Shown: positions 1 through 64,000 of the stretch, in pieces
Layout of the letters: each line of letters begins with the position of its first letter
Numbering within the stretch: position 1 is the first letter of the stretch
Origin: a virus
Length of the DNA: 64,000 nt
IMG/VR virus record: IMGVR_UViG_3300027969_000055
Span: 1-64,000 of that record
Direction: 5' to 3' (one strand)
Made by a program: the position numbers and the translations under genes
The notes under the pieces: generated by a model
What the model saw: only the letters and a program-made list of their open reading frames with translations
Database searches by the model: none
Told to the model about the DNA's origin: nothing

Positions 1-192
1 TACCATACTGACCCAAACGCTTATCACCCTCCTCTCGAAAATCCTGAATTACCGGAAGGCATTGAAAACAAAGATTGGCACTGGCTTAATGAAGAAAAAA
101 CTGAATGGTGCCGATTAGATGATGAAAGCCGCGAATATCCATGTTGTGAATTTTGGTATGACGAAAATGGCTATGAAATTGAAGAAAAATAA
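1..192 (+). CDS. hypothetical protein, 3' end (partial)
   Basis: Frame 1 open from window start (YHTDPNAY...EYPCCEFWYDENGYEIEEK) to TAA at 190-192. Confidence 0.6.
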   Translation, partial: YHTDPNAYHPPLENPELPEGIENKDWHWLNEEKTEWCRLDDESREYPCCEFWYDENGYEIEEK

Positions 193-202
193 ATTATAGA
201 TT

Positions 203-889
203 ATGAGAACTTTAGTAATATCAGATATACACATTGGATCTAAAGGTTGCAATACTGAAGCAATTACAATGTTATTAAAAACAGAAACATTTGATCGACT
301 GATTCTAGTTGGTGATATTATTGATGGATGGCTCTTTACTAAATATAAAAAGTTTTCTCAAGACCATACTAACCTAATAAGAAAATTTCTAAAGATTTCA
401 AAAAGAATGGAAGTTATTTGGATAGCCGGCAATCATGATGAGTTCTTAAGAAAATACTTGCCGGTTGATATTGGTAATATTATAGTGGTTGATGAATGGA
501 CTGAAGATGGAATATGGTTTTGTCATGGAGACAAATATGATGGAATTGTTAAGATGCACTGGTTGGGAATGTTAGGCTCAATTGGTTATGATCTGGCAAT
601 TGAACTAGACCGGTTTATAAAAAAGTTTGGTAGAAAAACCAGTTTGTCAAAATACTTAAAAGATAATGTAAAGGCAGCCGTTTCATTTATGGTTGATTTT
701 GAAAATGAAATGGTTCGTCAAGCAAAAAAGAGAAATTGCCATACTGTTGTATGCGGTCACATTCATACTCCATCAGATAAAGAAATAGACGGAGTTCGAT
801 ACTTAAACACTGGCGACTGGATTGAAAATACTTCATATATTATATATGATTCAACTAAAAACACTAACTGGCTAACTCTATTTAGATAA
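203..889 (+). CDS. metallophosphoesterase, LpxH-like/PlcP (phospholipase C) family
   Basis: SDIHIG, GDIIDGW, GNHDE, HGDKYD, CGHIH, NTGDW motifs; SLSKYLKDNVKAAVSFMVDFE resembles the PlcP-type subfamily. Confidence 0.85.
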   Translation: MRTLVISDIHIGSKGCNTEAITMLLKTETFDRLILVGDIIDGWLFTKYKKFSQDHTNLIRKFLKISKRMEVIWIAGNHDEFLRKYLPVDIGNIIVVDEWTEDGIWFCHGDKYDGIVKMHWLGMLGSIGYDLAIELDRFIKKFGRKTSLSKYLKDNVKAAVSFMVDFENEMVRQAKKRNCHTVVCGHIHTPSDKEIDGVRYLNTGDWIENTSYIIYDSTKNTNWLTLFR

Positions 890-1605
890 TGATTAACGAT
901 TTAACTATTATAATTCCATGCTATAATGAAGAGGCCTATATCGGTAGAACTCTTAGAGCTATATTAAGACAGAAAGAATGTGCTGGTGTTAAAATAATCA
1001 TAGCAGACGCTGGATCAACTGACCAAACGGTTAATATAATTAATTCAATTGCTTTAAAATTTAATCTAAATGTTGAAATAATTAAAGGAGGTTTGCCTGC
1101 AATTGGCCGAAATGCAGGTGCGCAAATAGCAACTACTCGATTATTACTATTTCTAGATGCGGATATTACATTTACCCATAAAAGAGTTATTATTGACTCA
1201 GTTAATACTCTCCGTGCTGGTAATTATGCAATGCTTGGAACAACCCCTAAATACAAAGGGGAATTTGATTTACGAGCAAATTTTATATTTTGGATAAACG
1301 GCCTAACTACTTGGTATCTTTCTAAAACTAAACCGTTTGCAATAGGTGGATTTATGATTGTCCGTAGATTTATTTTTAATAACCTTGGCGGATTTAACGA
1401 GCTTGCCCATCAAAGTGAAGACTGGTTATTAAGTAGAAAAATAAAGCCTAATAAATTTAAGCTTATACCTAAACTAATTACACAAGATAATCGTCGATTT
1501 AAAAAATACGGATACCTTAATATGATTTGGCTAGTTATTAAAAATTGGCTGAACCGTAATAATGAATCTCATTTTTATAAAGACCAAAAATATTGGCATA
1601 ACTAA
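889..1605 (+). CDS. glycosyltransferase family 2
   Basis: IIIPCYNEE, DAGSTD, GRNAG, FLDAD, GGF...EDW motifs; overlaps upstream stop (TAATG). Confidence 0.9.
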   Translation: MINDLTIIIPCYNEEAYIGRTLRAILRQKECAGVKIIIADAGSTDQTVNIINSIALKFNLNVEIIKGGLPAIGRNAGAQIATTRLLLFLDADITFTHKRVIIDSVNTLRAGNYAMLGTTPKYKGEFDLRANFIFWINGLTTWYLSKTKPFAIGGFMIVRRFIFNNLGGFNELAHQSEDWLLSRKIKPNKFKLIPKLITQDNRRFKKYGYLNMIWLVIKNWLNRNNESHFYKDQKYWHN

Positions 1606-1607
1606 CT

Positions 1608-3344
1608 ATGAATAAACTCCAAGAGGAATTTGAACAATTTGTAAAAGGAAAACACCCAGGACTGGAGTTTCGGCCTCAACAAAAAGAGGCAATACTTGAT
1701 ATAATCTCTGCATATAACGATGATCCAAATGGTATCTACTTATTAGATGCCCCAACTGGTTCAGGTAAATCCGTAATTGCAATGGTCTTTGCAGATTTTC
1801 TTGCATTTAAAGGCAATCGCGGTTATATTCTTGCTTCAGATCTTTCGCTACACGAACAATACGTAAAGGACTTTCGTAAACTACAATTATGGAATTGGGG
1901 TAATATTAAAGGAGTTGATAATTATAAATGCGTTGTTAATGACGAGAAATTTTCAATAGGCGAGTGTAAAAGTAAAGGAACTTCATATGAAGCTGCTGAG
2001 TCCTTGCCGTGTTTTAAGCAATGTGGGTACTTAACCTCACGTAAAAAATCAATTAAATCTCAAGTTGCACTACTTACTTATCCATATGCCTTAATTCAAA
2101 GAAATTATGTTGAGCAACAACAGCAAGGCAAAGGCAAAGGCTCTCCATTTCCACAAAGAGATTTTGTAGTTTGCGATGAAGCTCATAAATTATTAGATAT
2201 TGTACAGAGCCACTTTAGCCCAATTGTATCAAAGGAGATTGTAAAGAAGGCTGAAAAACTATTGGAAGGACTTGGAGATATTGGACAAACTGTACCAAAA
2301 ATAAATCTTGAAAGACTTGAGAAAATAATAGACCGTATTTATGCAGATGATGATCAAGCAAATTTACTTAAACTGTTAAGAGAAGTTACTAAAGTACTTG
2401 GTGAAGTTATGAAGGCAACTAGCCCTCTTAGGGAAAATGCATCAGCTGAATTTACTGAAGGTAGCGTTCCACTTGAATGGCTTGCTGTTTTTAACCTAGC
2501 AGACTGGTGTAAAGACGTCCACTGTAAACTTCAAGACTATTGCGAAATTGTTGGAAAGGTTGGGGTTGAAAAACTAATTAAGAACCCTGGAGAAAAAGCC
2601 TTGGTTTTTAACTGCATTGACGAGTACTATCTTTTAAAGAAACACTTCTATACTAAATTTGGGTTTAAGTTATTAATGACTGCCACTATGGGTAATCCTA
2701 GTGACTTCATGCGAAATCATGGTATCAAGTCAGCCAAGTACTTTAAAATAGAGAGCCATTTTAACTGGGAAAAGTCCCCGATCATTTTCTATCCTGGTAA
2801 AAAAATGTCAACCCGATTCCTGGTTGATAATATGCAATGGGCTATTGATACCGTGACTAGAATTGTCCGAGAGCACTCTGAGGACTCTGGGATCATTCAT
2901 TCCGGTTCATATGAATTGAATACTAAGATTTGGACAGGGCTTCCTAAAGACGTTAAGAAACGCATTTTACTCTATAAAGGTTCTGAAGAAAAGGATCAAG
3001 CTCTAAAGAAAATGAGTAAAAAGAAAGGGCTTGTGTTAATGGGACCTTCTATCCTAGAGGGTTTAAATATGGTAGACGACCAGAGTAGATTTCAAATTTT
3101 CTTAAAGGTTCCATACCCGCATCTTGGCGATAAGTACGTTGCGGCTAAACTTGAATATTCGCAAGCCTGGTATAACTGGAAGACTTCAATTGCAGTATTA
3201 CAGGGAGTAGGCCGGTCGATTCGTACCCCAGATGATTGGGCGGTTACTTATTTACTAGATGGGTGTTTTGCCGATCTTATGAAGTCAGCTGGCGATCAAT
3301 TTCCACCAGAATTTAAAGCCAGGCTGAAAGTAGAATATAAATAA
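1608..3344 (+). CDS. DinG/XPD-like SF2 helicase
   Basis: Q motif RPQQ, Walker A APTGSGKS, DEAH, QGVGRSIRTPDD motif VI, Cys cluster after motif I. Confidence 0.85.
   Translation: MNKLQEEFEQFVKGKHPGLEFRPQQKEAILDIISAYNDDPNGIYLLDAPTGSGKSVIAMVFADFLAFKGNRGYILASDLSLHEQYVKDFRKLQLWNWGNIKGVDNYKCVVNDEKFSIGECKSKGTSYEAAESLPCFKQCGYLTSRKKSIKSQVALLTYPYALIQRNYVEQQQQGKGKGSPFPQRDFVVCDEAHKLLDIVQSHFSPIVSKEIVKKAEKLLEGLGDIGQTVPKINLERLEKIIDRIYADDDQANLLKLLREVTKVLGEVMKATSPLRENASAEFTEGSVPLEWLAVFNLADWCKDVHCKLQDYCEIVGKVGVEKLIKNPGEKALVFNCIDEYYLLKKHFYTKFGFKLLMTATMGNPSDFMRNHGIKSAKYFKIESHFNWEKSPIIFYPGKKMSTRFLVDNMQWAIDTVTRIVREHSEDSGIIHSGSYELNTKIWTGLPKDVKKRILLYKGSEEKDQALKKMSKKKGLVLMGPSILEGLNMVDDQSRFQIFLKVPYPHLGDKYVAAKLEYSQAWYNWKTSIAVLQGVGRSIRTPDDWAVTYLLDGCFADLMKSAGDQFPPEFKARLKVEYK
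3337..3344 (+). promoter_or_regulatory. T4-like late promoter ATAAATAA
   Basis: TATAAATA as in T4 late promoters; recurs at 5798, 7429, 8417, 12841, 22775, 23647, 23924, 33070, 38612, 42251, 46279, 53383, 57216, 59083 (+) and 26509, 30289, 37462 (-). Confidence 0.75.
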
Positions 3345-3366
3345 CCCTAAACACTAGGGAACTTTC

Positions 3367-3762
3367 ATGTCTATACTTAACTGGGAACTATATCACCAAA
3401 CTAAAGAGGTTAGTAAGATTCATACTGATTTAATATTTGAAGCAAAGAAACCTGAGACCTTTGAAAAATTTGCAGGTAATAGACTAGCAGGAGCAATTAA
3501 GATTGCTGAAACTACCAAAGCAAAAGGTGGAGATTCTTTATTAACCTATCAGCACTATAAAGTTAAGTTACCGTATTATAAAAAAGCGGCTGCTGGTAAA
3601 TTTAATATTGAAGAGGCCAAATCTGAACTAAAAAAATTGCACACCTACCTTCATGCAATCATTGATAAATTTGAAGCAAAGGACCAAACCCCATTTCAAC
3701 AAGTAATGGGAAAGATTGAAGTAGTTGGTGAATTAATTATTAAGTACAATGAAACACATTAA
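3367..3762 (+). CDS. hypothetical protein (putative internal head protein)
   Basis: 131-aa ORF after TATAAATA; N-terminal ILNWELY and IFE possible cleavage site. Confidence 0.65.
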   Translation: MSILNWELYHQTKEVSKIHTDLIFEAKKPETFEKFAGNRLAGAIKIAETTKAKGGDSLLTYQHYKVKLPYYKKAAAGKFNIEEAKSELKKLHTYLHAIIDKFEAKDQTPFQQVMGKIEVVGELIIKYNETH

Positions 3763-4594
3763 TTTATTTGAAAGTTGGGTAAATGAATCAGTGACTGCTG
3801 ATCAAATAGCTATTCAAATACAACAAGCGGTTGCTAGATTAGGAACAGGCGAACAGGAATTAGTCGATGCAATCAAATTAATTCCGGATGCAGCTTCAAT
3901 GGTTCTTGTCAATAAACGGCTAAAGGCCGGATTTGATAATAATGGCTGGGACTATTCAAACGTTGGAGATGCAATCAACGGTGAACTTGGGTATTTTGAT
4001 CAAGCTTATATAAATCAAATTAATACTCATATTAAGAATATAAAAGCTGACAAATATTTGGGATCATTTGTTGCGCCGCCTATGCCGGTTGATCAAATAA
4101 TTAATTCGATTAAGGCTCGTGTAATTCAACACGAAGGCAAAAAACCGGTTAAATATTTAGATTCTAGAGGAATTCCTACGATTGGAGTTGGATTTAACCT
4201 AAATCGGTCAGATTCAAGCGAATTGCTTAAAAAAGTTGGAGCAAATCCAGATAAAGTTAAAGCTGGTAAATCTGCACTTACTGACGAACAGATAAATGCG
4301 CTGTTAGGTAATGATTTACTTAAAGCCAAACAGGATGCACAAACTCTAGCATCAGCCGATGGTTCAACTAATCTTGCAAATTCATGGAAAAAACTGCCAT
4401 TACCTGTGCAAGGAGTTTTAACTGAGATGGTATTTAATCTAGGAAAGACTGGCGTATCTAAATTTAACAATTTTCTAAAATATATTGCATCTAATAATTT
4501 TGTACAAGCATCAAAGGAGATGTTACAGTCAGAATGGGCAAGTCAAGTTGGAAATAGAGCAACCACATTAGCCCAAATAATAAAATCAGCATAA
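3749..4594 (+). CDS. GH24/T4-type lysozyme with N-terminal annexin-like repeat
   Basis: HEG...YLDSRGIPTIGVG (E-D-T triad), WASQVGNRA; N-terminal AVARLGTGEQELVDAI...GDAINGELG. Confidence 0.85.
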   Translation: MKHINLFESWVNESVTADQIAIQIQQAVARLGTGEQELVDAIKLIPDAASMVLVNKRLKAGFDNNGWDYSNVGDAINGELGYFDQAYINQINTHIKNIKADKYLGSFVAPPMPVDQIINSIKARVIQHEGKKPVKYLDSRGIPTIGVGFNLNRSDSSELLKKVGANPDKVKAGKSALTDEQINALLGNDLLKAKQDAQTLASADGSTNLANSWKKLPLPVQGVLTEMVFNLGKTGVSKFNNFLKYIASNNFVQASKEMLQSEWASQVGNRATTLAQIIKSA

Positions 4595-4596
4595 CT

Positions 4597-5169
4597 ATGA
4601 AACACATTAAACTTTTTGAAGATTTTGATCTAGATAAATTTCTAGAAAATCCCGATAAAGAATTAGCAGACGACAATTCTGCCGAAATTAATATTGGCAA
4701 TTACGTTGACTCATACAGAGGCAAGGGCCGAGTTGTTGATATGGACTATAGTTTTGCAACAGTTGAATTACATAATTCAAAAGGAAACCGGGTAAAGGTT
4801 CCATTATTTGCACTAACTAAAATTTCAAGCGATACGATTGAAACTACTAAGGTTGGAGACTCTAAAGCAGAACTTGCTGAACTTGTTAAACAAGCTACTG
4901 AATATTTAGAATATCTTAAATCCGTTGAAGAATATTCAGATGATGACGACTCATTTAGCGGTCAGATTAATTTTGATACGCTATTGCGTTTTATTCAAGA
5001 TACGGTGGTTGAGGTAATTTCAATTAAGAATAATGATACCGCATATGACTCGTATAATGAGTATCATCATTTAATTAATATAGTTGCAGTGCTAGCTGAT
5101 GTAATCCAAACCATGAGACCTGACCTAATTGACGAAGTCGATGCAGCTCTTGAAAATTTTCCAAGCTAA
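4597..5169 (+). CDS. hypothetical protein (putative internal head protein)
   Basis: MKHIKLFEDF N-terminus; acidic, SH3/KOW-like segment. Confidence 0.7.
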   Translation: MKHIKLFEDFDLDKFLENPDKELADDNSAEINIGNYVDSYRGKGRVVDMDYSFATVELHNSKGNRVKVPLFALTKISSDTIETTKVGDSKAELAELVKQATEYLEYLKSVEEYSDDDDSFSGQINFDTLLRFIQDTVVEVISIKNNDTAYDSYNEYHHLINIVAVLADVIQTMRPDLIDEVDAALENFPS

Positions 5170-5170
5170 T

Positions 5171-5755
5171 ATGAAAGTCTTAAGATTTAATCAATTTATA
5201 ACTGAGAATCAAGATAACGATGATTTAAAACAATTAGCGGATCTTGGGTTGTATACTCCGCCTGCTGAAATTGTATATAAAAAACTGGTAGAAGAAACTG
5301 GATTAGCCGACTATATGAAACTAGAAGGAAATTCTATTTTGTTTAGTTATGATTGGGATATTAATGCAGAAGACTCATTTGATTTTGACGCGCATGACAT
5401 TCGTAAATTAGGTATTGACCGAGACTTTTTTGGATTAATTGATATAGTGTTAGATTTTGATAAAATGATGATTACTGTTGAGTCAGATATTAATCAAAAA
5501 GATCTTAATTTTAATGATGTCTATTCTAACGAAGGCCCAATGTCTGATTATCTAACAGCACGAAATGACTATAGTGGAAAAGACTCAACTATTTCAGTAA
5601 GTACCGAAGAAATTGCTGATGAATTAGTGATGATGTTTCATATATGGGACCATCAAGAAGATCCATTTGGAATTTGGGGAAATATTAACGAAATTATTGA
5701 AGAAGAGATTAATACTAGGCTTGAAAGAGCAAACGATGACTCAGGTGAAGACTAG
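5171..5755 (+). CDS. acidic hypothetical protein (putative internal head protein)
   Basis: Start moved to ATG 5171 just after upstream stop; MKVLRFNQFITE. Confidence 0.7.
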   Translation: MKVLRFNQFITENQDNDDLKQLADLGLYTPPAEIVYKKLVEETGLADYMKLEGNSILFSYDWDINAEDSFDFDAHDIRKLGIDRDFFGLIDIVLDFDKMMITVESDINQKDLNFNDVYSNEGPMSDYLTARNDYSGKDSTISVSTEEIADELVMMFHIWDHQEDPFGIWGNINEIIEEEINTRLERANDDSGED

Positions 5756-5822
5756 TATAGTATTCAAGGGTTCACCCAAAATGGTAAACTTTGGGTGATA
5801 AATAATAAAAAAATCAAGAATA

Positions 5823-6422
5823 ATGGCAGACATCGCACAACAATTTGCTGGATTACCTATTGAAGATCTTATTGTATCTCCAATCGTTGGTATGGCAAAA
5901 GGACAAGCAAAATTAAATGACGTAACCTGGAAATATATTTCAGAAGTTGCATTCGTAACTGACAAAGACGGTAAAACTCAAGCCCGCTCTTTAGATGTTG
6001 AAATGAACCGTGTAGTAACAGACGGTACTACTGGAGAACAAACAGTTCAAACTCTTTATTCAAAAGTTCCAATGTTACCATTGGTTCCATTGCCTTCATT
6101 GGCTATTACTTCAGCTGATATTGAATTTACAATGGAAGTTAAAACTTCTGAAGTAGACAAGTCAAGTGAAGATAAAGAGGGATCTTTTTCAGCTTCTGCG
6201 TCTGGCGGATTTTGGGGTATGAAATACTCGGTGAGCATGGCAGGTAAAGTTGCAACTCACAAAGAGAATACACGTAGCACTGATAACTCAGCAAAATACA
6301 ATGTAAAAGTACATGCTGAACAATTACCAGCAACTGAAGGTATGTTGAAATTATCTGATTACCTAACTCAAATGTTAGAGCCATCATTAATTCCACTTAC
6401 GGCTGATCCACAATCTAAGTAA
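5823..6422 (+). CDS. DUF2589-family protein
   Basis: QQFAGLPIEDLI...AKGQ, VPMLPLVPLPSLAITSADIEFTMEV, TRSTDNSAKYNVKVHA...EGMLKL. Confidence 0.8.
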   Translation: MADIAQQFAGLPIEDLIVSPIVGMAKGQAKLNDVTWKYISEVAFVTDKDGKTQARSLDVEMNRVVTDGTTGEQTVQTLYSKVPMLPLVPLPSLAITSADIEFTMEVKTSEVDKSSEDKEGSFSASASGGFWGMKYSVSMAGKVATHKENTRSTDNSAKYNVKVHAEQLPATEGMLKLSDYLTQMLEPSLIPLTADPQSK

Positions 6423-6443
6423 TTAGAATAAGTAGATTTAACC

Positions 6444-6476
6444 AAAGAGGCTAGCTAAACACTAGCCTCTTTTTTT
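6444..6476 (+). terminator. intrinsic terminator
   Basis: AAAGAGGCTAG/CTAGCCTCTTT stem followed by T-run. Confidence 0.8.
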
Positions 6477-6478
6477 AT

Positions 6479-6505
6479 AAACTAATTATTTTAATCTAGT
6501 ATAAT
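6479..6505 (+). promoter_or_regulatory. putative early/middle promoter AAACT-N14-AGTATAAT
   Basis: Same bipartite pattern recurs at 11918, 37451, 52383 (+) and 33060, 36962, 42214, 62572 (-). Confidence 0.55.
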
Positions 6506-6531
6506 AAAAAAGGAGTTTAACCCTAATAAGT

Positions 6532-7014
6532 ATGGCAAGATTAAATATTGAAGAGCTGGTTGGAGGTTTATTAGAAGCCGCAATGGTAGCTCAAGGAATA
6601 AGCGAAAGGCAACATATTAATGCCCTTGCAAACTATTTTAATGAAGACGGTACGCCTAAGACTAAAGCCTTTAAAATAGGGGAACGCGAACTGACTGTGC
6701 CGTTGTATATTATGGCAGATCACTCTTCGATTGGCCTTGAAGAGTTAGATATTGAATTTGAAGCTAGGCTAATATTTGGAAATAGCGATAAAGACGTCTC
6801 CGATCTTAAGAGATCCTTACTTGGCCTATTTAGGAAAAAGGGATATGAGCATAATATTAATGGAATTGAAGTAGATTCTGGTAAAAATACTGATGGTTCA
6901 GGCATGTCAAAAATTCGGGTTAAATTCAAATCAGATACTAAGCCTGAAATGATTTCTAGATTAGTTGATGCCTATATTCAAAAACTTGATGATTCCTCAA
7001 ATCAAACCACATAA
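6532..7014 (+). CDS. DUF2589-family protein (second, divergent paralog)
   Basis: LEAAMVAQ...RQHI, VPLYIMADHSSIGLEELDIEFEA, PEMISRLVD. Confidence 0.7.
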   Translation: MARLNIEELVGGLLEAAMVAQGISERQHINALANYFNEDGTPKTKAFKIGERELTVPLYIMADHSSIGLEELDIEFEARLIFGNSDKDVSDLKRSLLGLFRKKGYEHNINGIEVDSGKNTDGSGMSKIRVKFKSDTKPEMISRLVDAYIQKLDDSSNQTT

Positions 7015-7016
7015 TT

Positions 7017-7220
7017 ATGGCTTTACCTTGTCCAGCATGTAGAACTCCACTTGGCATTGATTTAGCTTTCATAATGAAGCATCCAGTATCAGTATGCCCA
7101 AATTGTCAAATAATTTTAGACTTTTCAGTAAATGATGAAATTAAAAAGAAATTTAGTGCAGCAATGTCTGAAATTGACGATATTAAAAAGAAATACAAGA
7201 GCATTGCAAAATTCGGATAA
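7017..7220 (+). CDS. small zinc-ribbon protein
   Basis: CPAC...CPNC. Confidence 0.7.
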   Translation: MALPCPACRTPLGIDLAFIMKHPVSVCPNCQIILDFSVNDEIKKKFSAAMSEIDDIKKKYKSIAKFG

Positions 7221-7235
7221 ATTAACAAATAAATT

Positions 7236-7412
7236 ATGACTACTAAAGTAACAGTTACAATTGAAAAAATCCGTGAATTAGTAGCGGAGTTCCCAAACGA
7301 CATGCAATTGGGAGAAGCTGTCCGTAAGCTAATTGTGCATGGAATTGATTCGATTGTACCCGATAAGTCAACAATAATTACAAAAACCTTTGACCATAGT
7401 AAAAGTAATTAG
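7236..7412 (+). CDS. small hypothetical protein (58 aa, missing from ORF track)
   Basis: MTTKVTVTIEKIRELVAEFPNDMQLGEAVRKL...; ATG 7236 to TAG 7410-7412, fills the gap. Confidence 0.65.
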   Translation: MTTKVTVTIEKIRELVAEFPNDMQLGEAVRKLIVHGIDSIVPDKSTIITKTFDHSKSN

Positions 7413-7456
7413 GTTTAGTATAGAGTTGATAAATAACCTAAAATTATCAAGCTATT

Positions 7457-8401
7457 TTGAATATTCTTAATTTTAATGACTTTTTACTGCTTGAGGCTAG
7501 CTTATCTCAGCATGCTGATAAAAGAGTAGAACAACGTATTAAAGACAGTTTAAAGGACGGAACGGTCATTGACTTTCCAGCGGCTGCAAGAAAGAAAATT
7601 TCATTAACTGGCAGATCACTAGCTGATGTTTCAAATGAAGTAACTCAGCTAATCAAAGACGAGTTTATGCGACGTCTTACCAATAGAATAGAGCGGTCAG
7701 ACTTTCCAATTGGAAGAAATATAGTGGTTGTGTTATTAGATCCACAATTAAAATACGGTCATGATACTTTTCCAATATCAGTATCAGTAACATCAGAAAA
7801 TGAAGTAATTGATAAGAACACCGGAAAAAAGTCAATAATTAGAAAGACTTATACTGGCGAAAGATTATGTGTCTATATTGCAGATAATGTAGTGACTACG
7901 ATTAAAGTATTACCTGCAGATTATACAGATATTGATATTGAAAAGGACTCTGACAAGCATTTTGTTACTAAGAAGCTGGAGGTTAAAACCAGTACTGTAT
8001 TGTCAGGCGGTTCTGACTATATTATTGAATTGGATAAAACTGGGGAAATTAAACCTCACACAGGTCAAATACATTCAGGCCACGGTATTGTTACTGAAAA
8101 GGAATTTGCATTAACTCCAGGCAGACGTATTAAAGTAATTGTGCCATTTATTGATAAGGTTAATTTAACTAACGCTGAAATAATTTCAGTAGTTAATAGA
8201 GAATCTGCTAGAACTGATAGATTTATTAAAGTTGATGTTGTTTTAGAAGACGGCAGAAAAGTTCCTAAAACGTTAAGACCTGGAGATCAAATTGCACTAC
8301 CTGTTGGCCCAGATGGTGAATGGCAAAACTGTCAAGTGGCAGATAGTCTTTTTGTAGATTACGCAAATCGCGGAGGATCATTTTCACTTAAATATAAATA
8401 A
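7457..8401 (+). CDS. hypothetical protein (putative internal head protein)
   Basis: TTG start after ATAAATAA 7429; NILNFNDFLLLE then SQHADKRVEQRI. Confidence 0.7.
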   Translation: MNILNFNDFLLLEASLSQHADKRVEQRIKDSLKDGTVIDFPAAARKKISLTGRSLADVSNEVTQLIKDEFMRRLTNRIERSDFPIGRNIVVVLLDPQLKYGHDTFPISVSVTSENEVIDKNTGKKSIIRKTYTGERLCVYIADNVVTTIKVLPADYTDIDIEKDSDKHFVTKKLEVKTSTVLSGGSDYIIELDKTGEIKPHTGQIHSGHGIVTEKEFALTPGRRIKVIVPFIDKVNLTNAEIISVVNRESARTDRFIKVDVVLEDGRKVPKTLRPGDQIALPVGPDGEWQNCQVADSLFVDYANRGGSFSLKYK

Positions 8402-8444
8402 CGGGCCGCTGCCCAAATAAATAACTAAAAAATATACGCAAGTA

Positions 8445-10007
8445 ATGAGTAGAATTATTAAATCATATCCAGAGTTTTTGGCTGAAAACTTGAACCAAAA
8501 CGAAGGTCTTAGGGATATTGCAAAAAAAGCAGTTGGCTCAATTAAAAAATTCTTTGGAAATGGTGCAAACTATTTAAGTGCATTGGCTGCCCAAATTAGT
8601 GGAAAGCAGTCAAATGATGGTGCGGATGGTACAATTCCATATGGTGTAACAATATATCCAGCAGCCTCTGATTTACAAAAAGTTGGAGCAGATACTAGCT
8701 ATTCCCCAGAAGAAATTGATGAAAATTTAGTAGATGAAGAAGCGGTTCCGTTGGAAGCTGGCGAAAGCATTGGCGGAGTTAGAAATGTTGACTATGACGG
8801 TTTAATGAGAATTGTTAAACGAATTGCAAACAATCCAGATAAAGGAGAAGAAGCACCACTCATGATTTGGGGAGCTCCAGGTATTGGTAAAACTGCAATT
8901 GTTAAACAGGTTCAAAAAATGCTAGGAGGTAGAATGATTGATGTTCAATTAACTACTTATGCACCAGAAGATTTCTTTTTACCAGTAGTTGATCCAGCAA
9001 CTAATGATAATATAATGAGCCGTAGAGCTTCAAGGGTTCCACAAAAATGGTTACCTGTATATAACGAAAGCGAAGGTGAAGAAGGAAATGCAAAAGCAAA
9101 TGGTCCAGATGGAATGGGCGGAATGATATTTATGGATGAGTTATCTAGAGCGTCTGAAGCAATTAGAAATATTGCCCTAAAATTTGTATTAGACAGAGAA
9201 TTAGATGGAGGTTGGAAATTAGGAAGCAAATGGACAATATTTGCAGCATCTAACCGTCAAGAAGATGATTTAACAAATTCTCAAGATTTTGGTACTGCCT
9301 TAGGTAACCGTTTTCAACAAGTAAACTATGTTCCTGATACTAAAACTTATGGAAAATATGCATCAGCCCAAACTGACTCAAGCGGAGTTAATACATTTGA
9401 TCCACTTATTATATCGTTCTTACAATGGTCTAAAGGTAAAGAATTTTTTCATAAAATGGATTCAAGAGCAGTTGCATTTCCTAGTCCAAGATCTTGGGAA
9501 AAGGCTGCAATTGCTTGGAAAAATTTAAAGAAAGAAGCAGAGGCCGAAGGTTATCAATTAACTGATAAAATGATTGAAGATGAAGCTCTAGCACCAAATG
9601 TTGGAACTGAGGCAGCTACTGCATTTATTGCATACTATCTGTTATCTAAGAAAATTGACCTAAAGAATCTTTATAAAGTTTATACTGAGCCAGATAATGC
9701 ACCACTTCCATCAAAAACAAGAAATGATGATTATGAATTGGACGTTGCATATATTCTAGCTTCAGCAGTTGCATATGAGCACAGAGGTAAAAAATTAACC
9801 AATACTGAAATTGAAAATGTAGCTAAATACGCAATTCGAATTAATAATCCAACGGTTGCAATGCAGATAATGGGTGCACTAATTGAAATTCACCCATACT
9901 TAAAGACTGCTGGTACTCCAGAATTTGAAGTGTATCGTATTGCAATGAGACCGTTTTTAGCAGCATATCCAGGTTCAGCAAAGGATATTCAAAATTTAGA
10001 AAACTAA
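8445..10007 (+). CDS. MoxR-like AAA+ ATPase with N-terminal extension
   Basis: Walker A GAPGIGKT, Walker B MIFMDE, AASNR, ALGNRF, SPRSWE. Confidence 0.85.
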   Translation: MSRIIKSYPEFLAENLNQNEGLRDIAKKAVGSIKKFFGNGANYLSALAAQISGKQSNDGADGTIPYGVTIYPAASDLQKVGADTSYSPEEIDENLVDEEAVPLEAGESIGGVRNVDYDGLMRIVKRIANNPDKGEEAPLMIWGAPGIGKTAIVKQVQKMLGGRMIDVQLTTYAPEDFFLPVVDPATNDNIMSRRASRVPQKWLPVYNESEGEEGNAKANGPDGMGGMIFMDELSRASEAIRNIALKFVLDRELDGGWKLGSKWTIFAASNRQEDDLTNSQDFGTALGNRFQQVNYVPDTKTYGKYASAQTDSSGVNTFDPLIISFLQWSKGKEFFHKMDSRAVAFPSPRSWEKAAIAWKNLKKEAEAEGYQLTDKMIEDEALAPNVGTEAATAFIAYYLLSKKIDLKNLYKVYTEPDNAPLPSKTRNDDYELDVAYILASAVAYEHRGKKLTNTEIENVAKYAIRINNPTVAMQIMGALIEIHPYLKTAGTPEFEVYRIAMRPFLAAYPGSAKDIQNLEN

Positions 10008-10008
10008 A

Positions 10009-10773
10009 ATGAAGCAATTATTGGATTGGAATGAATATCATAAGTATGCAGATTTTACAAAGTCTGACTTGATACTTGAGGCAGAGGAATCTGATCCAGT
10101 ATTAAAGAAGGTAAAAATAAAAGTAGACTATGCAATTAGAAAAGTTGCAATTAATTATAAATTCTTTGCCGATCTTACTTATAAATTAAGAATTATCTAT
10201 ACTAGACAGGTTAAAACAGCTGCAGTTGATGGAACAAATATGTTTATTAATCCAGAATTTTTTGAACCCTTAACCGAAGATCAAATTGTATTTATTGTAT
10301 GCCATGAAGTTATGCACTGTGCACTATTTCATTTTGCACGTATTCAAGGTAGAGACGGATATCGTTGGAATATTGCTGGTGACTATGAAATAAACTGGTT
10401 ACTGTCGAAAGATGGAATTCTATCGTATGACGAGATTAAGAATACTTTACGAGGTATGATTGAAAAATCCTATGCTGGTAAAAATGCTGAGCAGTTATAC
10501 GAAGATCCAGAAATGATAATGCCTCCAAAGGAAGAAGATGCAGAACAGGACACTACGCCTGGTGGTCCAGAAGACGGTGATCCTCCTCCGGGCGGTGGAG
10601 GCGGTGGAGGTAAAAAACCCAAAGAGGGCTTATTTCCTGGCAATATTATATACGACAAATCTAGCGGATCTTATGGTAAAGTTAATTCAATTGATAAAAC
10701 CACTGGTGAAGTTGATTTTTCACCATTAAGTAAACAAGAAGCTGAAATTGAATTGAAAAAACTTAAAGCTTAA
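10009..10773 (+). CDS. putative zinc metallopeptidase (DUF2201 N-terminal-like)
   Basis: TAAVDG..FINPEFF, HEVMH (HExxH), WNIAGDYEIN, AEQLYE. Confidence 0.8.
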   Translation: MKQLLDWNEYHKYADFTKSDLILEAEESDPVLKKVKIKVDYAIRKVAINYKFFADLTYKLRIIYTRQVKTAAVDGTNMFINPEFFEPLTEDQIVFIVCHEVMHCALFHFARIQGRDGYRWNIAGDYEINWLLSKDGILSYDEIKNTLRGMIEKSYAGKNAEQLYEDPEMIMPPKEEDAEQDTTPGGPEDGDPPPGGGGGGGKKPKEGLFPGNIIYDKSSGSYGKVNSIDKTTGEVDFSPLSKQEAEIELKKLKA

Positions 10774-10777
10774 TAAT

Positions 10778-11917
10778 ATGAAAACAAACTTATCTAATAT
10801 AGTTAAATTAGTAAATCCTAATGGTGCAAAAGGCGGAGGCAAAGGAGAAAGTGGAGAAGAGTCAACTGATAAGGGTATTGAAACTAAGACCTTAGAGAAA
10901 CCTGAAGAATTAGGCGGAGGTACTGGAGGAGAAGAAGAGGAAGAAGGAGAAGAGGGCCAAAAAGGAGAAGGTTCTGGAAAAGGTAAAGGTAAACCAGGAA
11001 AAGAAAAAGGAATGGGCTCAGGCGAAGGCTCATCTGAAGGAGATGGACCGATGGTAGACACAGATGATATTAATAATATTGACTCAAATAAGACGACTGT
11101 TGTTCGAAATGATGTACGGACAGGAAAGAGTCAAGGTAAAGTAGTTGGAAGAGGAACTGGCGAAGTTATTTCACCAGCTGAAGGTAGCCGTATTGCTAAA
11201 TCAGAAGGATATGATGAGCGCAGTCCACGCACGGAAGAGGAATGGAAGAAGGATGCAAGAACCTCTGCTCAAACAAATCTTACTAAACGAACCAAAAAAA
11301 GCGGTAGCGGAGAAGGAGCAATATATCAAAGAATTATGGAGCTTACTGATCCAATTGTAGATTGGAGAGCTGAATTACGCCGATTTATAGGTAAGCTTGC
11401 AAGTTCATCAGATTTTAAATTTCCAGCAAGAAGATCAATTGGGTCAGGCGATTACCGATATGGTATTAAATCCAAAAATAATGCTCTGGAAAATGGAGTA
11501 GTTGCAATTGACGTAAGCGGATCAATTGCCTCAGCTTTCCCAGAACTATTAGCTGAAGTAGTTGGAATTGCAAGCGCAAAGAAAATAAAGGAAATATCAG
11601 TTTTACCATGGAATGATAGAGTAGTTACTCCTGTAATATTTAAGAATTTTAAAAAACCAACGCCAGTTGATTTTGAAAAGGTTTCAACGGGTGGAGGGTC
11701 AAACGGAATGCCAGATGTTATGCGCTGGATTCAGAATAATGTAAAAGATCGCCCAGAATTTGTAGTTATCATAACTGATGGATATATTCCAACTCTACCG
11801 ACTGCTCCTAAATGGGGTAGGAAAACTATTTGGCTAATATTTGATAATAGCTCATTTGATGTACCGGCAGGTTGGGGTCAAGTTATTCACGCAAAAGGCG
11901 ATGACCGCTATAAATAA
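10778..11917 (+). CDS. VWA-domain protein (DUF2201 C-terminal-like) with Gly/Glu-rich linker
   Basis: VDWRAELRRF, MIDAS DVSGS, GGGS, IITDGY. Confidence 0.8.
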   Translation: MKTNLSNIVKLVNPNGAKGGGKGESGEESTDKGIETKTLEKPEELGGGTGGEEEEEGEEGQKGEGSGKGKGKPGKEKGMGSGEGSSEGDGPMVDTDDINNIDSNKTTVVRNDVRTGKSQGKVVGRGTGEVISPAEGSRIAKSEGYDERSPRTEEEWKKDARTSAQTNLTKRTKKSGSGEGAIYQRIMELTDPIVDWRAELRRFIGKLASSSDFKFPARRSIGSGDYRYGIKSKNNALENGVVAIDVSGSIASAFPELLAEVVGIASAKKIKEISVLPWNDRVVTPVIFKNFKKPTPVDFEKVSTGGGSNGMPDVMRWIQNNVKDRPEFVVIITDGYIPTLPTAPKWGRKTIWLIFDNSSFDVPAGWGQVIHAKGDDRYK

Positions 11918-11947
11918 AAACTTTTTAGCTAATCTTAGTTAAATAAT

Positions 11948-11969
11948 ACTGGAAACATAGAGCCTCGCT
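11948..11969. repeat. left arm of inverted repeat flanking ORF 12049-12798
   Basis: ACTGGAAACATAGAGCCTCGCT; reverse complement of 12811-12833 (13-bp plus 7-bp perfect blocks). Confidence 0.8.
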
Positions 11970-12048
11970 CTGTTTGTCTCGGGTTTACGAGCCCTTGAGT
12001 AATCAATAGAAGGTTACAATGAGATAAGCATAAAATAACATAACTCTT

Positions 12049-12798
12049 ATGTACCAACAAAACATCACAACTAGTGGGTCTACTGCAGTTTACACAAGCT
12101 TTAGTAATCCACAACCATCTGCAACAATCACAAAAGGCAGAGGACGACTAAAAACCTACGGGTCAAATGTCTATTTAAAAGACGGTTCAAATTTCGAAAT
12201 TGAACTCTACAATCCAAAAACAACATCAGTATTAGCAAAAATCTGGATCAATGGTCAAGTAATATCGGCGGCCGGCGGTATTGTGCTAAGGCCGGGCCAA
12301 CGGGTCTTTCTTGAAAGATTCATTGATGTTACTAAAAAATTCAAGTTTACAACGTATGAGGTTGATGACTCTAGCCAAACCAAATTAGCAATTGCTAATA
12401 ATGGTAAGATTGAAGTTCTGTTCTATGATGAGTATGTTTCAAACACATCTTCAGTAATGCTTTACGGTCATACTATTACAACAAATTACTATAATCGACC
12501 TAGCACTTTAACTGTTGGCGGAAGCGCTGGAACTATTAATTGCAGCTCAAGTCTATCATCTAATTCAATTGAGACAGGTATTGTTGAAAAAGGTGGAAAT
12601 TCTAAACAGCGATTTTCTAATACCTATGGTAATTTTAACTCATGGACTTGTTCAACAAGTGTCTGGCAAATTCTACCAGAAAGTAAAAAACCCGTTGAAA
12701 TGGGAGAAATTCGCTCTTATTGCACCGGCTGTGGAACCCGCCATAAAAAAGCAACTTGGAAATTCTGCCCTAATTGCGGAATTCCAGTAACTGAATAA
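12049..12798 (+). CDS. hypothetical protein with beta-sandwich-like core and C-terminal zinc ribbon
   Basis: FEIELYNP...IVLRPGQRVFLERF; CTGC...WKFCPNCG. Confidence 0.75.
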   Translation: MYQQNITTSGSTAVYTSFSNPQPSATITKGRGRLKTYGSNVYLKDGSNFEIELYNPKTTSVLAKIWINGQVISAAGGIVLRPGQRVFLERFIDVTKKFKFTTYEVDDSSQTKLAIANNGKIEVLFYDEYVSNTSSVMLYGHTITTNYYNRPSTLTVGGSAGTINCSSSLSSNSIETGIVEKGGNSKQRFSNTYGNFNSWTCSTSVWQILPESKKPVEMGEIRSYCTGCGTRHKKATWKFCPNCGIPVTE

Positions 12799-12810
12799 CA
12801 ATTAGTCCTA

Positions 12811-12833
12811 AGCGAGGCTCTATTTGTTCCAGT
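12811..12833. repeat. right arm of inverted repeat flanking ORF 12049-12798
   Basis: AGCGAGGCTCTATTTGTTCCAGT. Confidence 0.8.
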
Positions 12834-12867
12834 TTGCAAGATAAATAAACTCAAATTATTTAATAAA

Positions 12868-13137
12868 ATGGAAACAAGTCACAGTAAAATTTTAAGCTTT
12901 GAAGAGTTTACTCAATCAAATAGCAATCCGGAAATGGGAATTGAACCAACAATGCAAGATTCACCAGAAATGGCAGAATTACCATTAGGTAATGATAATG
13001 AACCAGCACCAGCGGAAGCTCCTGAAACTGGAGATACTGATCATGCTCTTTCTACTAATATGATGGCCGATACTGAGCCTAATATGGAAGTTGAACCAAG
13101 TGAAAAAGAAGCTGGCGCAGAAGACGCTACTCTTTAA
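12868..13137 (+). CDS. acidic disordered protein (putative internal head protein)
   Basis: KILSFEEF near N-terminus; ATAAATAA at 12841. Confidence 0.65.
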   Translation: METSHSKILSFEEFTQSNSNPEMGIEPTMQDSPEMAELPLGNDNEPAPAEAPETGDTDHALSTNMMADTEPNMEVEPSEKEAGAEDATL

Positions 13138-13161
13138 TTAAAAAAAGCAAGTTCACGCATA

Positions 13162-13557
13162 ATGAGTACTCCCAGAAATCGAGGCACGCAAGAGGTTGAT
13201 TCAATGATGAATGATATTCTTGATGCCTTAGACATTATTAAAGCCAAGTTGCCAAATGGTGAACTTAAAGTAATACAAGAAAGGATCGAAAATATTGAAT
13301 CGTCTCAGGGCGATATGAAAGAAGATCTACGCAATATCCGAAAGCAGTTGCTTGATCCAGAAGATGGAATCATTGTTCGAGTAAATAAAAACACTGAATT
13401 TCGTAAACGAAAAGAAGAAGATGCTCGAGATTGGGCTAAAATATTGGAAGAACATAGAGAGATAATGTCATGGAAAAGTACAGTAACCAAATTACTTTGG
13501 ATTATTGTTACTGCGGTTGTCGGTATAGCGGTTGGTTTAATATTTAGATCAGCATAA
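13162..13557 (+). CDS. coiled-coil protein with C-terminal transmembrane helix
   Basis: LLWIIVTAVVGIAVGLIF at C-terminus. Confidence 0.7.
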   Translation: MSTPRNRGTQEVDSMMNDILDALDIIKAKLPNGELKVIQERIENIESSQGDMKEDLRNIRKQLLDPEDGIIVRVNKNTEFRKRKEEDARDWAKILEEHREIMSWKSTVTKLLWIIVTAVVGIAVGLIFRSA

Positions 13558-13581
13558 AGATTCTTCATTTTTTTTTTTTTG

Positions 13582-13610
13582 AAAAGTCCCAATTAGTTGG
13601 GACTTTTTTT
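13582..13610 (+). terminator. intrinsic terminator
   Basis: AAAAGTCCCAA/TTGGGACTTTT stem plus T-run. Confidence 0.8.
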
Positions 13611-13653
13611 GTTTTATGTAGTATAATAATAACTATTAAACAAAAATATAATT

Positions 13654-13920
13654 ATGGCAACATTCGAAGTAGACGTAGACGTTTCTGATATTTTATATCA
13701 ATTATCGGATCGTGAAAAGAAAACAATGTACGAAGAGTTAAAACATGAGCTTGAAGAGGAAACCTCTGTATCAATTGAGGATCTGTTTGATAATGGAACC
13801 ACCTACATGGAAAGGGAAATAGGTCAAGCTCTAGCAAAATTATGGGAGTCTCGTAATATGCTTACAAACTCGCAACGTGCCCGTATTATTGAAATGACGA
13901 CTGAAAGTTTTGTTGAGTAA
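13654..13920 (+). CDS. hypothetical protein
   Basis: First ORF after AGTATAAT at 13620; tightly packed cluster. Confidence 0.65.
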   Translation: MATFEVDVDVSDILYQLSDREKKTMYEELKHELEEETSVSIEDLFDNGTTYMEREIGQALAKLWESRNMLTNSQRARIIEMTTESFVE

Positions 13921-14147
13921 TGAAAGGTCCAGTACTTCATCATATTAAATCAGTCTTTAGTCAAGAATCAAGTACCAATCCAGAAGATTGGGAAGAACTT
14001 CATGTTGAAATGACGTTTAATCCTGGAGCACAAGCTGGGTTCTTTACACTTAAAACAAAACAATGGGCAGTTGACTCAGTTGAGGACTTCGCTAAAATAT
14101 TTGAATCAATGCAAAAAATGGCAAACGAACATGAAACACTACTTTAA
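13920..14147 (+). CDS. hypothetical protein
   Basis: TAATG-coupled ORF. Confidence 0.65.
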   Translation: MKGPVLHHIKSVFSQESSTNPEDWEELHVEMTFNPGAQAGFFTLKTKQWAVDSVEDFAKIFESMQKMANEHETLL

Positions 14148-14388
14148 AATATTAATATTGCTGACAATGGTCAGCAGCTGTAATCAACCAACGGTTGACA
14201 CGATTACATTTGAAAAGCACATTGCCGTTAAGGTATTTAAACAGGCTCCAATCGGCGTACATGAATATCTTTCTCCCAAATATTATGCAATTCTGGAAAA
14301 TGGAGATACTGTGCCAGTTGGTGCTAAAATTCAAATAGGCGATACTATTACTTACAAATATATTAAATATGATAGAGCTTCGAATTAG
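14131..14388 (+). CDS. putative lipoprotein
   Basis: Start moved to ATG 14131: MKHYFKILILLTMVSSC signal/lipobox-like. Confidence 0.55.
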   Translation: MKHYFKILILLTMVSSCNQPTVDTITFEKHIAVKVFKQAPIGVHEYLSPKYYAILENGDTVPVGAKIQIGDTITYKYIKYDRASN

Positions 14389-14578
14389 TGAGGATTCTAT
14401 ATATAGAGATGCAATCAAAGAGAGAGCACTACACTATCTTGAGAATTATCAAGGGCTGGATGTAGTGAAGTATTTAGAATTTCATGGAACTGGCCTAATC
14501 CTATCAGATATGGTACGTTTACATGGAGTCAAACATGTAGTTAATCATTTGACTATTATAATTAACGAATTAAATTAA
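14369..14578 (+). CDS. hypothetical protein
   Basis: Overlapping ORF in packed cluster. Confidence 0.55.
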   Translation: MIELRISEDSIYRDAIKERALHYLENYQGLDVVKYLEFHGTGLILSDMVRLHGVKHVVNHLTIIINELN

Positions 14579-14584
14579 AAAACA

Positions 14585-14902
14585 ATGAAAAATATAATTT
14601 TTATACTAGCGATTGTATTATCAAATACAGTAAACGCTCAAACCAAGTTCGCTGACCATGCTCAGCCGACTTTTACAAAAGATACTCTATATCTTTTATG
14701 TGATGATCCTATGTCAATTCAAACTTATAAAATTTGGCTACACGATCCAACTTGGAAAGGAGTCAACCCAGTAATAAATTGGGTAGATCCAAAACAGATG
14801 AAATTAATTAAAGTTATGTATGCTGCTAATTGTAAACGTAAAGACGAACCTATTTTAAATAATTTTATACTTATTAATACAAACGGATATGGCAGCAACT
14901 AG
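14585..14902 (+). CDS. hypothetical protein with signal peptide
   Basis: MKNIIFILAIVLSNTVNA-Q (mature Gln after the signal peptide, a common Bacteroidota pattern). Confidence 0.6.
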   Translation: MKNIIFILAIVLSNTVNAQTKFADHAQPTFTKDTLYLLCDDPMSIQTYKIWLHDPTWKGVNPVINWVDPKQMKLIKVMYAANCKRKDEPILNNFILINTNGYGSN

Positions 14903-15137
14903 TAAACATTACGGAGACGTAGCACTTTGGATTGAAAAGGTAATTGACTCATGCGAGACCAAGGAACAAGACAGAGCCGCTAGAAATCTAATTAACCAAT
15001 TTATGATAGTCTATCATAATTTAGAATTTGTGGTATTAAACAAATTAACTCGTGACCTCAGTATGAGGCTTGATGATAGAACAATGGATCGATTAGAAAA
15101 TAGATTAATTTCACTAAAACATGCCACTACTAATTAA
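14889..15137 (+). CDS. hypothetical protein
   Basis: WIEKVIDSCET motif; packed cluster. Confidence 0.6.
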   Translation: MAATSKHYGDVALWIEKVIDSCETKEQDRAARNLINQFMIVYHNLEFVVLNKLTRDLSMRLDDRTMDRLENRLISLKHATTN

Positions 15138-15459
15138 GCTACACGAAGACGGCCGAGAAGAGGTCAAAGAACAGGGAGCTCGAGTTGAAGCCATTGCCTG
15201 GAATGAGGACCGAACCTATAAAGAAGTTGTCGGTAGTGAGCCAGTGATTGGCTGTTCAGTACTGGTCGGCTCAGTTACAGCACGCTCATACTCAAATCAA
15301 GATTATTGGCTTACAACTAAAGTAACTGAAATACTTGAAAAACAGCTAGATTCAGCAGGTCACATAGACTTTGTAAAGTTTAGGACTGAAAAGTCAGTAT
15401 ATGTACTGGTTGGAGATCTGGCAGAATGGAAAAAATATAAAAATAATACCTCTAAATAA
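15121..15459 (+). CDS. hypothetical protein
   Basis: DYWLTTKVTEI...FRTEKSVY. Confidence 0.65.
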   Translation: MPLLIKLHEDGREEVKEQGARVEAIAWNEDRTYKEVVGSEPVIGCSVLVGSVTARSYSNQDYWLTTKVTEILEKQLDSAGHIDFVKFRTEKSVYVLVGDLAEWKKYKNNTSK

Positions 15460-15460
15460 T

Positions 15461-15712
15461 ATGAACACTGAAAAACAAGTAAGCGACATTACCCATGGAA
15501 TTGCAGCAGTTACCAAAGATGAAAAGGATGGATCAATTTTTGTTTACCATTTTTGCGGCTATTTTGAAGAACCTAGTTTAGCTGATTTTGAATCATTAAG
15601 AAAAGAATTAGAAACTGATCCTGAATTTGGATTGGTTGGAATGGATTTTGACTTAATTGCTGCAACTGAAGACATGATAAATCACGTGAAGAATGAAAGT
15701 AATATTTCTTGA
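15461..15712 (+). CDS. hypothetical protein
   Basis: Start moved to ATG 15461 after upstream stop. Confidence 0.6.
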   Translation: MNTEKQVSDITHGIAAVTKDEKDGSIFVYHFCGYFEEPSLADFESLRKELETDPEFGLVGMDFDLIAATEDMINHVKNESNIS

Positions 15713-16283
15713 TCATGATGGCGTTATTTGCTTAGCAACTGAATGGGGTGGTCGATATAAAAAGAGGGCATTAGCTAAAGGTATAAAATCAGCTGACGAA
15801 ACTCCAAATATGCCAGTAGAATATCGATTTGATAATTTTAATCAAAAGGCGGTTGATATTCTTAATGAGATCATTGCAGAAACTGGTGCTGAGATTGTAG
15901 TGAGTTCTGATTGGACTCGTTGGGCAACAGTAGAAGAAATGGGAGAATATTATGAGACTAAAGGTATTTGTAAAAAACCAATTGCATTTACTCCAACATT
16001 AAGTAAGTGTACCTGGTATAATGAATCAGTATTTGTATGGTCACCAAAATGGGATCTTGAACAAACTAGAGCAGTTGAGATTAGACAATATTTAGTGGAT
16101 CATCCAGAGATTACTCATTGGGTTGCAGTTGACGATCTTAATATGGGAGCTCCATACACTGACCCAACTTGGGGAGATAGCGATAGAGAATGGGGCCTTA
16201 AAAATTTCGTATTAACTCCAAAATCTAGAGAAGGTATTAAACAGTCTGGAATTAAAGAAAAAATCTTAAATTTTTTATTATGA
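15693..16283 (+). CDS. HAD-superfamily phosphatase-like protein
   Basis: FLDHDGV (DxD), VVSSDW, WVAVDD. Confidence 0.8.
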   Translation: MKVIFLDHDGVICLATEWGGRYKKRALAKGIKSADETPNMPVEYRFDNFNQKAVDILNEIIAETGAEIVVSSDWTRWATVEEMGEYYETKGICKKPIAFTPTLSKCTWYNESVFVWSPKWDLEQTRAVEIRQYLVDHPEITHWVAVDDLNMGAPYTDPTWGDSDREWGLKNFVLTPKSREGIKQSGIKEKILNFLL

Positions 16284-16459
16284 GCACCGAAACAATAGTT
16301 ACTGAGCAAGATGCAAAATACAGCAGAAATGCTTATCTTAAAATAGTAGATGATAAAGTCGTATTTGACTGTTCAGATACTGAATATGGGCCAATTCAAT
16401 TTGACTTGGGCTTATTAGAAGAAAAAATTAAACAACACAAAGCACAATATGGAAAATAA
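16280..16459 (+). CDS. small hypothetical protein (59 aa, missing from ORF track)
   Basis: ATGA overlap with upstream stop; MSTETIVTEQDAKY...HKAQYGK. Confidence 0.6.
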   Translation: MSTETIVTEQDAKYSRNAYLKIVDDKVVFDCSDTEYGPIQFDLGLLEEKIKQHKAQYGK

Positions 16460-16688
16460 TAAACTTAGCTTAATTGAACAAATTGCAAAAGAAGGTGCAA
16501 TTCAAACAGTTCAAGCATTAGCATCAGCTCAGCAAATGGGCATGGTTACTTCACAAGAAGACTTAACTAGACTACTTCAATCCGGAATGGAAGTTGTAAT
16601 AGAAGAGTATATTCAAAGAATCGAAAATCAATCTAAAATTATTCTAAATGAAGCTGGAAGTATTCGAAAAGATAATAACTCAAATTAA
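16449..16688 (+). CDS. hypothetical protein
   Basis: Packed ORF. Confidence 0.6.
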   Translation: MENNKLSLIEQIAKEGAIQTVQALASAQQMGMVTSQEDLTRLLQSGMEVVIEEYIQRIENQSKIILNEAGSIRKDNNSN

Positions 16689-17019
16689 GGACCAGCAAGA
16701 TAAAAGCCGAACTCTTTATCGATTAGGCGTTGACTTGATGGACTATGAGGATTCTTATTGTGCGACTATTACTTTATTACTTAGGGCATATTATGGAAAG
16801 GACGCCGAGGATTGGATTTCCTGGTTTATTTATGAAAGAGACGACTTAGCGGAAGACCCAAACCAGGCTTGGGACAAAGACGGCAACCCAATCTGTTTTG
16901 ATATTCCAAGTCTTTGGAAATGTGTTGAAGAAATGAGATGCTCAACTGATTTTATTGAATACTGTCTTGAGAAAACTAATCTTGATCTATTTGAGTCAAT
17001 TTTCGGCAGACCTCACTAA
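16648..17019 (+). CDS. hypothetical protein
   Basis: EDWISWFIYE motif. Confidence 0.65.
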   Translation: MKLEVFEKIITQIKDQQDKSRTLYRLGVDLMDYEDSYCATITLLLRAYYGKDAEDWISWFIYERDDLAEDPNQAWDKDGNPICFDIPSLWKCVEEMRCSTDFIEYCLEKTNLDLFESIFGRPH

Positions 17020-17038
17020 TCTTTAGTATAATAACTAT

Positions 17039-17488
17039 ATGATACACTCAAATCAAAATAAAATTAGTCGAATTCATAGATTTAAACGGCTATCTCAATT
17101 ACTTGCACTTCGTATAGCTAAAGCACTTGATCCAACTACACTTAAGTCAAACAATTTTGATAATAGTGAACGTGAAGCGGCTAGTGTTTTTAAAAAAATG
17201 ATTAAATTGTCAAATAGCGAATTGTTAATTAGCCCAGTACTTGGAAAACATTATGTTAAAAATGATGAAAACCATATTTTAATAATAATGGATCAAAATG
17301 AGCTTACTGTTATTAATCATGTATTTGGTTATAATATTAGCCTTTCACCAAAAACTTATAAAACTTTATATAATGCTTTTATTGGAGAAGTTGAAATACG
17401 ACGTAATGAAATGGAAGCAAGTTTTAGAAATAACGTCAAACATTCATTAAAAACCTTAATTACTAAAATAGATGAACAAGTTCAATAG
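17039..17488 (+). CDS. hypothetical protein
   Basis: ORF after AGTATAAT at 17025. Confidence 0.65.
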   Translation: MIHSNQNKISRIHRFKRLSQLLALRIAKALDPTTLKSNNFDNSEREAASVFKKMIKLSNSELLISPVLGKHYVKNDENHILIIMDQNELTVINHVFGYNISLSPKTYKTLYNAFIGEVEIRRNEMEASFRNNVKHSLKTLITKIDEQVQ

Positions 17489-17753
17489 GTTATTCGCAAT
17501 TGGCGCAAGTATTATTATACTAGCAACGGCACTGGTAGTTACAGGTACAGCGTTTGCTGTATTTAAACCTCAATCAGTTAAGGTTATATTAGAAGCAGAC
17601 CCGATCCAGCATGATACCCTTAGAATTGAAACTAAGGTTATTATTCATGATACATTAAGGGTACCAGTTTCATGTAAAAAACAGCATTGTGAAGTACCTG
17701 TAACTATCCCAAGTTCAAGTACTCCAGATACAATTAAAAAACAAATAGATTAA
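17472..17753 (+). CDS. membrane-anchored hypothetical protein
   Basis: N-terminal hydrophobic helix; HDTLR repeated twice. Confidence 0.6.
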   Translation: MNKFNRLFAIGASIIILATALVVTGTAFAVFKPQSVKVILEADPIQHDTLRIETKVIIHDTLRVPVSCKKQHCEVPVTIPSSSTPDTIKKQID

Positions 17754-17755
17754 TT

Positions 17756-18391
17756 ATGGAAGTAGGATTTGCAGATACATTCTTTGACAGTTTCAAAAGA
17801 ATGATTAATAGAGAGCGGTGGTATTGGAAAACCTGGGATTTTTTCAGGTATGATTTGCCTAGAGGTTTAAAAAATATGTGGATGTTTCGCAAAGCTGTCT
17901 GGAATTATAGATGGTGGAGTGGTCATCACTCAGTATTACCGTTATTGCAAGTTGCGCTCAATAATATGGCAATCCAAATTGAAAGAGACGGGATTGAAGA
18001 AGAAACCAGCTCAGCTAAAAAGGTTAAAGCAATGAAACGTGCAGCAGAACTTATGCAACATTTTATTGATGATGATTTTATCGAAACGGCTGAGGCTGAA
18101 TTAGGCGAGATTATACATCATCAATGGGAATTTGAAGATGTTCCAGATAAACCAGGATATTCTCAATTAGTAGATCACGACACGGAAGAAGAACGAGAAC
18201 ATAATCGTAAAGTATTTGCACGATCTCGTGAAATTGAAGAGCAAGAATGGAACGAATTATGGCACCTAATAAAGGGTCAAGATTATTCAAAATTTGAAAA
18301 GGCGCCTGATGGAGATATTGAACATAAAACTTCATGGGACAATTGGCAAAAACAATTTGACGGTAGCGGATTACGCGGCTGGTGGGACTAA
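17756..18391 (+). CDS. hypothetical protein
   Basis: Trp-rich, ends GLRGWWD. Confidence 0.7.
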   Translation: MEVGFADTFFDSFKRMINRERWYWKTWDFFRYDLPRGLKNMWMFRKAVWNYRWWSGHHSVLPLLQVALNNMAIQIERDGIEEETSSAKKVKAMKRAAELMQHFIDDDFIETAEAELGEIIHHQWEFEDVPDKPGYSQLVDHDTEEEREHNRKVFARSREIEEQEWNELWHLIKGQDYSKFEKAPDGDIEHKTSWDNWQKQFDGSGLRGWWD

Positions 18392-18412
18392 TAAAATAAC
18401 GACAATATATAA

Positions 18413-20392
18413 ATGGCAAAACACAATAGCAAAACCGGCAAAACACCAATGCTTGATTCATTTGGTAAAGATCTTACTCAACTTGCACTAGAGGGCAAAC
18501 TAGATCCAGTAGTTGGAAGAGAGAAAGAAATACGCAGATGCAGTCAAATCTTGGCAAGGCGAAAGAAAAATAATCCTCTCCTAATTGGAGAACCTGGTGT
18601 AGGCAAAACGGCAATCGTTGAAGGTCTTGCTAAAATGATTATTGATAAAACCTGTCCGCGAGTTCTTTTTGATAAAAAAATCATAACTCTTGAATTAGCG
18701 AATTTAGTAGCAGGTACAAAGTATCGAGGTCAATTTGAAGAGCGAATGGAACAGATAATAGAAGAGGTTCAGGCAAATCCAAATGTCATTCTATTCATTG
18801 ATGAAATTCATACCCTAATTGGAGCAGGCTCAGCAAGTGGATCATTAGACGCTGCGAATATCCTAAAACCTGCGCTTAGCCGTGGAGAAATTCAGTGTAT
18901 TGGTGCAACTACGCTAGACGAATTTAGAGGATCAATTGAAAAAGATGGGGCTCTTAGCCGCCGATTTCAACAGGTAATGGTAAATCCATCTACGCTAGAA
19001 CAGTCGCGTCAGATCATTGAGAATATCCGAGCTAAATACGAAGACCATCATTCAGTTAAGTATACTGATGAGGCACTAGATGCATGCGTTGCATATAGTG
19101 ACCGATATTTACAGGACAGATTTTTACCAGATAAAGCAATTGACTTAATGGACGAAGCCGGCGCAGCAGTTCATATCAATGGAGTAGTTGTACCAGAAGC
19201 AATTAAAAAACTGGAAGAGAAATTTGTTGAGGTAAGTGCTAAAAAACAAAAAGCAGTAGATTCTCAACAGTACGAAGCTGCTGCCAAACTTAGAGATGAT
19301 GCTCTTAAAGTAATGAAAGATATTGATGATGAAAAGGTGCAATGGGAAGAGTCATTAAAGATTAATCGACTAACCGTATCAGAAGAAGATATTGCAAATG
19401 TTGTTGCGGTCATGACTGGTATACCGGTTACCCGATTAAAAGGTTCGGAGCTTGAACGGTTATCAACAATGGCTAAATGGTTAAAGGAAAGAGTTATTGG
19501 TCAATCTGAAGCAGTATCTAAATTAACTAAAGCAATTCAACGCTCAAGAGCCGGTCTTAAGTCTAAAAATCGTCCAATTGGCACATTCATGTTTCTAGGT
19601 CCAACTGGAGTTGGTAAAACTGAATTAGCTAAACAGTTAGCGAAATTTCTATTTGACACAGAAGACTCCCTGATCCGAATTGATATGACTGAGTTTGGAG
19701 AAAAATTTACAGCATCAAAATTAATAGGTGCTCCTCCAGGTTATGTAGGATATGAAGAAGGCGGACAGTTAACAGAAAAAGTAAAACGTAAACCCTATTC
19801 AGTTATCTTGTTAGATGAAGTTGAAAAAGCTCATCCAGATATTTTCCATACCCTATTACAAGTATTAGACGAGGGTCATATGACTGATGGGCTTGGCCGG
19901 AAAATTGATTTTAAGAATACGGTAATTATCATGACTTCGAATTTGGGAGTTAAGGAATTACAAGATTTCGGTGGAGGTATTGGATTCTCATCGTCAACTC
20001 CATTTGAACAGCAAAAAGAACTAGCTTCAGGTATTTTAAGAAAAGCTGTTAGCAAACAATTTGCACCGGAATTTATTAATCGACTAGATGATATTATTAT
20101 CTTTGAGTCCCTAAAGAAAGAGGACGTTGCTCAAATAATTGAAGTTGAATTAGTAGATCTTTATTCAAGAGTAAAGGAAAATGGTTATACTGTTGAATTA
20201 ACAAAGTCCGCAAAAGAATTTTTAATTGAAGCCGGTTACGATCATAAATTTGGAGCTCGTCCATTAAAAAGAGCTATTCAAACTCATGTTGAAGATCTTA
20301 TTGCGGAAGCATATATTGATGGTAAAATTAAAGATGGTGATCACTTAGTTATTAACCATAAAACAAAAGACACAAAATTAACTATTAAATAA
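18413..20392 (+). CDS. clpC: ClpC-type Clp protease ATPase subunit lacking the N-terminal domain
   Basis: Two AAA modules (GEPGVGKT, FIDEIH; GPTGVGKT, LLDEVEKAH), UVR-type middle domain YEAAAKLRD, IGF loop, GARPLKR. Confidence 0.9.
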   Translation: MAKHNSKTGKTPMLDSFGKDLTQLALEGKLDPVVGREKEIRRCSQILARRKKNNPLLIGEPGVGKTAIVEGLAKMIIDKTCPRVLFDKKIITLELANLVAGTKYRGQFEERMEQIIEEVQANPNVILFIDEIHTLIGAGSASGSLDAANILKPALSRGEIQCIGATTLDEFRGSIEKDGALSRRFQQVMVNPSTLEQSRQIIENIRAKYEDHHSVKYTDEALDACVAYSDRYLQDRFLPDKAIDLMDEAGAAVHINGVVVPEAIKKLEEKFVEVSAKKQKAVDSQQYEAAAKLRDDALKVMKDIDDEKVQWEESLKINRLTVSEEDIANVVAVMTGIPVTRLKGSELERLSTMAKWLKERVIGQSEAVSKLTKAIQRSRAGLKSKNRPIGTFMFLGPTGVGKTELAKQLAKFLFDTEDSLIRIDMTEFGEKFTASKLIGAPPGYVGYEEGGQLTEKVKRKPYSVILLDEVEKAHPDIFHTLLQVLDEGHMTDGLGRKIDFKNTVIIMTSNLGVKELQDFGGGIGFSSSTPFEQQKELASGILRKAVSKQFAPEFINRLDDIIIFESLKKEDVAQIIEVELVDLYSRVKENGYTVELTKSAKEFLIEAGYDHKFGARPLKRAIQTHVEDLIAEAYIDGKIKDGDHLVINHKTKDTKLTIK

Positions 20393-21228
20393 TGAAGATA
20401 CTTGTAACTGGCGATCAGGGATTTATCGCAAAAAATCTAATCGGTAAATTAGATAAAAACTGGACAGTTTATGGAATAGACGTTAATGATTTTATGGTGG
20501 TTGACGATTGGCAAAGTCAATTAATGGATATTGTTGCAAGTCTATCGCCTGACGTAATATTTCATGTTGGTGCATGTTCTGATACAATGGAACAGAACGT
20601 GAATTACATGATGAATCTTAACTATGAATCAACTAAACTATTGGCTGAGTATTGTTATATGACAGATTGTAAAATGGTTTATTCATCATCTGCTGCCAAC
20701 TATGGAACTAATGGAAAGAATCCGTCTAACCTATACGGCTGGAGTAAATACGCTGCTGAAGATATAGTAAAAGCAAAAGGTGGAGTTGCTCTTAGGTATT
20801 TTAATGTGTATGGACCTGGCGAAGAGCATAAAGGTAAAATGGCATCAGTTGCATATCAATCTTGGTTAAAAAGTCAAGCTGAAGAAACGGTTATCCTGTT
20901 TCCAAAAAAACCAACTAGAGATTTTGTTTACGTTGACGATATTGTTTCTGCCAACTTACATGCTCTTGAGAATTATGAGCAATTTTCAGGAAATCATTTT
21001 GATGTAGGCAGCGGAGAGTCAAGATCGTTTGAAGAAGTTATGCAATTGATGCAAATACCATTTGAATACACTGAGGAATCAATAATTCCTAGCGGCTATC
21101 AATTTTTTACAATAAGTAACAAAAATGAATGGTTACCTGGCTGGACACCTTCATGGACAATTGATACTGGCGTTCCAGCATATTTAGAATATTTAAAAAA
21201 ATCAAAAGAAGATGGGCCATCAAATTAA
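20392..21228 (+). CDS. hldD: ADP-L-glycero-D-manno-heptose 6-epimerase-like SDR
   Basis: TGDQGFIA, FHVGACSDT, YSSSAANYG, YGWSK, LRYFNVYGPGEEHKGKMASV. Confidence 0.8.
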   Translation: MKILVTGDQGFIAKNLIGKLDKNWTVYGIDVNDFMVVDDWQSQLMDIVASLSPDVIFHVGACSDTMEQNVNYMMNLNYESTKLLAEYCYMTDCKMVYSSSAANYGTNGKNPSNLYGWSKYAAEDIVKAKGGVALRYFNVYGPGEEHKGKMASVAYQSWLKSQAEETVILFPKKPTRDFVYVDDIVSANLHALENYEQFSGNHFDVGSGESRSFEEVMQLMQIPFEYTEESIIPSGYQFFTISNKNEWLPGWTPSWTIDTGVPAYLEYLKKSKEDGPSN

Positions 21229-21592
21229 ACCAACCGTTTGTAAAGGTTGTGAAGTTCCAAAAGGCTGGGGCAGAGAAATCATAATTGAAAATAATGATAA
21301 GTACTGTGGCAAGATTTTACAATTTAACGAAGGTTGTAAATTCTCAATGCACTATCATCTGCTTAAGGATGAAACTTGGTATGTTAACTCTGGCATATTC
21401 ATATACAGATGGATTGATACTGAAACAGCAGAAGTTCATGAGCAACAGCTTACAGCAGGCGATGTTGTTCGTCAGTTACCCGGACAACCTCATCAACTTG
21501 AAGCAGTGTTTGATGGAGAAATATTTGAAGTTTCCACAACTCATATGGATGAAGATTCATATAGAGTATGGAAAGGCAATAGCCAAAAATAG
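21212..21592 (+). CDS. cupin, sugar-phosphate isomerase-like
   Basis: KGWGRE, SMHYHLLKDETWYV, PGQPHQL, FEVST. Confidence 0.75.
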   Translation: MGHQIKPTVCKGCEVPKGWGREIIIENNDKYCGKILQFNEGCKFSMHYHLLKDETWYVNSGIFIYRWIDTETAEVHEQQLTAGDVVRQLPGQPHQLEAVFDGEIFEVSTTHMDEDSYRVWKGNSQK

Positions 21593-21602
21593 TTAATTAA
21601 TC

Positions 21603-21995
21603 ATGAAAGTCATATGGGTTAATGGAACATTTGATGTGATGCATCTAGGTCATATCAAGCTCCTAGAGTTTGCAAAAAGTCTAGGAAATTTTCTTATTGT
21701 TGGAATTGACCAAGATAATAGAGTAAAGCAATTAAAGGGCCAAACTCGCCCAATTAATAATTGCCAAAATAGAATGGAGTTTTTAAAGTCAATTAAATAC
21801 GTAGATTCAGTTGTAACCTTTGGGACAGATGCTGAGCTAACTGACCATATTCGAATATTTAAACCTCAGGTGATGGTTGTAGGCTCTGATTATGTCGGTA
21901 AAAAAATAATCGGATCCGAATGGGCTGGCGAAGTAAAATACTTTGATAGAGTTGACGATTTATCAACTACAAAAATATTAAACACGCATGAATAA
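21603..21995 (+). CDS. RfaE domain II-like sugar-1-phosphate nucleotidyltransferase (HldC-like)
   Basis: NGTFDVMHLGH, KGQTRPIN, GSDY, STTKI. Confidence 0.85.
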   Translation: MKVIWVNGTFDVMHLGHIKLLEFAKSLGNFLIVGIDQDNRVKQLKGQTRPINNCQNRMEFLKSIKYVDSVVTFGTDAELTDHIRIFKPQVMVVGSDYVGKKIIGSEWAGEVKYFDRVDDLSTTKILNTHE

Positions 21996-22782
21996 CATAT
22001 TAGTAATAGGCGAAGCATGTATTGACATATTTGAATACGGCAAATGTACCCGACTTAATCCTGAAGCCCCAACCCCAATCTTTCAGTCAGATCATATTGA
22101 AACAAATGGTGGAATGGCAAGTAATGTATATGAAAATATCTTGAGTATTGCTGGAATAAAGAATGGGCATTATGAAATTAATGTTGATTTTATAGGTCAA
22201 GCGAATGGAAAAATTACCAAACATCGATTCGTAGATATTAATTCAAATTATATTCTTTTACGAGTAGATAATGATGGGCCAGTTGAACCACTTAATATTG
22301 GTTCGCTTGATTCAGAAATTATATATCAAATTACATCAGCTGATATTGTGGTAGTTTCTGACTATAATAAAGGTTTCCTAACTGAAGAAACCTTAGAAAA
22401 GATTGCAAGACACTCTAAATTAAGTTTCATTGATACTAAAAAACCGTTAGGTTGGTGGGCTAATGATTTTAATTTCATTAAAATTAATAAAAAAGAGTTT
22501 GAGAATCCAGCACATGATAAGGACTTTATTGGCAGTAGTATGGATAAGCTAATTGTTACACTTGGAGCAGATGGAGCCAAATGGAACGGAACTCAAGTAT
22601 ATCCACTTAACCCAACTGAAGTAAAGGACGTATCTGGTGCTGGCGATAGCTTTATTGCCGGCTTGGTGGTTGAATACCTAAAAAGTAATGATATTATCCA
22701 AGCAATTCAATTTGCAAATGTTTGTGCAGGCATAGCGGTTTCACAAAAGGGTGTAGTTTCAGTAGAGTGTCCAGATAAATAA
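21988..22782 (+). CDS. RfaE domain I-like PfkB kinase (HldA-like)
   Basis: RLNPEAPTP, GGMASNV, VSDYNKG, DVSGAGDSF. Confidence 0.85.
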   Translation: MNNILVIGEACIDIFEYGKCTRLNPEAPTPIFQSDHIETNGGMASNVYENILSIAGIKNGHYEINVDFIGQANGKITKHRFVDINSNYILLRVDNDGPVEPLNIGSLDSEIIYQITSADIVVVSDYNKGFLTEETLEKIARHSKLSFIDTKKPLGWWANDFNFIKINKKEFENPAHDKDFIGSSMDKLIVTLGADGAKWNGTQVYPLNPTEVKDVSGAGDSFIAGLVVEYLKSNDIIQAIQFANVCAGIAVSQKGVVSVECPDK

Positions 22783-22803
22783 TTAAAAATATCCATACAC
22801 ACA

Positions 22804-23580
22804 ATGGGAAAATTTGGTAAAAATAGACTACCTAAGTTCATGAATAAACCTGATGATAGAATAGGTTCAAACCCTCACATCCAAGAGGACAGCCAGGATG
22901 ATGAAATGCAACCAGTAATAGTATCTATGTCTGGCCATGGAGATGACCATGCAATGATTGTAATTAAAACTAAAAGCGGTGAAGAATTAGAGCTTCAATT
23001 TAACTATGATGGAGAAGGAATGTTAACTGCTCAACACGGTGAACATGAGTATTCTATTCCGGTAGAGGTTGAATATGTAGAGACTGAAGAAGTTGATGAA
23101 AAACTTAAAGGCAAACAGACAAAATTAGATAAAAATCATAACGGTAAAATTGATTCAGAAGATTTTAAATTACTTAATAAATCCAAAAAGGCTAAAAAGG
23201 ATACCGAAGGTAAAGTTGCTGAAACCTTTGAAGGTTTTGTAAATGAATGCTGGACTCCTATGGAAGAAGGTTATAATTTAGCAATGTCAGAAGAGGCAAA
23301 ACGAGCAATTAAAGCACTATGTGAAGAAGTTTTAATTCAAGAAGCTAAAAGATGTGATGAAGATGCTGACTCAATGCATACTTACGAAAACTATTTAAAC
23401 GAATGCGGTTCATATATGACTGAGTGCATGATGGAAGCAGCTGCTAATATACCGGTAACTGAATCTACTTCATATAGTTGTGATACTTGCGGAGAACGTG
23501 CGGAACACGAAGAAATTGAAGAGAATCCTAGGATGCGATGTTCTAATTGTGGCGATCGTAGTTGGAGTCCAGAGCAATAA
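22804..23580 (+). CDS. acidic hypothetical protein with EF-hand-like loop and C-terminal zinc ribbon
   Basis: DKNHNGKIDSED; CDTC...CSNC; ATAAATAA at 22775. Confidence 0.7.
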   Translation: MGKFGKNRLPKFMNKPDDRIGSNPHIQEDSQDDEMQPVIVSMSGHGDDHAMIVIKTKSGEELELQFNYDGEGMLTAQHGEHEYSIPVEVEYVETEEVDEKLKGKQTKLDKNHNGKIDSEDFKLLNKSKKAKKDTEGKVAETFEGFVNECWTPMEEGYNLAMSEEAKRAIKALCEEVLIQEAKRCDEDADSMHTYENYLNECGSYMTECMMEAAANIPVTESTSYSCDTCGERAEHEEIEENPRMRCSNCGDRSWSPEQ

Positions 23581-23602
23581 TCTTAATTAATTAAATTAGT
23601 AG

Positions 23603-23628
23603 AAAAGCCCGGTTATCGGGCTTTTTTT
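23603..23628 (+). terminator. intrinsic terminator
   Basis: AAAAGCCCG/CGGGCTTTT stem plus T-run. Confidence 0.8.
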
Positions 23629-23658
23629 ATTTAGCCTGGAGCGGGAATAAATAATCCT

Positions 23659-23931
23659 ATGGATATGCACAGTTCAAAAATGTCATCTGGTGAAGTTACG
23701 GTTCCAGCAAGTTCGTTTAATCAACAAACTGATCGGAATATTCAACCCAGCCCTACTGGAATCAGTATGGGTGGAATACCGACATTCTGGTTATCAAGTC
23801 AACCTATTTCTAGACGTGATATGACAGCTAACTCAACACCACTTGGCGCAAACCCAAAGAGCTATAAAGTTCTTAAGTTTGAGGAATTCCATTCTGGTAA
23901 ATACCAAGGCGATCCAGAAATTGATAAATAA
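23659..23931 (+). CDS. hypothetical protein
   Basis: After ATAAATAA 23647; KVLKFEEF near C-terminus. Confidence 0.6.
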   Translation: MDMHSSKMSSGEVTVPASSFNQQTDRNIQPSPTGISMGGIPTFWLSSQPISRRDMTANSTPLGANPKSYKVLKFEEFHSGKYQGDPEIDK

Positions 23932-23946
23932 CAAAAAACAATTACT

Positions 23947-24312
23947 ATGAGTAACAAAATTTTAAATTTCAACGACTTTAAAACTGGTGGAAAACTTAGT
24001 GATCCAAACACTGCTACTAAAGTAAAAGCGGCAGATCCAGTTAAAAAGGAAAAGTCAATAGATCAAGTAAAAAGAGCTGACTTAACTCACCCTAAGATTA
24101 CAGTACCTGACTATTCAAAAACAGTCAAGACTCCAGTAATGGAAGGCGTAATTGAAGATAATCATGTTAAAATTGATGATCTTAAAATTCAATTATCTAA
24201 ATTAAGTCAGACTGACTCAACTTATTTACAAAAGAAACGCGATATTGATGCTCAGATTGCTACCTTAACTAAAGCAATTGACGATGCTACTAAATTAGCT
24301 GCAACAAAGTAA
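23947..24312 (+). CDS. hypothetical protein (putative internal head protein)
   Basis: MSNKILNFNDF; ATAAATAA at 23924. Confidence 0.65.
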   Translation: MSNKILNFNDFKTGGKLSDPNTATKVKAADPVKKEKSIDQVKRADLTHPKITVPDYSKTVKTPVMEGVIEDNHVKIDDLKIQLSKLSQTDSTYLQKKRDIDAQIATLTKAIDDATKLAATK

Positions 24313-24329
24313 AAAAAAAAATTAACTAA

Positions 24330-25070
24330 ATGACTTTAGACGAATTAATATTGGATGTACAGAATGAATTAACATTTGCTAAAGCATTACCGTACTCTAT
24401 TCCCGAACAGGAAATTAAGCGTATTATTACAATTGCTGAAAGGTATTTTTATGATAACTGGAAGCATGCAGTTGAGCCACGATATTTACTAATACCAAAT
24501 GCAGTATTTACAAATCCAGCTTTTAAAGTTGACCGCTCAATCCAATTACCGGATTGTGTAGGATTTGTACATAATGTAATGGAAGCAAAGGGCGGAGCAT
24601 CAATGTTTGGAACAATGGATTTAGACTTTGCTGATAATAAATTTATTGGATCAGAAATGTTCTTAACTCCATTTATTGGCGAGTCAATTATGTATCGTAC
24701 AGTGATATTCTCTTTTCTTGATTTAGTTAAAGGTTTTACAATTGATACGTTTGCATATGACTATAATAAAAATACCCGAAAATTAGCAATTCTCGGAAGA
24801 ACCCCAAAGGGTTCTCAAATGGTAGTTCACATTGCTAAAAAGATTCCAGCGGAAGACCTGTATAATGATGAATTATTTCAAAGATACATTAGAGCAAAGG
24901 CCAAATTAAGACTTGGCGATCTACTTACAACATTTGACTATAATTTACCTGGAGGAATAAAACCAAATTACGCAAATCTAGTAACTAAAGCTGAGACTGA
25001 ATTAGCTGGAGTTATGGAAATGATGAAAACTGAAAATACTGCCGACTTCTTGTACTTTGCAAGATGGTAA
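24330..25070 (+). CDS. putative neck/head-tail adaptor protein (gp13-like)
   Basis: AERYFYD, RYIRAKAKLRLG...FDYNLPGGIKPN pattern typical of gp13-like neck proteins. Confidence 0.55.
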   Translation: MTLDELILDVQNELTFAKALPYSIPEQEIKRIITIAERYFYDNWKHAVEPRYLLIPNAVFTNPAFKVDRSIQLPDCVGFVHNVMEAKGGASMFGTMDLDFADNKFIGSEMFLTPFIGESIMYRTVIFSFLDLVKGFTIDTFAYDYNKNTRKLAILGRTPKGSQMVVHIAKKIPAEDLYNDELFQRYIRAKAKLRLGDLLTTFDYNLPGGIKPNYANLVTKAETELAGVMEMMKTENTADFLYFARW

Positions 25071-25077
25071 TTAAGAT

Positions 25078-25464
25078 ATGATTCAACCCGTAGGAAAAGA
25101 CCTTTACTTAAGAGCCCCAGGCGATCCAAATTATCAAGAAGGGGTATTTGAATCAAATGACTCAATTGAAAATGCTCTTCAACAAGTACGTATGGTATTG
25201 CTAACCAGACCAGGCGAAGTATTGGGCGAAGATATTGGATTTAATGCTGAGAAATACCTGTTTGAATTTGAATTTTCAAGTCTTGATACTATGGAAAAAG
25301 ATGCTAACGATCAAATTAATGAATATGTTCTTTTTTCTAAACCATACCAAATTACCGCTTCAGGATTTACACTGGATGATATCGGTGATCCATATAAAGT
25401 TGGATTGGGTTTAGATATTAAAGTAGATGGCAAATCCGCATTTGCAACACTATTTGATCTTTAA
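25078..25464 (+). CDS. gp25: baseplate wedge protein, gp25-like
   Basis: QQVRMVLLTRPGEVLG..IG....YLFE. Confidence 0.75.
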   Translation: MIQPVGKDLYLRAPGDPNYQEGVFESNDSIENALQQVRMVLLTRPGEVLGEDIGFNAEKYLFEFEFSSLDTMEKDANDQINEYVLFSKPYQITASGFTLDDIGDPYKVGLGLDIKVDGKSAFATLFDL

Positions 25465-25482
25465 TTACTGGTTAGACCTAAT

Positions 25483-25510
25483 AAAAAAGCGAAGAGTTAT
25501 CTTCGCTTTT
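25483..25510. terminator. bidirectional intrinsic terminator
   Basis: AAAAAAGCGAAGA/TCTTCGCTTTT between convergent genes. Confidence 0.75.
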
Positions 25511-25538
25511 CTTGTTTATATTAAAATGTAATAATTGG

Positions 25539-26483
25539 TTATAGGTCCCAATCAGTTGATGCCGGAACAGTGAAGTAGCTGGTACCATCAAAGTTAACAC
25601 TACCTCCACCGCTTGTGAATGGAGAGTCTGAACTCCAAGCAGCTGAACCAACATTGGTAATTGTTCGAGCAAACGTAGATGAATCAGTTGTTAAACTTCC
25701 ACTAGCTGTTGCAAGCATTAAGAATTTAGTATCATCAACCGCGGTTAATGGAGAAGTTGGAACGCTGAATGACGATCCAGAATAAAGAGATCGAGCAGTC
25801 CATCTAAAGTTAGTCATTTTACCTTTAACTTGACTATCTGGCCCTGGCTCTGCTCCAATATACAGAACATTAGAGTTGGAAGGAATTGCTGCATTCCATG
25901 TTCCAGTTGCTTCGCGGGTACCATTTATATAAAGTGAAAGACTTCCGTTAGATCGAGTTACTGCCATATGATGCCATGTATTAGTAGCTAGGGATAATGA
26001 GCCTTTATCAACTTTATAACCTCCGCCAGTCCACCAATAAACGTGACCTCCAGTTTGTTCAATTGAAACGGCATTTGGTGCAGGGAATGCTCCCAATGAA
26101 TATGGTCGTGGATGTCCAGTAGGAGTAGTCCAACTTGTAACTTTAATCCACCATTCAATTGTAAAGTCAACACCTGGTACACGAGTTGTAGTTGTTGTAG
26201 TTGCAGCAGCTGTTGTAGTTGTTGTAGTTGCAGCAGCTGTTGTAGTTGTTGTAGTAGGAGCAGCGGTTGTAGTTGTTGTAGTAGGAGCAGCGGTTGTAGT
26301 TGTGGTAGTTATTTGTCCACCTCCACCACCAGCAGCGGCCGCTGCATTTGCAGCTTGATTACCAGCCTGACGGGCTTCCATTATATGTTTATTAATTGCA
26401 AGTTCTCGCATTTCTTCTTCATATTTAAGACGAGCCACTTTTTGATCAGGAGTTTCTTCACCCCAGTTAATAAATTTATCCAT
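25539..26483 (-). CDS. LamG/concanavalin-like domain protein with Thr-rich linker (putative virion appendage)
   Basis: DFTIEWW, WHHMAVTR, LYINGT, GKMTNFRW; (T6AAP/A) repeats. Confidence 0.8.
   Translation of the reverse strand: MDKFINWGEETPDQKVARLKYEEEMRELAINKHIMEARQAGNQAANAAAAAGGGGGQITTTTTTAAPTTTTTTAAPTTTTTTAAATTTTTTAAATTTTTTRVPGVDFTIEWWIKVTSWTTPTGHPRPYSLGAFPAPNAVSIEQTGGHVYWWTGGGYKVDKGSLSLATNTWHHMAVTRSNGSLSLYINGTREATGTWNAAIPSNSNVLYIGAEPGPDSQVKGKMTNFRWTARSLYSGSSFSVPTSPLTAVDDTKFLMLATASGSLTTDSSTFARTITNVGSAAWSSDSPFTSGGGSVNFDGTSYFTVPASTDWDL
26184..26310 (-). repeat. 27-bp tandem repeat encoding TTTTTTAA(P/A)
   Basis: About 4.7 units, e.g. GCAGCAGC at 26203 and 26230. Confidence 0.85.
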
Positions 26484-26508
26484 TCGATAGTAGTATTTTT
26501 AATTAGAG

Positions 26509-27402
26509 TTATTTATTTTGACCGTTAATCCAAGTTTCAAAATCAATCTCAGGTTTCCAAGATAATATTGAATCTGCTCTATCAATATTTGCAAGACTTG
26601 CCTTTGGTTCAAGCCTAAAACCAATCGATTCAGTCTTTCCGCCTAGCATCGCTGCAATTTGATTAACGCTAAGAGATTTTCCTGAGCCTATATTAATAAC
26701 TGAGTGCAGAAATTTAGATGACATTGCTAAAAAGTTAGCTCTGGCAACGTCTTTAACGTGAATAAAGTCTCTGGTTTGATTACCGTCATTTACAATCGGT
26801 AATTTTTTACCGAGTTTAGAATTTTCTAAAAAGATTGGAATGACTGACCTGTATGAACTTTTTGGATTGGTTCTTTCCCCAAATACATTAAAATATCTTA
26901 AACAGGTTGTAACTATTCCATAATTATGCGAATATAACTTACAATACTGTTCGCCAACTTGTTTACTTAAAGCATATGGTGAAATTGGATCAGGTTCAAC
27001 TTGTTCAGAAGTAGGAGTAATTAAAGTATTTCCATATACTGAGCTTGATGAACTAAATACGAATTTTTTAACCTCAGCGATTCTGCATGCTTCAAGCATA
27101 TTAACTGTACCAGTAATATTAACTTGATTATACGGCTTAGGATCCTCTAATGACCCCTGTACTGAAGTTAGTGCGGCTAAATGGAATACACATTCAGAAC
27201 CTTTAATGATGGTAGCAATCTTCTTGGGATCATCTGCAATATCATAGACTCTAAGATCAACTTTTCCATTAGGTAAATTTAAACTTTTTCCACTAGACAA
27301 ATCGTCTATTACGATTACTGCATAACCTTCCTGTAAGAGAAGATCAACTAGGTGAGAGCCGATAAAACCTGCTCCACCAGTTACTGTTACTTTTTGAGTC
27401 AT
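26509..27402 (-). CDS. NAD-dependent nucleotide-sugar epimerase/dehydratase
   Basis: TGGAGFIGSH, SSSSVYG, YALSK, LRYFNVFG, RDFIHV. Confidence 0.9.
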   Translation of the reverse strand: MTQKVTVTGGAGFIGSHLVDLLLQEGYAVIVIDDLSSGKSLNLPNGKVDLRVYDIADDPKKIATIIKGSECVFHLAALTSVQGSLEDPKPYNQVNITGTVNMLEACRIAEVKKFVFSSSSSVYGNTLITPTSEQVEPDPISPYALSKQVGEQYCKLYSHNYGIVTTCLRYFNVFGERTNPKSSYRSVIPIFLENSKLGKKLPIVNDGNQTRDFIHVKDVARANFLAMSSKFLHSVINIGSGKSLSVNQIAAMLGGKTESIGFRLEPKASLANIDRADSILSWKPEIDFETWINGQNK

Positions 27403-27413
27403 CTATATTAAAA

Positions 27414-29093
27414 TTAAAGTTGTCCTTTAGCTCCAACCTCAGAAGAGGTTTCACCAGTTGGGGCAGTTTCTCCAGCTGGAGCAGCAGGTGCTCCGCCGGC
27501 TGCTGCCGCTCCTCCACCTGAACCAGCGGCAGCTTCTGCGGCTTGGCCAAAGGCAGCTAAATAGTTACGATTCTTTTCAATATCTTCATCACTTAGTTTT
27601 AAGTATTCTTTAATTAGATACTCGGTTGAGAAGTACGGTTTGTTTTCATCGTCAACTACAGCTTTCATTGCGTTAAGAGTAGCAAGACGTTTATTCAATA
27701 ATTCTTGATTCTTGATTTCTTCAAACACATTATCATCATGCCATACCATACCAACAGCATTTGCAAATTTATGATCAGCTTTAAGATCCTTAACATCTAA
27801 ACACATTTGTAAATAAAGAGGTTTTGTAATAAGTTCTTTATATGCAGAACGTAAGCGCTTTACAAATTTATTGTATCTGATCTCTTCTCGTGAAATACCT
27901 TCAGCATTCATAGTATATGCACCTTGACCTTCAGACCAACGTGAATAAGGTAATTTAGAGTCAAGCTTTAATTTATCATGGAAGTACTTTAATAATTCTG
28001 AACCTGATAAATTTGGGCCAGGATATTCAAGAGCTTCAATCTCAATTTTTTCTCCACGATCATTTACTGGAAGAACGTAATTTTTATAGAATAGAATATT
28101 AGGTTTACCATCGACACTTAATTCTCCAGTAGAACCATCAAATGAAATATCTTCTTTTAGGGTATTTGTAAATTCCCTAACGTCTTCTTTGGCTTTTTGC
28201 ATTGACTTGGTTCCAACTGGAACGGTTGTCTTTAAACGAATTGGAGCATTCATTGTATGCCAAATAACCTTAGAGTGTTCAATTAAGCGAAGTAGGTTAA
28301 ATGATCTAACTAAACGTTCAACAAAACTTACCCGCTTTGTCCTAAATTCGTTTGAGTACGAGATATAGATTATTTGAGAGTCAGTTAAGGTACGATTCAT
28401 TTTATTTAATGGATCACGTTGAGCCCATTGTAGATAAATCAAACCAGCTGCATCCTTTTTAACTTCAGGATAGAGAGTGGATGGATCTAATTCTTTGAAT
28501 CCAATAATATCTTTGGGATTAGATAAATTATCGTAAATAATTTCAAAAGCCAAATGGCCTTCAATTAACCATTGATAAAAATACTGCCATGCAGAAATAC
28601 CACGGTCAAAACTCCAAGCACTATAAATCTTTTCAAAATTTTCACGGTACTTATCAATTACCTTTTCTTGGTAGTTTAACCGCTCTTCTTTATTTTTACC
28701 GCGATAATTAATTTCACCAACTAGGTCATTTGGATAACAGAATCGATTATCTTCATCATATACAATTGCGTCATCCGTAATGGTCTCAATTATAAACTCA
28801 ATTTCGCCATTTGATGCAAGATCACGAAGGCGTTCTCTTTTTTGAACATAATCTAATTGGAAAAAGGCAATTGACTTGTTTTTTAATGATGAAGTTGTAT
28901 CAGATAAGGCAAGAGTTGCTCGCATTAAGTCATCTCCCATTGCATTATTAAAGCCAGTCATCTGGCCTTCAATATAACCAATTGCTTGAGAGTTTTTTAC
29001 CAAAAGGTCGTCGTACTTCATACCAAAACGGCTTAGAGCGGTTAAACCTGATCTAAGGCCTCTTAATGGGTTACTATCTAAAAATCCTGCCAT
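27414..29093 (-). CDS. gp20: portal protein (T4 gp20-like)
   Basis: FYQWLIEG, NLLRLIEHSKVIW...AP, KYFHDKL...LPYSR, ISREEIRYNKFVKRLR. Confidence 0.85.
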   Translation of the reverse strand: MAGFLDSNPLRGLRSGLTALSRFGMKYDDLLVKNSQAIGYIEGQMTGFNNAMGDDLMRATLALSDTTSSLKNKSIAFFQLDYVQKRERLRDLASNGEIEFIIETITDDAIVYDEDNRFCYPNDLVGEINYRGKNKEERLNYQEKVIDKYRENFEKIYSAWSFDRGISAWQYFYQWLIEGHLAFEIIYDNLSNPKDIIGFKELDPSTLYPEVKKDAAGLIYLQWAQRDPLNKMNRTLTDSQIIYISYSNEFRTKRVSFVERLVRSFNLLRLIEHSKVIWHTMNAPIRLKTTVPVGTKSMQKAKEDVREFTNTLKEDISFDGSTGELSVDGKPNILFYKNYVLPVNDRGEKIEIEALEYPGPNLSGSELLKYFHDKLKLDSKLPYSRWSEGQGAYTMNAEGISREEIRYNKFVKRLRSAYKELITKPLYLQMCLDVKDLKADHKFANAVGMVWHDDNVFEEIKNQELLNKRLATLNAMKAVVDDENKPYFSTEYLIKEYLKLSDEDIEKNRNYLAAFGQAAEAAAGSGGGAAAAGGAPAAPAGETAPTGETSSEVGAKGQL

Positions 29094-29102
29094 TTATTTG
29101 TT

Positions 29103-29768
29103 TTATTTTATTTCAAAGAGTGAAAAACTTGATCTAGCCGATATCATTTTATCAGTTGAATAGTTTGCTAAGTGTAGTTTAGGAACATCATTCCAATCTA
29201 TTAACGACAAATTTCGCATCTTTTCTCTATTATATTTATTCACCAGAAGATTGAATTTAATATCGGGTAAACCAGATATAGCTTTAATAAAGTCTAAGTT
29301 AATTCTATAAAAGGCAGAAAGTTCACTCATTCTGAGCCGTTTATCAATATCAATCAAGGTTCCATCTGAATAGCATTTATCAAGCAAATTTGCAACCTGC
29401 TTAAGATACATTCTGATAAACTTTTTACGCAAAGGTTGTGACATTAGCTTGACATTTAAACCAAAGCCGTCAGTACTTAGCGCCAAAAAGATTGGCCGAT
29501 TATCGTAAAATGGCTTTTTAACCTTTGGATATCTCTCAATTAGCGAATTTTCTCTAGTTGATGGGTTTTTCATCATTTCGTATTCGTCCCAAGTTGGGAC
29601 CTGGTCAGGACCGATTGGGTCAAGCTCTATGTGAGTATAAAAATGCCCAGGCATTAAAAAGGTCTTTGATGTATTGGTATTTGAACCAAATATATGATTT
29701 GGATTTGGACTAAACTCTGGGTCTGTTCCATTTTGATAAAAATCCTTTAATTTCTCTAATTGATTCAT
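29103..29768 (-). CDS. gp2: DNA end protector-like protein (T4 gp2-like)
   Basis: PGHFY...PFYDNRPIF...GLNVKLM..PLR; adjacent to gp4 as in T4. Confidence 0.55.
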   Translation of the reverse strand: MNQLEKLKDFYQNGTDPEFSPNPNHIFGSNTNTSKTFLMPGHFYTHIELDPIGPDQVPTWDEYEMMKNPSTRENSLIERYPKVKKPFYDNRPIFLALSTDGFGLNVKLMSQPLRKKFIRMYLKQVANLLDKCYSDGTLIDIDKRLRMSELSAFYRINLDFIKAISGLPDIKFNLLVNKYNREKMRNLSLIDWNDVPKLHLANYSTDKMISARSSFSLFEIK

Positions 29769-29777
29769 TTATATCTT

Positions 29778-30284
29778 TTATATTGATTTGAACAGAAAGT
29801 TTTCGGTTATTATGCCAAATTTTAAACCTCGTACTGATGCAAATTCTTTAGCAGCTTCAAATTTAGCCTGGTTCACAATATATTGCTTTGCCGCATATAC
29901 ATAATTGGCAGTTTGCTTATCAGTCATTCTGGCTGGAGCAGTTGGCGGTTTTGTATACTTATCAGGTTTTACTTCAATTAGCCAAGACTGTTCATTACCA
30001 TCATTGTCCTTAGTTGTAATATAGAAGTCAATATAATAAGTGTGACCTCGCTTATCTAATGGAGAATAGTACGGAATTCCAACGGGTTCACTTGAGTACT
30101 TAATAACGGTTGGACTATGATCACACCAATTAAGGAATTTAAACTCCCAAGAACTTCTAAATATAATTTTAGTTGGATCTCCGATGTATTTTGAAAGATC
30201 TGATGGTCTAAAATAGCCCTGTCTAATTTTGCCGGCTCTAGGTTTTAGGAAGTCCTGAATCTTCTTTGGATCTTTAGGTTTCAT
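29778..30284 (-). CDS. gp4: head completion nuclease (T4 gp4/TnsA-like)
   Basis: KYIGDP..IIFRSSWE, YSSE, YYIDF, IEVKP, NQAKFEAA, ITE. Confidence 0.9.
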   Translation of the reverse strand: MKPKDPKKIQDFLKPRAGKIRQGYFRPSDLSKYIGDPTKIIFRSSWEFKFLNWCDHSPTVIKYSSEPVGIPYYSPLDKRGHTYYIDFYITTKDNDGNEQSWLIEVKPDKYTKPPTAPARMTDKQTANYVYAAKQYIVNQAKFEAAKEFASVRGLKFGIITENFLFKSI

Positions 30285-30292
30285 ATAGTTAT

Positions 30293-31414
30293 TTATAGGT
30301 ATGCCATGTCAAACACGGAATCGCTAAAATAACTGTTGAGCCAAAGGTTAAATTCGTTAAGTGAATATTGAGAATCCCTATCATGAATATAGCAAAATAG
30401 ATCATTAATATCCTTTACTTTATTTAATGAAACTTGGTCATCAACTGAACTAAATTTTCTTTTTAGGTCGCCGATTGCTTTATTCCATAAAAATACTGAA
30501 TAACCTTGTTTTATAAAGTTCATCATTTGGGTTTTACCGGCCTTATCTCGATCAAATAGGACTTGAGTTGCGCCTTTTGCTCCAAGATTAGAAAAAATAC
30601 TTCTGGCCTTTGATGCTCCGGAAGTTGCAATTGCGTTATCTACAAACAGGGAGTCAAATTGACCCTCAGTCATTCGGATAGGTTTACTAAAATCAATATT
30701 TAAGATATTGAAATAGTTATTTAGGAAATTTGCATCCTCTACTAATTCTTTGGTTAAACCCTTTTGCGAAAATATTTGAGAAAGGTCAGTATATGATTTA
30801 ATAATATATTTACGCTCAGTATTTGGATCAAGATTACGAATTGAAAATCCTAATAATTTACCTGATCGTCTGTCAAAATTAAAAATATAAACTTTATTAT
30901 CAGACGAGTCAGTATAGAGACAATCTCCAAAATCTTCAATTAAATTAAGCCCTCTACCTTTTATGTATTGATATGCAGTAGAAGTTTCTTCAACTAGATC
31001 AAGCCTTTTTAAAGAAAATCGGTTAATTACATCAGTTATTTTAACCAATTGTGAAGTATCAGAAGTTAAGAATCGGATTAATTGATTTTCAGTTCGCTTT
31101 GCTTGAACTGGTTTGTACTCATCCTCTAAAATAAAACTTGGCAACATTATTCCATGTTGCTTACTCATGTTTGCTACAAATTCCCCAACCGTCATGTATG
31201 CCATGCATCCATCGTTAAAACATTTGTATGCGCCAGTATCTAAATAGAGATTACCTCTCTTCTTAGAGACTTTTTTGTCAGAGTCACCACAAATCGGACA
31301 AGCAAAATTTAATTTACGCCCAGTATCGCCATCAATTTTCTGTTTTTCTGGAACATCATGAAATCTCTTACGTAGAAGTGTTTCAATGAATGCGGTTATT
31401 TCCTCAATCTTCAT
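30293..31414 (-). CDS. gp61: DNA primase (T4 gp61-like)
   Basis: Zn finger CPICGDS...CFNDGC; TOPRIM EGQFDS and FDRD. Confidence 0.8.
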   Translation of the reverse strand: MKIEEITAFIETLLRKRFHDVPEKQKIDGDTGRKLNFACPICGDSDKKVSKKRGNLYLDTGAYKCFNDGCMAYMTVGEFVANMSKQHGIMLPSFILEDEYKPVQAKRTENQLIRFLTSDTSQLVKITDVINRFSLKRLDLVEETSTAYQYIKGRGLNLIEDFGDCLYTDSSDNKVYIFNFDRRSGKLLGFSIRNLDPNTERKYIIKSYTDLSQIFSQKGLTKELVEDANFLNNYFNILNIDFSKPIRMTEGQFDSLFVDNAIATSGASKARSIFSNLGAKGATQVLFDRDKAGKTQMMNFIKQGYSVFLWNKAIGDLKRKFSSVDDQVSLNKVKDINDLFCYIHDRDSQYSLNEFNLWLNSYFSDSVFDMAYL

Positions 31415-33026
31415 TAGTTACAGGCACCTTCTTTACAGGCTTTGGTTTTATTGCGCTTTTGTAAGCTTTGTCGAGATCATATCCCATTTTGGAATAATCT
31501 TTTCCTGTTTTAACAGCTTTTTCATATTTGTCAGTCTGTAACCATACTCCGCCATCTGGTGCATTAATTTCAGTCCAACCATTCTCTGCTAAATAGGCTT
31601 CCATAACTTCGTGTGGAATTGCAAATGGATCACTCACTTCAATACCTTTCTTTTTTCCAACTCGGTCTCTATATTTAGCAAGTTCATGCTTTGGAACAAT
31701 TACCGTATTTAGGCCGTATTTAGAAATAGCTGAAATATAGGTTGTAAATAATTCTGGCGGTACTTGTAAATCTGGATTGCCAATGAATGCTTGACAACTT
31801 TCTGGAATTTCGCAATACTCTAAAGTTTCAGTATTTACTGAATATAGTGGGAATGTTTCGTCTGGTGTAAAATCTTTACTACGGCTTCTAGATTTAACTA
31901 CTTCAATTTTTCGGGTTAATTTTGGAGTTAATTCAGTAAATCCAATTGCAACCAATAATTTATTGATTGGCTCGATAATTAATCTAAAGAACTGTTGGTC
32001 GCGATCCATAGGTACGGCAATTTCTTCAGGATAAGAACCTGGAGCATAGGCAAAAATATCAAAATCATATGCATTTTGTGCTGCATAATAAAATTTAATT
32101 TTTGAACCGCTACGAATTAGTGGATACTTTTGATTGTTTGTTGATTTAATTAAGTGATTATGATAGGCAACTGCTCTACCGTAAATTGGCATCCCGGTTT
32201 CTAATACTAACGGTACTAAACTTTTTAGGTACTCTTCATAAACTCTAACTGAGAAGTTAAATGCAATTTCTTCAACTGGTAAAGCATCACATTCAGTTTT
32301 TAGTGCTGCTAGTTTTGGGATAAGATCGCCTTCTAAGTCAATGTTATAACCAATATCAAGTAGATAGGAATAAAGTGTTTGTAGATGTTGTCTTGCCCAA
32401 ACTGGATATGAAGCTTGAATTGCTTCAAGGCCTTTAATAATTAATGATTCTTTGTCTAAAAGACGTTCGTGCTTATTATCTTTATATGAAACCTTTAAAA
32501 TATATTTTTTCTTAGCTAACCAAATTCCAGATCTAGATAAATTTTCAAGTTCAAAATTCTGGCGATTATCGGTATTAAAATGAACTGCATATTTTTCAAA
32601 TGCTTGTTCAAAATAATTTTTAAGTCGATGGCGGTTAATTGCCAAACAAAATTCAAGGGATTGAGTCTCAGTTAATTCAAAATCTTCAATAGATTTAATT
32701 GCATAGTCAAAACATACGTAAACTGAATCAGTATCTGTATATACAGCGGCTTCTTTCTCAACTCGATTAATGGTTTTACCTGAAATACCTAATTTCTCGT
32801 GAAGTTCTGTATCAAGGTGCCACTTTTGTTGAAAATAGTGGTTAATTGCCTTGATTGAAAATTTAATTAGGTCTTGACCCTGTAAAGTAATAGACTGAGC
32901 TATTTCGTTATTATGAAAATAGAAATACTTATTACCAAATGCACCGTAAAATGAGTTAATTAAGATCTTGATTGCATTTTGCTTTAAATCGAGTGACTTT
33001 ATTTGTTGTTCTAGCTGTTTTGACAT
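31404..33026 (-). CDS. gp43: family B DNA polymerase, C-terminal subunit (split polymerase)
   Basis: Begins at motif B KILINSFYG; motif C YTDTDS, KKKY, KGLE; no exonuclease or motif A. Confidence 0.85.
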   Translation of the reverse strand: MSKQLEQQIKSLDLKQNAIKILINSFYGAFGNKYFYFHNNEIAQSITLQGQDLIKFSIKAINHYFQQKWHLDTELHEKLGISGKTINRVEKEAAVYTDTDSVYVCFDYAIKSIEDFELTETQSLEFCLAINRHRLKNYFEQAFEKYAVHFNTDNRQNFELENLSRSGIWLAKKKYILKVSYKDNKHERLLDKESLIIKGLEAIQASYPVWARQHLQTLYSYLLDIGYNIDLEGDLIPKLAALKTECDALPVEEIAFNFSVRVYEEYLKSLVPLVLETGMPIYGRAVAYHNHLIKSTNNQKYPLIRSGSKIKFYYAAQNAYDFDIFAYAPGSYPEEIAVPMDRDQQFFRLIIEPINKLLVAIGFTELTPKLTRKIEVVKSRSRSKDFTPDETFPLYSVNTETLEYCEIPESCQAFIGNPDLQVPPELFTTYISAISKYGLNTVIVPKHELAKYRDRVGKKKGIEVSDPFAIPHEVMEAYLAENGWTEINAPDGGVWLQTDKYEKAVKTGKDYSKMGYDLDKAYKSAIKPKPVKKVPVTNED

Positions 33027-33095
33027 ATCTTGTTATACTTGACTTTGCATATTTTGGTTTAATATACTAATAAATAACCTAAAAGTTAACGAACG

Positions 33096-33707
33096 GTGAA
33101 AGAAATCACTAAAGACGAACGCTTGATTAATCGAACCTATCCATTTTTGGCAAATTTCCCATTTAGGGATGAATTTACTATGGAAATTGCAAACTCCCCG
33201 GTTCTTGCAGCAATGTTCGATGATGAATTTGAACCGGTTAGAACCTCCAAATCACCAACTGTAATTGATTTTATCCATACAGCTAGCCCAATAAAATCAA
33301 AAATTTCAATATTTAAAGAAGATTTACTCTGGATAGATGAAGTGTCGAGCTCAGTTAAAAAACTCGATAAGATTGCTAAACAAATCGATCGTGGACTAAA
33401 ATCAAAGGATTTATTGGTAAAACGAAATATTTCAATTGAAACTGACGAGTGGTTAACTAGTGTATCTGATCCAAAGAGTGGATTAAGTCGAGAAGTTTTT
33501 AATGAAGTGCTTGGCAGCCTTGTATCAAACATGCCAATTACAAAAGTTACGGAACTTGTAAATACCGTAAATAAACTATACTTAAAAAAGGGAATAATCA
33601 AACTATCTCAAACTGATGCAAACTTGATATTTACGTTTATTCATTTTAGACTAATTTATGCAAAGCTTATTTTAGGAATAGTAATTTCATCAAAAATATC
33701 AATATAA
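33096..33707 (+). CDS. hypothetical protein
   Basis: GTG start after ATAAATAA 33070. Confidence 0.65.
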   Translation: MKEITKDERLINRTYPFLANFPFRDEFTMEIANSPVLAAMFDDEFEPVRTSKSPTVIDFIHTASPIKSKISIFKEDLLWIDEVSSSVKKLDKIAKQIDRGLKSKDLLVKRNISIETDEWLTSVSDPKSGLSREVFNEVLGSLVSNMPITKVTELVNTVNKLYLKKGIIKLSQTDANLIFTFIHFRLIYAKLILGIVISSKISI

Positions 33708-33710
33708 CAA

Positions 33711-34088
33711 ATGCAGCAATTAGATGAATTTATTGAGTATCTCTATACGGTTGAAGAAAATTCAACCTCTCTAAACCAAGATCAAGTAAAAAAACTTCAA
33801 ATGATTCAGTCAAAGGTTACTGATATTGTAAATAAAGTTGAATCTATTGCAACTAATGCAGTTAATCAATTACAGCCAGCCACCCAACCTCAACTAGAAT
33901 TACAATTAGCTGAAAATTCAGTATTTAGATTTGGTGAATTTGCTCAGATTAACGAGAAGATTGTACACCGTGGTAACAAATGGGTTGTTATGAATAAAAA
34001 GGGTACTAAAGTTTTAGGTACGCATCCAACTAGAGAAAAAGCAGTTAAACAGTTACAGGCAATTGAAATAAGTAAAGCTAGTCACTAA
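33711..34088 (+). CDS. hypothetical protein
   Basis: FRFGEFAQINE followed by basic module KWVV..KVLGTHPTREKAVKQLQAIE. Confidence 0.7.
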   Translation: MQQLDEFIEYLYTVEENSTSLNQDQVKKLQMIQSKVTDIVNKVESIATNAVNQLQPATQPQLELQLAENSVFRFGEFAQINEKIVHRGNKWVVMNKKGTKVLGTHPTREKAVKQLQAIEISKASH

Positions 34089-34858
34089 TGAAATTACAAA
34101 GATTCCAACAGTTTATTAATGAGGCCAACCGCTGGTCAGAGGATCCATTCTTATACGCTCAATATGCAGAGTTGTTTACTGATTTTGGTTTTGAAGCAGA
34201 CATTCCTGACCTGATTCATGCAGTTGAACAAAAATGGACTGACTTAAAAAACAACTATTGGTGGAATAGAGAAGGCCGACACTGGCGCAAAGATCATTTT
34301 GCACTTGACGTAAAGGTACACTCTTGGCCAGAGGCTGATACTGTTAGAGAAATACTAGGAGAACCGGATATGCCAGAAGAGGCAATTGATGATGAATGGT
34401 GGGTATGGATGAATGACACACGTGAAGGATTCGTTGACGACCTGTTTAGTCTCTATCCATGGATTGATGATATTAGTTGGGGAGGTAAAAGCGGCGGATG
34501 GTTATTATTAGCTCCACCTCATGAAGCTGAAGATGTACGTACTGATATTGATGACAGTTGTCAGGAATATGAACGTATTAAGGATGAAATAAAAGAAACC
34601 GGGGAGTTTGAAGAATTAGTAAATCAATCAAATGAAATTGACTATCAAGAATTAAAAGAGTTAGGGTTAGCCGATGAACTTTCTGAGATTGATGAGTTAG
34701 TAAAGGAATATGAGACAATTAAAGCATACTTAACTAAAGAGTTAACTGACTTAGCTCAATGGGAAGTTGACATGGAAGCAATACAAGCCAGAGTTAGTAA
34801 ATTTGAAGATAACGCTGAAGAATATTTTTATTTATGGTTAAAGAGTAGAGAAGATTAA
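34088..34858 (+). CDS. acidic hypothetical protein (putative internal head protein)
   Basis: MKLQRFQQFINE; GGKSGGWL. Confidence 0.7.
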   Translation: MKLQRFQQFINEANRWSEDPFLYAQYAELFTDFGFEADIPDLIHAVEQKWTDLKNNYWWNREGRHWRKDHFALDVKVHSWPEADTVREILGEPDMPEEAIDDEWWVWMNDTREGFVDDLFSLYPWIDDISWGGKSGGWLLLAPPHEAEDVRTDIDDSCQEYERIKDEIKETGEFEELVNQSNEIDYQELKELGLADELSEIDELVKEYETIKAYLTKELTDLAQWEVDMEAIQARVSKFEDNAEEYFYLWLKSRED

Positions 34859-34864
34859 AGATAA

Positions 34865-34928
34865 ACGGACTTAGGACCGTAATAGCCTCGGCTATTTGAA
34901 CCTCTCGATATCGCTATCCGGGAGGTTC
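34865..34928 (+). ncRNA. candidate small structured RNA (three consecutive hairpins)
   Basis: ACGG-ACTTAGGA-CCGT; AATAGC-CTCG-GCTATT; GAACCTC...GAGGTTC followed by T-rich tail; strand inferred. Confidence 0.45.
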
Positions 34929-34935
34929 TTCGTTT

Positions 34936-36471
34936 TTATCGACCAATAAATTTAGTAAGATCAAATCTGTGTTTGCTGACAATAAATTTCTCTTTAAGAT
35001 AAATGGTTTCTCTGGCTTTTCCGTGTTTTACAATATAGCCATCAAGATCATCAATTAAATCGTATACTGTAACTTCATGTTTTCCAGCAAGCTTACGCAT
35101 ACCTCGACCAATTGCTTGGCGAATTGTAACTTCTGATTTATAGCTCTCAGCAAAGATAATTTGGTTAACCCGCTTTAGGTCAATACCTGTAGCAAAAGTA
35201 CCATAGCTTGCAACAATGACTGCTCCAACTTCACGTTCCATCGCCTCTTTATAATCAGCACGGTCTCCTCCATCAACCCCACCGTCTATATAATATGCAT
35301 GTTCATTCCACTCTTTTATCTTATCACAAATACGTTGGCCGTATTGATCCTTTACGTTAATGAATAGAATTAGGGTATTACCGCCAAGTTTTTGGACAAA
35401 TGAAGAAATAAACTCAATTCGAGGTTCATATGAAATAATAAATGCACGCTCTGCATCAAATAATTCCTTACCGGCTTTACCTGATTCTCTAAGTGCTTTA
35501 TATTCTCTAACAAATGGCTCAGTTATTGGATAGTCTAGGTTAACCATTTTAATATAGACATTTGGTGAGTGCTCTTGATCAATTAAGAAACTTGACTTAA
35601 GCGTCATGCTTAATGGACCTAAGAATTCTTGAATCTTGAAAAAATCTGAATATTGTTCTTCAATTTTAATTGTACCTGAAAGTCCAAGTTTATATTCAAC
35701 ATTAGTTGATGCCAATAAAATATCTTTAATTGAAGCGCCTCTTGAGGTATGGCACTCGTCAATACAAATAACTGAAAATCGTTTAAAGAATTCAGGTTCT
35801 TTATTTTTTAAACTTTGATATGTAGAAATAACCAAATCAGCCTCTTCAAATTTTTCTTCAGAATATTTGTTTTGACCGCCTACTGATAGCACTGAATAAT
35901 TCATTAGGCCAGTATGGTAATCCTTTTCAAATTTCTCGGCAGTTTGGCCGACTAGCGAAATATTAGGAACTACGATTAGTGCTTTTTTATCTTTAGTGAT
36001 AATCCCTTTACGTTTTAGAAAAGAAATATAAATGTATAGGATTAGGGTTTTACCAGCAGAAGTTGCAAGTTCCTGAGAACAAAATTTATATTTTAAGGCT
36101 CGATGAGCTGCTTCAAGTTGATAATCATATGCATCAATTGGTAAACCGTCTAATAATACAGACGCAAATTTATCTAGTTGTTCTTTAGTAAATGATAGGT
36201 TAAGTAGATCATCTAAGCCATCAATGTTTATTTCGTAATCATATTTCTTGCCGAAATTAATAATTTCCTTCCATAAACCAACACCAATCTTAAGATCTAC
36301 ATCAATAAATTTATCATAACCATCCCATAATTTTCGTTTGTACAGCTTATTAAAATGATAGCCTTTTTGTCTTTTCCTAAAATATAGTTGCAAGTCCTTA
36401 AGCTCGCGCTTCATTTCGTGCTTAACTAATTGTAGGTGCTGACGGTCATTGGTTAATTTAAAAGTTAACAA
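34936..36471 (-). CDS. uvsW: UvsW-like DNA helicase
   Basis: YQLEA, ATSAGKT, DECH, LSGT, ATGID, QAIGRGMR. Confidence 0.88.
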   Translation of the reverse strand: MLTFKLTNDRQHLQLVKHEMKRELKDLQLYFRKRQKGYHFNKLYKRKLWDGYDKFIDVDLKIGVGLWKEIINFGKKYDYEINIDGLDDLLNLSFTKEQLDKFASVLLDGLPIDAYDYQLEAAHRALKYKFCSQELATSAGKTLILYIYISFLKRKGIITKDKKALIVVPNISLVGQTAEKFEKDYHTGLMNYSVLSVGGQNKYSEEKFEEADLVISTYQSLKNKEPEFFKRFSVICIDECHTSRGASIKDILLASTNVEYKLGLSGTIKIEEQYSDFFKIQEFLGPLSMTLKSSFLIDQEHSPNVYIKMVNLDYPITEPFVREYKALRESGKAGKELFDAERAFIISYEPRIEFISSFVQKLGGNTLILFINVKDQYGQRICDKIKEWNEHAYYIDGGVDGGDRADYKEAMEREVGAVIVASYGTFATGIDLKRVNQIIFAESYKSEVTIRQAIGRGMRKLAGKHEVTVYDLIDDLDGYIVKHGKARETIYLKEKFIVSKHRFDLTKFIGR

Positions 36472-36485
36472 AGTAGTTGATAATT

Positions 36486-36929
36486 TTAATGTCCATCCAA
36501 TAGTTTTTGGACATCTAATCGTGTTTTTATTCCAAACAGAACAGCATCAGTTGTTTTAATTGACTCTGCATAGAAGGCAATTTGATTTTCAATCTGTTCT
36601 AATTTTTCTTTGATAGTTGCAGTTTTACCGTCAACTATCGTATTCTTTTCATTGGTACCATATCGAATTTGATGATTCTTTGAAGCATCAACCCATTCTT
36701 CACCTTTCTTTTCTCGATAAGTCTTCTTTAATTGAGTAAAGTGCTCAATTAGGGTATGATTTTCTTCTAATAATCGCTGGCGTAGACTTAGGAAGGTAAC
36801 TTGAGCTTCCGGTATCTTTCGGATATTCTCAAGTAACTTGATTCCAATATAAATTTCGCCAGAAAAAGATTCTCTCTTTTCTCTGAATACTTCAGCAATC
36901 GTTCTTTTTTGGGGAGTTTGTTCTTCCAT
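36486..36929 (-). CDS. putative UvsY-like recombination mediator
   Basis: Helical 147-aa protein directly upstream of uvsW; FGIKTRLD C-terminus. Confidence 0.5.
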   Translation of the reverse strand: MEEQTPQKRTIAEVFREKRESFSGEIYIGIKLLENIRKIPEAQVTFLSLRQRLLEENHTLIEHFTQLKKTYREKKGEEWVDASKNHQIRYGTNEKNTIVDGKTATIKEKLEQIENQIAFYAESIKTTDAVLFGIKTRLDVQKLLDGH

Positions 36930-36961
36930 CTAAATATTTTATCAAAAAGCCTAGTTAAGTT

Positions 36962-37432
36962 TTAACTAACGAAAGAATAATATACTCCTTCTATTTGATA
37001 AAAGTCCGATAAAAAGTCTGTAATTGTGGTACTTGCATAAATAGTATCGCCAAGTGGATGGCTGTCTCCGTTCTTATAGAATACAGATACGCCTCCATCA
37101 TACAGACACACTATTGAATCTAAGTTATAGTGCTTTATTGAACCTTTTGCCATGTTCTTAAATTCATCGTCTGTCACTTCAGTATCATGGTTAGTAACAA
37201 AGATACTTGGAAAACTACGTTTCATTCTGTAACCTGAACTTTCAATTGAATGTATCACTTGTAGAACGTAACTTAATTTACCGTATGAATCAAGGTCGGC
37301 TAAGACTTTATTATATTGATCTGGATCCGTAAAGTTGTAAACAACAAACGGTCGCTGGTTTTGCACACAATCTCTAACCAGGTTGTACCTGTTTCCATTG
37401 TATTCTCTGGTATGTCGTATTGATCTGCTCAT
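36962..37432 (-). CDS. hypothetical protein
   Basis: ORF after minus-strand ATAAATAA (37462-37469). Confidence 0.65.
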   Translation of the reverse strand: MSRSIRHTREYNGNRYNLVRDCVQNQRPFVVYNFTDPDQYNKVLADLDSYGKLSYVLQVIHSIESSGYRMKRSFPSIFVTNHDTEVTDDEFKNMAKGSIKHYNLDSIVCLYDGGVSVFYKNGDSHPLGDTIYASTTITDFLSDFYQIEGVYYSFVS

Positions 37433-37483
37433 TATTTAGTATATTAGATAAAACTACTAGGTTATTTATCAGTAAAATATTCC

Positions 37484-38014
37484 ATGGAAAAAGGACACCA
37501 CATTAATATATTCGATTTCGATGAAACCTTATTTAGGGTTCCCAGTTATACGTGCAGTGAAGCCAAAGGAAAGAGCCCATATGAATGGTTTGACTCAGCT
37601 GAATCACTTGACCAAAAGTTTAATATTTGCGGTATTGCTAATACTATTGACAGAACTGGAGACAATTGTCTTAACTACTTGATAACTCATCGAGTTAAAG
37701 CTTGCGAATCAGCTGTTCTGGATCTACTTTCTGAGTATAATATTAGGTTCGATAAAACCTATTTCTTGGGAAGAGAAAGCGATAAGGCTGAGACCGTCAT
37801 TGAATTGGTAGAAACTACTGAAGCTGACTCAATTACGATATTTGAGGATTCTCTTTGGGAAATCATTAAGTACACCTCTTACTTTTTATATACTGAACTA
37901 AATGCTACTGTCGATTTCATTTTTGTCGATAAGAGCACAGTAATTAAAATAGATTGGGATTCAGCAAGATCCCTAGAAAAATTTTCAAAAGTAGAAAGAT
38001 TAAAATTATTATGA
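37484..38014 (+). CDS. HAD-superfamily phosphatase-like protein
   Basis: FDFDETLF, ITHR, IFEDS. Confidence 0.75.
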   Translation: MEKGHHINIFDFDETLFRVPSYTCSEAKGKSPYEWFDSAESLDQKFNICGIANTIDRTGDNCLNYLITHRVKACESAVLDLLSEYNIRFDKTYFLGRESDKAETVIELVETTEADSITIFEDSLWEIIKYTSYFLYTELNATVDFIFVDKSTVIKIDWDSARSLEKFSKVERLKLL

Positions 38015-38619
38015 TATTATTTGTAGAAGGAGCCAGGCACTGTGGCAAAACATTCTTAATTAACAAATTTATAGAAAACAGTAATGATTCACGGATTGAA
38101 TATTACAAATTCTATTTTGCAGATCACATTAAAACTCTAGATTTAGTAGATTTAGATAATAATTCAAGTTTACACTATTTTAGTTTAGGTAACATTATGA
38201 CCATTATGGAAATGAATCTTAGACCTGAATACAAAGATAAAATTTGGATATTTGACAGAGCAATTATATCTGCCTATACTTGGGCAATTCTGCGAAAGAG
38301 ATTAAGCCGAAATAAAGCCGAACTTGAATTTTTAAAGTTATTAAATACAACACTATATTCAAATTCCAAGACTTTGGTGGTTACTGTAGCTGGTCAAACT
38401 GGAGACTCTAATCGAGTTAAAGATACTTGGGATGGAGCTCATTCAACGGTTGAAGAACAAAGATTAATGGCTCATTTAATTGAGTTAGGAATGACTGACT
38501 TAGCAAATTCAGCTAAAAATAACAAACTAAGCATCGTTTTTAATAGATTTGATGAAGACTCGATCAAATCCTTTAATCAAGAGTGCTATGCATTATTAGG
38601 AATAGAGCCTAATAAATAA
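38011..38619 (+). CDS. P-loop nucleotide kinase (dNMP/thymidylate kinase-like)
   Basis: Start moved to ATG 38011; VEGARHCGKT, IFDR. Confidence 0.7.
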   Translation: MILFVEGARHCGKTFLINKFIENSNDSRIEYYKFYFADHIKTLDLVDLDNNSSLHYFSLGNIMTIMEMNLRPEYKDKIWIFDRAIISAYTWAILRKRLSRNKAELEFLKLLNTTLYSNSKTLVVTVAGQTGDSNRVKDTWDGAHSTVEEQRLMAHLIELGMTDLANSAKNNKLSIVFNRFDEDSIKSFNQECYALLGIEPNK

Positions 38620-38624
38620 CCAAT

Positions 38625-40505
38625 ATGGCAGGACTATCGCACTTAAGAGATGTTTATGAAAAACGTGGAAAAGAATTTTTAGAAAATCTTCTTAATAAGA
38701 CCGTTATCATTAATGAAAAAAATGACGGCGCCTATTTTGGTGCCAAAAGAGATGCAAAACAGAATAACTTTAACTTCTTTAAAAAAGACAGCAAAATTGG
38801 TTACATCGACCGAGTTCTTAGTAAGTACTACGAGCCGGGCATTAGACATTTTGAAAGTATTGGGGGTAATTTAACCTCAATACCTGAAAATTATGTATTT
38901 GGAATGGACTATAATCCTTCTAAAGAGATACCTTTAACTCTAAGTCATATTAAAGTACTTGATGAAAATTATCAAACTTCTAAACTTATCCATAATAAAA
39001 CTGAATTGGATAAATGGGCTGGAGTACTTGGAGTTAACTCACCAACTATTATATTTCAAGGAAAATTAAATGACGAGCAAAAGGTAAAAATTCAAGAATT
39101 TATATTTACTAGCTTACCAATGCTGGCTGAGAAATTTAAAACTCAATCATTTAGCAAACACATTTTATCAGTATTAAATCCAGTAGTTGATGAAAATTCT
39201 CAACCTGAATTAAGTGATAGAGAAATTAGTGAAATTGTATTTAGATTCTTTGATGAAGAGGATCCAATTGGAGATTCGTCTACTCTAGCAAAGATTATTG
39301 ATCCAGTATTTTATGATAATGCAAAGAATCTTCCTCAGGAAAAGTTTCAAAAGAAGAGTGATGATTATGTTTGGATTATTGTTACTGACTTAATGAATTT
39401 TATTGAAAGCTATCGAATGTCCGATCTTAGAAGTTTTACAATTTCTGGAGAAACGGCTGACGAGCGATTTGTTTCATTAATTAATCATCTCTTTATTGAG
39501 TTCATTAAGGAATACGGAGATAAATTTAATGATTTAGAAATTCAAATACCTCAGTTTTTAACTAGACCTGAATTTGATATTAATCCGGACCTAATTAATG
39601 ATCAAACTGTAATTGATATACTTGGTAAGAATCCTAACTACAAAGAAATTTACAGAATATTCATTAATATTTTTAGAAAAAAGAAAATCAAAGTTAATTC
39701 AACTCTATTTACTGATGCAATGAAATCTAATTTAATTGATCAAATTGATAAACTTTCAAAAGTTGCAATGGGAGATCAATTATTTGAAAATTACTTTCCG
39801 TCATTTAGTGAATTTGTTGGAGACGATAAAGCCCCTGGATATTTTGAAACATACGATGTTGCTGAAAATGAAGAGCGTAAAGTAAAAAAGGTTAATCTAT
39901 TAGTATCAGATTTTCAACCAATACACAAAGGCCATCTTAAAAATGCAAAACTGTTAACTGAAAAAAATGGGCTACCTACTCTATTTGTATGCGTACACCC
40001 TGGAAAATCTGGAAAAATGTTTCCATTTAAGAAAGAAACTTTAAACAATTCATTATCTAAATTAGCTGCACATGATAAACAAAATATTGCTGGTCATGTA
40101 ATGGTAAAAGATGGAAATATTGAAACTATTCTAAAGGCAATAAAGCCAGGATTTGAACCGCTAAGTATAGCAGCTGAACCTAGTAGAATAAAAGATCTAG
40201 CACTACAATTAGAACTTGCAAAAAAGAGATCTAGAAACCTAAATATTAAACGAGATACTCGATTAATTGAATTACCTATAACAACAGTCGGCGATTCAAT
40301 CTTAATGTCAATTAAGGACAGAGATTTTGCAGCATTTAAAGAAGCATCGCCATCTCCGATCCATTCAGAATTCTATAATCTAAATAAAGACTTAATTGAA
40401 TCTTTAAATGAAAGCGTAAATGAGCAAATACCTGATGCAGAGACTGAAATAGTTTCAGGAGTAACATTTTCTACGCCAGAACCAATAATCCAAATAGAAT
40501 CATAA
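38625..40505 (+). CDS. fusion of ligase-like nucleotidyltransferase fold and HxGH cytidylyltransferase-like domain
   Basis: EKNDG (KxDG motif I), IFQGKL, EIVFRF, LAKIID; C-terminal FQPIHKGH. Confidence 0.65.
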   Translation: MAGLSHLRDVYEKRGKEFLENLLNKTVIINEKNDGAYFGAKRDAKQNNFNFFKKDSKIGYIDRVLSKYYEPGIRHFESIGGNLTSIPENYVFGMDYNPSKEIPLTLSHIKVLDENYQTSKLIHNKTELDKWAGVLGVNSPTIIFQGKLNDEQKVKIQEFIFTSLPMLAEKFKTQSFSKHILSVLNPVVDENSQPELSDREISEIVFRFFDEEDPIGDSSTLAKIIDPVFYDNAKNLPQEKFQKKSDDYVWIIVTDLMNFIESYRMSDLRSFTISGETADERFVSLINHLFIEFIKEYGDKFNDLEIQIPQFLTRPEFDINPDLINDQTVIDILGKNPNYKEIYRIFINIFRKKKIKVNSTLFTDAMKSNLIDQIDKLSKVAMGDQLFENYFPSFSEFVGDDKAPGYFETYDVAENEERKVKKVNLLVSDFQPIHKGHLKNAKLLTEKNGLPTLFVCVHPGKSGKMFPFKKETLNNSLSKLAAHDKQNIAGHVMVKDGNIETILKAIKPGFEPLSIAAEPSRIKDLALQLELAKKRSRNLNIKRDTRLIELPITTVGDSILMSIKDRDFAAFKEASPSPIHSEFYNLNKDLIESLNESVNEQIPDAETEIVSGVTFSTPEPIIQIES

Positions 40506-40524
40506 ACCTATTTAATTTTTGAAT

Positions 40525-40559
40525 AAAAAAAGCTCCAATTTTAAAATTGGAGCTTTTTT
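40525..40559. terminator. bidirectional intrinsic terminator
   Basis: AAAAAAAGCTCCAATT/AATTGGAGCTTTTTT between convergent genes. Confidence 0.8.
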
Positions 40560-40591
40560 ATGCAACATAGACAGAGTGTCTATGTAGGTGT

Positions 40592-42163
40592 CTATGTTAA
40601 GGTTGTAAATTCTCCCTTGATGAAGTTAATATGTTGAGCCTTACCATCATGGTGAATGATTACATGTGATTGGAGCCATCCACTTGGACCTACATTATAG
40701 TTAACTCTTAGTTTAGTAGAGGTCCCGACAGCTAGCGCGCCATCCCTACGCCCAGGAGAATGGTAATGGCCTACGATAATTTTAGTATTTAGTTTACGAA
40801 ATTGAAGAAGAGATCCACGAGAACCGTTTGAACCTACATCTCCGTGCTGAGCTAATTCCCAACCGTTTACTACAAGACTATCGCTTCTTCCTAATGTTTT
40901 AAATTTAGGAAATTTTTGATTGATTAGGTATGGAATAACTCCATTTGGTGCAACTCCTCTTAATAAGAGAGCACTATATTCCATATATTCCAAAGAATTC
41001 TTTAAGGTTGATGCTTTTCTCCAATCAGTAGATTTTAACCAACGATCTAAAAAATCATCATGATTACTTCTGACAATTGATACATTATAATCTTTAAAAT
41101 CTTCAAGCCCATTTAACATTGCATCAATTTCTTTTCTTAAAGAATTTGAACCGTCTAATTCTCGACGGTATTGCATAAATGGATCATTTATCTCATGATG
41201 ATTAATTGAGAGTCCATCAAATACATCATGTAGAATAACATTTTCAGGTTTTAATTTCTTAAATAGGTCTAGAGTTTTGGAAATTACACGCGGATCGTGT
41301 TGACCATAGTGTAAATCTCCTAAAACCGCAACTGCGATTGAAGTTACCTGACTAATTTCACTGGTTTCAAGGTCTTCATTATATTCAACTCTATTATAGA
41401 GATCAGTAAAATTTCCATCCTCAGTTGCGGTTACTTGCCTAGCAAAAAAGGTATTTACGTCCTTTATTTCAATAACCACAAAACCTAGAGTATGATGAAA
41501 TTCTCCCTTTTTACCTGATTTAGAGTCAGTGTAGTTAGATACAGTACAGGCTCCAGTGGTCATCATCATTTTTGGAAGATTACCTTCCAATACTGGAATT
41601 GTTTCTAGATGTACTCTAGGCGACCCAAATACGCATGAATTAATACCACTCATTCCTTGTAAACCAGTCATTGGATCAACTGAGGTTGGCTGAATCTTAA
41701 TGTCTGACATGATCCACATGTGTTTATGGACTTCATGGCGACCAGCATCTAGATAAGTTTCGATTCTTTCAGCCCAAGTTTCATAATTTTTATCAGAAAA
41801 TACAGAAGTTGGGTTTTTATATCTACCGGCAATTACATGAATGTCTGCATTAATGTGCTCTGCGTACTTTTCAAGATTTGATATAAATTCTTCATGTGCT
41901 GGTGTATCATTTTGAGCCCAGGTGATGATAAATCGCTTTTTCTTTTTATTAAACTTACGTTCTCTAGCTTTAATTAATTGTGGAGACTCCTGTATTGAAC
42001 TTTCGGTTATTCCAAGTTTGGCTAACCACTTTTGTACAGTTCTTTCAGATTTATTAAGAAACTGACTCAATTCTTTCATTCGATTATCCCAGCTTATGTC
42101 CTTATTCCAATAGAGCTCAGACAGTGTTGAAATATCCTCTGGTGTTAATTCTTCAAACTTCAT
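40592..42163 (-). CDS. HTH plus metallophosphoesterase-domain protein
   Basis: KSERTVQKW HTH; GDLHYG, LHDVFDG, SNHDD, QHGD, GHYHS. Confidence 0.75.
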   Translation of the reverse strand: MKFEELTPEDISTLSELYWNKDISWDNRMKELSQFLNKSERTVQKWLAKLGITESSIQESPQLIKARERKFNKKKKRFIITWAQNDTPAHEEFISNLEKYAEHINADIHVIAGRYKNPTSVFSDKNYETWAERIETYLDAGRHEVHKHMWIMSDIKIQPTSVDPMTGLQGMSGINSCVFGSPRVHLETIPVLEGNLPKMMMTTGACTVSNYTDSKSGKKGEFHHTLGFVVIEIKDVNTFFARQVTATEDGNFTDLYNRVEYNEDLETSEISQVTSIAVAVLGDLHYGQHDPRVISKTLDLFKKLKPENVILHDVFDGLSINHHEINDPFMQYRRELDGSNSLRKEIDAMLNGLEDFKDYNVSIVRSNHDDFLDRWLKSTDWRKASTLKNSLEYMEYSALLLRGVAPNGVIPYLINQKFPKFKTLGRSDSLVVNGWELAQHGDVGSNGSRGSLLQFRKLNTKIIVGHYHSPGRRDGALAVGTSTKLRVNYNVGPSGWLQSHVIIHHDGKAQHINFIKGEFTTLT

Positions 42164-42262
42164 TAATTCATATAGTTTTATTAATTACTTATATTTAACA
42201 ATCAGATAAAGTTTTAGCCGAAGATTCTAGAAGTTGAGTTAGATCGGCTAATAAATAACTCT

Positions 42263-42445
42263 ATGGAAAAGACGGCTAAAAATATTGATAACTACCGAAA
42301 GGGTAAAGAACCTTTAAAAAATGCAGTTATGCAACATCCAACTGGTAATGATGTATACGATTTTTTACAAAAGAATATTGAGCGTGACTTCTGGGTAACG
42401 CCTTTTTCAAAATGGCAAAAAGCCCAAAAATATCACAAAAACTAA
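42263..42445 (+). CDS. small hypothetical protein
   Basis: 60 aa, directly after ATAAATAA 42251. Confidence 0.6.
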   Translation: MEKTAKNIDNYRKGKEPLKNAVMQHPTGNDVYDFLQKNIERDFWVTPFSKWQKAQKYHKN

Positions 42446-42864
42446 TGTTCGGATTAGAAGATTTAACAGAACCTCAAACTGGCTCAGAAAATACAATTTC
42501 GTATTTTATGCTATCTCTTATGCAGATAGCTGATCAAGCTAAAATTATACACTGGCAAACTGGGTATGATACAGAACACCGTCACTTTGGAATGTTTTAC
42601 GAAACTTTCATTGAGCAAATGGATACACTAGTAGAGGCAATTGCTGGTAAATACGGTGCACAACACCTTAAATTTGGCGAAGCTGCAATTATGGTATACG
42701 ATTATGAACTATCAAGAACTGAATTTTTTAATTTGGTTCAAGAAGCTCTTCGTGGAACATTTTGCGAGATTTTTGAAAAAGATAAAGACTCTGAATTATA
42801 TAATTTAGTGGACGAAATTCTAGACTTAACTAACAAAACTCAGTATTTACTGCAACAAAAGTAA
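42445..42864 (+). CDS. ferritin/Dps-like protein (DUF5856-like)
   Basis: Start moved to ATG 42445; IIHWQT...HRHFG.FYE....MDTLVE, LYNLVDEI..NKTQYLL. Confidence 0.7.
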   Translation: MFGLEDLTEPQTGSENTISYFMLSLMQIADQAKIIHWQTGYDTEHRHFGMFYETFIEQMDTLVEAIAGKYGAQHLKFGEAAIMVYDYELSRTEFFNLVQEALRGTFCEIFEKDKDSELYNLVDEILDLTNKTQYLLQQK

Positions 42865-42865
42865 T

Positions 42866-44428
42866 ATGTTTCTAAACGTAAAAAGACTATCAATATTCGA
42901 GAAGTTAATTCTTGAAACTGACTTGATTCAAATTGGATCAAGCGTTAGTGGCCTATTGGATAAAGCAAAGGAGGCTAATTCTAGACAAGAAAATGACTCT
43001 AATAAAAAGATTGATATAACTTCTTACGTTAATCAATTATTAGATTACCTGTTTAGCTTGGGAGAAGAAGAGCTTGATGCAAAGTTGAATGATCCAGCTT
43101 TTATGAAGGTGTTTAGTGATCCTAAAGTAAAGGACCTATTTGATACTTATTTTACTTACTTAGAGGATGAATTGCGAGGTTTTCGTGAAGAGTTAAGCCA
43201 AGCACTTAATGAACCTGAAATTAATGTTCAAAAAGTTGAGAAGATAACTCAAAAAATGATGATCTTTGCAGCTAGGACTCAAGTAGTTGAAAGAATTTAC
43301 ACAAAGCAGTCGGAAACTGGCCAATCGGAGTTTAGCACTGAAATTAATGAAAAGGTTAAAAAGATTCAACAAGACCTACTTGATATTTATGCGTTAAAGG
43401 TTATGCTACCAGCTAAAAAAACACAAGAGGCGTATTCACAATATCAAGCGGCCCAAACCGAAGAAGATAAAACTGAGGCGGCTACTAAAATTTTGTTAAG
43501 TATCGAAGCAGCTGACCAAATGTCAGAGGATATGCCGCCTGAGGTAGTTACTGGAATTGAAACAGCAAATGATGAATATCAGAAAAAGATTGAAAATGAT
43601 TTAGGAAAAGAAACCTTAGCAAACATATTATCAGGAGTTCATGTAAATAAAAACGTTGCATCATTGATTCGTAGAATATTTCAGTTTCAATATACAATGT
43701 GGACAAATGAAGATGATATTAACCGAGAAGCAAATTCGCTTAAAGTTAGTATTAACGGTTTTCCTGACGTATCGGAAGATGCTAAAGAATACCTACGTAG
43801 GCTAGTTGAAAATATCCAGGCTGAACTACTTAATAAAGCCAAAAACAAAGAATTTGATACTAAAAAATATAAGGGAATTCATTATGATTTCAATAAGAAA
43901 TTACCCCTATATGAAAGAACTGCACTACCTGTTACAGGTAAACAAATCGCAGATGATTCTAAATTAATGAAATTTAGAAAAGCTTCGCAAGATCTAATGG
44001 CACTTATTTTCGGCGCCGGCGGTGCACCCGATACTGAAACAGGTCGAGCATTTGCGGCAACTGGTAAGCATCTACACACGATCTATGCAAAAAGTCTCAA
44101 CGGCTTAGGTAAAGTTATCGGAAAAGCAATTGGAGGTAGAGAAGGTGAAATGAAGGCTGATGCTTATACTCGAATGTTTATATTAGACACATCAGTAGTT
44201 GATCAGAAAAAACCAAAACAAGTTAGTGAAGACGGCGGAGTATCTGCCCCAGGAGTAGCTATTCAAACCCCAGGCTCAATTGGATCAATGGGACCAATTA
44301 CACCGCCTACTCAAACTACATTAGGTTCAGGAGATAACTTTGGACCAAAAATTAATAAAAAGAAAACCAAAAAATCTTCATCCATTCTTGGATTTGCGGA
44401 TTTTATAAAAGAACAAAATAATTTATAA
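42866..44428 (+). CDS. helical hypothetical protein with capsid N-arm-like C-terminus
   Basis: 520 aa; APGVAIQTPGSIGSMGPITPPT..GSGDNF and terminal ILGFADFIKE. Confidence 0.75.
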   Translation: MFLNVKRLSIFEKLILETDLIQIGSSVSGLLDKAKEANSRQENDSNKKIDITSYVNQLLDYLFSLGEEELDAKLNDPAFMKVFSDPKVKDLFDTYFTYLEDELRGFREELSQALNEPEINVQKVEKITQKMMIFAARTQVVERIYTKQSETGQSEFSTEINEKVKKIQQDLLDIYALKVMLPAKKTQEAYSQYQAAQTEEDKTEAATKILLSIEAADQMSEDMPPEVVTGIETANDEYQKKIENDLGKETLANILSGVHVNKNVASLIRRIFQFQYTMWTNEDDINREANSLKVSINGFPDVSEDAKEYLRRLVENIQAELLNKAKNKEFDTKKYKGIHYDFNKKLPLYERTALPVTGKQIADDSKLMKFRKASQDLMALIFGAGGAPDTETGRAFAATGKHLHTIYAKSLNGLGKVIGKAIGGREGEMKADAYTRMFILDTSVVDQKKPKQVSEDGGVSAPGVAIQTPGSIGSMGPITPPTQTTLGSGDNFGPKINKKKTKKSSSILGFADFIKEQNNL

Positions 44429-44430
44429 AA

Positions 44431-44868
44431 ATGAAATTAGTTAAAACATTTGAAAACTTTATGCATAGTGGGCCGGATACTGCTCATCAAGCTAACACCT
44501 TAGACATTCCACAACACGCTGCTGGAATGGACCATGAGTCTAATCATGAAGTTGAGAACTATATGTTCTTTGGAAATTTAAAAACACTTCAGCGTTTAAT
44601 TAATATCATGTTGGAAATGGACCCAATGAAGGTTGATCAAATATTAAAAAATGGTCATAATTGGGCAGAAGACCATATAACATCATCAAAAGATGATATT
44701 GAAGAAGTTGCAGATTTCTTAATGGGAGAAATGACCGAAAAGGAAACTTACGAATCTAGCACAATGTCATATTCATGTAATGAATGTGGTACAATGTATG
44801 AAGCGCATGAGATTAATGAAGACCACCTGTGCTCATGTGGTAGTAAATTAGAAGAAAATTGGGGATAA
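44431..44868 (+). CDS. hypothetical protein with C-terminal zinc ribbon
   Basis: MKLVKTFENF; GHNWAEDHI; CNECG...CSCG. Confidence 0.7.
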   Translation: MKLVKTFENFMHSGPDTAHQANTLDIPQHAAGMDHESNHEVENYMFFGNLKTLQRLINIMLEMDPMKVDQILKNGHNWAEDHITSSKDDIEEVADFLMGEMTEKETYESSTMSYSCNECGTMYEAHEINEDHLCSCGSKLEENWG

Positions 44869-44870
44869 TT

Positions 44871-45344
44871 ATGAAAAACAATTACGTTAAACCTTTCGGT
44901 ATATTTAATGAGTCATTAGAAGAGTCAGTATCTGCTGGTTCAAATTGGTATTATGGAATAGCTGATTGCCATGGATTAGAATCCTTTATGAAGGAACCAG
45001 ATATGGCTGATGCAAATGAGTTAGATGACCTATTTGACTTGGGGCTTAGTGATACTGATTCAAAAAACGATCCTGTTAAAAAGGAGTATGTTGGTAATTT
45101 ATCAATGATGCAAATGCGCTGTAGATACAATGGTCAACGTCATCCGGTTGTTTATAGAGCCAAATTATCAGAAGACGATGCCGATATGGTACAAGATCTA
45201 TTAGATAGCGGTGACTATATTAATGCACTTAATGTAGTTAAGGGAAATTCACAAGAAGTTCAATTAGCCAGAGGTGGAAATGGCTCAGCTGAAAAAGCTT
45301 GGAAGATGATTCCAAATCCGGATTTGGATCCAATGCACTATTAA
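44871..45344 (+). CDS. hypothetical protein
   Basis: Start moved to ATG 44871; GIADCHGLESF, IPNPDLDP. Confidence 0.7.
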   Translation: MKNNYVKPFGIFNESLEESVSAGSNWYYGIADCHGLESFMKEPDMADANELDDLFDLGLSDTDSKNDPVKKEYVGNLSMMQMRCRYNGQRHPVVYRAKLSEDDADMVQDLLDSGDYINALNVVKGNSQEVQLARGGNGSAEKAWKMIPNPDLDPMHY

Positions 45345-45378
45345 CAAATAAATATTAAAAAATATAAACCAAAAAACA

Positions 45379-45684
45379 ATGAAGCTCTCAGTAGGTGACA
45401 AAATTAGGATTCACGTAGATGTGGAAGAAATGCAAAACGATTTGCTTGAAATGGTAGATGGCCAAGAAGCAATCGTTACCGAAATCTATCAAAATAGTTA
45501 TGAACCTGATGTCGATCGAATTGAAGTTGAATTAGTTAATCCAGTTGAGTTTCATGGACAAAACCTAGTGGTTGTTCCAGGTTTATATATGGATAATATT
45601 GAAAAGATTGAAAAAATTCAAGAAAGCAAGAAAACTAGTAACCGCTACTTACGTAGATTCGTTGGCACTTTTGCAAATTATTAA
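45379..45684 (+). CDS. SH3/KOW-like hypothetical protein
   Basis: LSVGDKIRI...GQEAIVTEI. Confidence 0.65.
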   Translation: MKLSVGDKIRIHVDVEEMQNDLLEMVDGQEAIVTEIYQNSYEPDVDRIEVELVNPVEFHGQNLVVVPGLYMDNIEKIEKIQESKKTSNRYLRRFVGTFANY

Positions 45685-45686
45685 TT

Positions 45687-46214
45687 ATGAAGTCAGGTAT
45701 AAAATTGTTTGAAGCATTTTACGGAAAGGATTATTTAGAGCATGAATTTCACAAGTATGATATTGACGTTGAGTTCTATAGGACAGTTATTAGGTATCCA
45801 GCCGGTACAGACGTGGCAGATTTAGCCGAATTAGGCTTAGCTGACAATGTTGCTGAGATTGAAGATATTAGTTTTAATACAGTTAAGATTACCTATGAGA
45901 TGAAACCTTATTTTGATAATGAGGGAATTCCTGAAATTGACTTTATATTAAGGACTGTTTATATTGCTGGCGAGTATTCAATATGGGATGATAATATGGA
46001 GGAAGAAGATCGACATGACTTTGAAATTGAAGATGCTGGACCATTTGATGGTAGATTTCAAGTAAAATGGGGCGGATTACCCTTTTATCCAAAAAATATA
46101 TCGATTAGTGTTCCGTGGTCAACTATTAAAAATGGGGTTCAAACTAAACACCCATTTGACCCAAATGCACCAGAACCATCTAAATTTGGATATGAAATTG
46201 AAATTGGTGAATAA
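45687..46214 (+). CDS. acidic hypothetical protein (putative internal head protein)
   Basis: MKSGIKLFEAF. Confidence 0.7.
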   Translation: MKSGIKLFEAFYGKDYLEHEFHKYDIDVEFYRTVIRYPAGTDVADLAELGLADNVAEIEDISFNTVKITYEMKPYFDNEGIPEIDFILRTVYIAGEYSIWDDNMEEEDRHDFEIEDAGPFDGRFQVKWGGLPFYPKNISISVPWSTIKNGVQTKHPFDPNAPEPSKFGYEIEIGE

Positions 46215-46237
46215 TACTTAAATCTATTGATATTTAC

Positions 46238-46268
46238 AAAAGGAAGGTCTTACAATCTTCCTTTTTTT
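46238..46268 (+). terminator. intrinsic terminator
   Basis: AAAAGGAAG/CTTCCTTTT stem plus T-run. Confidence 0.7.
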
Positions 46269-46278
46269 ATTTAGGTCG

Positions 46279-46286
46279 ATAAATAA
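46279..46286 (+). promoter_or_regulatory. late promoter for baseplate operon
   Basis: ATAAATAA between terminator and ATG 46311. Confidence 0.7.
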
Positions 46287-46310
46287 CCTTATAAAAAATA
46301 GTTTAATAAT

Positions 46311-48347
46311 ATGTCTGACATAAATCCAACCCTTGGACTACCATTAATCACAGCAGAAGCATTTGCTGGAGTTAACTATTTGGAAAAATTAGCAGCTCCA
46401 ATTGGCGCATCTGGATTTGCTGCATTGGCTAAGGGAATCGCAAGTAACTCTGGCGATGGTGGGTTTTTGCAGACTAATGTAAGTTCAATATTTAATAAGT
46501 TTGCAGTATTTCAATATGCAGCATTTAATGCCGGCTCAATATATAAACCGGAAGGTCACTTTATTGGATTTTCAAGTAATTTAAAATCAGATGTTGATTA
46601 CGTTGCTCAATCAACGGCACAGATGATACTTAAAAAAACTGTGCTTGAGAATATTACAAGTGGAAAGCTTAGCAGTACGCCTGACCGTAAGAAAAAGGCA
46701 GCTGATGCATTAGCTGCATTAGGCGGACTTACTCAAGGGACTGCTCAGCAAGCTCGTAGCTTTAAATCAAATATTGAAAGTTCACTGTCTAATCCAACTG
46801 CACCAGTTTTAATAAATTGGGGAGCAACCAAATCAGCAGGCTCACCAGTCGGATTTCAACCCTACTCTTTAACTGATTTTATGTTTTGTAAAGATTACGG
46901 TAAGATCCCAAATAATAGATTAATAACATTACGTAGGTACCCATTTCCAATTGATGATTCCCTAAGATTAGGTCAAACTGACCAAAGACGTAATGCATTA
47001 CCGATTGCACAAGCAGTTACTTGGTTTGGTAGTGATACTGGTAACTCATTAAGTAACCTTGGAGTTTTTAAATGGGATATGACGTTTAGTGATGTTGAGG
47101 TTACTGAACAAACAATTACCGGTAATGAAATAACTTTAAAGGAGGTACTTGATTTATTTAAAGGGGTTCCAGGCGGTGACGTTATTGCCAATACGTTAAC
47201 TACTGCATACGCAACGATTAATGGAACAGATGAGTCAATCCAGCAGCAGAGTGGTTTTGAAGAAAAGATACAAAAGTTTCAAAAGAATTTGTACGATTCA
47301 ACAAGTGGCCCATATTGGAATCGCATATATGGTCCAGTAAATGTTATTCATAAATCAAGTAAACGTAGTAGAGGAATGCAAAATCAAAATTGGAATAATC
47401 CATTTACTATAAACTTTAAATATTCGTTTAGATCATTTAATGGTATGAGTCCAAAGGTTGTAGCACTAGACTTAATTTCAAATTTTATTAACTTAACGTA
47501 TAATGATGCCCAATTTTTAGGTCAACTTGCTAGGTATTTTCCAAAGACTGGACTAAAAATGAGCCCAACCACAACTGAGGCCTTTGGTAAAATTTTAACA
47601 AGTTGGGGAAGCAGCTATACTGGAAATAACTCTGACGAATTTAATAAAATTTTAACAAGTATGACTAGTGCATTAGAAAAGGCAGGTAGTGCAATTCAAA
47701 ATAATCTAGTATCTACAATCGGAAAGGGTCTTCAAACTGGCTTAATGGCACCTGATAAATTAGGAAAAGCAATTCCTGAGCTTATTGGAATTAAAGCTGC
47801 ACAGTCAGACCGCCCGGTTGGGGAATGGCATATTGTTGTCGGTAATCCGCTTAACCCAATTTTTGTAATGGGAGATTTGTTGTGTACTTCAGTTGATCTG
47901 AAATGGGATGAAGAGCTTGGCCCTGACGATTTTCCAACTGGTGTTAGCTTTTCAGTAAATTTAAAACAGGCAAAGCCTAGAGATAAAACAGCAATTGAAA
48001 GAATGTTAAACCTTGGAGAGACTAAATTAACCTCAGGTATGATTAGGACATCTTCACTTAATGATACGTTTGGTGATGAGAATAATAAATTATGGAGCGC
48101 AATTGAAGCAACGGCTGATGGTAAGCAAGATAAATCGCTGCAAGCTTATTATGATAGCCTCAAAGACGGAGACCCTGAAAATGGTAAACCTGGTACAAAG
48201 GACCGCTATAAAGAATTTAAGAATAGATTCTTGGTTGGATATGGGATAACTGAGGCTTCTGTAAAATTACAGCAAGCAAATAAAGGACCGATACTCGATG
48301 ATAGCTTATTATTGTTTTATTATCAGAGACAATACGGTAAAAACTAA
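46311..48347 (+). CDS. putative baseplate/tail structural protein
   Basis: First gene of late operon with gp53/hub/gp5-like genes; PNNRLITLRRY, GEWHIVVGNPLNPI, LGPDDFP. Confidence 0.55.
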   Translation: MSDINPTLGLPLITAEAFAGVNYLEKLAAPIGASGFAALAKGIASNSGDGGFLQTNVSSIFNKFAVFQYAAFNAGSIYKPEGHFIGFSSNLKSDVDYVAQSTAQMILKKTVLENITSGKLSSTPDRKKKAADALAALGGLTQGTAQQARSFKSNIESSLSNPTAPVLINWGATKSAGSPVGFQPYSLTDFMFCKDYGKIPNNRLITLRRYPFPIDDSLRLGQTDQRRNALPIAQAVTWFGSDTGNSLSNLGVFKWDMTFSDVEVTEQTITGNEITLKEVLDLFKGVPGGDVIANTLTTAYATINGTDESIQQQSGFEEKIQKFQKNLYDSTSGPYWNRIYGPVNVIHKSSKRSRGMQNQNWNNPFTINFKYSFRSFNGMSPKVVALDLISNFINLTYNDAQFLGQLARYFPKTGLKMSPTTTEAFGKILTSWGSSYTGNNSDEFNKILTSMTSALEKAGSAIQNNLVSTIGKGLQTGLMAPDKLGKAIPELIGIKAAQSDRPVGEWHIVVGNPLNPIFVMGDLLCTSVDLKWDEELGPDDFPTGVSFSVNLKQAKPRDKTAIERMLNLGETKLTSGMIRTSSLNDTFGDENNKLWSAIEATADGKQDKSLQAYYDSLKDGDPENGKPGTKDRYKEFKNRFLVGYGITEASVKLQQANKGPILDDSLLLFYYQRQYGKN

Positions 48348-48357
48348 TTACTATAAT

Positions 48358-48957
48358 ATGATAGATTTAAAAATACTAGGAAATAAACTAAGTTTTACAA
48401 AAATAAATGGCGATGTTGTTACTGACTTAACTAGAAGAAGTGTTTCATTTAAAGGAGTGTTAGTTAATCAAGGTAAAAGTTTCATCGTTGATGATGGATT
48501 ACAGATGAGGGGAGACCTGCTTTCAAAAATCCTATATCAGACTACTTCATTTATGTGTGTTTTATTTAAGTATAATGGAATATCAAATCCATTTGCACTA
48601 GATATTAACGATTTTATTAAAGCACCGGACGGGGCTGTGTTATCGTCAATGTTAACAACACCGGATAATATTAATGGAAGTAATAATAATTGGGAGAATT
48701 CTACCCGAAAGAAGAAGAAAACCGCATTAATTTCTCCAAAAACTAAACAGGATAAAAATCGACTTGACTATTTGCAGAAAAATTCAAATGCGGTAGTTGC
48801 ACCTCCGAATATAGCCAAAGACACTTCAGTAAAAGTTGTGAATGGTAAGATTGTTTTCGGAAATGACGTTACCTCAGTGAAAAAGGATGACTGTCCTGAC
48901 CCAATCTCTAGGACTAAGTTACAGGCTGCCTTGGTAAAAAATAAAATATTCGGTTAA
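48358..48957 (+). CDS. baseplate wedge protein, gp53/LysM-like
   Basis: Start moved to ATG 48358; MRGDLLSKILY...LFKYNGISNPF. Confidence 0.6.
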   Translation: MIDLKILGNKLSFTKINGDVVTDLTRRSVSFKGVLVNQGKSFIVDDGLQMRGDLLSKILYQTTSFMCVLFKYNGISNPFALDINDFIKAPDGAVLSSMLTTPDNINGSNNNWENSTRKKKKTALISPKTKQDKNRLDYLQKNSNAVVAPPNIAKDTSVKVVNGKIVFGNDVTSVKKDDCPDPISRTKLQAALVKNKIFG

Positions 48958-50453
48958 TGGCAGCAGTTAAAGATTTAATTATACAAACTCTTGACCCTAA
49001 ACTTACTCCTCCGAGTATTAGCGTACTTGATCTTGAAACTCCTGGATCAGATAAAAAGTTTAGGGATGCTGAACGGTCAGGTTATGCTCAGCAATTAGGT
49101 AAAAAATCTCCATTAATTAAAATTGGAAACTCTATCATTGCTCCAGAGAATGTAATATCAATGGATGTATCAATGAATTCAATTGTACCAACTATTCATG
49201 TAGCAGTAATTGATACAATGGGAACCTTAACTTCAAGAACGTATCCTAGAACAAGTTTATTGATCACGGCATTTGTTGCACAAAGTCATCCAAAACTAAA
49301 ATCATTTTCTCAATCTTTCTTAATTACAAATGTTCATTCAATACCATTAGGTTCTGGAGAAACTAGATATGATTTTTTTGGAGAATTATACGTTCCAAAT
49401 TTAAACGGAAATTTCATTAAATCGTATAATGGACTAACTTCAGCGCAAGCACTAAAAAAGATAGCTGAAGAGTTAGGCTTAGGCTTTGCAACAAATGAAG
49501 ATACCACAAACGATAAAATGACATGGATTAATCCTAACTTGAATTATAAATCATTTATTAAGCAAATAACCGATCACTCATATAAAAATGAAAAGTCTTT
49601 TTTTGAATGTTTTATTGATCGATATTATGTGCTTAATTTTATTAATGTTGAAAAACAATTTAAACAATTTAGCGATGATAAGGAAATATCAGACGGCTAT
49701 CCAGCAATATCAACTGACTCAATTGATACATCTAGAGCAGCGAGTGGAAATATTGTACAAGTACCGGACGCAACAATTAAACTTATTTTGACAAATTCAT
49801 CAACTGGTGATAAATCTTCTGAGCTGAAAATTTTAGAATATTCAATGATTGGTGAAAATGGAGATATTTTAAAAACTAAAGGTTTTAGAAAAAGAATTTT
49901 TGTTTATAAACATGGGGAAGCTGATCCTGTTAAAAATTGGTTTGTTGAACCTCTATCTGAACCGTCAGCAAATGGCGTAAGCGTATATCAATCTCCGGAT
50001 TTAAAGGATTATATTGATAATGATGTAGTTAAATGGATGGGTACAGATTATAGTAATTCACATTTGAATTATAAGTTTGCTAAGCTATTAAATAATCATA
50101 ATATGGCAGAAGCTGATAAAAATTCGTTGTTAGTTAAATTGCCTGGGTTTAATCATAATATACTTAAAGGAAGTAGAATTAAAGTAAATATATTTTCTAA
50201 CAGAGTTCAGCAGTTAAGTCATGATAAAATACAAAATGACTTGGCTGAACCGGTTGATTCGCAAAAATCTGATAATCCAATGGAAAGTAGAGCCTCTGCT
50301 GAAATATTAGATACATATTTAAGCGATACTTATTACGTAAAGAGTATTGAATATCACTATAATATTTTGGACCCGGAATATAAATTTAAAACAACAATGA
50401 TTTTAAGTAGAAAAAATTGGGTGCCTGAACCTAAGGTAGAAAATAAAGCATAA
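48957..50453 (+). CDS. putative baseplate hub protein
   Basis: LKKIAEELGLGF, FIDRYY.LNFINV, TYYVKSIEYHY...MILSR; position before gp5. Confidence 0.5.
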   Translation: MAAVKDLIIQTLDPKLTPPSISVLDLETPGSDKKFRDAERSGYAQQLGKKSPLIKIGNSIIAPENVISMDVSMNSIVPTIHVAVIDTMGTLTSRTYPRTSLLITAFVAQSHPKLKSFSQSFLITNVHSIPLGSGETRYDFFGELYVPNLNGNFIKSYNGLTSAQALKKIAEELGLGFATNEDTTNDKMTWINPNLNYKSFIKQITDHSYKNEKSFFECFIDRYYVLNFINVEKQFKQFSDDKEISDGYPAISTDSIDTSRAASGNIVQVPDATIKLILTNSSTGDKSSELKILEYSMIGENGDILKTKGFRKRIFVYKHGEADPVKNWFVEPLSEPSANGVSVYQSPDLKDYIDNDVVKWMGTDYSNSHLNYKFAKLLNNHNMAEADKNSLLVKLPGFNHNILKGSRIKVNIFSNRVQQLSHDKIQNDLAEPVDSQKSDNPMESRASAEILDTYLSDTYYVKSIEYHYNILDPEYKFKTTMILSRKNWVPEPKVENKA

Positions 50454-50455
50454 TT

Positions 50456-51541
50456 ATGGCAGTAGAATTTAAAACTAATGGACCAAAAAGATGGAAGCAG
50501 TTTGTAAAAAGTTCGCTTAACGATGTGCAAGATCCAGTGTTCCTAACATTTGATCTAGACTTTTTTCCTCCGACTAATCAACGAAACGCAACGAATGATG
50601 GATTATTTTGGGATGGCTTACTTAAGAAACCAACTGATCAAAAATCCGATACGAATGAGTATAATGTGGTAGAATGGAAAGCGATTGACTGGTTGTATGC
50701 GTATGGTTCTCCATGGACAAAAAAGAATTTTCAATATTTAGGAGATGCAATTGTATTATTAGAACAATTACAAGAGAGCCCATGGTATTTTCAATCAATT
50801 ATGGGAGCAGATCAATTATGGAAAGCCGCGAGTAGAGTTAAGGAAGGAGATAAAAAAGTTGAAATTACAATAAATTGCCTAGATTCAATACAACAGCCAT
50901 TGCTTAAATTCGCAGAATCTTATCGTAGAGCAATTTATGATTTTGATAAATTATGTTACACCCTACCGGATAATCTTAGAACATTTGATATGACAATTAC
51001 TCTATTTGAAATTAGAGATATTAATGATAAAGCTGGAAATTTAGAAAATGGACTACACCAGTTAAAGTACAGATTGCAAAGATGTGAATTTGATTTTTCA
51101 GATATACTTAGTGGATCAGGCTCTACTGAAATTAAAGCCTATACTGAGGATAAGCCATTTAATACGTCATTCAAAATTAGAGCAGCATGGGTTTTAGAAG
51201 AATCTGAGGCATCAACTGAATCTGATTATCAGTCGCTTGGTATTTTTTCAGGCTTGGCAAGTTCTCTTGAGGGTAGAGCTCAAAGATTTTTACAAAGCGC
51301 AGCAAGGTTACCAGCTCGAATAATTGGTGACATTACTAATCAATTACAAACTAGACTTGAAACCGCGGTGGGCCAAAATGTGTATAATAGATCTACTGAG
51401 GTTCTTGGAACAAACCGAATATTTGGCAGAACTTCGCCAATTGGACCAGGCGGTGGATCAGTTGTGAATGCCGATATTTACCCAGGAGTAGATAAGAAGC
51501 CTACAATTAAGGACGGAGATTTGGGTGATGTTTATCCATAA
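50456..51541 (+). CDS. putative tail-tube initiator/baseplate protein
   Basis: PWYFQSI, ITINCLDSI, LPDNLRTFDMTI; tube-like beta content; position in operon. Confidence 0.45.
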   Translation: MAVEFKTNGPKRWKQFVKSSLNDVQDPVFLTFDLDFFPPTNQRNATNDGLFWDGLLKKPTDQKSDTNEYNVVEWKAIDWLYAYGSPWTKKNFQYLGDAIVLLEQLQESPWYFQSIMGADQLWKAASRVKEGDKKVEITINCLDSIQQPLLKFAESYRRAIYDFDKLCYTLPDNLRTFDMTITLFEIRDINDKAGNLENGLHQLKYRLQRCEFDFSDILSGSGSTEIKAYTEDKPFNTSFKIRAAWVLEESEASTESDYQSLGIFSGLASSLEGRAQRFLQSAARLPARIIGDITNQLQTRLETAVGQNVYNRSTEVLGTNRIFGRTSPIGPGGGSVVNADIYPGVDKKPTIKDGDLGDVYP

Positions 51542-51580
51542 TTATGATAATAGGTAAAGCGAAAAGTTAAAAAGTGTAAA

Positions 51581-52384
51581 ATGATAGGACCAAATCACGA
51601 TATTGAAAAAGATCCAACTGGATCAGATAACCTAACTACCAAGTTTCTTGGAGAAGTAGTTGACGTTACTGATCCATTACGTGAGGGTCGTTGTAAAATT
51701 AAAGTATTTAGTATTTTTGATACTTTACCGGTTGAAGATATTCCATGGGCAATACAGTCTCAGAAGCCTGCATTTTTTGGTCAAGATGCAAAAGCTGGAT
51801 CAATTTCAATTCCTAAAAAGGGTGCAATTGTAAATGTCCGATTTAATAATGGCGATCTTTATTCTCCGGAATATGAGCAGGTACAGGAAATCGGCGATGA
51901 TATTAAAGAAGAACTTAAAAAGAGTACTGATTACGAATATGAAGGAGCTCACTATATCTTATTTGATGGAGATGAGCAAATTAAATTTTGGTTCAATAAA
52001 GGTAAAGGATTAACTCTTGAGATGAAAGACTCTTACCTAAACATTGATCAGAATTCTAAAATTGAACTTTATCATAAAGACGGCCTATCTTCAGTTGAAT
52101 TAGATGGAAATGTTATTACAGTAATGAGTCAATCTCAAGTAAACGTAGTTTCAAATTCAATTAAAACCAGTGCTCAAAATGTTCATATTGATGGTAAAAC
52201 AACCCGGATCGGCTCGTCTAATATTGTTGAAAGTGCAGTGATGGGCGATACCTTATATGCGGCTCTATTTGTATTAGCTGCAATGATTGATGCTAAAATG
52301 CCTTCAACTCCAGGAGCAGCACAACAATATATACAAAATATAAGAGATGCACTGCTCTCTGAAACGGTTGCAATTGGCCATTAA
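51581..52384 (+). CDS. gp5: baseplate central spike, gp5 N-terminal OB-fold
   Basis: FLGEVVDVTDPLREGRCKIKVF...IPWA, SIPKKGAIVNVRFNNGD. Confidence 0.8.
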   Translation: MIGPNHDIEKDPTGSDNLTTKFLGEVVDVTDPLREGRCKIKVFSIFDTLPVEDIPWAIQSQKPAFFGQDAKAGSISIPKKGAIVNVRFNNGDLYSPEYEQVQEIGDDIKEELKKSTDYEYEGAHYILFDGDEQIKFWFNKGKGLTLEMKDSYLNIDQNSKIELYHKDGLSSVELDGNVITVMSQSQVNVVSNSIKTSAQNVHIDGKTTRIGSSNIVESAVMGDTLYAALFVLAAMIDAKMPSTPGAAQQYIQNIRDALLSETVAIGH

Positions 52385-52433
52385 ACTTATTTTGGCTAAT
52401 TAGTATTAGATACTAAATTACAATTCACATTTT

Positions 52434-53342
52434 TTGAAGAATCACTACGAGACCCTTGGAGTTTTAGAAACCTCGACTCATGACGATATACGAAAAGCAT
52501 ATCGAAAACTTGCAACCAAATATCATCCAGATAAGAATAGCGGAAGCTCTGAAGCAGAAGATAAATTCAAAGAAATTGCGGAAGCTTATGAAACTATCGG
52601 TAATGAAGATAAGCGTAAGGCTTATGACAATTCCAGAAAGTTTAATGGTTCAGCTAATGCTGATTTTTTTGGTAATTTTGGATCTTTTAGAGACTTTTCA
52701 TTTGGCGGAAATAGACCTCATGATTTTAGGAATTTAACAATAACTGTTGATAAGTGGGCAACTATTAAGGAATTAATGGACGGAGCCTCATTTGATATAC
52801 AATATATTGTAAATAAAACTATTTCAGGCTCGGCAAAATCTGAAAATAAACAAGTTAGGGTTAAAATTGACTTGACTAATGAAAGTTATCCGATTACATT
52901 TGATAATGGAAGATATTTAATTACGTTAAAGGTTAGAGGAGGCGGGTCAAGTCAAGAAATTGAAGAATTTGATTATTTTAGTAAAAAAAGAAATGCAGTA
53001 GTTACTGGTGATTTAATAGTTCGTATAAACATTGATATGTTAGGACTTACAATTGACCAAAGTGATATTATTCAGGACTTTGAGCTAAGTTTACACGATA
53101 TATTATTCACGGAAGAAGTTATCCTGGAGAGCCCAATGGGCAAAAAGTATCGTATTAAATCATTTAATCGGGATACCTTAAGTAATATAACAGTTAAAAT
53201 ACCGAGTCAGGGCTTACTCTCTGCATTTGGCCATAAAGGAAATTATGTGTTTAAGATCTTGGTTAAAAAGCCAAATTTTTCAAACATAAGTGAAGAAAAC
53301 TTACAAATTTTAAAAGACTTGCTGATTGACGTTAATAAATAA
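52434..53342 (+). CDS. dnaJ: DnaJ-family co-chaperone
   Basis: J-domain [24 protein letters not shown] region, no Zn finger; TTG start. Confidence 0.85.
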
Positions 53343-53382
53343 TGTTAGTACGGCCTATCTAGAGTAATAAGAATGGGCGCGT

Positions 53383-53390
53383 ATAAATAA
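53383..53390 (+). promoter_or_regulatory. late promoter for protease/capsid operon
   Basis: TATAAATAA ending 19 nt before TTG 53410. Confidence 0.75.
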
Positions 53391-53409
53391 TCAAAAAAGT
53401 CTGACTAAG

Positions 53410-55398
53410 TTGACTACTACTAATATTAAAAGTTTAAACCAGCCTGCTGTCCCAGAAAATTCAGTGTTTATCATTGAACATCTAAATGAAGCGGTTACGG
53501 TAACTAGAGAAAACAATGATGTTATTCTTGAAGGTACTGCGGCAGTTTTTGGAGTAATGAACGAAAACAATCGTATTTACGAAAAACAGGAATACTTACC
53601 TCATTTAACTTACTTAAATGAGAAGATCAAACAGCGTAGACTATTTGGTGAACTTGATCATCCACAAAAATTTGACGTTTCATTAGCTAATGTATCTCAC
53701 GTAATTGAGGGACTTACTTATGATGAACCAACTAATAGTGTAAAAATTAGACTTCGTCTATTAGATACACCATGCGGTAGAATTGCAAAAACCTTGGTTG
53801 AAGCAGGTTGTACTACTTCAATTTCTTCAAGAGCTGCAGGTAATGTTGCTGAGAATGGAAAGGTTAAATTAGCAAAAATATTCACATACGATTTGGTTGC
53901 AGAACCAGGTTTTGCACAAGCAGCGCTTGGCCAAGTATCTGAAAGTTTGCAAAATAATTATTCAGCAATCTTTGAATCACTAGATTCATTAAGAACTACG
54001 GCAATCACTACCAAGTTAACAGATATTTCTGAAAACTTTGGTTTCGAGGATTCTGTGAAGATTTACAGAATAAATAATCAAGAAATACCAACTAAACAAA
54101 ATAACACACAGCAAATGGCTAATGAGTTTGTAACAAAAGAAGAGATGAATCAGTATTCTGAACTGGTTAAAAAGAAATTTTCTTCACTACAAGAGAACAT
54201 CTCTAAAAACAACAAAGGTCTTCAAAAGATCAGCGAAAACGCAACCGAAGGAGAATCTCCAGTTGTTGCTAAAATGGTAGAATACGTTAACTATTTAGCT
54301 GGTGAAATGGAGCAATTGGTTGAATATTCTAACTATCTTTCAACAATGTTGAATCAAGGTATTAATTACACTGAGCATGTTGCAGAGAAAGTTAATACAG
54401 TAATCGACTATTCTGACTACTTAGCAGAAAAAGTAGAAAAGAATATTCAATACTCTGACTATCTAGGAGAGAAAGTTAATCAAAACATTAACTATTCTGA
54501 ATATATTGCAGAAAACGTAGAAAAAACAGTTGAATACGCTAACTACATTGCAGAAAACGTAGATAAAGGAATTCAATACACTGAATACGTTGCAGAAAGT
54601 GCAGAAAAAGGAATTAAGTATTCTAACTATTTAGCTGAAAACTTAGATGCAGCTATTAAATACTCAAACTATCTTGGAGAAAATCTTCAACAAGGTATTA
54701 AATACTCAGAATACATTGCTGAGACTCTAAATGAGAAAATTACACCATCTGCTTTAACTAAAACTCGTTCTTTACTTGGAGAAGTTAAAAAATTAAACGA
54801 AGGTGTAGAATTTGAAGTTAATGAAACTTCTTCAGTTGACGATTTAGTTGGAGCAGTTGATGGAATCTTAACTCACATTAAGTCAAATTCAGCTAAAGCT
54901 GTTTTGGAAAACAAATATCCATTCTTAAAATTGTTAAACGAAGGTCGTAAACAAGCATTCTATAATTTAGATCAAACTACTAAATCGGCAATCGTTGAAA
55001 CAATGCAAGGAGCGATCTACTTTAACGAAGGTGAAGTAGTTAATATTATGGAAGCTGTTCTTAACAAACAAGTTGAAAACACTCCTAACTATATTAAACT
55101 TATGCCAGCTGCATACAAGCAATTATTTGAAAGTATGACTGAAGGAGAAAGAAATTGGATGGCTTCTCAAGCTAACAACTTCACTCTAAATACTTCGTAT
55201 CAAGTTAAGTCTTTCTGGGATTCTCGCGATTTCAGAGGAATTAATGAAAGAATTGCAACTGAGACAATTATAAATAATAATTCTATTAACGAAAACCAAG
55301 GTAAAGAAGGTTACGTATCGTTAAACCAAATAAACGAAAGTCTACGTGGTTATTCTAATAACTACATGGACGCTCTTAAAAGAAGAGCACAAAATTAA
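53410..55398 (+). CDS. gp21: prohead protease (gp21-like) fused to scaffold/core domain
   Basis: NENNRIY, GELDHP, VSHVI, SISSRAAG, YDLVAEPG; then 14-aa coiled-coil repeats. Confidence 0.85.
   Translation: MTTTNIKSLNQPAVPENSVFIIEHLNEAVTVTRENNDVILEGTAAVFGVMNENNRIYEKQEYLPHLTYLNEKIKQRRLFGELDHPQKFDVSLANVSHVIEGLTYDEPTNSVKIRLRLLDTPCGRIAKTLVEAGCTTSISSRAAGNVAENGKVKLAKIFTYDLVAEPGFAQAALGQVSESLQNNYSAIFESLDSLRTTAITTKLTDISENFGFEDSVKIYRINNQEIPTKQNNTQQMANEFVTKEEMNQYSELVKKKFSSLQENISKNNKGLQKISENATEGESPVVAKMVEYVNYLAGEMEQLVEYSNYLSTMLNQGINYTEHVAEKVNTVIDYSDYLAEKVEKNIQYSDYLGEKVNQNINYSEYIAENVEKTVEYANYIAENVDKGIQYTEYVAESAEKGIKYSNYLAENLDAAIKYSNYLGENLQQGIKYSEYIAETLNEKITPSALTKTRSLLGEVKKLNEGVEFEVNETSSVDDLVGAVDGILTHIKSNSAKAVLENKYPFLKLLNEGRKQAFYNLDQTTKSAIVETMQGAIYFNEGEVVNIMEAVLNKQVENTPNYIKLMPAAYKQLFESMTEGERNWMASQANNFTLNTSYQVKSFWDSRDFRGINERIATETIINNNSINENQGKEGYVSLNQINESLRGYSNNYMDALKRRAQN
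54277..54738 (+). repeat. 11 degenerate 42-bp (14-aa) repeats
   Basis: (I/V)xY(S/T)(E/N/D)Y(L/I/V)AE-type unit, e.g. IKYSNYLAENLDAA, INYSEYIAENVEKT. Confidence 0.85.
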
Positions 55399-55416
55399 AA
55401 AAACATTTTTTAAAAA

Positions 55417-57138
55417 ATGGCAACAAAAATTTTCAAAAAATTGAACGACGCTTCAATTAAGGAAACTTGGACCCCAGTTTTAGAAGGTTATGGTGCAAAC
55501 GTTACAGCTCGCCCTTGGTTAGTTGACTACGCTCACAATCATGCTATCTTCGATAACGCAGGTTCAATCAATGAAGCAAACACTGGAGTAGCTCCAGGTT
55601 TATTCTTACAACAACCTGGTTCTATCAGTGCTATGGGTGCAATTAGTTCTCCAACGAGTTCTATGACTCCATTCACAGGTGGTGCTAAAAACGGTTACGG
55701 TGCTTCTGTATCTGGTTCTGGTGATAAATTCCCAAGCCTTTTACCAGTTGCAATCCAAGTAGCTGCTAAAACTATTGGTTTCGACCTAGTTGGTGTAGTT
55801 CCTATGGATTCTCCAGTAGGTTTCCTACCTTACTTGGATTATGTATACCAAGGTGGTAACATCGACAAACAATATGAGCCTTATTTAATTAAGATCACTG
55901 GTTTGTTAGAAAATGCTGCAGGTTCTACAGTAAACGGTATTGCAAATGGTGATAAATTCCCAGTATCTAAATTGCCTTTTACTGAAGGTCTTAACTACGG
56001 TATTAACGAAAGTAATACTGACTTAGTTTTACAATTCGTTGGTAAATCACGTGTTGATGGTTCTCCAATCTTCAAAGTTATCCTATCTCATGATGGTGGT
56101 ACTCTTGCTGATTACTTTGCAGCTGACGTTGATATTCAACCAGCAAATGCAACTGACGTTTCAGGTACTGCGGTAGTAACTTTCCGTACAGCTGATAACA
56201 AAGTTGAATTAGTTTCTGCTTTAGAAAACCATATTTCTGGTTTTACTTCAGTATCTGACGCTGATTACGCTACATCTGATTTCAACGGTCCTTATATGGG
56301 ATCTACTGGAACTCAAATGGAAGGTATGGCTCGTCAAACTGCTGAAACTTCTAAATTCCGTCAAATGGGTCTTCGTATGTTCACTAAGTTCATCGAAGCA
56401 AAAGGAGATCAAGTTTCTATTTCAGCAACTGTTGAACAAATCCAAGATCTTAACCGAGTTTGGAACTTTGACGTAATCTCTATGTTAGAGAATGTAGCAG
56501 TTAACGAATTAGCTCAATCAATCAACAAAAAGTTAGTTGACCGTGTTCTTAATTTAGGATCAGTTCACGCTACTGCTGTTGAAGGTGTTGAAGGTGCAGG
56601 TATCACTACTTTGGACCTAACTGTTGGAACAACTGGATTTGAGAATATCTCAACTCTACAACGTCGTGTTGTAACTAAAATTCTTGAAATGGCTAACTTG
56701 ATTTATCATAGAGGTCGTTTCGGTGCAGGTACATACATCGTTACTAACGGTCGTGTTGCTTCTGCTTTAGCAGATGTAGCTGGTTACTCTTTCGCTCCAT
56801 TCAATAATGATCTTCCATCTACTGCTGGTCAATTGTATCCTGCAGGTAAAGTACATGGTTTAACCATCTACGTTGATCCTAACTTGAAATTCAGCGATAA
56901 CCGTATCCATATCGGTCGTAAAGGTGCTGATGAAGAGCCAGGTGTTAAATTCCTTCCATATATCATGGCAGAGAGTCTTCAAACAATTGCAGAGGGAACT
57001 TTCTCTCCGAAAATTGGTATGAAATCTCGTTATGCTATTACCGAAGCTGGATGGCACCCAGAAACTCAATACATTACGTTGGCTGTAACAGGTCTAGGAG
57101 TATTGACTGGTTCAACTCGCCCTGCTTCTTCTTACTAA
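55417..57138 (+). CDS. gp23: major capsid protein (T4 gp23-like)
   Basis: WTPVLE, DLVGVVPMDSP, EQIQDL, ELAQSINK, YVDP, FLPYI, TFSPKIGMKSRYA; highly biased codons; follows protease. Confidence 0.9.
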   Translation: MATKIFKKLNDASIKETWTPVLEGYGANVTARPWLVDYAHNHAIFDNAGSINEANTGVAPGLFLQQPGSISAMGAISSPTSSMTPFTGGAKNGYGASVSGSGDKFPSLLPVAIQVAAKTIGFDLVGVVPMDSPVGFLPYLDYVYQGGNIDKQYEPYLIKITGLLENAAGSTVNGIANGDKFPVSKLPFTEGLNYGINESNTDLVLQFVGKSRVDGSPIFKVILSHDGGTLADYFAADVDIQPANATDVSGTAVVTFRTADNKVELVSALENHISGFTSVSDADYATSDFNGPYMGSTGTQMEGMARQTAETSKFRQMGLRMFTKFIEAKGDQVSISATVEQIQDLNRVWNFDVISMLENVAVNELAQSINKKLVDRVLNLGSVHATAVEGVEGAGITTLDLTVGTTGFENISTLQRRVVTKILEMANLIYHRGRFGAGTYIVTNGRVASALADVAGYSFAPFNNDLPSTAGQLYPAGKVHGLTIYVDPNLKFSDNRIHIGRKGADEEPGVKFLPYIMAESLQTIAEGTFSPKIGMKSRYAITEAGWHPETQYITLAVTGLGVLTGSTRPASSY

Positions 57139-57165
57139 TCATAAGAATTAATAAGCTTAATACGG

Positions 57166-57193
57166 AAAAGGCTCCTCACAAGGGAGCCTTTTT
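57166..57193 (+). terminator. intrinsic terminator after capsid gene
   Basis: AAAAGGCTCC/GGAGCCTTTT stem plus T-run. Confidence 0.85.
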
Positions 57194-57256
57194 CTTTTTT
57201 AAGGACGGGTCGCTAATAAATAACATTCTAAAGTACTTAAAAAATAATACAAACAA

Positions 57257-57622
57257 ATGAGCAATTCTGTTTTAAACTACTCACAATTTCTTTTAGAAAA
57301 GAAAGCAATCAACCAAGAAATGGCTGAATTACCTAAAGGTAAAGGTTCAAAATCTAACACTACTGTAAAACCAGCAATGTCTGAACTTCCTAAAGGAAAA
57401 GGAAAGGGTATTAGCAAATCAGTAAAACCTGAAATGGCTACTCTTCCTAAAGGAAAAGGTAAAATGATTGGCAAATCAGTAGATACAAAAGTTTCTAAAT
57501 TACCTACAACTAAAGGTTCTTCACCTAAAAAATCAGTAGACTCTAAAATGTCTAAATTGGTAATTAAAGGTAAAGCTATTAGTAAGAAAGTTGAGCCTAA
57601 CATGGCTAAAATGCCTAAGTAA
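57257..57622 (+). CDS. Lys-rich repeat protein (putative DNA-binding internal protein)
   Basis: VLNYSQFLLE then 19-aa repeats M(A/S)xLPKGKG (57-bp spacing at 57320, 57377, 57434). Confidence 0.7.
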   Translation: MSNSVLNYSQFLLEKKAINQEMAELPKGKGSKSNTTVKPAMSELPKGKGKGISKSVKPEMATLPKGKGKMIGKSVDTKVSKLPTTKGSSPKKSVDSKMSKLVIKGKAISKKVEPNMAKMPK

Positions 57623-57641
57623 TTAAAAAACCCATTCTGAA

Positions 57642-57947
57642 ATGTCAGATCAAAACAAACATAAGGTCACGTCCTTTCAGTCGTTCGTTGTTCAAGAAAA
57701 TTCAATAAAGGATTTAGTTGGAAAAACTGATGATGAGCAATTGGACTTAGATGATGCTCGTAGTATCGGAAAGAAGATTTCAAAAATGAAAGGTGAAGAT
57801 CGTAAGAAATACGTTGGAATCGTTAATTTTATGGGAGCATCTTGTAGAATTTACAATGAGATTTGGGCTAACTATAAACCAGTTGATCCATCAACTAAAA
57901 AATCAAACCGTGGAAAAGAATTCCAAGGTGAAAAAGAAGTAGGTTAA
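57642..57947 (+). CDS. hypothetical protein
   Basis: KVTSFQSFVVQE. Confidence 0.65.
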   Translation: MSDQNKHKVTSFQSFVVQENSIKDLVGKTDDEQLDLDDARSIGKKISKMKGEDRKKYVGIVNFMGASCRIYNEIWANYKPVDPSTKKSNRGKEFQGEKEVG

Positions 57948-57950
57948 TAA

Positions 57951-59090
57951 TTGAGCGCACAAGGAGTAATAGCTGAATCAACCGTAAGTTTTAAAATAAC
58001 TTGGGATAATCCAGGCAATGGTCAACAGCCAAAGTGGGATCAAAATAAACAGTCAATTGAGTTACATCAAACTGATGTTTATCCTGATCTGGAATATGTA
58101 TCAGCATTTGCAGCTCCAATCTATACTAAGTATACGTCTGGATCACTTCTAAATGACTTAATAGTTGAGATCAATAAAGTTATTGACTCTAAATTAGCAA
58201 GTAAGTCTGACAAAAAGAAAAAGGTTGATGAATTGTATCTTAATTCTGGACCTTCTGCTCCTAAACAATTAGGGGCTGGCCAAGAAGAAGATGCTGAAGA
58301 AGATGATGAATTGTATCTTAAGGCTGGACCTTCTGCTCCTAAACAATTAGGGGCTGGCCAAGAAGAAGATGCTGAAGAAGATGATAAATTATATCTTAAG
58401 GCTGGACCTTCTGCTCCTAAACAATTAGGTGCTGGCCAAGAAGAAGAGACCCAGATTAAAGCAGATGATGAGAAGCCCGCTGAGATTATTGATACTAATA
58501 AAGAAGTAGATGATGAACCTAATGTGAAGACTGATGATCAGGAGTTAGTTACTGCAACTACCACCATTGCACCAGAAAAAAGAGCGTCATCTGCGTACAC
58601 AGTTACAGTATACGGAGATAAACTAAGATTTTTAGAGGGTCAAGAAGGAAGAGGAGCTTATTCTGCTGGAATTAAGTTTCTATATAAAGTTTCAAATAAC
58701 CTGACCAAACAAGTAGCTGGAGATAAAATTGATAACCGGGAAAAGATTTGGGCAGAAGTTTCTGGATCTGGTCTATTATCAAATGTAATACGATTTGAAT
58801 TTGCCGAGTTTGATGAAATTGAATTTAAGTTTGGAGGAAATTTACTAGCTCAGGTATTTCCATCAATTGAATTAAGTTTTACGCCTGATCCAAATTCAGT
58901 GTACTCAAAAGAAAAGCCTGAACTTGATATTGCAGATGTTATTAAGGCAACTAATATTACGTTAGGCACCAAAACAACCTCTGAGATTAAGTCTCTACAG
59001 AAACAAATACAAAAAGAAATTGAATCGCGTGAACCTGTTGAAAAACAAAAGCAACCTGGTAAACAAAGCGCTTCGATTGATAATAAATAA
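57951..59090 (+). CDS. hypothetical protein with internal 26-aa tandem repeat
   Basis: TTG start; DELYL..GPSAPKQLGAGQEE x3. Confidence 0.7.
   Translation: MSAQGVIAESTVSFKITWDNPGNGQQPKWDQNKQSIELHQTDVYPDLEYVSAFAAPIYTKYTSGSLLNDLIVEINKVIDSKLASKSDKKKKVDELYLNSGPSAPKQLGAGQEEDAEEDDELYLKAGPSAPKQLGAGQEEDAEEDDKLYLKAGPSAPKQLGAGQEEETQIKADDEKPAEIIDTNKEVDDEPNVKTDDQELVTATTTIAPEKRASSAYTVTVYGDKLRFLEGQEGRGAYSAGIKFLYKVSNNLTKQVAGDKIDNREKIWAEVSGSGLLSNVIRFEFAEFDEIEFKFGGNLLAQVFPSIELSFTPDPNSVYSKEKPELDIADVIKATNITLGTKTTSEIKSLQKQIQKEIESREPVEKQKQPGKQSASIDNK
58227..58447 (+). repeat. 78-bp near-identical tandem repeat (about 2.8 copies)
   Basis: Units start at 58227, 58305, 58383. Confidence 0.9.
59083..59090 (+). promoter_or_regulatory. 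late promoter for tail tube gene
   Basis: ATAAATAA overlapping upstream stop. Confidence 0.7.
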
Positions 59091-59109
59091 CTAAAAAATA
59101 CGAGATAAA

Positions 59110-59697
59110 ATGGCAGGTCTACCACATTTTAAAAATTCAACAGCAGGTCCAGCTAAGTATGAACCCTTGTACCTTAATCAATTTGAGGTGATTATTACTC
59201 CGCCGCCTTTGGTTGCAGGTAAAATCGGCTTTGGTAATAATTTAATGCTTGAACATGTACTTAAGGTAACAAGTTTGCCAGAATATGCAGGTTCAGGTTC
59301 AGCAGTAGTTACCCAAAACTATAAATTCTCTCAAAGAACTTTTGCTCCAGCTAAACCGGCTCAAACATATCATCAATTTACAATTGATTTTGAGGTTAAC
59401 TTAAATAACAATAATGATATGTATATCTACAATGCTTTAAGAGCATGGGCAGATTTAATATACGATCCATTGACTGGTCGTCAAGGCCTAAAGACTGATT
59501 ACGCCGATGCAAGCATTCAAGTAACTCAGTTTAATAGAGCTGGTGTAATTTATAGAGATTTTACATTTGGTCCAGTATTTATTGGTCCAAACAAAATGAC
59601 TGAAACTGTTCTTGACTATACAGCGGATAATTCAATTTATAAGTTAACTGCACAGTTCACAGCAGATGCTTACAAAGAATCAAGAATTGGTCAATAA
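59110..59697 (+). CDS. gp19: tail tube protein (T4 gp19-like)
   Basis: EPLYLNQFEV, LRAWADLIYDPLTG, QFNRAG, LDY. Confidence 0.75.
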   Translation: MAGLPHFKNSTAGPAKYEPLYLNQFEVIITPPPLVAGKIGFGNNLMLEHVLKVTSLPEYAGSGSAVVTQNYKFSQRTFAPAKPAQTYHQFTIDFEVNLNNNNDMYIYNALRAWADLIYDPLTGRQGLKTDYADASIQVTQFNRAGVIYRDFTFGPVFIGPNKMTETVLDYTADNSIYKLTAQFTADAYKESRIGQ

Positions 59698-59715
59698 AAT
59701 AACAGGTATTATCAC

Positions 59716-60372
59716 ATGGACATTTTTAATGTAAAACGCAGAGACAATCCTTCAATGGATAGTTATATGGACCTAAAGAAACCTGGTTTTGGCGGTCCAA
59801 ATTCAAAGGAAGACTTTGATAAATCAAAAAGAAAATCACTTGAAGGATACCAACGAGTAGTTGACAGAAATGCCGATTTCGAAGGTGGAAATTTCAATCA
59901 TAATTATGATCCAACGTGGAAAGCAGTAACCCGTGATTTAATTTCAAGAACTGCAAAGAAAAAACCATTTAATCCAATGTACGCAAAACAAACAATTGCA
60001 ACAGTTAATGCTGTTGAAGAAGGTACTATCAAACGCTTTGAACAATTCGTTAATGAAAACGAAGGTTTTAATATGTTCGCTGAAGCCGAAGAAGAAACTC
60101 CAGAAATGGAAGAAACTCCAGAAATGGAAGAAGAATCAGAAGTAGATCAAGAACAAGTAGAAATGCTAATGGCAGATTTCGGAGACGATCTTGAAGAAAT
60201 GATTGATGAAATCGCTGAAAAAATGGAACTTGAAAAAGAAGAAGTTTGTGATATTTTATGTGCAGCTATTAAAAAGATGTGCGCTCCTGCTGAAGAAGAG
60301 GAAGAAGAAAATCAAGAAGGTGAAGAAGAATCTACTGAAGACGAAGAAGAAGAAGAAGAAACCGAAGCATAA
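59716..60372 (+). CDS. hypothetical protein with very acidic C-terminus
   Basis: IKRFEQFVNE internal motif; poly-Glu tail. Confidence 0.7.
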   Translation: MDIFNVKRRDNPSMDSYMDLKKPGFGGPNSKEDFDKSKRKSLEGYQRVVDRNADFEGGNFNHNYDPTWKAVTRDLISRTAKKKPFNPMYAKQTIATVNAVEEGTIKRFEQFVNENEGFNMFAEAEEETPEMEETPEMEEESEVDQEQVEMLMADFGDDLEEMIDEIAEKMELEKEEVCDILCAAIKKMCAPAEEEEEENQEGEEESTEDEEEEEETEA

Positions 60373-60375
60373 TTA

Positions 60376-60729
60376 ATGAAGCTGATTAAATTATTTGAAC
60401 AATGGGTTTCTGAAGAAGAAAAGGCCGTAGATTCTCCTAAAGCTGAGGATACTACAAAACCATCTAATTCATATAATCTTAAAGTATCAACTAATCAAGT
60501 TGGTAACTTTGAAGTTGTCGGAACATCTGAGTCAGAATTAACAACTGACTCGACTAAGTCATTTAACGTAATTAGCTCTACTAATGCAAGTATTAAGAAC
60601 GGCGCAACTATTATGGTTTCTCCAAAAGCTGATACTGATGGAGAATTTGATATTGTTATTGTAAATGACAAAAGTAAACCGGAAGAATCATTAATTTATT
60701 CAGGCACAGTAGAAACTACTAAATCGTAA
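60376..60729 (+). CDS. hypothetical protein (putative internal head protein)
   Basis: MKLIKLFEQWVSE. Confidence 0.7.
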   Translation: MKLIKLFEQWVSEEEKAVDSPKAEDTTKPSNSYNLKVSTNQVGNFEVVGTSESELTTDSTKSFNVISSTNASIKNGATIMVSPKADTDGEFDIVIVNDKSKPEESLIYSGTVETTKS

Positions 60730-60753
60730 ATTCTAAGTATACAAAATTAAATT

Positions 60754-60776
60754 AGGGGCTTTACTGCCCCTTTTTT
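60754..60776 (+). terminator. intrinsic terminator
   Basis: AGGGGC/GCCCCT stem plus T6; overlaps stop of convergent gene. Confidence 0.7.
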
Positions 60777-61162
60777 ATTGTATATACTCCAGCTAATTCA
60801 CCTATTTCCAATTCAGAATCAATTAGATGTGGAACAAAGGTTATTGTTGAATAGGCTGTATTCAAGAACTTAACCGTATTATTAATATTACTTGTGCTAA
60901 GCCCTGCGTTAACGTAAATTATTCGATTATACTTTCGATTTCTAACATTAACCGCTTTGTCTATGAGTTTCTTAATCTCATAGTTAATTAAGAATGACTG
61001 TATTCTATTTGGGACTAGAATGTCCTGATCAAATTTTTCCTTAATGATTTTATTTACGTTTAGTAAATAGTCACATTTTTGTTTTTTAGTAAAAATTTGA
61101 ATGAATTGTTTTTGATCCTTTACGAAAATTATTTCGAGAGTACGATCTATTGAATCTATCAT
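60761..61162 (-). CDS. hypothetical protein
   Basis: ATGA-coupled to dCMP deaminase. Confidence 0.65.
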   Translation of the reverse strand: MIDSIDRTLEIIFVKDQKQFIQIFTKKQKCDYLLNVNKIIKEKFDQDILVPNRIQSFLINYEIKKLIDKAVNVRNRKYNRIIYVNAGLSTSNINNTVKFLNTAYSTITFVPHLIDSELEIGELAGVYTIKKGQ

Positions 61163-61620
61163 ATCGAATCATGGTCGATTTTTTTAACCTCAATTCCAGC
61201 ACGGCGTAAAAAATCTAAGCCGTGTATATCTCTATATTCTTCAAGATACACAACTCTTTTAATACCTGATTGTAGAATTAATTTGCTACAGTCGGTACAT
61301 GGAGAATATGTGATGTATAAGGTTGCGCCATCGCTACTTTGAGTAGACTTAGCGACTTTTGCTAGTGCATTGGATTCGGCATGTAAAACATACCATTTGG
61401 TTTTATATTCTTTAAACGAACCGTCTTCATTATTAATAGCCTCTTCGCATTCATTTTCAAAACCAGACGGGGTTCCATTGAATCCATCTGATATAATAGT
61501 GTTGTTCTTTACGATTAAAGCGCCAACTTTTTTTCTAGTTGCATGAGATAGCTCTGCCCAAACTTGGGCCATTTTAATGTATGCTATATCTATTTTATGT
61601 TGCTTTTGAGACATTATCAT
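61159..61620 (-). CDS. dCMP deaminase
   Basis: KVGALIV, GFNGTPSG, HAESNA, SPCTDC. Confidence 0.92.
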   Translation of the reverse strand: MIMSQKQHKIDIAYIKMAQVWAELSHATRKKVGALIVKNNTIISDGFNGTPSGFENECEEAINNEDGSFKEYKTKWYVLHAESNALAKVAKSTQSSDGATLYITYSPCTDCSKLILQSGIKRVVYLEEYRDIHGLDFLRRAGIEVKKIDHDSI

Positions 61621-62501
61621 TTAGATTTAAAGGTTTTATCATATATCCATTTAAAAATATCTTCTCCATCTTGGAATAAGATAATATCATTGGAACCTGA
61701 TATAATAGAATTAAAAAGTGTTTTAAAGTCAGAAGTTTGACTGCCGTCTATTTCAATTAAATCTGATATTATTGGAGGTAGTGTTATTGAGGTGAATGGT
61801 TCAGCTATCATTCTTGAAGCAATATCATAATGCCTATCGTAGACATGATATGAGTTTGCAACATGAGTATAGGTTCCTAATTCAAGATCTGGATAAAAGC
61901 GCTTTAGATGAGATAGTATTTGCATTTGTAATGAACAGAAAAATGCAACATCAGTTGCTGTACCCCATATTGCATCATTACTTCTCATGAATACGCTCAT
62001 GTACAACTTATTTTGTCTAATATGTAAATTTGCATACATTGTACAAACAAAATCTTTATTTGAAGAATATTGGTGTTTAGGTTTATTAAAATGTAATACG
62101 GCTTGCCTGGTGTTTTGATCAGTTGCTAAGCTTTGAATTGCCCATTGATACTGGTTTATTTCATGCTCATTCTTTTCGGTAAAGATTAGATTACCATACG
62201 CTGAATTAACCGTTCCATCAATGTTTTGAATTTCTTCCCAGAACTTTGCCCATTTTGAAATAAAAGCTGCATCATTACGACCTGAATAATACCATAAGAA
62301 CTCGGCAGCAATGTACTTCTGCTGAGAACTTCTAACTGAATTTTCATAAAGGCACTGGGTTGGATCTTCAATAACTAACGCAACATCTAATAATTCTTTA
62401 CTAGTGGTACCTCGTGCATTATTAATCAGCCCATCAGTTAATAAAAACTTAATAGAGTCACGATATGCATCAGCAAATGTTAAACCTTTAAATACTATCA
62501 T
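61617..62501 (-). CDS. thymidylate synthase-superfamily enzyme, dCMP hydroxymethylase-like
   Basis: AEFLWY, VNSAYG, TRQA, DFVCT, MRSNDAIWGTATD, SYHVY. Confidence 0.8.
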   Translation of the reverse strand: MIVFKGLTFADAYRDSIKFLLTDGLINNARGTTSKELLDVALVIEDPTQCLYENSVRSSQQKYIAAEFLWYYSGRNDAAFISKWAKFWEEIQNIDGTVNSAYGNLIFTEKNEHEINQYQWAIQSLATDQNTRQAVLHFNKPKHQYSSNKDFVCTMYANLHIRQNKLYMSVFMRSNDAIWGTATDVAFFCSLQMQILSHLKRFYPDLELGTYTHVANSYHVYDRHYDIASRMIAEPFTSITLPPIISDLIEIDGSQTSDFKTLFNSIISGSNDIILFQDGEDIFKWIYDKTFKSK

Positions 62502-62569
62502 ATTTTTTGTTAATTTTAATCAAACTTACAGTTAGATCTTATCTAATATACTAAGAAAATAGAAAAGGG

Positions 62570-64000
62570 TTAAACTATTGTTAGGTCTGAGAAGTGATCG
62601 GTATTTTCAACTTGGATTTTTGTATCAAAATATTCTTCCGGAAGTGGGTCATGTGAAATTACAAAGACTGTCATGTTATATTTCTTTGAAAATGTTTTAA
62701 GTAAATCAACTACTCTAAATATTGAATCAACGTCTAACGACGAAAATACTTCATCTAAGAAAAGAAGATTTACTTTATTGTGCTTTAGTTTAATTAGTTC
62801 AAGAATACATAAAAGTACGATTAAATTCATTTTCTTTTGTTCTCCAGAAGACAATGAGTCTGGTGAAACTTGCATTCCTAAATGAGTAATGATTGGATTA
62901 AATTCCAAATCAAACTCAAATGCAAATTTGAATTCAAGAACCTTGGCAGTCTTTAAGATCTTCTTGTTCAATAATGGAATAATTTGACTCATTAACATCC
63001 GCTTCATACCATTATCGGATAGAATCATTTCCATTTCTTGAGAAACTTTTAATTTTTCGGCTTGGCTGGCTAAACTAGTACCAGCGGTTCTTATTTCAGT
63101 TTCGATATTTTTTATTACTTCAACTAGGTGTTTATCGGACGTTTGTTTACCTTGCTGAGATAACTGTTGGATTTCTCTCTTTGCTGCGGACAACTGTGCA
63201 TCAATTTTATAAAATTTATCCTTTGCTTGACTTTGATTATTATCAATAGTAGATAAGGTAGATTCAAAACCTTTAATTTTTTCAGAAATATCTGGGATTG
63301 AAGTTTCCTGAGTCTCCTTTAATTTTAACAATTTATCTTTGATTTGACTGTGAATTTCATCAGTTAAGTCGGAAAGGCAGTGAGGACACTTATTTTTATT
63401 GTAAAGATCAAGTTTCTTTTGTATTTCTGAAATATTTGCTCTAACTGTAGTTAATTCATCACGAGATGTTCTAACCATTGTTTGTATTTCTGAAAGCTTT
63501 GTTGTAAAACTACCTGCTTCAACCCGAGCTGTCTCTTTTAACTCAACCAATTTAGCAAGTTCGGCAGTTAGTTCTTCAATTCTAGCTGTGTTAGTTGCCT
63601 GGATTTCGTTTTTTAAATTTTCAAGTTGGTTAACTGATGATTCTAATAATCTTTGGTTACTTGCAATTGAAGACTCAAGAGGAGTAATTTCTCCCTTAAC
63701 TCTTTTAGTATCTTCTTTTGCAATTTTAGACATATCATTAACAATATCTAATCCAAAAATTTTATCAATGATTTGGCGCTTATCTGCTGGGCTCAACTTA
63801 ACAAAACTTTTAAAGTCGTTTACTGATAAGCTAATAGTATTTGAAAATACGTTAAACGGTAACTTAGTTAGTTCCTCTTCAATGAAGTCATCAACTCTTC
63901 TTTTATCTGGTAAATTATATTCAGCTCCGTCAATTGATAATTTTGAAAAATTTGGCTCAAGTCCACGTTCTATATCAATAAGCCTACCATTACCAGTTGT
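62570..64000 (-). CDS. gp46: SbcC/Rad50-like recombination ATPase (T4 gp46-like), 5' end outside window
   Basis: Zn hook CPHC, signature LSSGE, Walker B LFLDE, ISH; frame open to window edge. Confidence 0.88.
   Translation of the reverse strand, partial: TTGNGRLIDIERGLEPNFSKLSIDGAEYNLPDKRRVDDFIEEELTKLPFNVFSNTISLSVNDFKSFVKLSPADKRQIIDKIFGLDIVNDMSKIAKEDTKRVKGEITPLESSIASNQRLLESSVNQLENLKNEIQATNTARIEELTAELAKLVELKETARVEAGSFTTKLSEIQTMVRTSRDELTTVRANISEIQKKLDLYNKNKCPHCLSDLTDEIHSQIKDKLLKLKETQETSIPDISEKIKGFESTLSTIDNNQSQAKDKFYKIDAQLSAAKREIQQLSQQGKQTSDKHLVEVIKNIETEIRTAGTSLASQAEKLKVSQEMEMILSDNGMKRMLMSQIIPLLNKKILKTAKVLEFKFAFEFDLEFNPIITHLGMQVSPDSLSSGEQKKMNLIVLLCILELIKLKHNKVNLLFLDEVFSSLDVDSIFRVVDLLKTFSKKYNMTVFVISHDPLPEEYFDTKIQVENTDHFSDLTIV

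Follow-up and report, generated by a model that had tools for sequence, protein, structure and literature searches.

Complementary arms around a zinc-ribbon gene of large phages covary among relatives and may close its mRNA end to end

We found that a single + strand gene in the window (the whole stretch of DNA analysed, 64,000 nt) is enclosed by an inverted repeat, the arms of which vary in sequence by subfamily among relatives while retaining their complementarity. We consider it probable that the two arms come together in a long-range RNA helix, kept by selection, that closes the + strand transcript of this zinc-ribbon gene. Since the arms are paired, with many different sequences, in most relatives, the two ends of the mRNA most likely pair with each other. 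The record that contains the window is that of a 116-kb linear large freshwater phage with tightly packed genes, mostly on the + strand. The features of the gene unit are given in Table 1.

Table 1. Features of the zinc-ribbon gene unit in the window
Feature	Position	Strand	Remarks
Promoter-like box	11918-11945	+	AAACTTTTT...AGTTAAATA; conserved; ends 2 nt ahead of left arm
Left arm of long-range helix	11948-11969	+	ACTGGAAACATAGAGCCTCGCT; at putative mRNA 5' end
Alternative local hairpin	11953-11975	+	AAAC/GTTT and AGAGC/GCTCT, loop CTC; −8.9 kcal/mol
Three-helix leader	11972-12029	+	RNAalifold on MAFFT alignment of 32 loci
P1	11972-11980 with 12021-12029	+	leader helix
P2	11981-11984 with 11991-11994	+	leader helix
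Joiner	11995-11999	+	TTGAG; leader
P3	11999-12003 with 12013-12017	+	leader helix
A-rich unpaired linker	12030-12048	+	P1 to start codon; 19 nt (about 16-35 nt in the 32 aligned loci)
ORF	12049-12798	+	249 aa; Ig-like beta sandwich and C-terminal zinc ribbon (predicted); phage-only family
Right arm of long-range helix	12811-12833	+	AGCGAGGCTCTATTTGTTCCAGT; begins 12 nt past stop codon
Box AGATAAATAAAC	12839-12850	+	promoter-like; precedes next gene (12868)

The arms pair in a perfect block of 13 bp (11957-11969 with 12811-12823) and a perfect block of 7 bp (11948-11954 with 12827-12833), split by a 2×3 internal loop. Both the coordinates and the pairing are as described in an earlier, sequence-only reading of this DNA. 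The two arms are the sole such pair in the 64-kb window; the arm 13-mer has two sites there, both in the arms, and the 22-mer has one. We compared the 140 nt upstream of each of 85 window ORFs with the reverse complement of the 90 nt downstream, and ORF 12049-12798 had the highest flanking-repeat score (34; median, 15; 95th percentile, 21.8; runner-up, 30). The runner-up was the − strand gene 36962-37432, the flanking repeat of which is AT-rich and gapped and may be a shared terminator-like sequence.

The predicted energy of the long-range arm duplex was −32.8 kcal/mol vs −8.9 kcal/mol for the alternative local hairpin. This local fold (AAAC-AT-AGAGC-CTC-GCTCT-GTTT) had been pointed out in the same reading and is real; it shares the left arm and also 4 nt of P1 (11972-11975). 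In the minimum-energy fold of 11948-12840 the arm helix closes the molecule, with a pair probability of ~1.0 over most of the helix, and P1-P2-P3 begins one unpaired nucleotide beyond it.

For comparison, we gathered 80 loci at 42-90% identity and a further 26 around a 34% relative, which covers 106 of the ~444 viral-contig relatives, and added six GenBank huge-phage loci and four MAG loci. The first set comprised 54 distinct loci, and 75 distinct loci in total were compared by perfect-run length. When each upstream flank was locally aligned with the reverse complement of its downstream flank, repeats came up at the matching relative place in ~40 loci of the first set. We then scored the length of perfect Watson-Crick runs between position-restricted windows (the leader 5' end, and the stop codon to +50). 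This measure was adopted because RNAduplex discriminates poorly on 50-nt AT-rich windows, on which the energies of only 32 of the 75 loci were under the 1% non-cognate level. Perfect runs of at least 12 bp occurred in 29 of the 75 loci vs none of 3,388 non-cognate left/right pairs, and runs of at least 10 bp in 51 loci vs 41 non-cognate pairs. At a threshold of at least 9 bp the numbers were 58 of 75 and 131 of 3,388, and some clades have helices of only 9-10 bp, lengths that the upper end of the non-cognate distribution also reaches. Judged by this comparison of sequences, the pairing of the arms is far beyond chance once the relatives are counted. No run of at least 9 bp was present in 17 of the 75 loci; the arm helix is therefore dispensable.

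The positions of the arms are constrained. The left arm immediately precedes P1, and the distance from the stop codon to the start of the right arm is 6-26 nt in the 58 relatives whose run reaches 9 bp or more. Merging by shared 7-mers yielded 14 arm classes, one of which is spurious and another of which chains the distinct groups A, B and C. All four MAG loci have arms. In the six nearest relatives (88-90% amino acid identity) the arms are invariant (6/6), and these loci are therefore uninformative on covariation. Locus L121, a member of the window clade with 74% protein identity to the window, has one compensatory change from C-G to U-A relative to the window, and two further changes pair as G·U on the + strand only. 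Among internal single mismatches, a strict count across loci gave three G·U vs no A·C, and a loose count, which includes AT-rich extensions, gave 18 vs 6. These wobble changes are few in number and fit a + strand RNA. Arm covariation over a dozen or more arm classes backs the central inference of the earlier reading, pairing between the two flanks of the gene in the mRNA.

On the protein tree, the arm classes track clades with three exceptions. A clade of eight loci has no long-range arms; in the place of the left arm these loci carry a local hairpin (CTAGA-GGTT-TCTAG), and their stop codon is followed by an ordinary terminator. Locus L028 is nested in the arm class of the window and has lost the right-arm segment; its AGAGC/GCTCT stem was kept and the loop changed, so that the local fold persists after loss of its long-range partner. 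The loci L042 and L047 have class-E arms and leader (GGGGAGCC) on a protein nested in clade C (AGAGCCTGA arms). Class-E flanks on clade C ORFs imply that both untranslated flanks were exchanged together, which points to recombination. Local stems in the place of the left arm are found repeatedly, in groups A and C as well as in the armless clade, and local and long-range stems exchange for one another at this place. Taken together, the three exceptions are in keeping with a need for a paired RNA 5' end; they do not fit a DNA site.

The sequence after the right arm differs between clades. The first set contains 40 loci with arms. In 17 of them the right arm is immediately followed by a separate terminator hairpin and T-run, and in 11 by a T-run with no other terminator within 75 nt. 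The remaining 12 form the clade of the window and have neither a terminator nor a T-run at this place; in the window itself the right arm is followed by TTTGCAAG, so that no U-run follows the GC-rich stem. In the second set, read by eye, a terminator follows the right arm in most loci.

The transcript leader between the left arm and the start codon is itself conserved. RNAalifold on the MAFFT alignment of 32 loci predicted 18 pairs, with compensatory changes in 17 of them. Leader cells were paired in 96.2% of cases vs 68% in shuffles and 37-46% when the partners were slid by 1-3 columns, and the covariation score was 0.85 vs 0.09-0.21. The GGGTT-TACG-AGCCC hairpin that had been noticed in the window lies at 11981-11994 and corresponds to P2. 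A covariance model built from the alignment (R1) detected the leader in 22 of 25 held-out sources, with three Lak loci missed, and in 22 of the 25 sources of the second set; in the 116-kb record it had one match. In one of the Lak loci (L088), P1 looks similar by eye. A search of Rfam 15 with 11700-13200 (E ≤10) gave only two chance snoRNA matches inside the ORF, and the same search with 20 relatives (E ≤0.1) gave no match. In the literature searched, supplements lying outside its scope, we found no published description of the arm or leader element. On the evidence of its alignment, the leader is a previously undescribed, strongly covarying motif on the gene of a virus-only protein.

The box at 11918-11945 (AAACTTT...AGTTAAATA) may act as a promoter. 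The earlier reading had put a promoter of the form AAACT (11918)...AGTTAAAT (11937) ahead of the left arm, and this box is indeed present and conserved in relatives. It is kept in the near relatives and in arm groups A and C, and is variant in the clade without long-range arms. In distant relatives, TTGACx-17-TATAAT-like boxes are found at its position. We infer that the transcript begins with the left arm, because the conserved box or the TATAAT-like boxes precede it. As a general promoter of this phage the box was ruled out, since it occurs as a single copy in the window. A scan of 11500-13700 for sigma-70 promoters and terminators gave counts at chance level, with nothing at the arms. Downstream of the right arm, the AGATAAATAAAC box is kept in group A and in part of the group C loci and may likewise be promoter-like. 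Within it, the AGATAAATA box at 12839-12847 has a second copy in the window at 22773-22781 and may be a promoter element of a small set of genes.

We propose that transcription would start just past the 11918-11945 box, so that the left arm would come first in the mRNA. Initially, the local hairpin could form. Once the right arm had been made, the much stronger 13+7 bp helix would close the whole mRNA and abut P1 of the leader. Because the helix would abut P1, the start codon, 19 nt downstream of P1, and the stop codon, 12 nt ahead of the right arm, would leave one junction. Such closure would protect both mRNA ends from 5'-end-dependent and 3' nucleases, and may also return terminating ribosomes to the start. 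By analogy, end protection is the role that we favour, possibly together with start-stop coupling. Where the transcript begins and ends, that the arms pair in vivo and what this does are all inferred from the comparisons above. Contigs of three RNA-labelled libraries, from relatives, cover 11806-12058 and 11896-12131 and cross the putative start, which points to transcripts running on from the upstream gene or to carried-over DNA. Overall, the coverage in relatives by these contigs (thin, and consisting of contigs only) spans 11806-12131, 11978-12215 and 12317-12441, with none over the right arm.

An RNase III processing stem was one of the readings put forward for the inverted repeat. The helix would form in read-through transcripts and be cut in both strands, excising a monocistronic mRNA with paired ends. 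This fits the 22-bp arms of the window clade, whose helix of 13+7 bp with an internal loop amounts to about two helical turns and is followed by no terminator, and the RNA-library contigs that span the putative start are in line with it. A 5'-3' UTR pairing that serves as an RNase III substrate has been described for icaR (PMC3868564). The processing stem fits poorly to most other clades, in which the helix has 9-14 bp and is thus below the length of a classical RNase III site; these clades also have their own promoter-like box and terminator, so that excision would be unnecessary. We therefore regard excision by RNase III as a fair rival for the window clade and, as an account of the arms, as rather unlikely. 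The left arm might instead switch between two states, the local hairpin, in which 4 nt of P1 are tied up, and the long-range helix, which leaves P1 free. Folding of the leader, and hence translation, would then depend on completion of the mRNA or on 3' trimming. The overlap of the local hairpin with P1 at 11972-11975, the recurrence of local stems at this position in groups A, C and the armless clade and the retention of the stem in L028 agree with such a two-state riboregulator. The conflict between the two folds is small, however, because the minimum-energy fold of the leader alone already has P1-P2-P3 together with the inner local stem; moreover, a hok-like version would call for a small toxin, which the product is not. 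We consider this switch unlikely.

Where a T-run directly follows the GC-rich right arm, the long-range helix could also be the stem of a split intrinsic terminator. This idea draws on the 11 first-set loci noted above and L103, in which the T-run after the arm is the only candidate terminator. In L064, L066, L071, L076 and L103 any local stem ending at the T-run has at most 4 bp, and an A-run lies ahead of the left arm in these T-run loci. The T-run may, on the other hand, do no more than lengthen the helix by pairing with this A-run. In addition, alternative local stems are present in L030 and L052, a T-run is missing from the window clade (TTTGC follows the arm), and a stem half made ~850 nt earlier would be kinetically unfavourable for termination. 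A split terminator is very unlikely to explain the arms as such. It is still doubtful that in the U-run clades without another hairpin the 5' end of the mRNA forms the upstream half of its own intrinsic terminator, with a loop of ~850 nt. If it did, termination and mRNA closure would be one event, the loop would contain the whole leader and ORF, and stop (6-26 nt) and start (~16-35 nt) would lie near one point, allowing ribosomes to return to the start. A DNA-level role, with the arms as recombinase sites of an invertible segment, terminal repeats of a mobile element or paired protein-binding sites, could account for a single gene bracketed by inverted repeats, for arms that change together and for the joint exchange of both flanks in L042 and L047. 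Against this, the gene has one orientation relative to the downstream p131/p88 in every locus where these were recognised, and the DNA contigs, at thin coverage, show no joints or strand switches. The earlier observation that no transposase or target-site duplication is visible holds: no duplication flanks the arms, Pfam assigns the ORF to no transposase family, no transposase fold was found and the downstream synteny is fixed. Among the seven ORFs near the arms, Pfam and PHROGs revealed no recombinase. The local hairpin that stands in for the repeat in the armless clade and in L028, and the wobble changes, which fit RNA, also speak against a DNA element. DNA inversion or transposon ends are unlikely, and a DNA-level element of any of these kinds is highly improbable.

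The preferred reading, closure of the mRNA by a long-range RNA helix, has parallels in bacteria. To our knowledge, intramolecular 5'-3' UTR pairing of the bacterial type is documented by a handful of single-gene experiments (hbs, icaR, hok) with little phylogenetic support. The mRNAs of hok/Sok and aapA/IsoA encode membrane toxins of fewer than 60 aa that are controlled by antisense RNA and activated by 3' trimming, with a 5'-3' pairing (fbi-tac). As in hok and aapA, the 5' end of the phage mRNA would pair with its 3' end and a local 5' structure competes. Unlike those toxins, the phage product is a soluble-looking protein of 249 aa with no sign of toxicity. The suggested analogy with type I toxins fails on this point, a protein with a beta sandwich and a zinc ribbon being no small toxic peptide. 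RNase III stems bracket genes in rRNA operons, where they process the rRNA precursors, and RNase III sites are found in T7 early mRNAs. In the window clade, the gene-flanking sequences similarly form a helix of ~20 bp with an internal loop, whereas the helices of most relatives are too short for classical recognition by RNase III and the units have their own promoter and terminator.

The closest parallel in architecture is the hbs mRNA of Bacillus subtilis. According to Braun, Durand and Condon (2017, PMC5737220), a 14-bp interaction between its 5' and 3' UTRs, just upstream of the terminator, limits cleavage by RNase Y and protects the mRNA ends, and was proven in vivo by compensatory mutations. 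As that report describes it, hbs shares with the phage unit the complementary 5' and 3' UTR stretches on one short mRNA (14 bp in hbs, 9-22 bp here) and a structured leader adjoining the pairing stretch. The right arm also precedes a terminator in the 17 of 40 first-set loci mentioned above, unlike in the 12 loci of the window clade. By the same account, hbs differs in that its interaction acts on an RNase Y site and its pairing stretch comes after two hairpins, whereas the phage arms are known from comparison of sequences only and the 5' arm lies at the putative extreme 5' end. The hosts differ as well, Bacillus there and probably Bacteroidota-type bacteria here. In icaR of Staphylococcus aureus, a 3' motif covers the Shine-Dalgarno region, keeps translation down and brings in RNase III (Ruiz de los Mozos et al. 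2013, PMC3868564). Compared with the pairing reported there, the phage 5' arm is ~80-100 nt upstream of the start codon and clear of the initiation region. With more than 1,700 protein clusters in large and huge phages, Lak megaphages among them, the zinc-ribbon family provides a natural series of compensatory mutations. Its arm classes number a dozen or more, one clade has a local hairpin in place of the helix and one locus is a natural deletion, which makes the role of end-to-end closure of an mRNA directly testable.

The genes downstream of the ORF are syntenic across related clades, and only the upstream neighbour varies; the zinc-ribbon gene is therefore not mobile on its own. This neighbour is a VWA gene in the window, a homolog of ORF 7457-8401 in L008, L011 and L013, and a tRNA array in L021. 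The module of AAA/MoxR-like ATPase, DUF2201 metallopeptidase and VWA-like genes (8445-11917) is missing from L008, L011 and L013, in which the homolog of ORF 7457-8401 stands directly ahead of the zinc-ribbon gene unit. In L021, a 253-kb phage contig, five tRNA genes (Cys, His, Leu, Arg, Arg; 1981-2373) end ~30 nt before the left arm. The break in synteny is immediately upstream of the conserved box that begins at 11918.

The product of the gene belongs to an unnamed family. Pfam gave only sub-threshold zinc-ribbon matches on ORF 12049-12798 (residues 222-248), a PHROGs search with the ORF gave no match, and a nucleotide search of phage DNA with 10000-14000 gave none either. AlphaFold (mean pLDDT 67) predicted a beta sandwich (residues 24-128 and 173-210), a disordered insert and a C-terminal zinc ribbon; none of the predicted helices of four or more residues is longer than six. 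The family had 1,785 matches at E ≤0.001 among 90% clusters, all of them unnamed and many on contigs of 100-320 kb, and includes Prevotella Lak megaphages and other huge phages. On the cellular side it was found in four of 185,579 species genomes, in all four on MAG contigs. The Lak/Prevotella records and two MAG labels provide the link to Bacteroidota-type bacteria, which are probably the hosts of the phage. For this virus-only protein, the leader motif is a handle on regulation.

Foldseek of the predicted protein against the PDB found nothing at E ≤0.001, a wide VIA-align search returned generic Ig-like sandwiches only (Z ≤7), and the protein atlas contained 'hypothetical protein' clusters only. 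Fold matches in BFVD, with E values from 1e-9 to 1e-4, were to uncharacterised proteins of giant viruses, iridoviruses (ICP-18), nudiviruses, baculoviruses and nimaviruses (wsv390). The predicted fold suggests that the zinc-ribbon family may be common to phages and eukaryotic large DNA viruses. In the Lak megaphage loci L088, L089 and L093, the homologous ORF has an in-frame TAG and is open if TAG is read through; their flanks are extremely AT-rich, and model R1 gave no score there. In relatives of the window that are otherwise 90-100% identical to it, three patches (12231-12280, 12431-12480 and 12531-12580) have 66-74% identity, and the latter two fall in the predicted disordered insert (residues 132-171).

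Follow-up and report, generated by a model that had tools for sequence, protein, structure and literature searches.

A conserved copy of the capsid N-arm tip at the C-terminus of a putative internal head protein of an uncultured phage with a gp23-like capsid

A 520-aa head-module protein encoded on a viral contig of 116,370 bp (34% G+C) ends in a tail that is a genuine homolog of the tip of the major capsid protein N-arm and is kept under selection. The homology spans a conserved Glu and two motifs, termed Box A and Box B, and the tail probably uses the binding site of the capsid N-arm during head assembly. The phage is uncultured and known from contigs alone. The window (the whole stretch of DNA analyzed, 64,000 nucleotides) is the first 64 kb of the contig. 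Within it, the 520-aa ORF and the capsid gene belong to one structural block, the ORF being 11 kb upstream, and the region is flanked by baseplate-hub-like and tail-tube genes. The two genes and the elements compared between them are:

42866..44428 (+): 520-aa head-module protein (ORF), no Pfam or PHROG family, 108 + 21 homologs
44222..44230 (+): VSE453-455, putative prohead-protease site, at which cleavage would free the 65-residue tail D456-L520
44246..44311 (+): tail Box A, A461-T482, APGVAIQTPGSIGSMGPITPPT, copy of capsid residues 59-80
44324..44341 (+): tail Box B, G487-F492, GSGDNF, copy of capsid residues 100-105
55417..57138 (+): gp23-like major capsid protein, 573 aa, Pfam Gp23 (E 2.9e-41)
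55567..55575 (+): INE51-53, putative maturation cleavage site, N52 and E53 conserved without exception across 52 capsid proteins
55591..55656 (+): capsid Box A, A59-T80, APGLFLQQPGSISAMGAISSPT, tip of the mature N-arm
55714..55731 (+): capsid Box B, G100-F105, GSGDKF, preceding PSLLPVAIQV...

The likeness had been pointed out in an earlier note, and the sequences given there were confirmed by translation: positions 44246-44341 encode APGVAIQTPGSIGSMGPITPPTQTTLGSGDNF, and positions 55591-55731 encode APGLFLQQPGSISAMGAISSPT followed by 19 aa and GSGDKF. The capsid spacer from PT to GSGDKF, given in that note as 17 aa, is the one detail that had to be corrected, to 19. Both stretches do follow a hydrophobic-x-E site: in the 520-aa ORF it is VSE453-455, and the capsid protein has INE51-53. 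BLASTP between the two proteins returned a single significant HSP, residues 461-505 against 59-107 (33.9 bits, E 1e-5, 18/49 identical); since the remaining HSPs had E-values of at least 1.6 (1.6 for the next one), the two proteins are otherwise unrelated, as the note had held. Significance against low-complexity controls was assessed using composition-preserving shuffles. The Smith-Waterman score of 73 was reached by 0/2000 shuffled tails (31.4 +/- 5.1, z 8.2) and by 0/2000 shuffles of the equally G/S/P/T-rich N-arm (29.8 +/- 5.8, z 7.5). Among the 131 stop-to-stop frames of at least 100 aa on the contig, the capsid protein was the top non-self match of the tail (73; next 41), and the patterns PGS[ILVM]..MG, GSGD.F, and MG.I..PT, searched in all six frames of the contig, occurred in these two ORFs alone.

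Profile comparisons extended this result to the wider families. Alignment of 102 unique tail segments with 86 unique capsid N-termini using hhalign gave a probability of 98.2% (E 6.2e-14) and paired the E site (E455 with capsid INE53) as well as both boxes, leaving a single gap of 15 columns that corresponds to the capsid spacer. A profile built from 16 tails alone had exactly two matches per genome in 5/5 genomes (43-93% complete), one at the tail and one at the capsid N-arm, with capsid matches at E 3e-14 to 3.5e-7; the motif is accordingly present outside the capsid gene in relatives as well. In the reverse direction, a capsid query picked up the tail ORFs of the genomes G005, G008, G013, and G029 (E 3e-5 to 8.5e-4).

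In the PDB, the capsid protein matches chains of T4 gp23 (E 4e-14), and the closest phage records are LR756500 (38% identity), Lak phages (33-37%), and Tenacibaculum phage PTm1 (32%). INE53 lies at the position at which T4 gp23 is cleaved (after residue 65), as placed by the alignment of the stretch that follows, and the segment PSLLPVAIQV... right after capsid Box B aligns with T4 gp23 residues 91-131. Since capsid residues 105-144 align with gp23 residues 91-131, Boxes A and B fall at the extreme N-terminus of the mature gp23*, i.e., in the arm-tip position. T4 gp23, in which aa 66-105 become the extended N-arm and the 'N-fist', belongs to the same Gp23 family, and it is exactly this arm-tip part that is copied in the tail. 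The arm of the present capsid protein is, however, about 26 residues longer than that of T4 gp23, and Boxes A and B have no recognizable T4 counterpart, the alignment starting only at Box B and weakly. The capsid pattern, which consists of a hydrophobic-x-E site, APGLF[LFY]QQPGSI...G....P, a variable spacer, and GSGDKF-PSLLP, was found in 120/120 of the capsid proteins listed. The AF2 model of the capsid protein (52-sequence alignment) was poor, with a mean pLDDT of 56.8 and an N-arm below 50, and is therefore uninformative on the placement of the arm.

In the 520-aa protein, the copied motifs are part of a cassette (residues 456-520) in which a hydrophobic-x-E site is followed by Box A, a spacer of 4-5 aa, Box B, a lysine run, and an F..F helix. 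The remaining elements of the protein, together with the protease presumed to act on it, are:

42866..42916 (+): N-terminal CTS-like propeptide, residues 1-17 (...SIFEKLILE17), with an L-x-E end, assigned by sequence pattern
44348..44374 (+): lysine run K495-K503, KINKKKTKK
44384..44413 (+): C-terminal CTS-like amphipathic helix I507-E516, ILGFADFIKE (AF2 helix 510-517)
53410..55398 (+): prohead protease (S77) with a repeat-rich scaffold-like C-terminal part (Pfam, PHROG)

Across 71 aligned family members, the invariant residues were E455, P462, G463, P469, T482, G487, and G489; within Box B, S488, D490, and F492 were at least 90% conserved beside the two invariant glycines. E455 was thus retained in 71/71 members, 64 of which have L, I, V, M, F, or A at P3, in agreement with the probable maturation site proposed earlier in front of the tail. 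A K-rich stretch occupies the position of the lysine run in all full-length orthologs, and F510 and F513 of the terminal helix are at least 90% conserved. Column conservation was 0.76 at residues 461-480 and 0.3-0.4 in the body, which places the tail among the most conserved parts of the protein.

An AF2 model based on 71 sequences gave an all-helical body with pLDDT above 90 at residues 50-330; the all-alpha part covers residues about 7-445 and the cassette residues 456-520. Residues 451-509 of the tail were predicted to be disordered (pLDDT below 50), with a short helix at 510-517. Family searches with the 520-aa protein were negative: there was no Pfam hit above the cutoff and no PHROG hit, tblastn against 50,697 phage records gave zero matches, and the ESM Atlas gave no usable match. 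Homology to described internal head proteins was likewise found neither by PHROG nor by Pfam nor by tblastn in the 50,697 phage records. For the body, Foldseek against the PDB gave nothing beyond generic helical matches (best E 0.03), and the VIA wide search returned generic helical bundles with a best Z of 9.8, which is under the level meaningful for such bundles. Nor did the protein match the profile of PF07068, the Gp23/HK97-fold capsid family, with which it has only the N-arm tip in common.

Several properties are those expected of a protein that enters the prohead. The CTS-like motifs that had been noted at both ends were found as F..F/L patterns (SIFEKLILE17 at the N-terminus and GFADFIKE516 at the C-terminus), so that, as a sequence pattern only, the protein has the terminal propeptide with spaced aromatic or hydrophobic residues and a hydrophobic-x-E end that typifies CTS-type proteins. 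E17 was present in 70/71 aligned members, with a hydrophobic P3 residue in every case, and E17 and E455 (71/71) are the only near-universally conserved hydrophobic-x-E sites of the family. The S77 prohead protease that goes with CTS-type internal head proteins is encoded by the 662-aa ORF 53410-55398 (Pfam Peptidase_S77, E 4.1e-10; PHROG head maturation protease, E 4.5e-35), directly upstream of the capsid gene. This protease-scaffold ORF contains 42-nt repeats at 54384-54663, and its protein has a 14-residue repeat array; it is presumed to be the enzyme for both cleavages, that of the capsid protein and that of the 520-aa protein, and is also a candidate partner of the tail. The protein further has the elongated alpha-helical form with a basic, amphipathic C-terminal end of scaffold-type proteins (helices at 7-445, the lysine run, and the helix at 510-517). 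The tail carries 7 K+R against 4 D+E, and the body 61 K+R against 71 D+E. From these motifs we infer an internal location and cleavage of the 520-aa protein, which would then be an internal prohead protein yielding three products: the propeptide (17 residues), the acidic body, and the basic tail (65 residues). As a side observation, many ORFs of the contig carry the F..F/W motif of the C-terminal helix at their N-termini; F..[FW] was found in the first 24 residues of 22/123 ORFs, where about 7.5 were expected.

The family comprises at least 129 cluster representatives that have diverged to 19-27% identity, and the order E...BoxA...BoxB was found in 120/129 of the members retrieved, so that the motif is indeed conserved in orthologs. 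Six of the nine exceptions are fragments without a C-terminus, and three are distant members that keep Box A and have LGPGKK in place of Box B; in this most distant clade the tail is without Box B, and the capsid protein retains it. Tail and capsid protein could both be read in 21 records, and in these the two proteins vary in parallel in the tetrapeptide that comes after the conserved Gly of Box A. In eight records capsid GAI..PT is paired with tail G[PA]I..PT, and in six (three distinct sequences) capsid GNPLAPT is paired with tail G[ND][PA][IV]APT; the capsid spacer in the latter records is 4 residues, as in tails, and 18-20 of 32 residues are identical. The exceptions are G025, with capsid GAAFAPT and tail GNPLAPT, and G027, with capsid GNPIAPT and tail GAAFAPT, and these swaps suggest that both families draw on one small set of variants without one-to-one matching. 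The parallel changes represent only a few independent events within one clade. An all-against-all matrix of tail and arm scores for 18 paired records (G015, G016, and G021, identical to G014 or G020, were omitted) showed no clean preference for the partner in the same genome, and capsid arms with a short spacer scored high with every tail.

Codon comparison was used to examine how the likeness is maintained. Identical residues were encoded by an identical codon in only 3/12 to 9/20 cases, and the nucleotide identity was about 59-61%. The codon comparison rules out recent gene conversion between the tail and capsid genes, and a DNA-level repeat is ruled out by the low nucleotide identity. The likeness is therefore maintained at the protein level without recent DNA exchange, and the shared Box A variants together with the scrambled synonymous sites point to an old duplication kept by selection. 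The distant capsid proteins of LR756500, Lak-C1, LR745206, PTm1, PAU, and MA9V-1 retain a GMG[ASP][IV]..P core and, ahead of the conserved beta-segment, GSGD. With the tail profile, the only match in five distant complete genomes (LR756500, Lak-C1, PTm1, PAU, and MA9V-1) was an unconvincing one, a 63-aa frame at E 0.049; the profile also missed the capsid N-arms of those genomes, and its reach is therefore limited. Because the distant capsid proteins carry the motif and no tail was detected in the five genomes searched, the capsid copy looks ancestral and the tail copy derived. The tail differs consistently from the arm in being richer in proline and in having V[AS]x instead of the bulky capsid LF[LFY].

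The cassette is also found on other carriers. In another phage lineage, the whole of it, from the Glu to the F..F helix, is attached to an unrelated Cys-rich N-terminal part of 69 residues (hhalign 97.3%, E 1.6e-11), and it further occurs as part of a mini-protein of 95 residues and within proteins in which the downstream genes are fused. A search for shorter carriers returned 6 proteins, all of them C-terminal fragments of the same family on short contigs. Its occurrence on several carriers marks the cassette as a portable module, and its presence on the unrelated 69-residue carrier is what would be expected of a portable docking module.

It is fairly likely that the tail and the capsid N-arm tip have a binding partner in common, whichever it may be, and we tentatively name the capsid shell as that partner. 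The sequence of events would be as follows. The CTS-like terminal helices would bring the 520-aa protein into the prohead core, where the S77 prohead protease would cut after E17 and E455 as it would cut the capsid protein after E53. In the freed basic peptide of ~65 residues, Boxes A and B would stand in for the capsid N-arm tip, and the peptide would sit on the surface of a neighboring subunit normally contacted by that tip, thereby fastening to the shell the lysine run and, with it, DNA or core remnants. Shell docking is favored by the tail having its own CTS-like helices, which already target the core and would make a second core-docking element redundant, and by the lysine run, which suggests that the peptide would persist beside the DNA once the core is gone. 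For T4, the partners of this region that have been demonstrated by structure in the cited account are neighboring capsid subunits alone (PMC9546572), and internal proteins anchored on the inner capsid wall in contact with DNA are described for P1 (DarA/Hdf; PMC12810830). Against shell docking count the covariation, which is not strict, and the loss of Box B from the tail of the most distant clade. The absence of LF[LFY] and the higher proline content also mean that tail and arm may not bind identically. A complex prediction for the arm-less capsid protein (residues 106-573) and the tail (residues 453-520) scored 0.00 in two runs performed without controls and counts neither for nor against binding.

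The T4 precedent cuts both ways. As described there, gp23* aa 66-105 make lattice contacts only after they are externalized on expansion; in the unexpanded head they are inside and disordered and are thought to have touched the scaffolding core (PMC9546572). A core partner (scaffold or protease) or the adjacent phage Hsp40 thus fits the data about as well as the shell does. The T4 arm sites, as described in that account, are also external and each is filled by a capsid subunit's own arm, so that a peptide coming from inside would have to find sites that are vacant or different. In an extended form of the shell reading, which we regard as somewhat doubtful, the freed tail would be a free-standing N-arm tip inserted in trans into the capsid lattice where the subunit's own arm is missing or displaced (e.g., at the portal or at pentons). 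It might even thread through the shell during expansion as the T4 arm does, while the polylysine and the helix stay inside and hold the DNA, and lattice completion and genome tethering would then both be achieved by self-mimicry on a portable cassette.

Docking of the shared motif on the prohead core is the chief alternative to the shell and is judged rather unlikely. The motif would bind the scaffold repeats of the 662-aa protein, or a protease exosite that presents the x-x-E bond, and would be released after cleavage and core degradation. Both motifs lie 1-8 residues downstream of a conserved Glu, the tail is predicted to be disordered on its own, and the 14-residue repeats of the protease-scaffold protein could offer many docking sites; contacts between capsid N-termini and scaffolds are, moreover, described as common in P22, T7, SPP1, and 80alpha (PMC9546572, PMC5644958). 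That same spacing from Glu to Box A, varying as it does from 1 to 8 residues, is nevertheless awkward for an exosite. About 15-20 other ORFs lack Boxes A and B yet have x-x-E sites and a CTS-like motif, and targeting and cleavage therefore appear to be independent of the boxes. The tail's CTS-like helices and the conserved lysine run, the latter suggesting a role after the core is gone, count against core docking just as they favor the shell.

A chaperone was weighed in the same way. An ORF at 52434-53342 that combines a J-domain with DnaJ_C (DnaJ domain, E 1.8e-25; DnaJ_C weak, 25.2 bits against a cutoff of 26.6) immediately precedes the protease-scaffold and capsid genes, and the two boxes could be a client motif by which this phage Hsp40 passes the capsid and 520-aa proteins to host DnaK before assembly. 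A full-length homolog was found near the capsid gene, a few kb away at most, in 5/5 tail-bearing genomes and in 0/5 of the distant genomes without a detectable tail, two of which had a J-domain match elsewhere only and three none. This co-occurrence falls within one clade, however, and amounts to a single phylogenetic event. Hsp40/Hsp70 clients are usually recognized via degenerate hydrophobic patches, whereas the motif here is 37 residues long with invariant Gly, Pro, and Asp, and the tail is without the hydrophobic LF[LFY] core of the capsid protein. On balance the chaperone reading is improbable. Least credible of all is that the tail is a functionless relic of a partial duplication of the capsid gene, or a compositional coincidence. 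G, S, P, and T are abundant in both segments and the region is predicted to be disordered, but neither set of shuffles reproduced the score and the profile-profile E-value was 6e-14. Few parts of the proteins in this family, diverged as it is to 19-27% identity, are as well conserved as the motif, and the residues of the motif were kept while the synonymous sites were scrambled.

Docking of the freed tail on the shell was also set against the known systems. The T4 protease cuts after L/I-X-E, with targeting propeptides of 10-19 residues, and Alt is trimmed at both ends (PMC9026906). The T4 CTS proteins (IPI-III and Alt) have short terminal L/I-x-E propeptides that direct them to the prohead core and are removed by an S77-type protease, whereas the 520-aa protein has motifs at both ends and a conserved internal site; it has no sequence relationship to the T4 internal proteins (no PHROG or Pfam hit), and its capsid-arm copy, lysine run, and C-terminal targeting-like helix are not among the features described there for the T4 proteins (PMC9026906). 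In 80alpha and SaPI1, two different proteins, SP and CpmB, have a common terminal 'helix-and-hook' motif that binds one capsid site formed largely by the N-arm (PMC5644958). The predicted structure of the 520-aa protein resembles SP and CpmB in being long and helical with a basic stretch and an amphipathic helix at the extreme C-terminus. There is no sequence similarity, and the 80alpha mimics copy each other and bind the capsid, whereas the present tail copies a piece of the capsid. The P1 proteins DarA and Hdf, which are processed by a protease, anchored on the inner face, and turn a positive surface to the DNA, show the arrangement proposed for the freed tail; DarA anchors by folded helical and loop domains at penton-hexon junctions without a copy of the capsid N-arm (PMC12810830). 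Neither DarA nor Hdf was among the matches listed in the Foldseek PDB and VIA wide searches of the 520-aa protein. A literature search at the level of listings and abstracts showed no report of a capsid-arm copy on a second head protein, T4 included. None of the T4 CTS, the scaffold C-terminal motifs, and P1 DarA/Hdf uses a copy of the capsid's own arm.

Known recruitment relies on short targeting peptides in internal proteins and on C-terminal coat-binding motifs in scaffolds; a conserved copy of the N-arm tip bounded by the same protease-type site would follow a different recruiting logic, that of self-mimicry. If the tail binds where the arm binds, sequence alone would mark the functional contact residues of a large T4-like capsid, and cargo could be loaded into such capsids by means of a natural tag of 37 residues. 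The family that carries the tail is abundant in metagenomes, with more than 120 clusters.

The tail cassette of the 520-aa protein, which consists of a hydrophobic-x-E site, Boxes A and B (copied from the N-arm tip of the gp23-like capsid protein), a lysine run, and an F..F helix, was also found in other protein settings. In three metagenome proteins (P0043, P0113, and P0044), the 520-aa family is joined in frame to homologs of ORFs 44871-45344 and 45379-45684, which lie downstream of the 520-aa gene in the window. The cassette of these fusions is placed between domains, like a polyprotein processing linker. The helical body is absent from two further carriers:

L055:9770-10234, + strand, 155-residue ORF in a record of another phage lineage, with a Cys-rich N-terminal part and the complete cassette
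P0124, 95-residue mini-protein with the complete cassette

Conservation equal to that of the tail was observed in another segment of the 520-aa protein:

43868-43936, residues 335-357, segment YKGIHYDFNKKLPLYERTALPVTGKQIADD, column conservation 0.75

Despite its conservation, YKGIHYDFNKKLPLYERTALPVTGKQIADD was predicted to be disordered, with pLDDT values below 50 for residues 335-351, and it appears to be another conserved linear motif. The gene immediately upstream (ORF 42412-42864), whose stop adjoins the start of the 520-aa gene, matched DUF5856 (4.6e-10) as well as a PHROG that carries the annotation starvation-inducible (Dps-like) regulator.

ORF 53410-55398 encodes a fusion of the prohead protease with a long helical part, in which a 42-nt repeat (14 residues, Y.[DEN]Y[IL]AE.V....I type) occurs in approximately 5.5 copies at 54384-54663. 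This part could serve as a multivalent array on which targeting helices or Boxes A/B dock. Many ORFs across the contig open with a motif resembling a capsid targeting sequence, for example:

Window starts 3749, 4597, 34088, 44431, 44871, 45687, 57642, and 60376, + strand, ORFs with MK..h.F..[FW]h.E

Of the 123 contig ORFs, 22 had F..[FW] within their first 24 residues, versus approximately 7.5 expected from its frequency elsewhere, and this N-terminal excess suggests, at the sequence level, that the set of packaged proteins is unusually large.

ORF 52434-53342, which immediately precedes the protease-scaffold and capsid genes, encodes an Hsp40-like protein (J-domain and DnaJ_C), a full-length homolog of which lies beside the capsid gene in each of five related genomes. 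Among five more distant phages, two had J-domain matches only, located elsewhere in the genome, and three had none. Just 3' of the capsid gene, two ORFs contain near-perfect tandem repeats:

57365-57481, in ORF 57257-57622, 57-nt unit, 2.1 copies, translated as a lysine-rich LPKGKGK unit
58226-58447, in ORF 57951-59090, 78-nt unit, 2.8 copies, 96% match, translated as an acidic ...LYLKAGPSAPKQLGAGQEEDAEEDD unit

Both products may be decoration or internal proteins.
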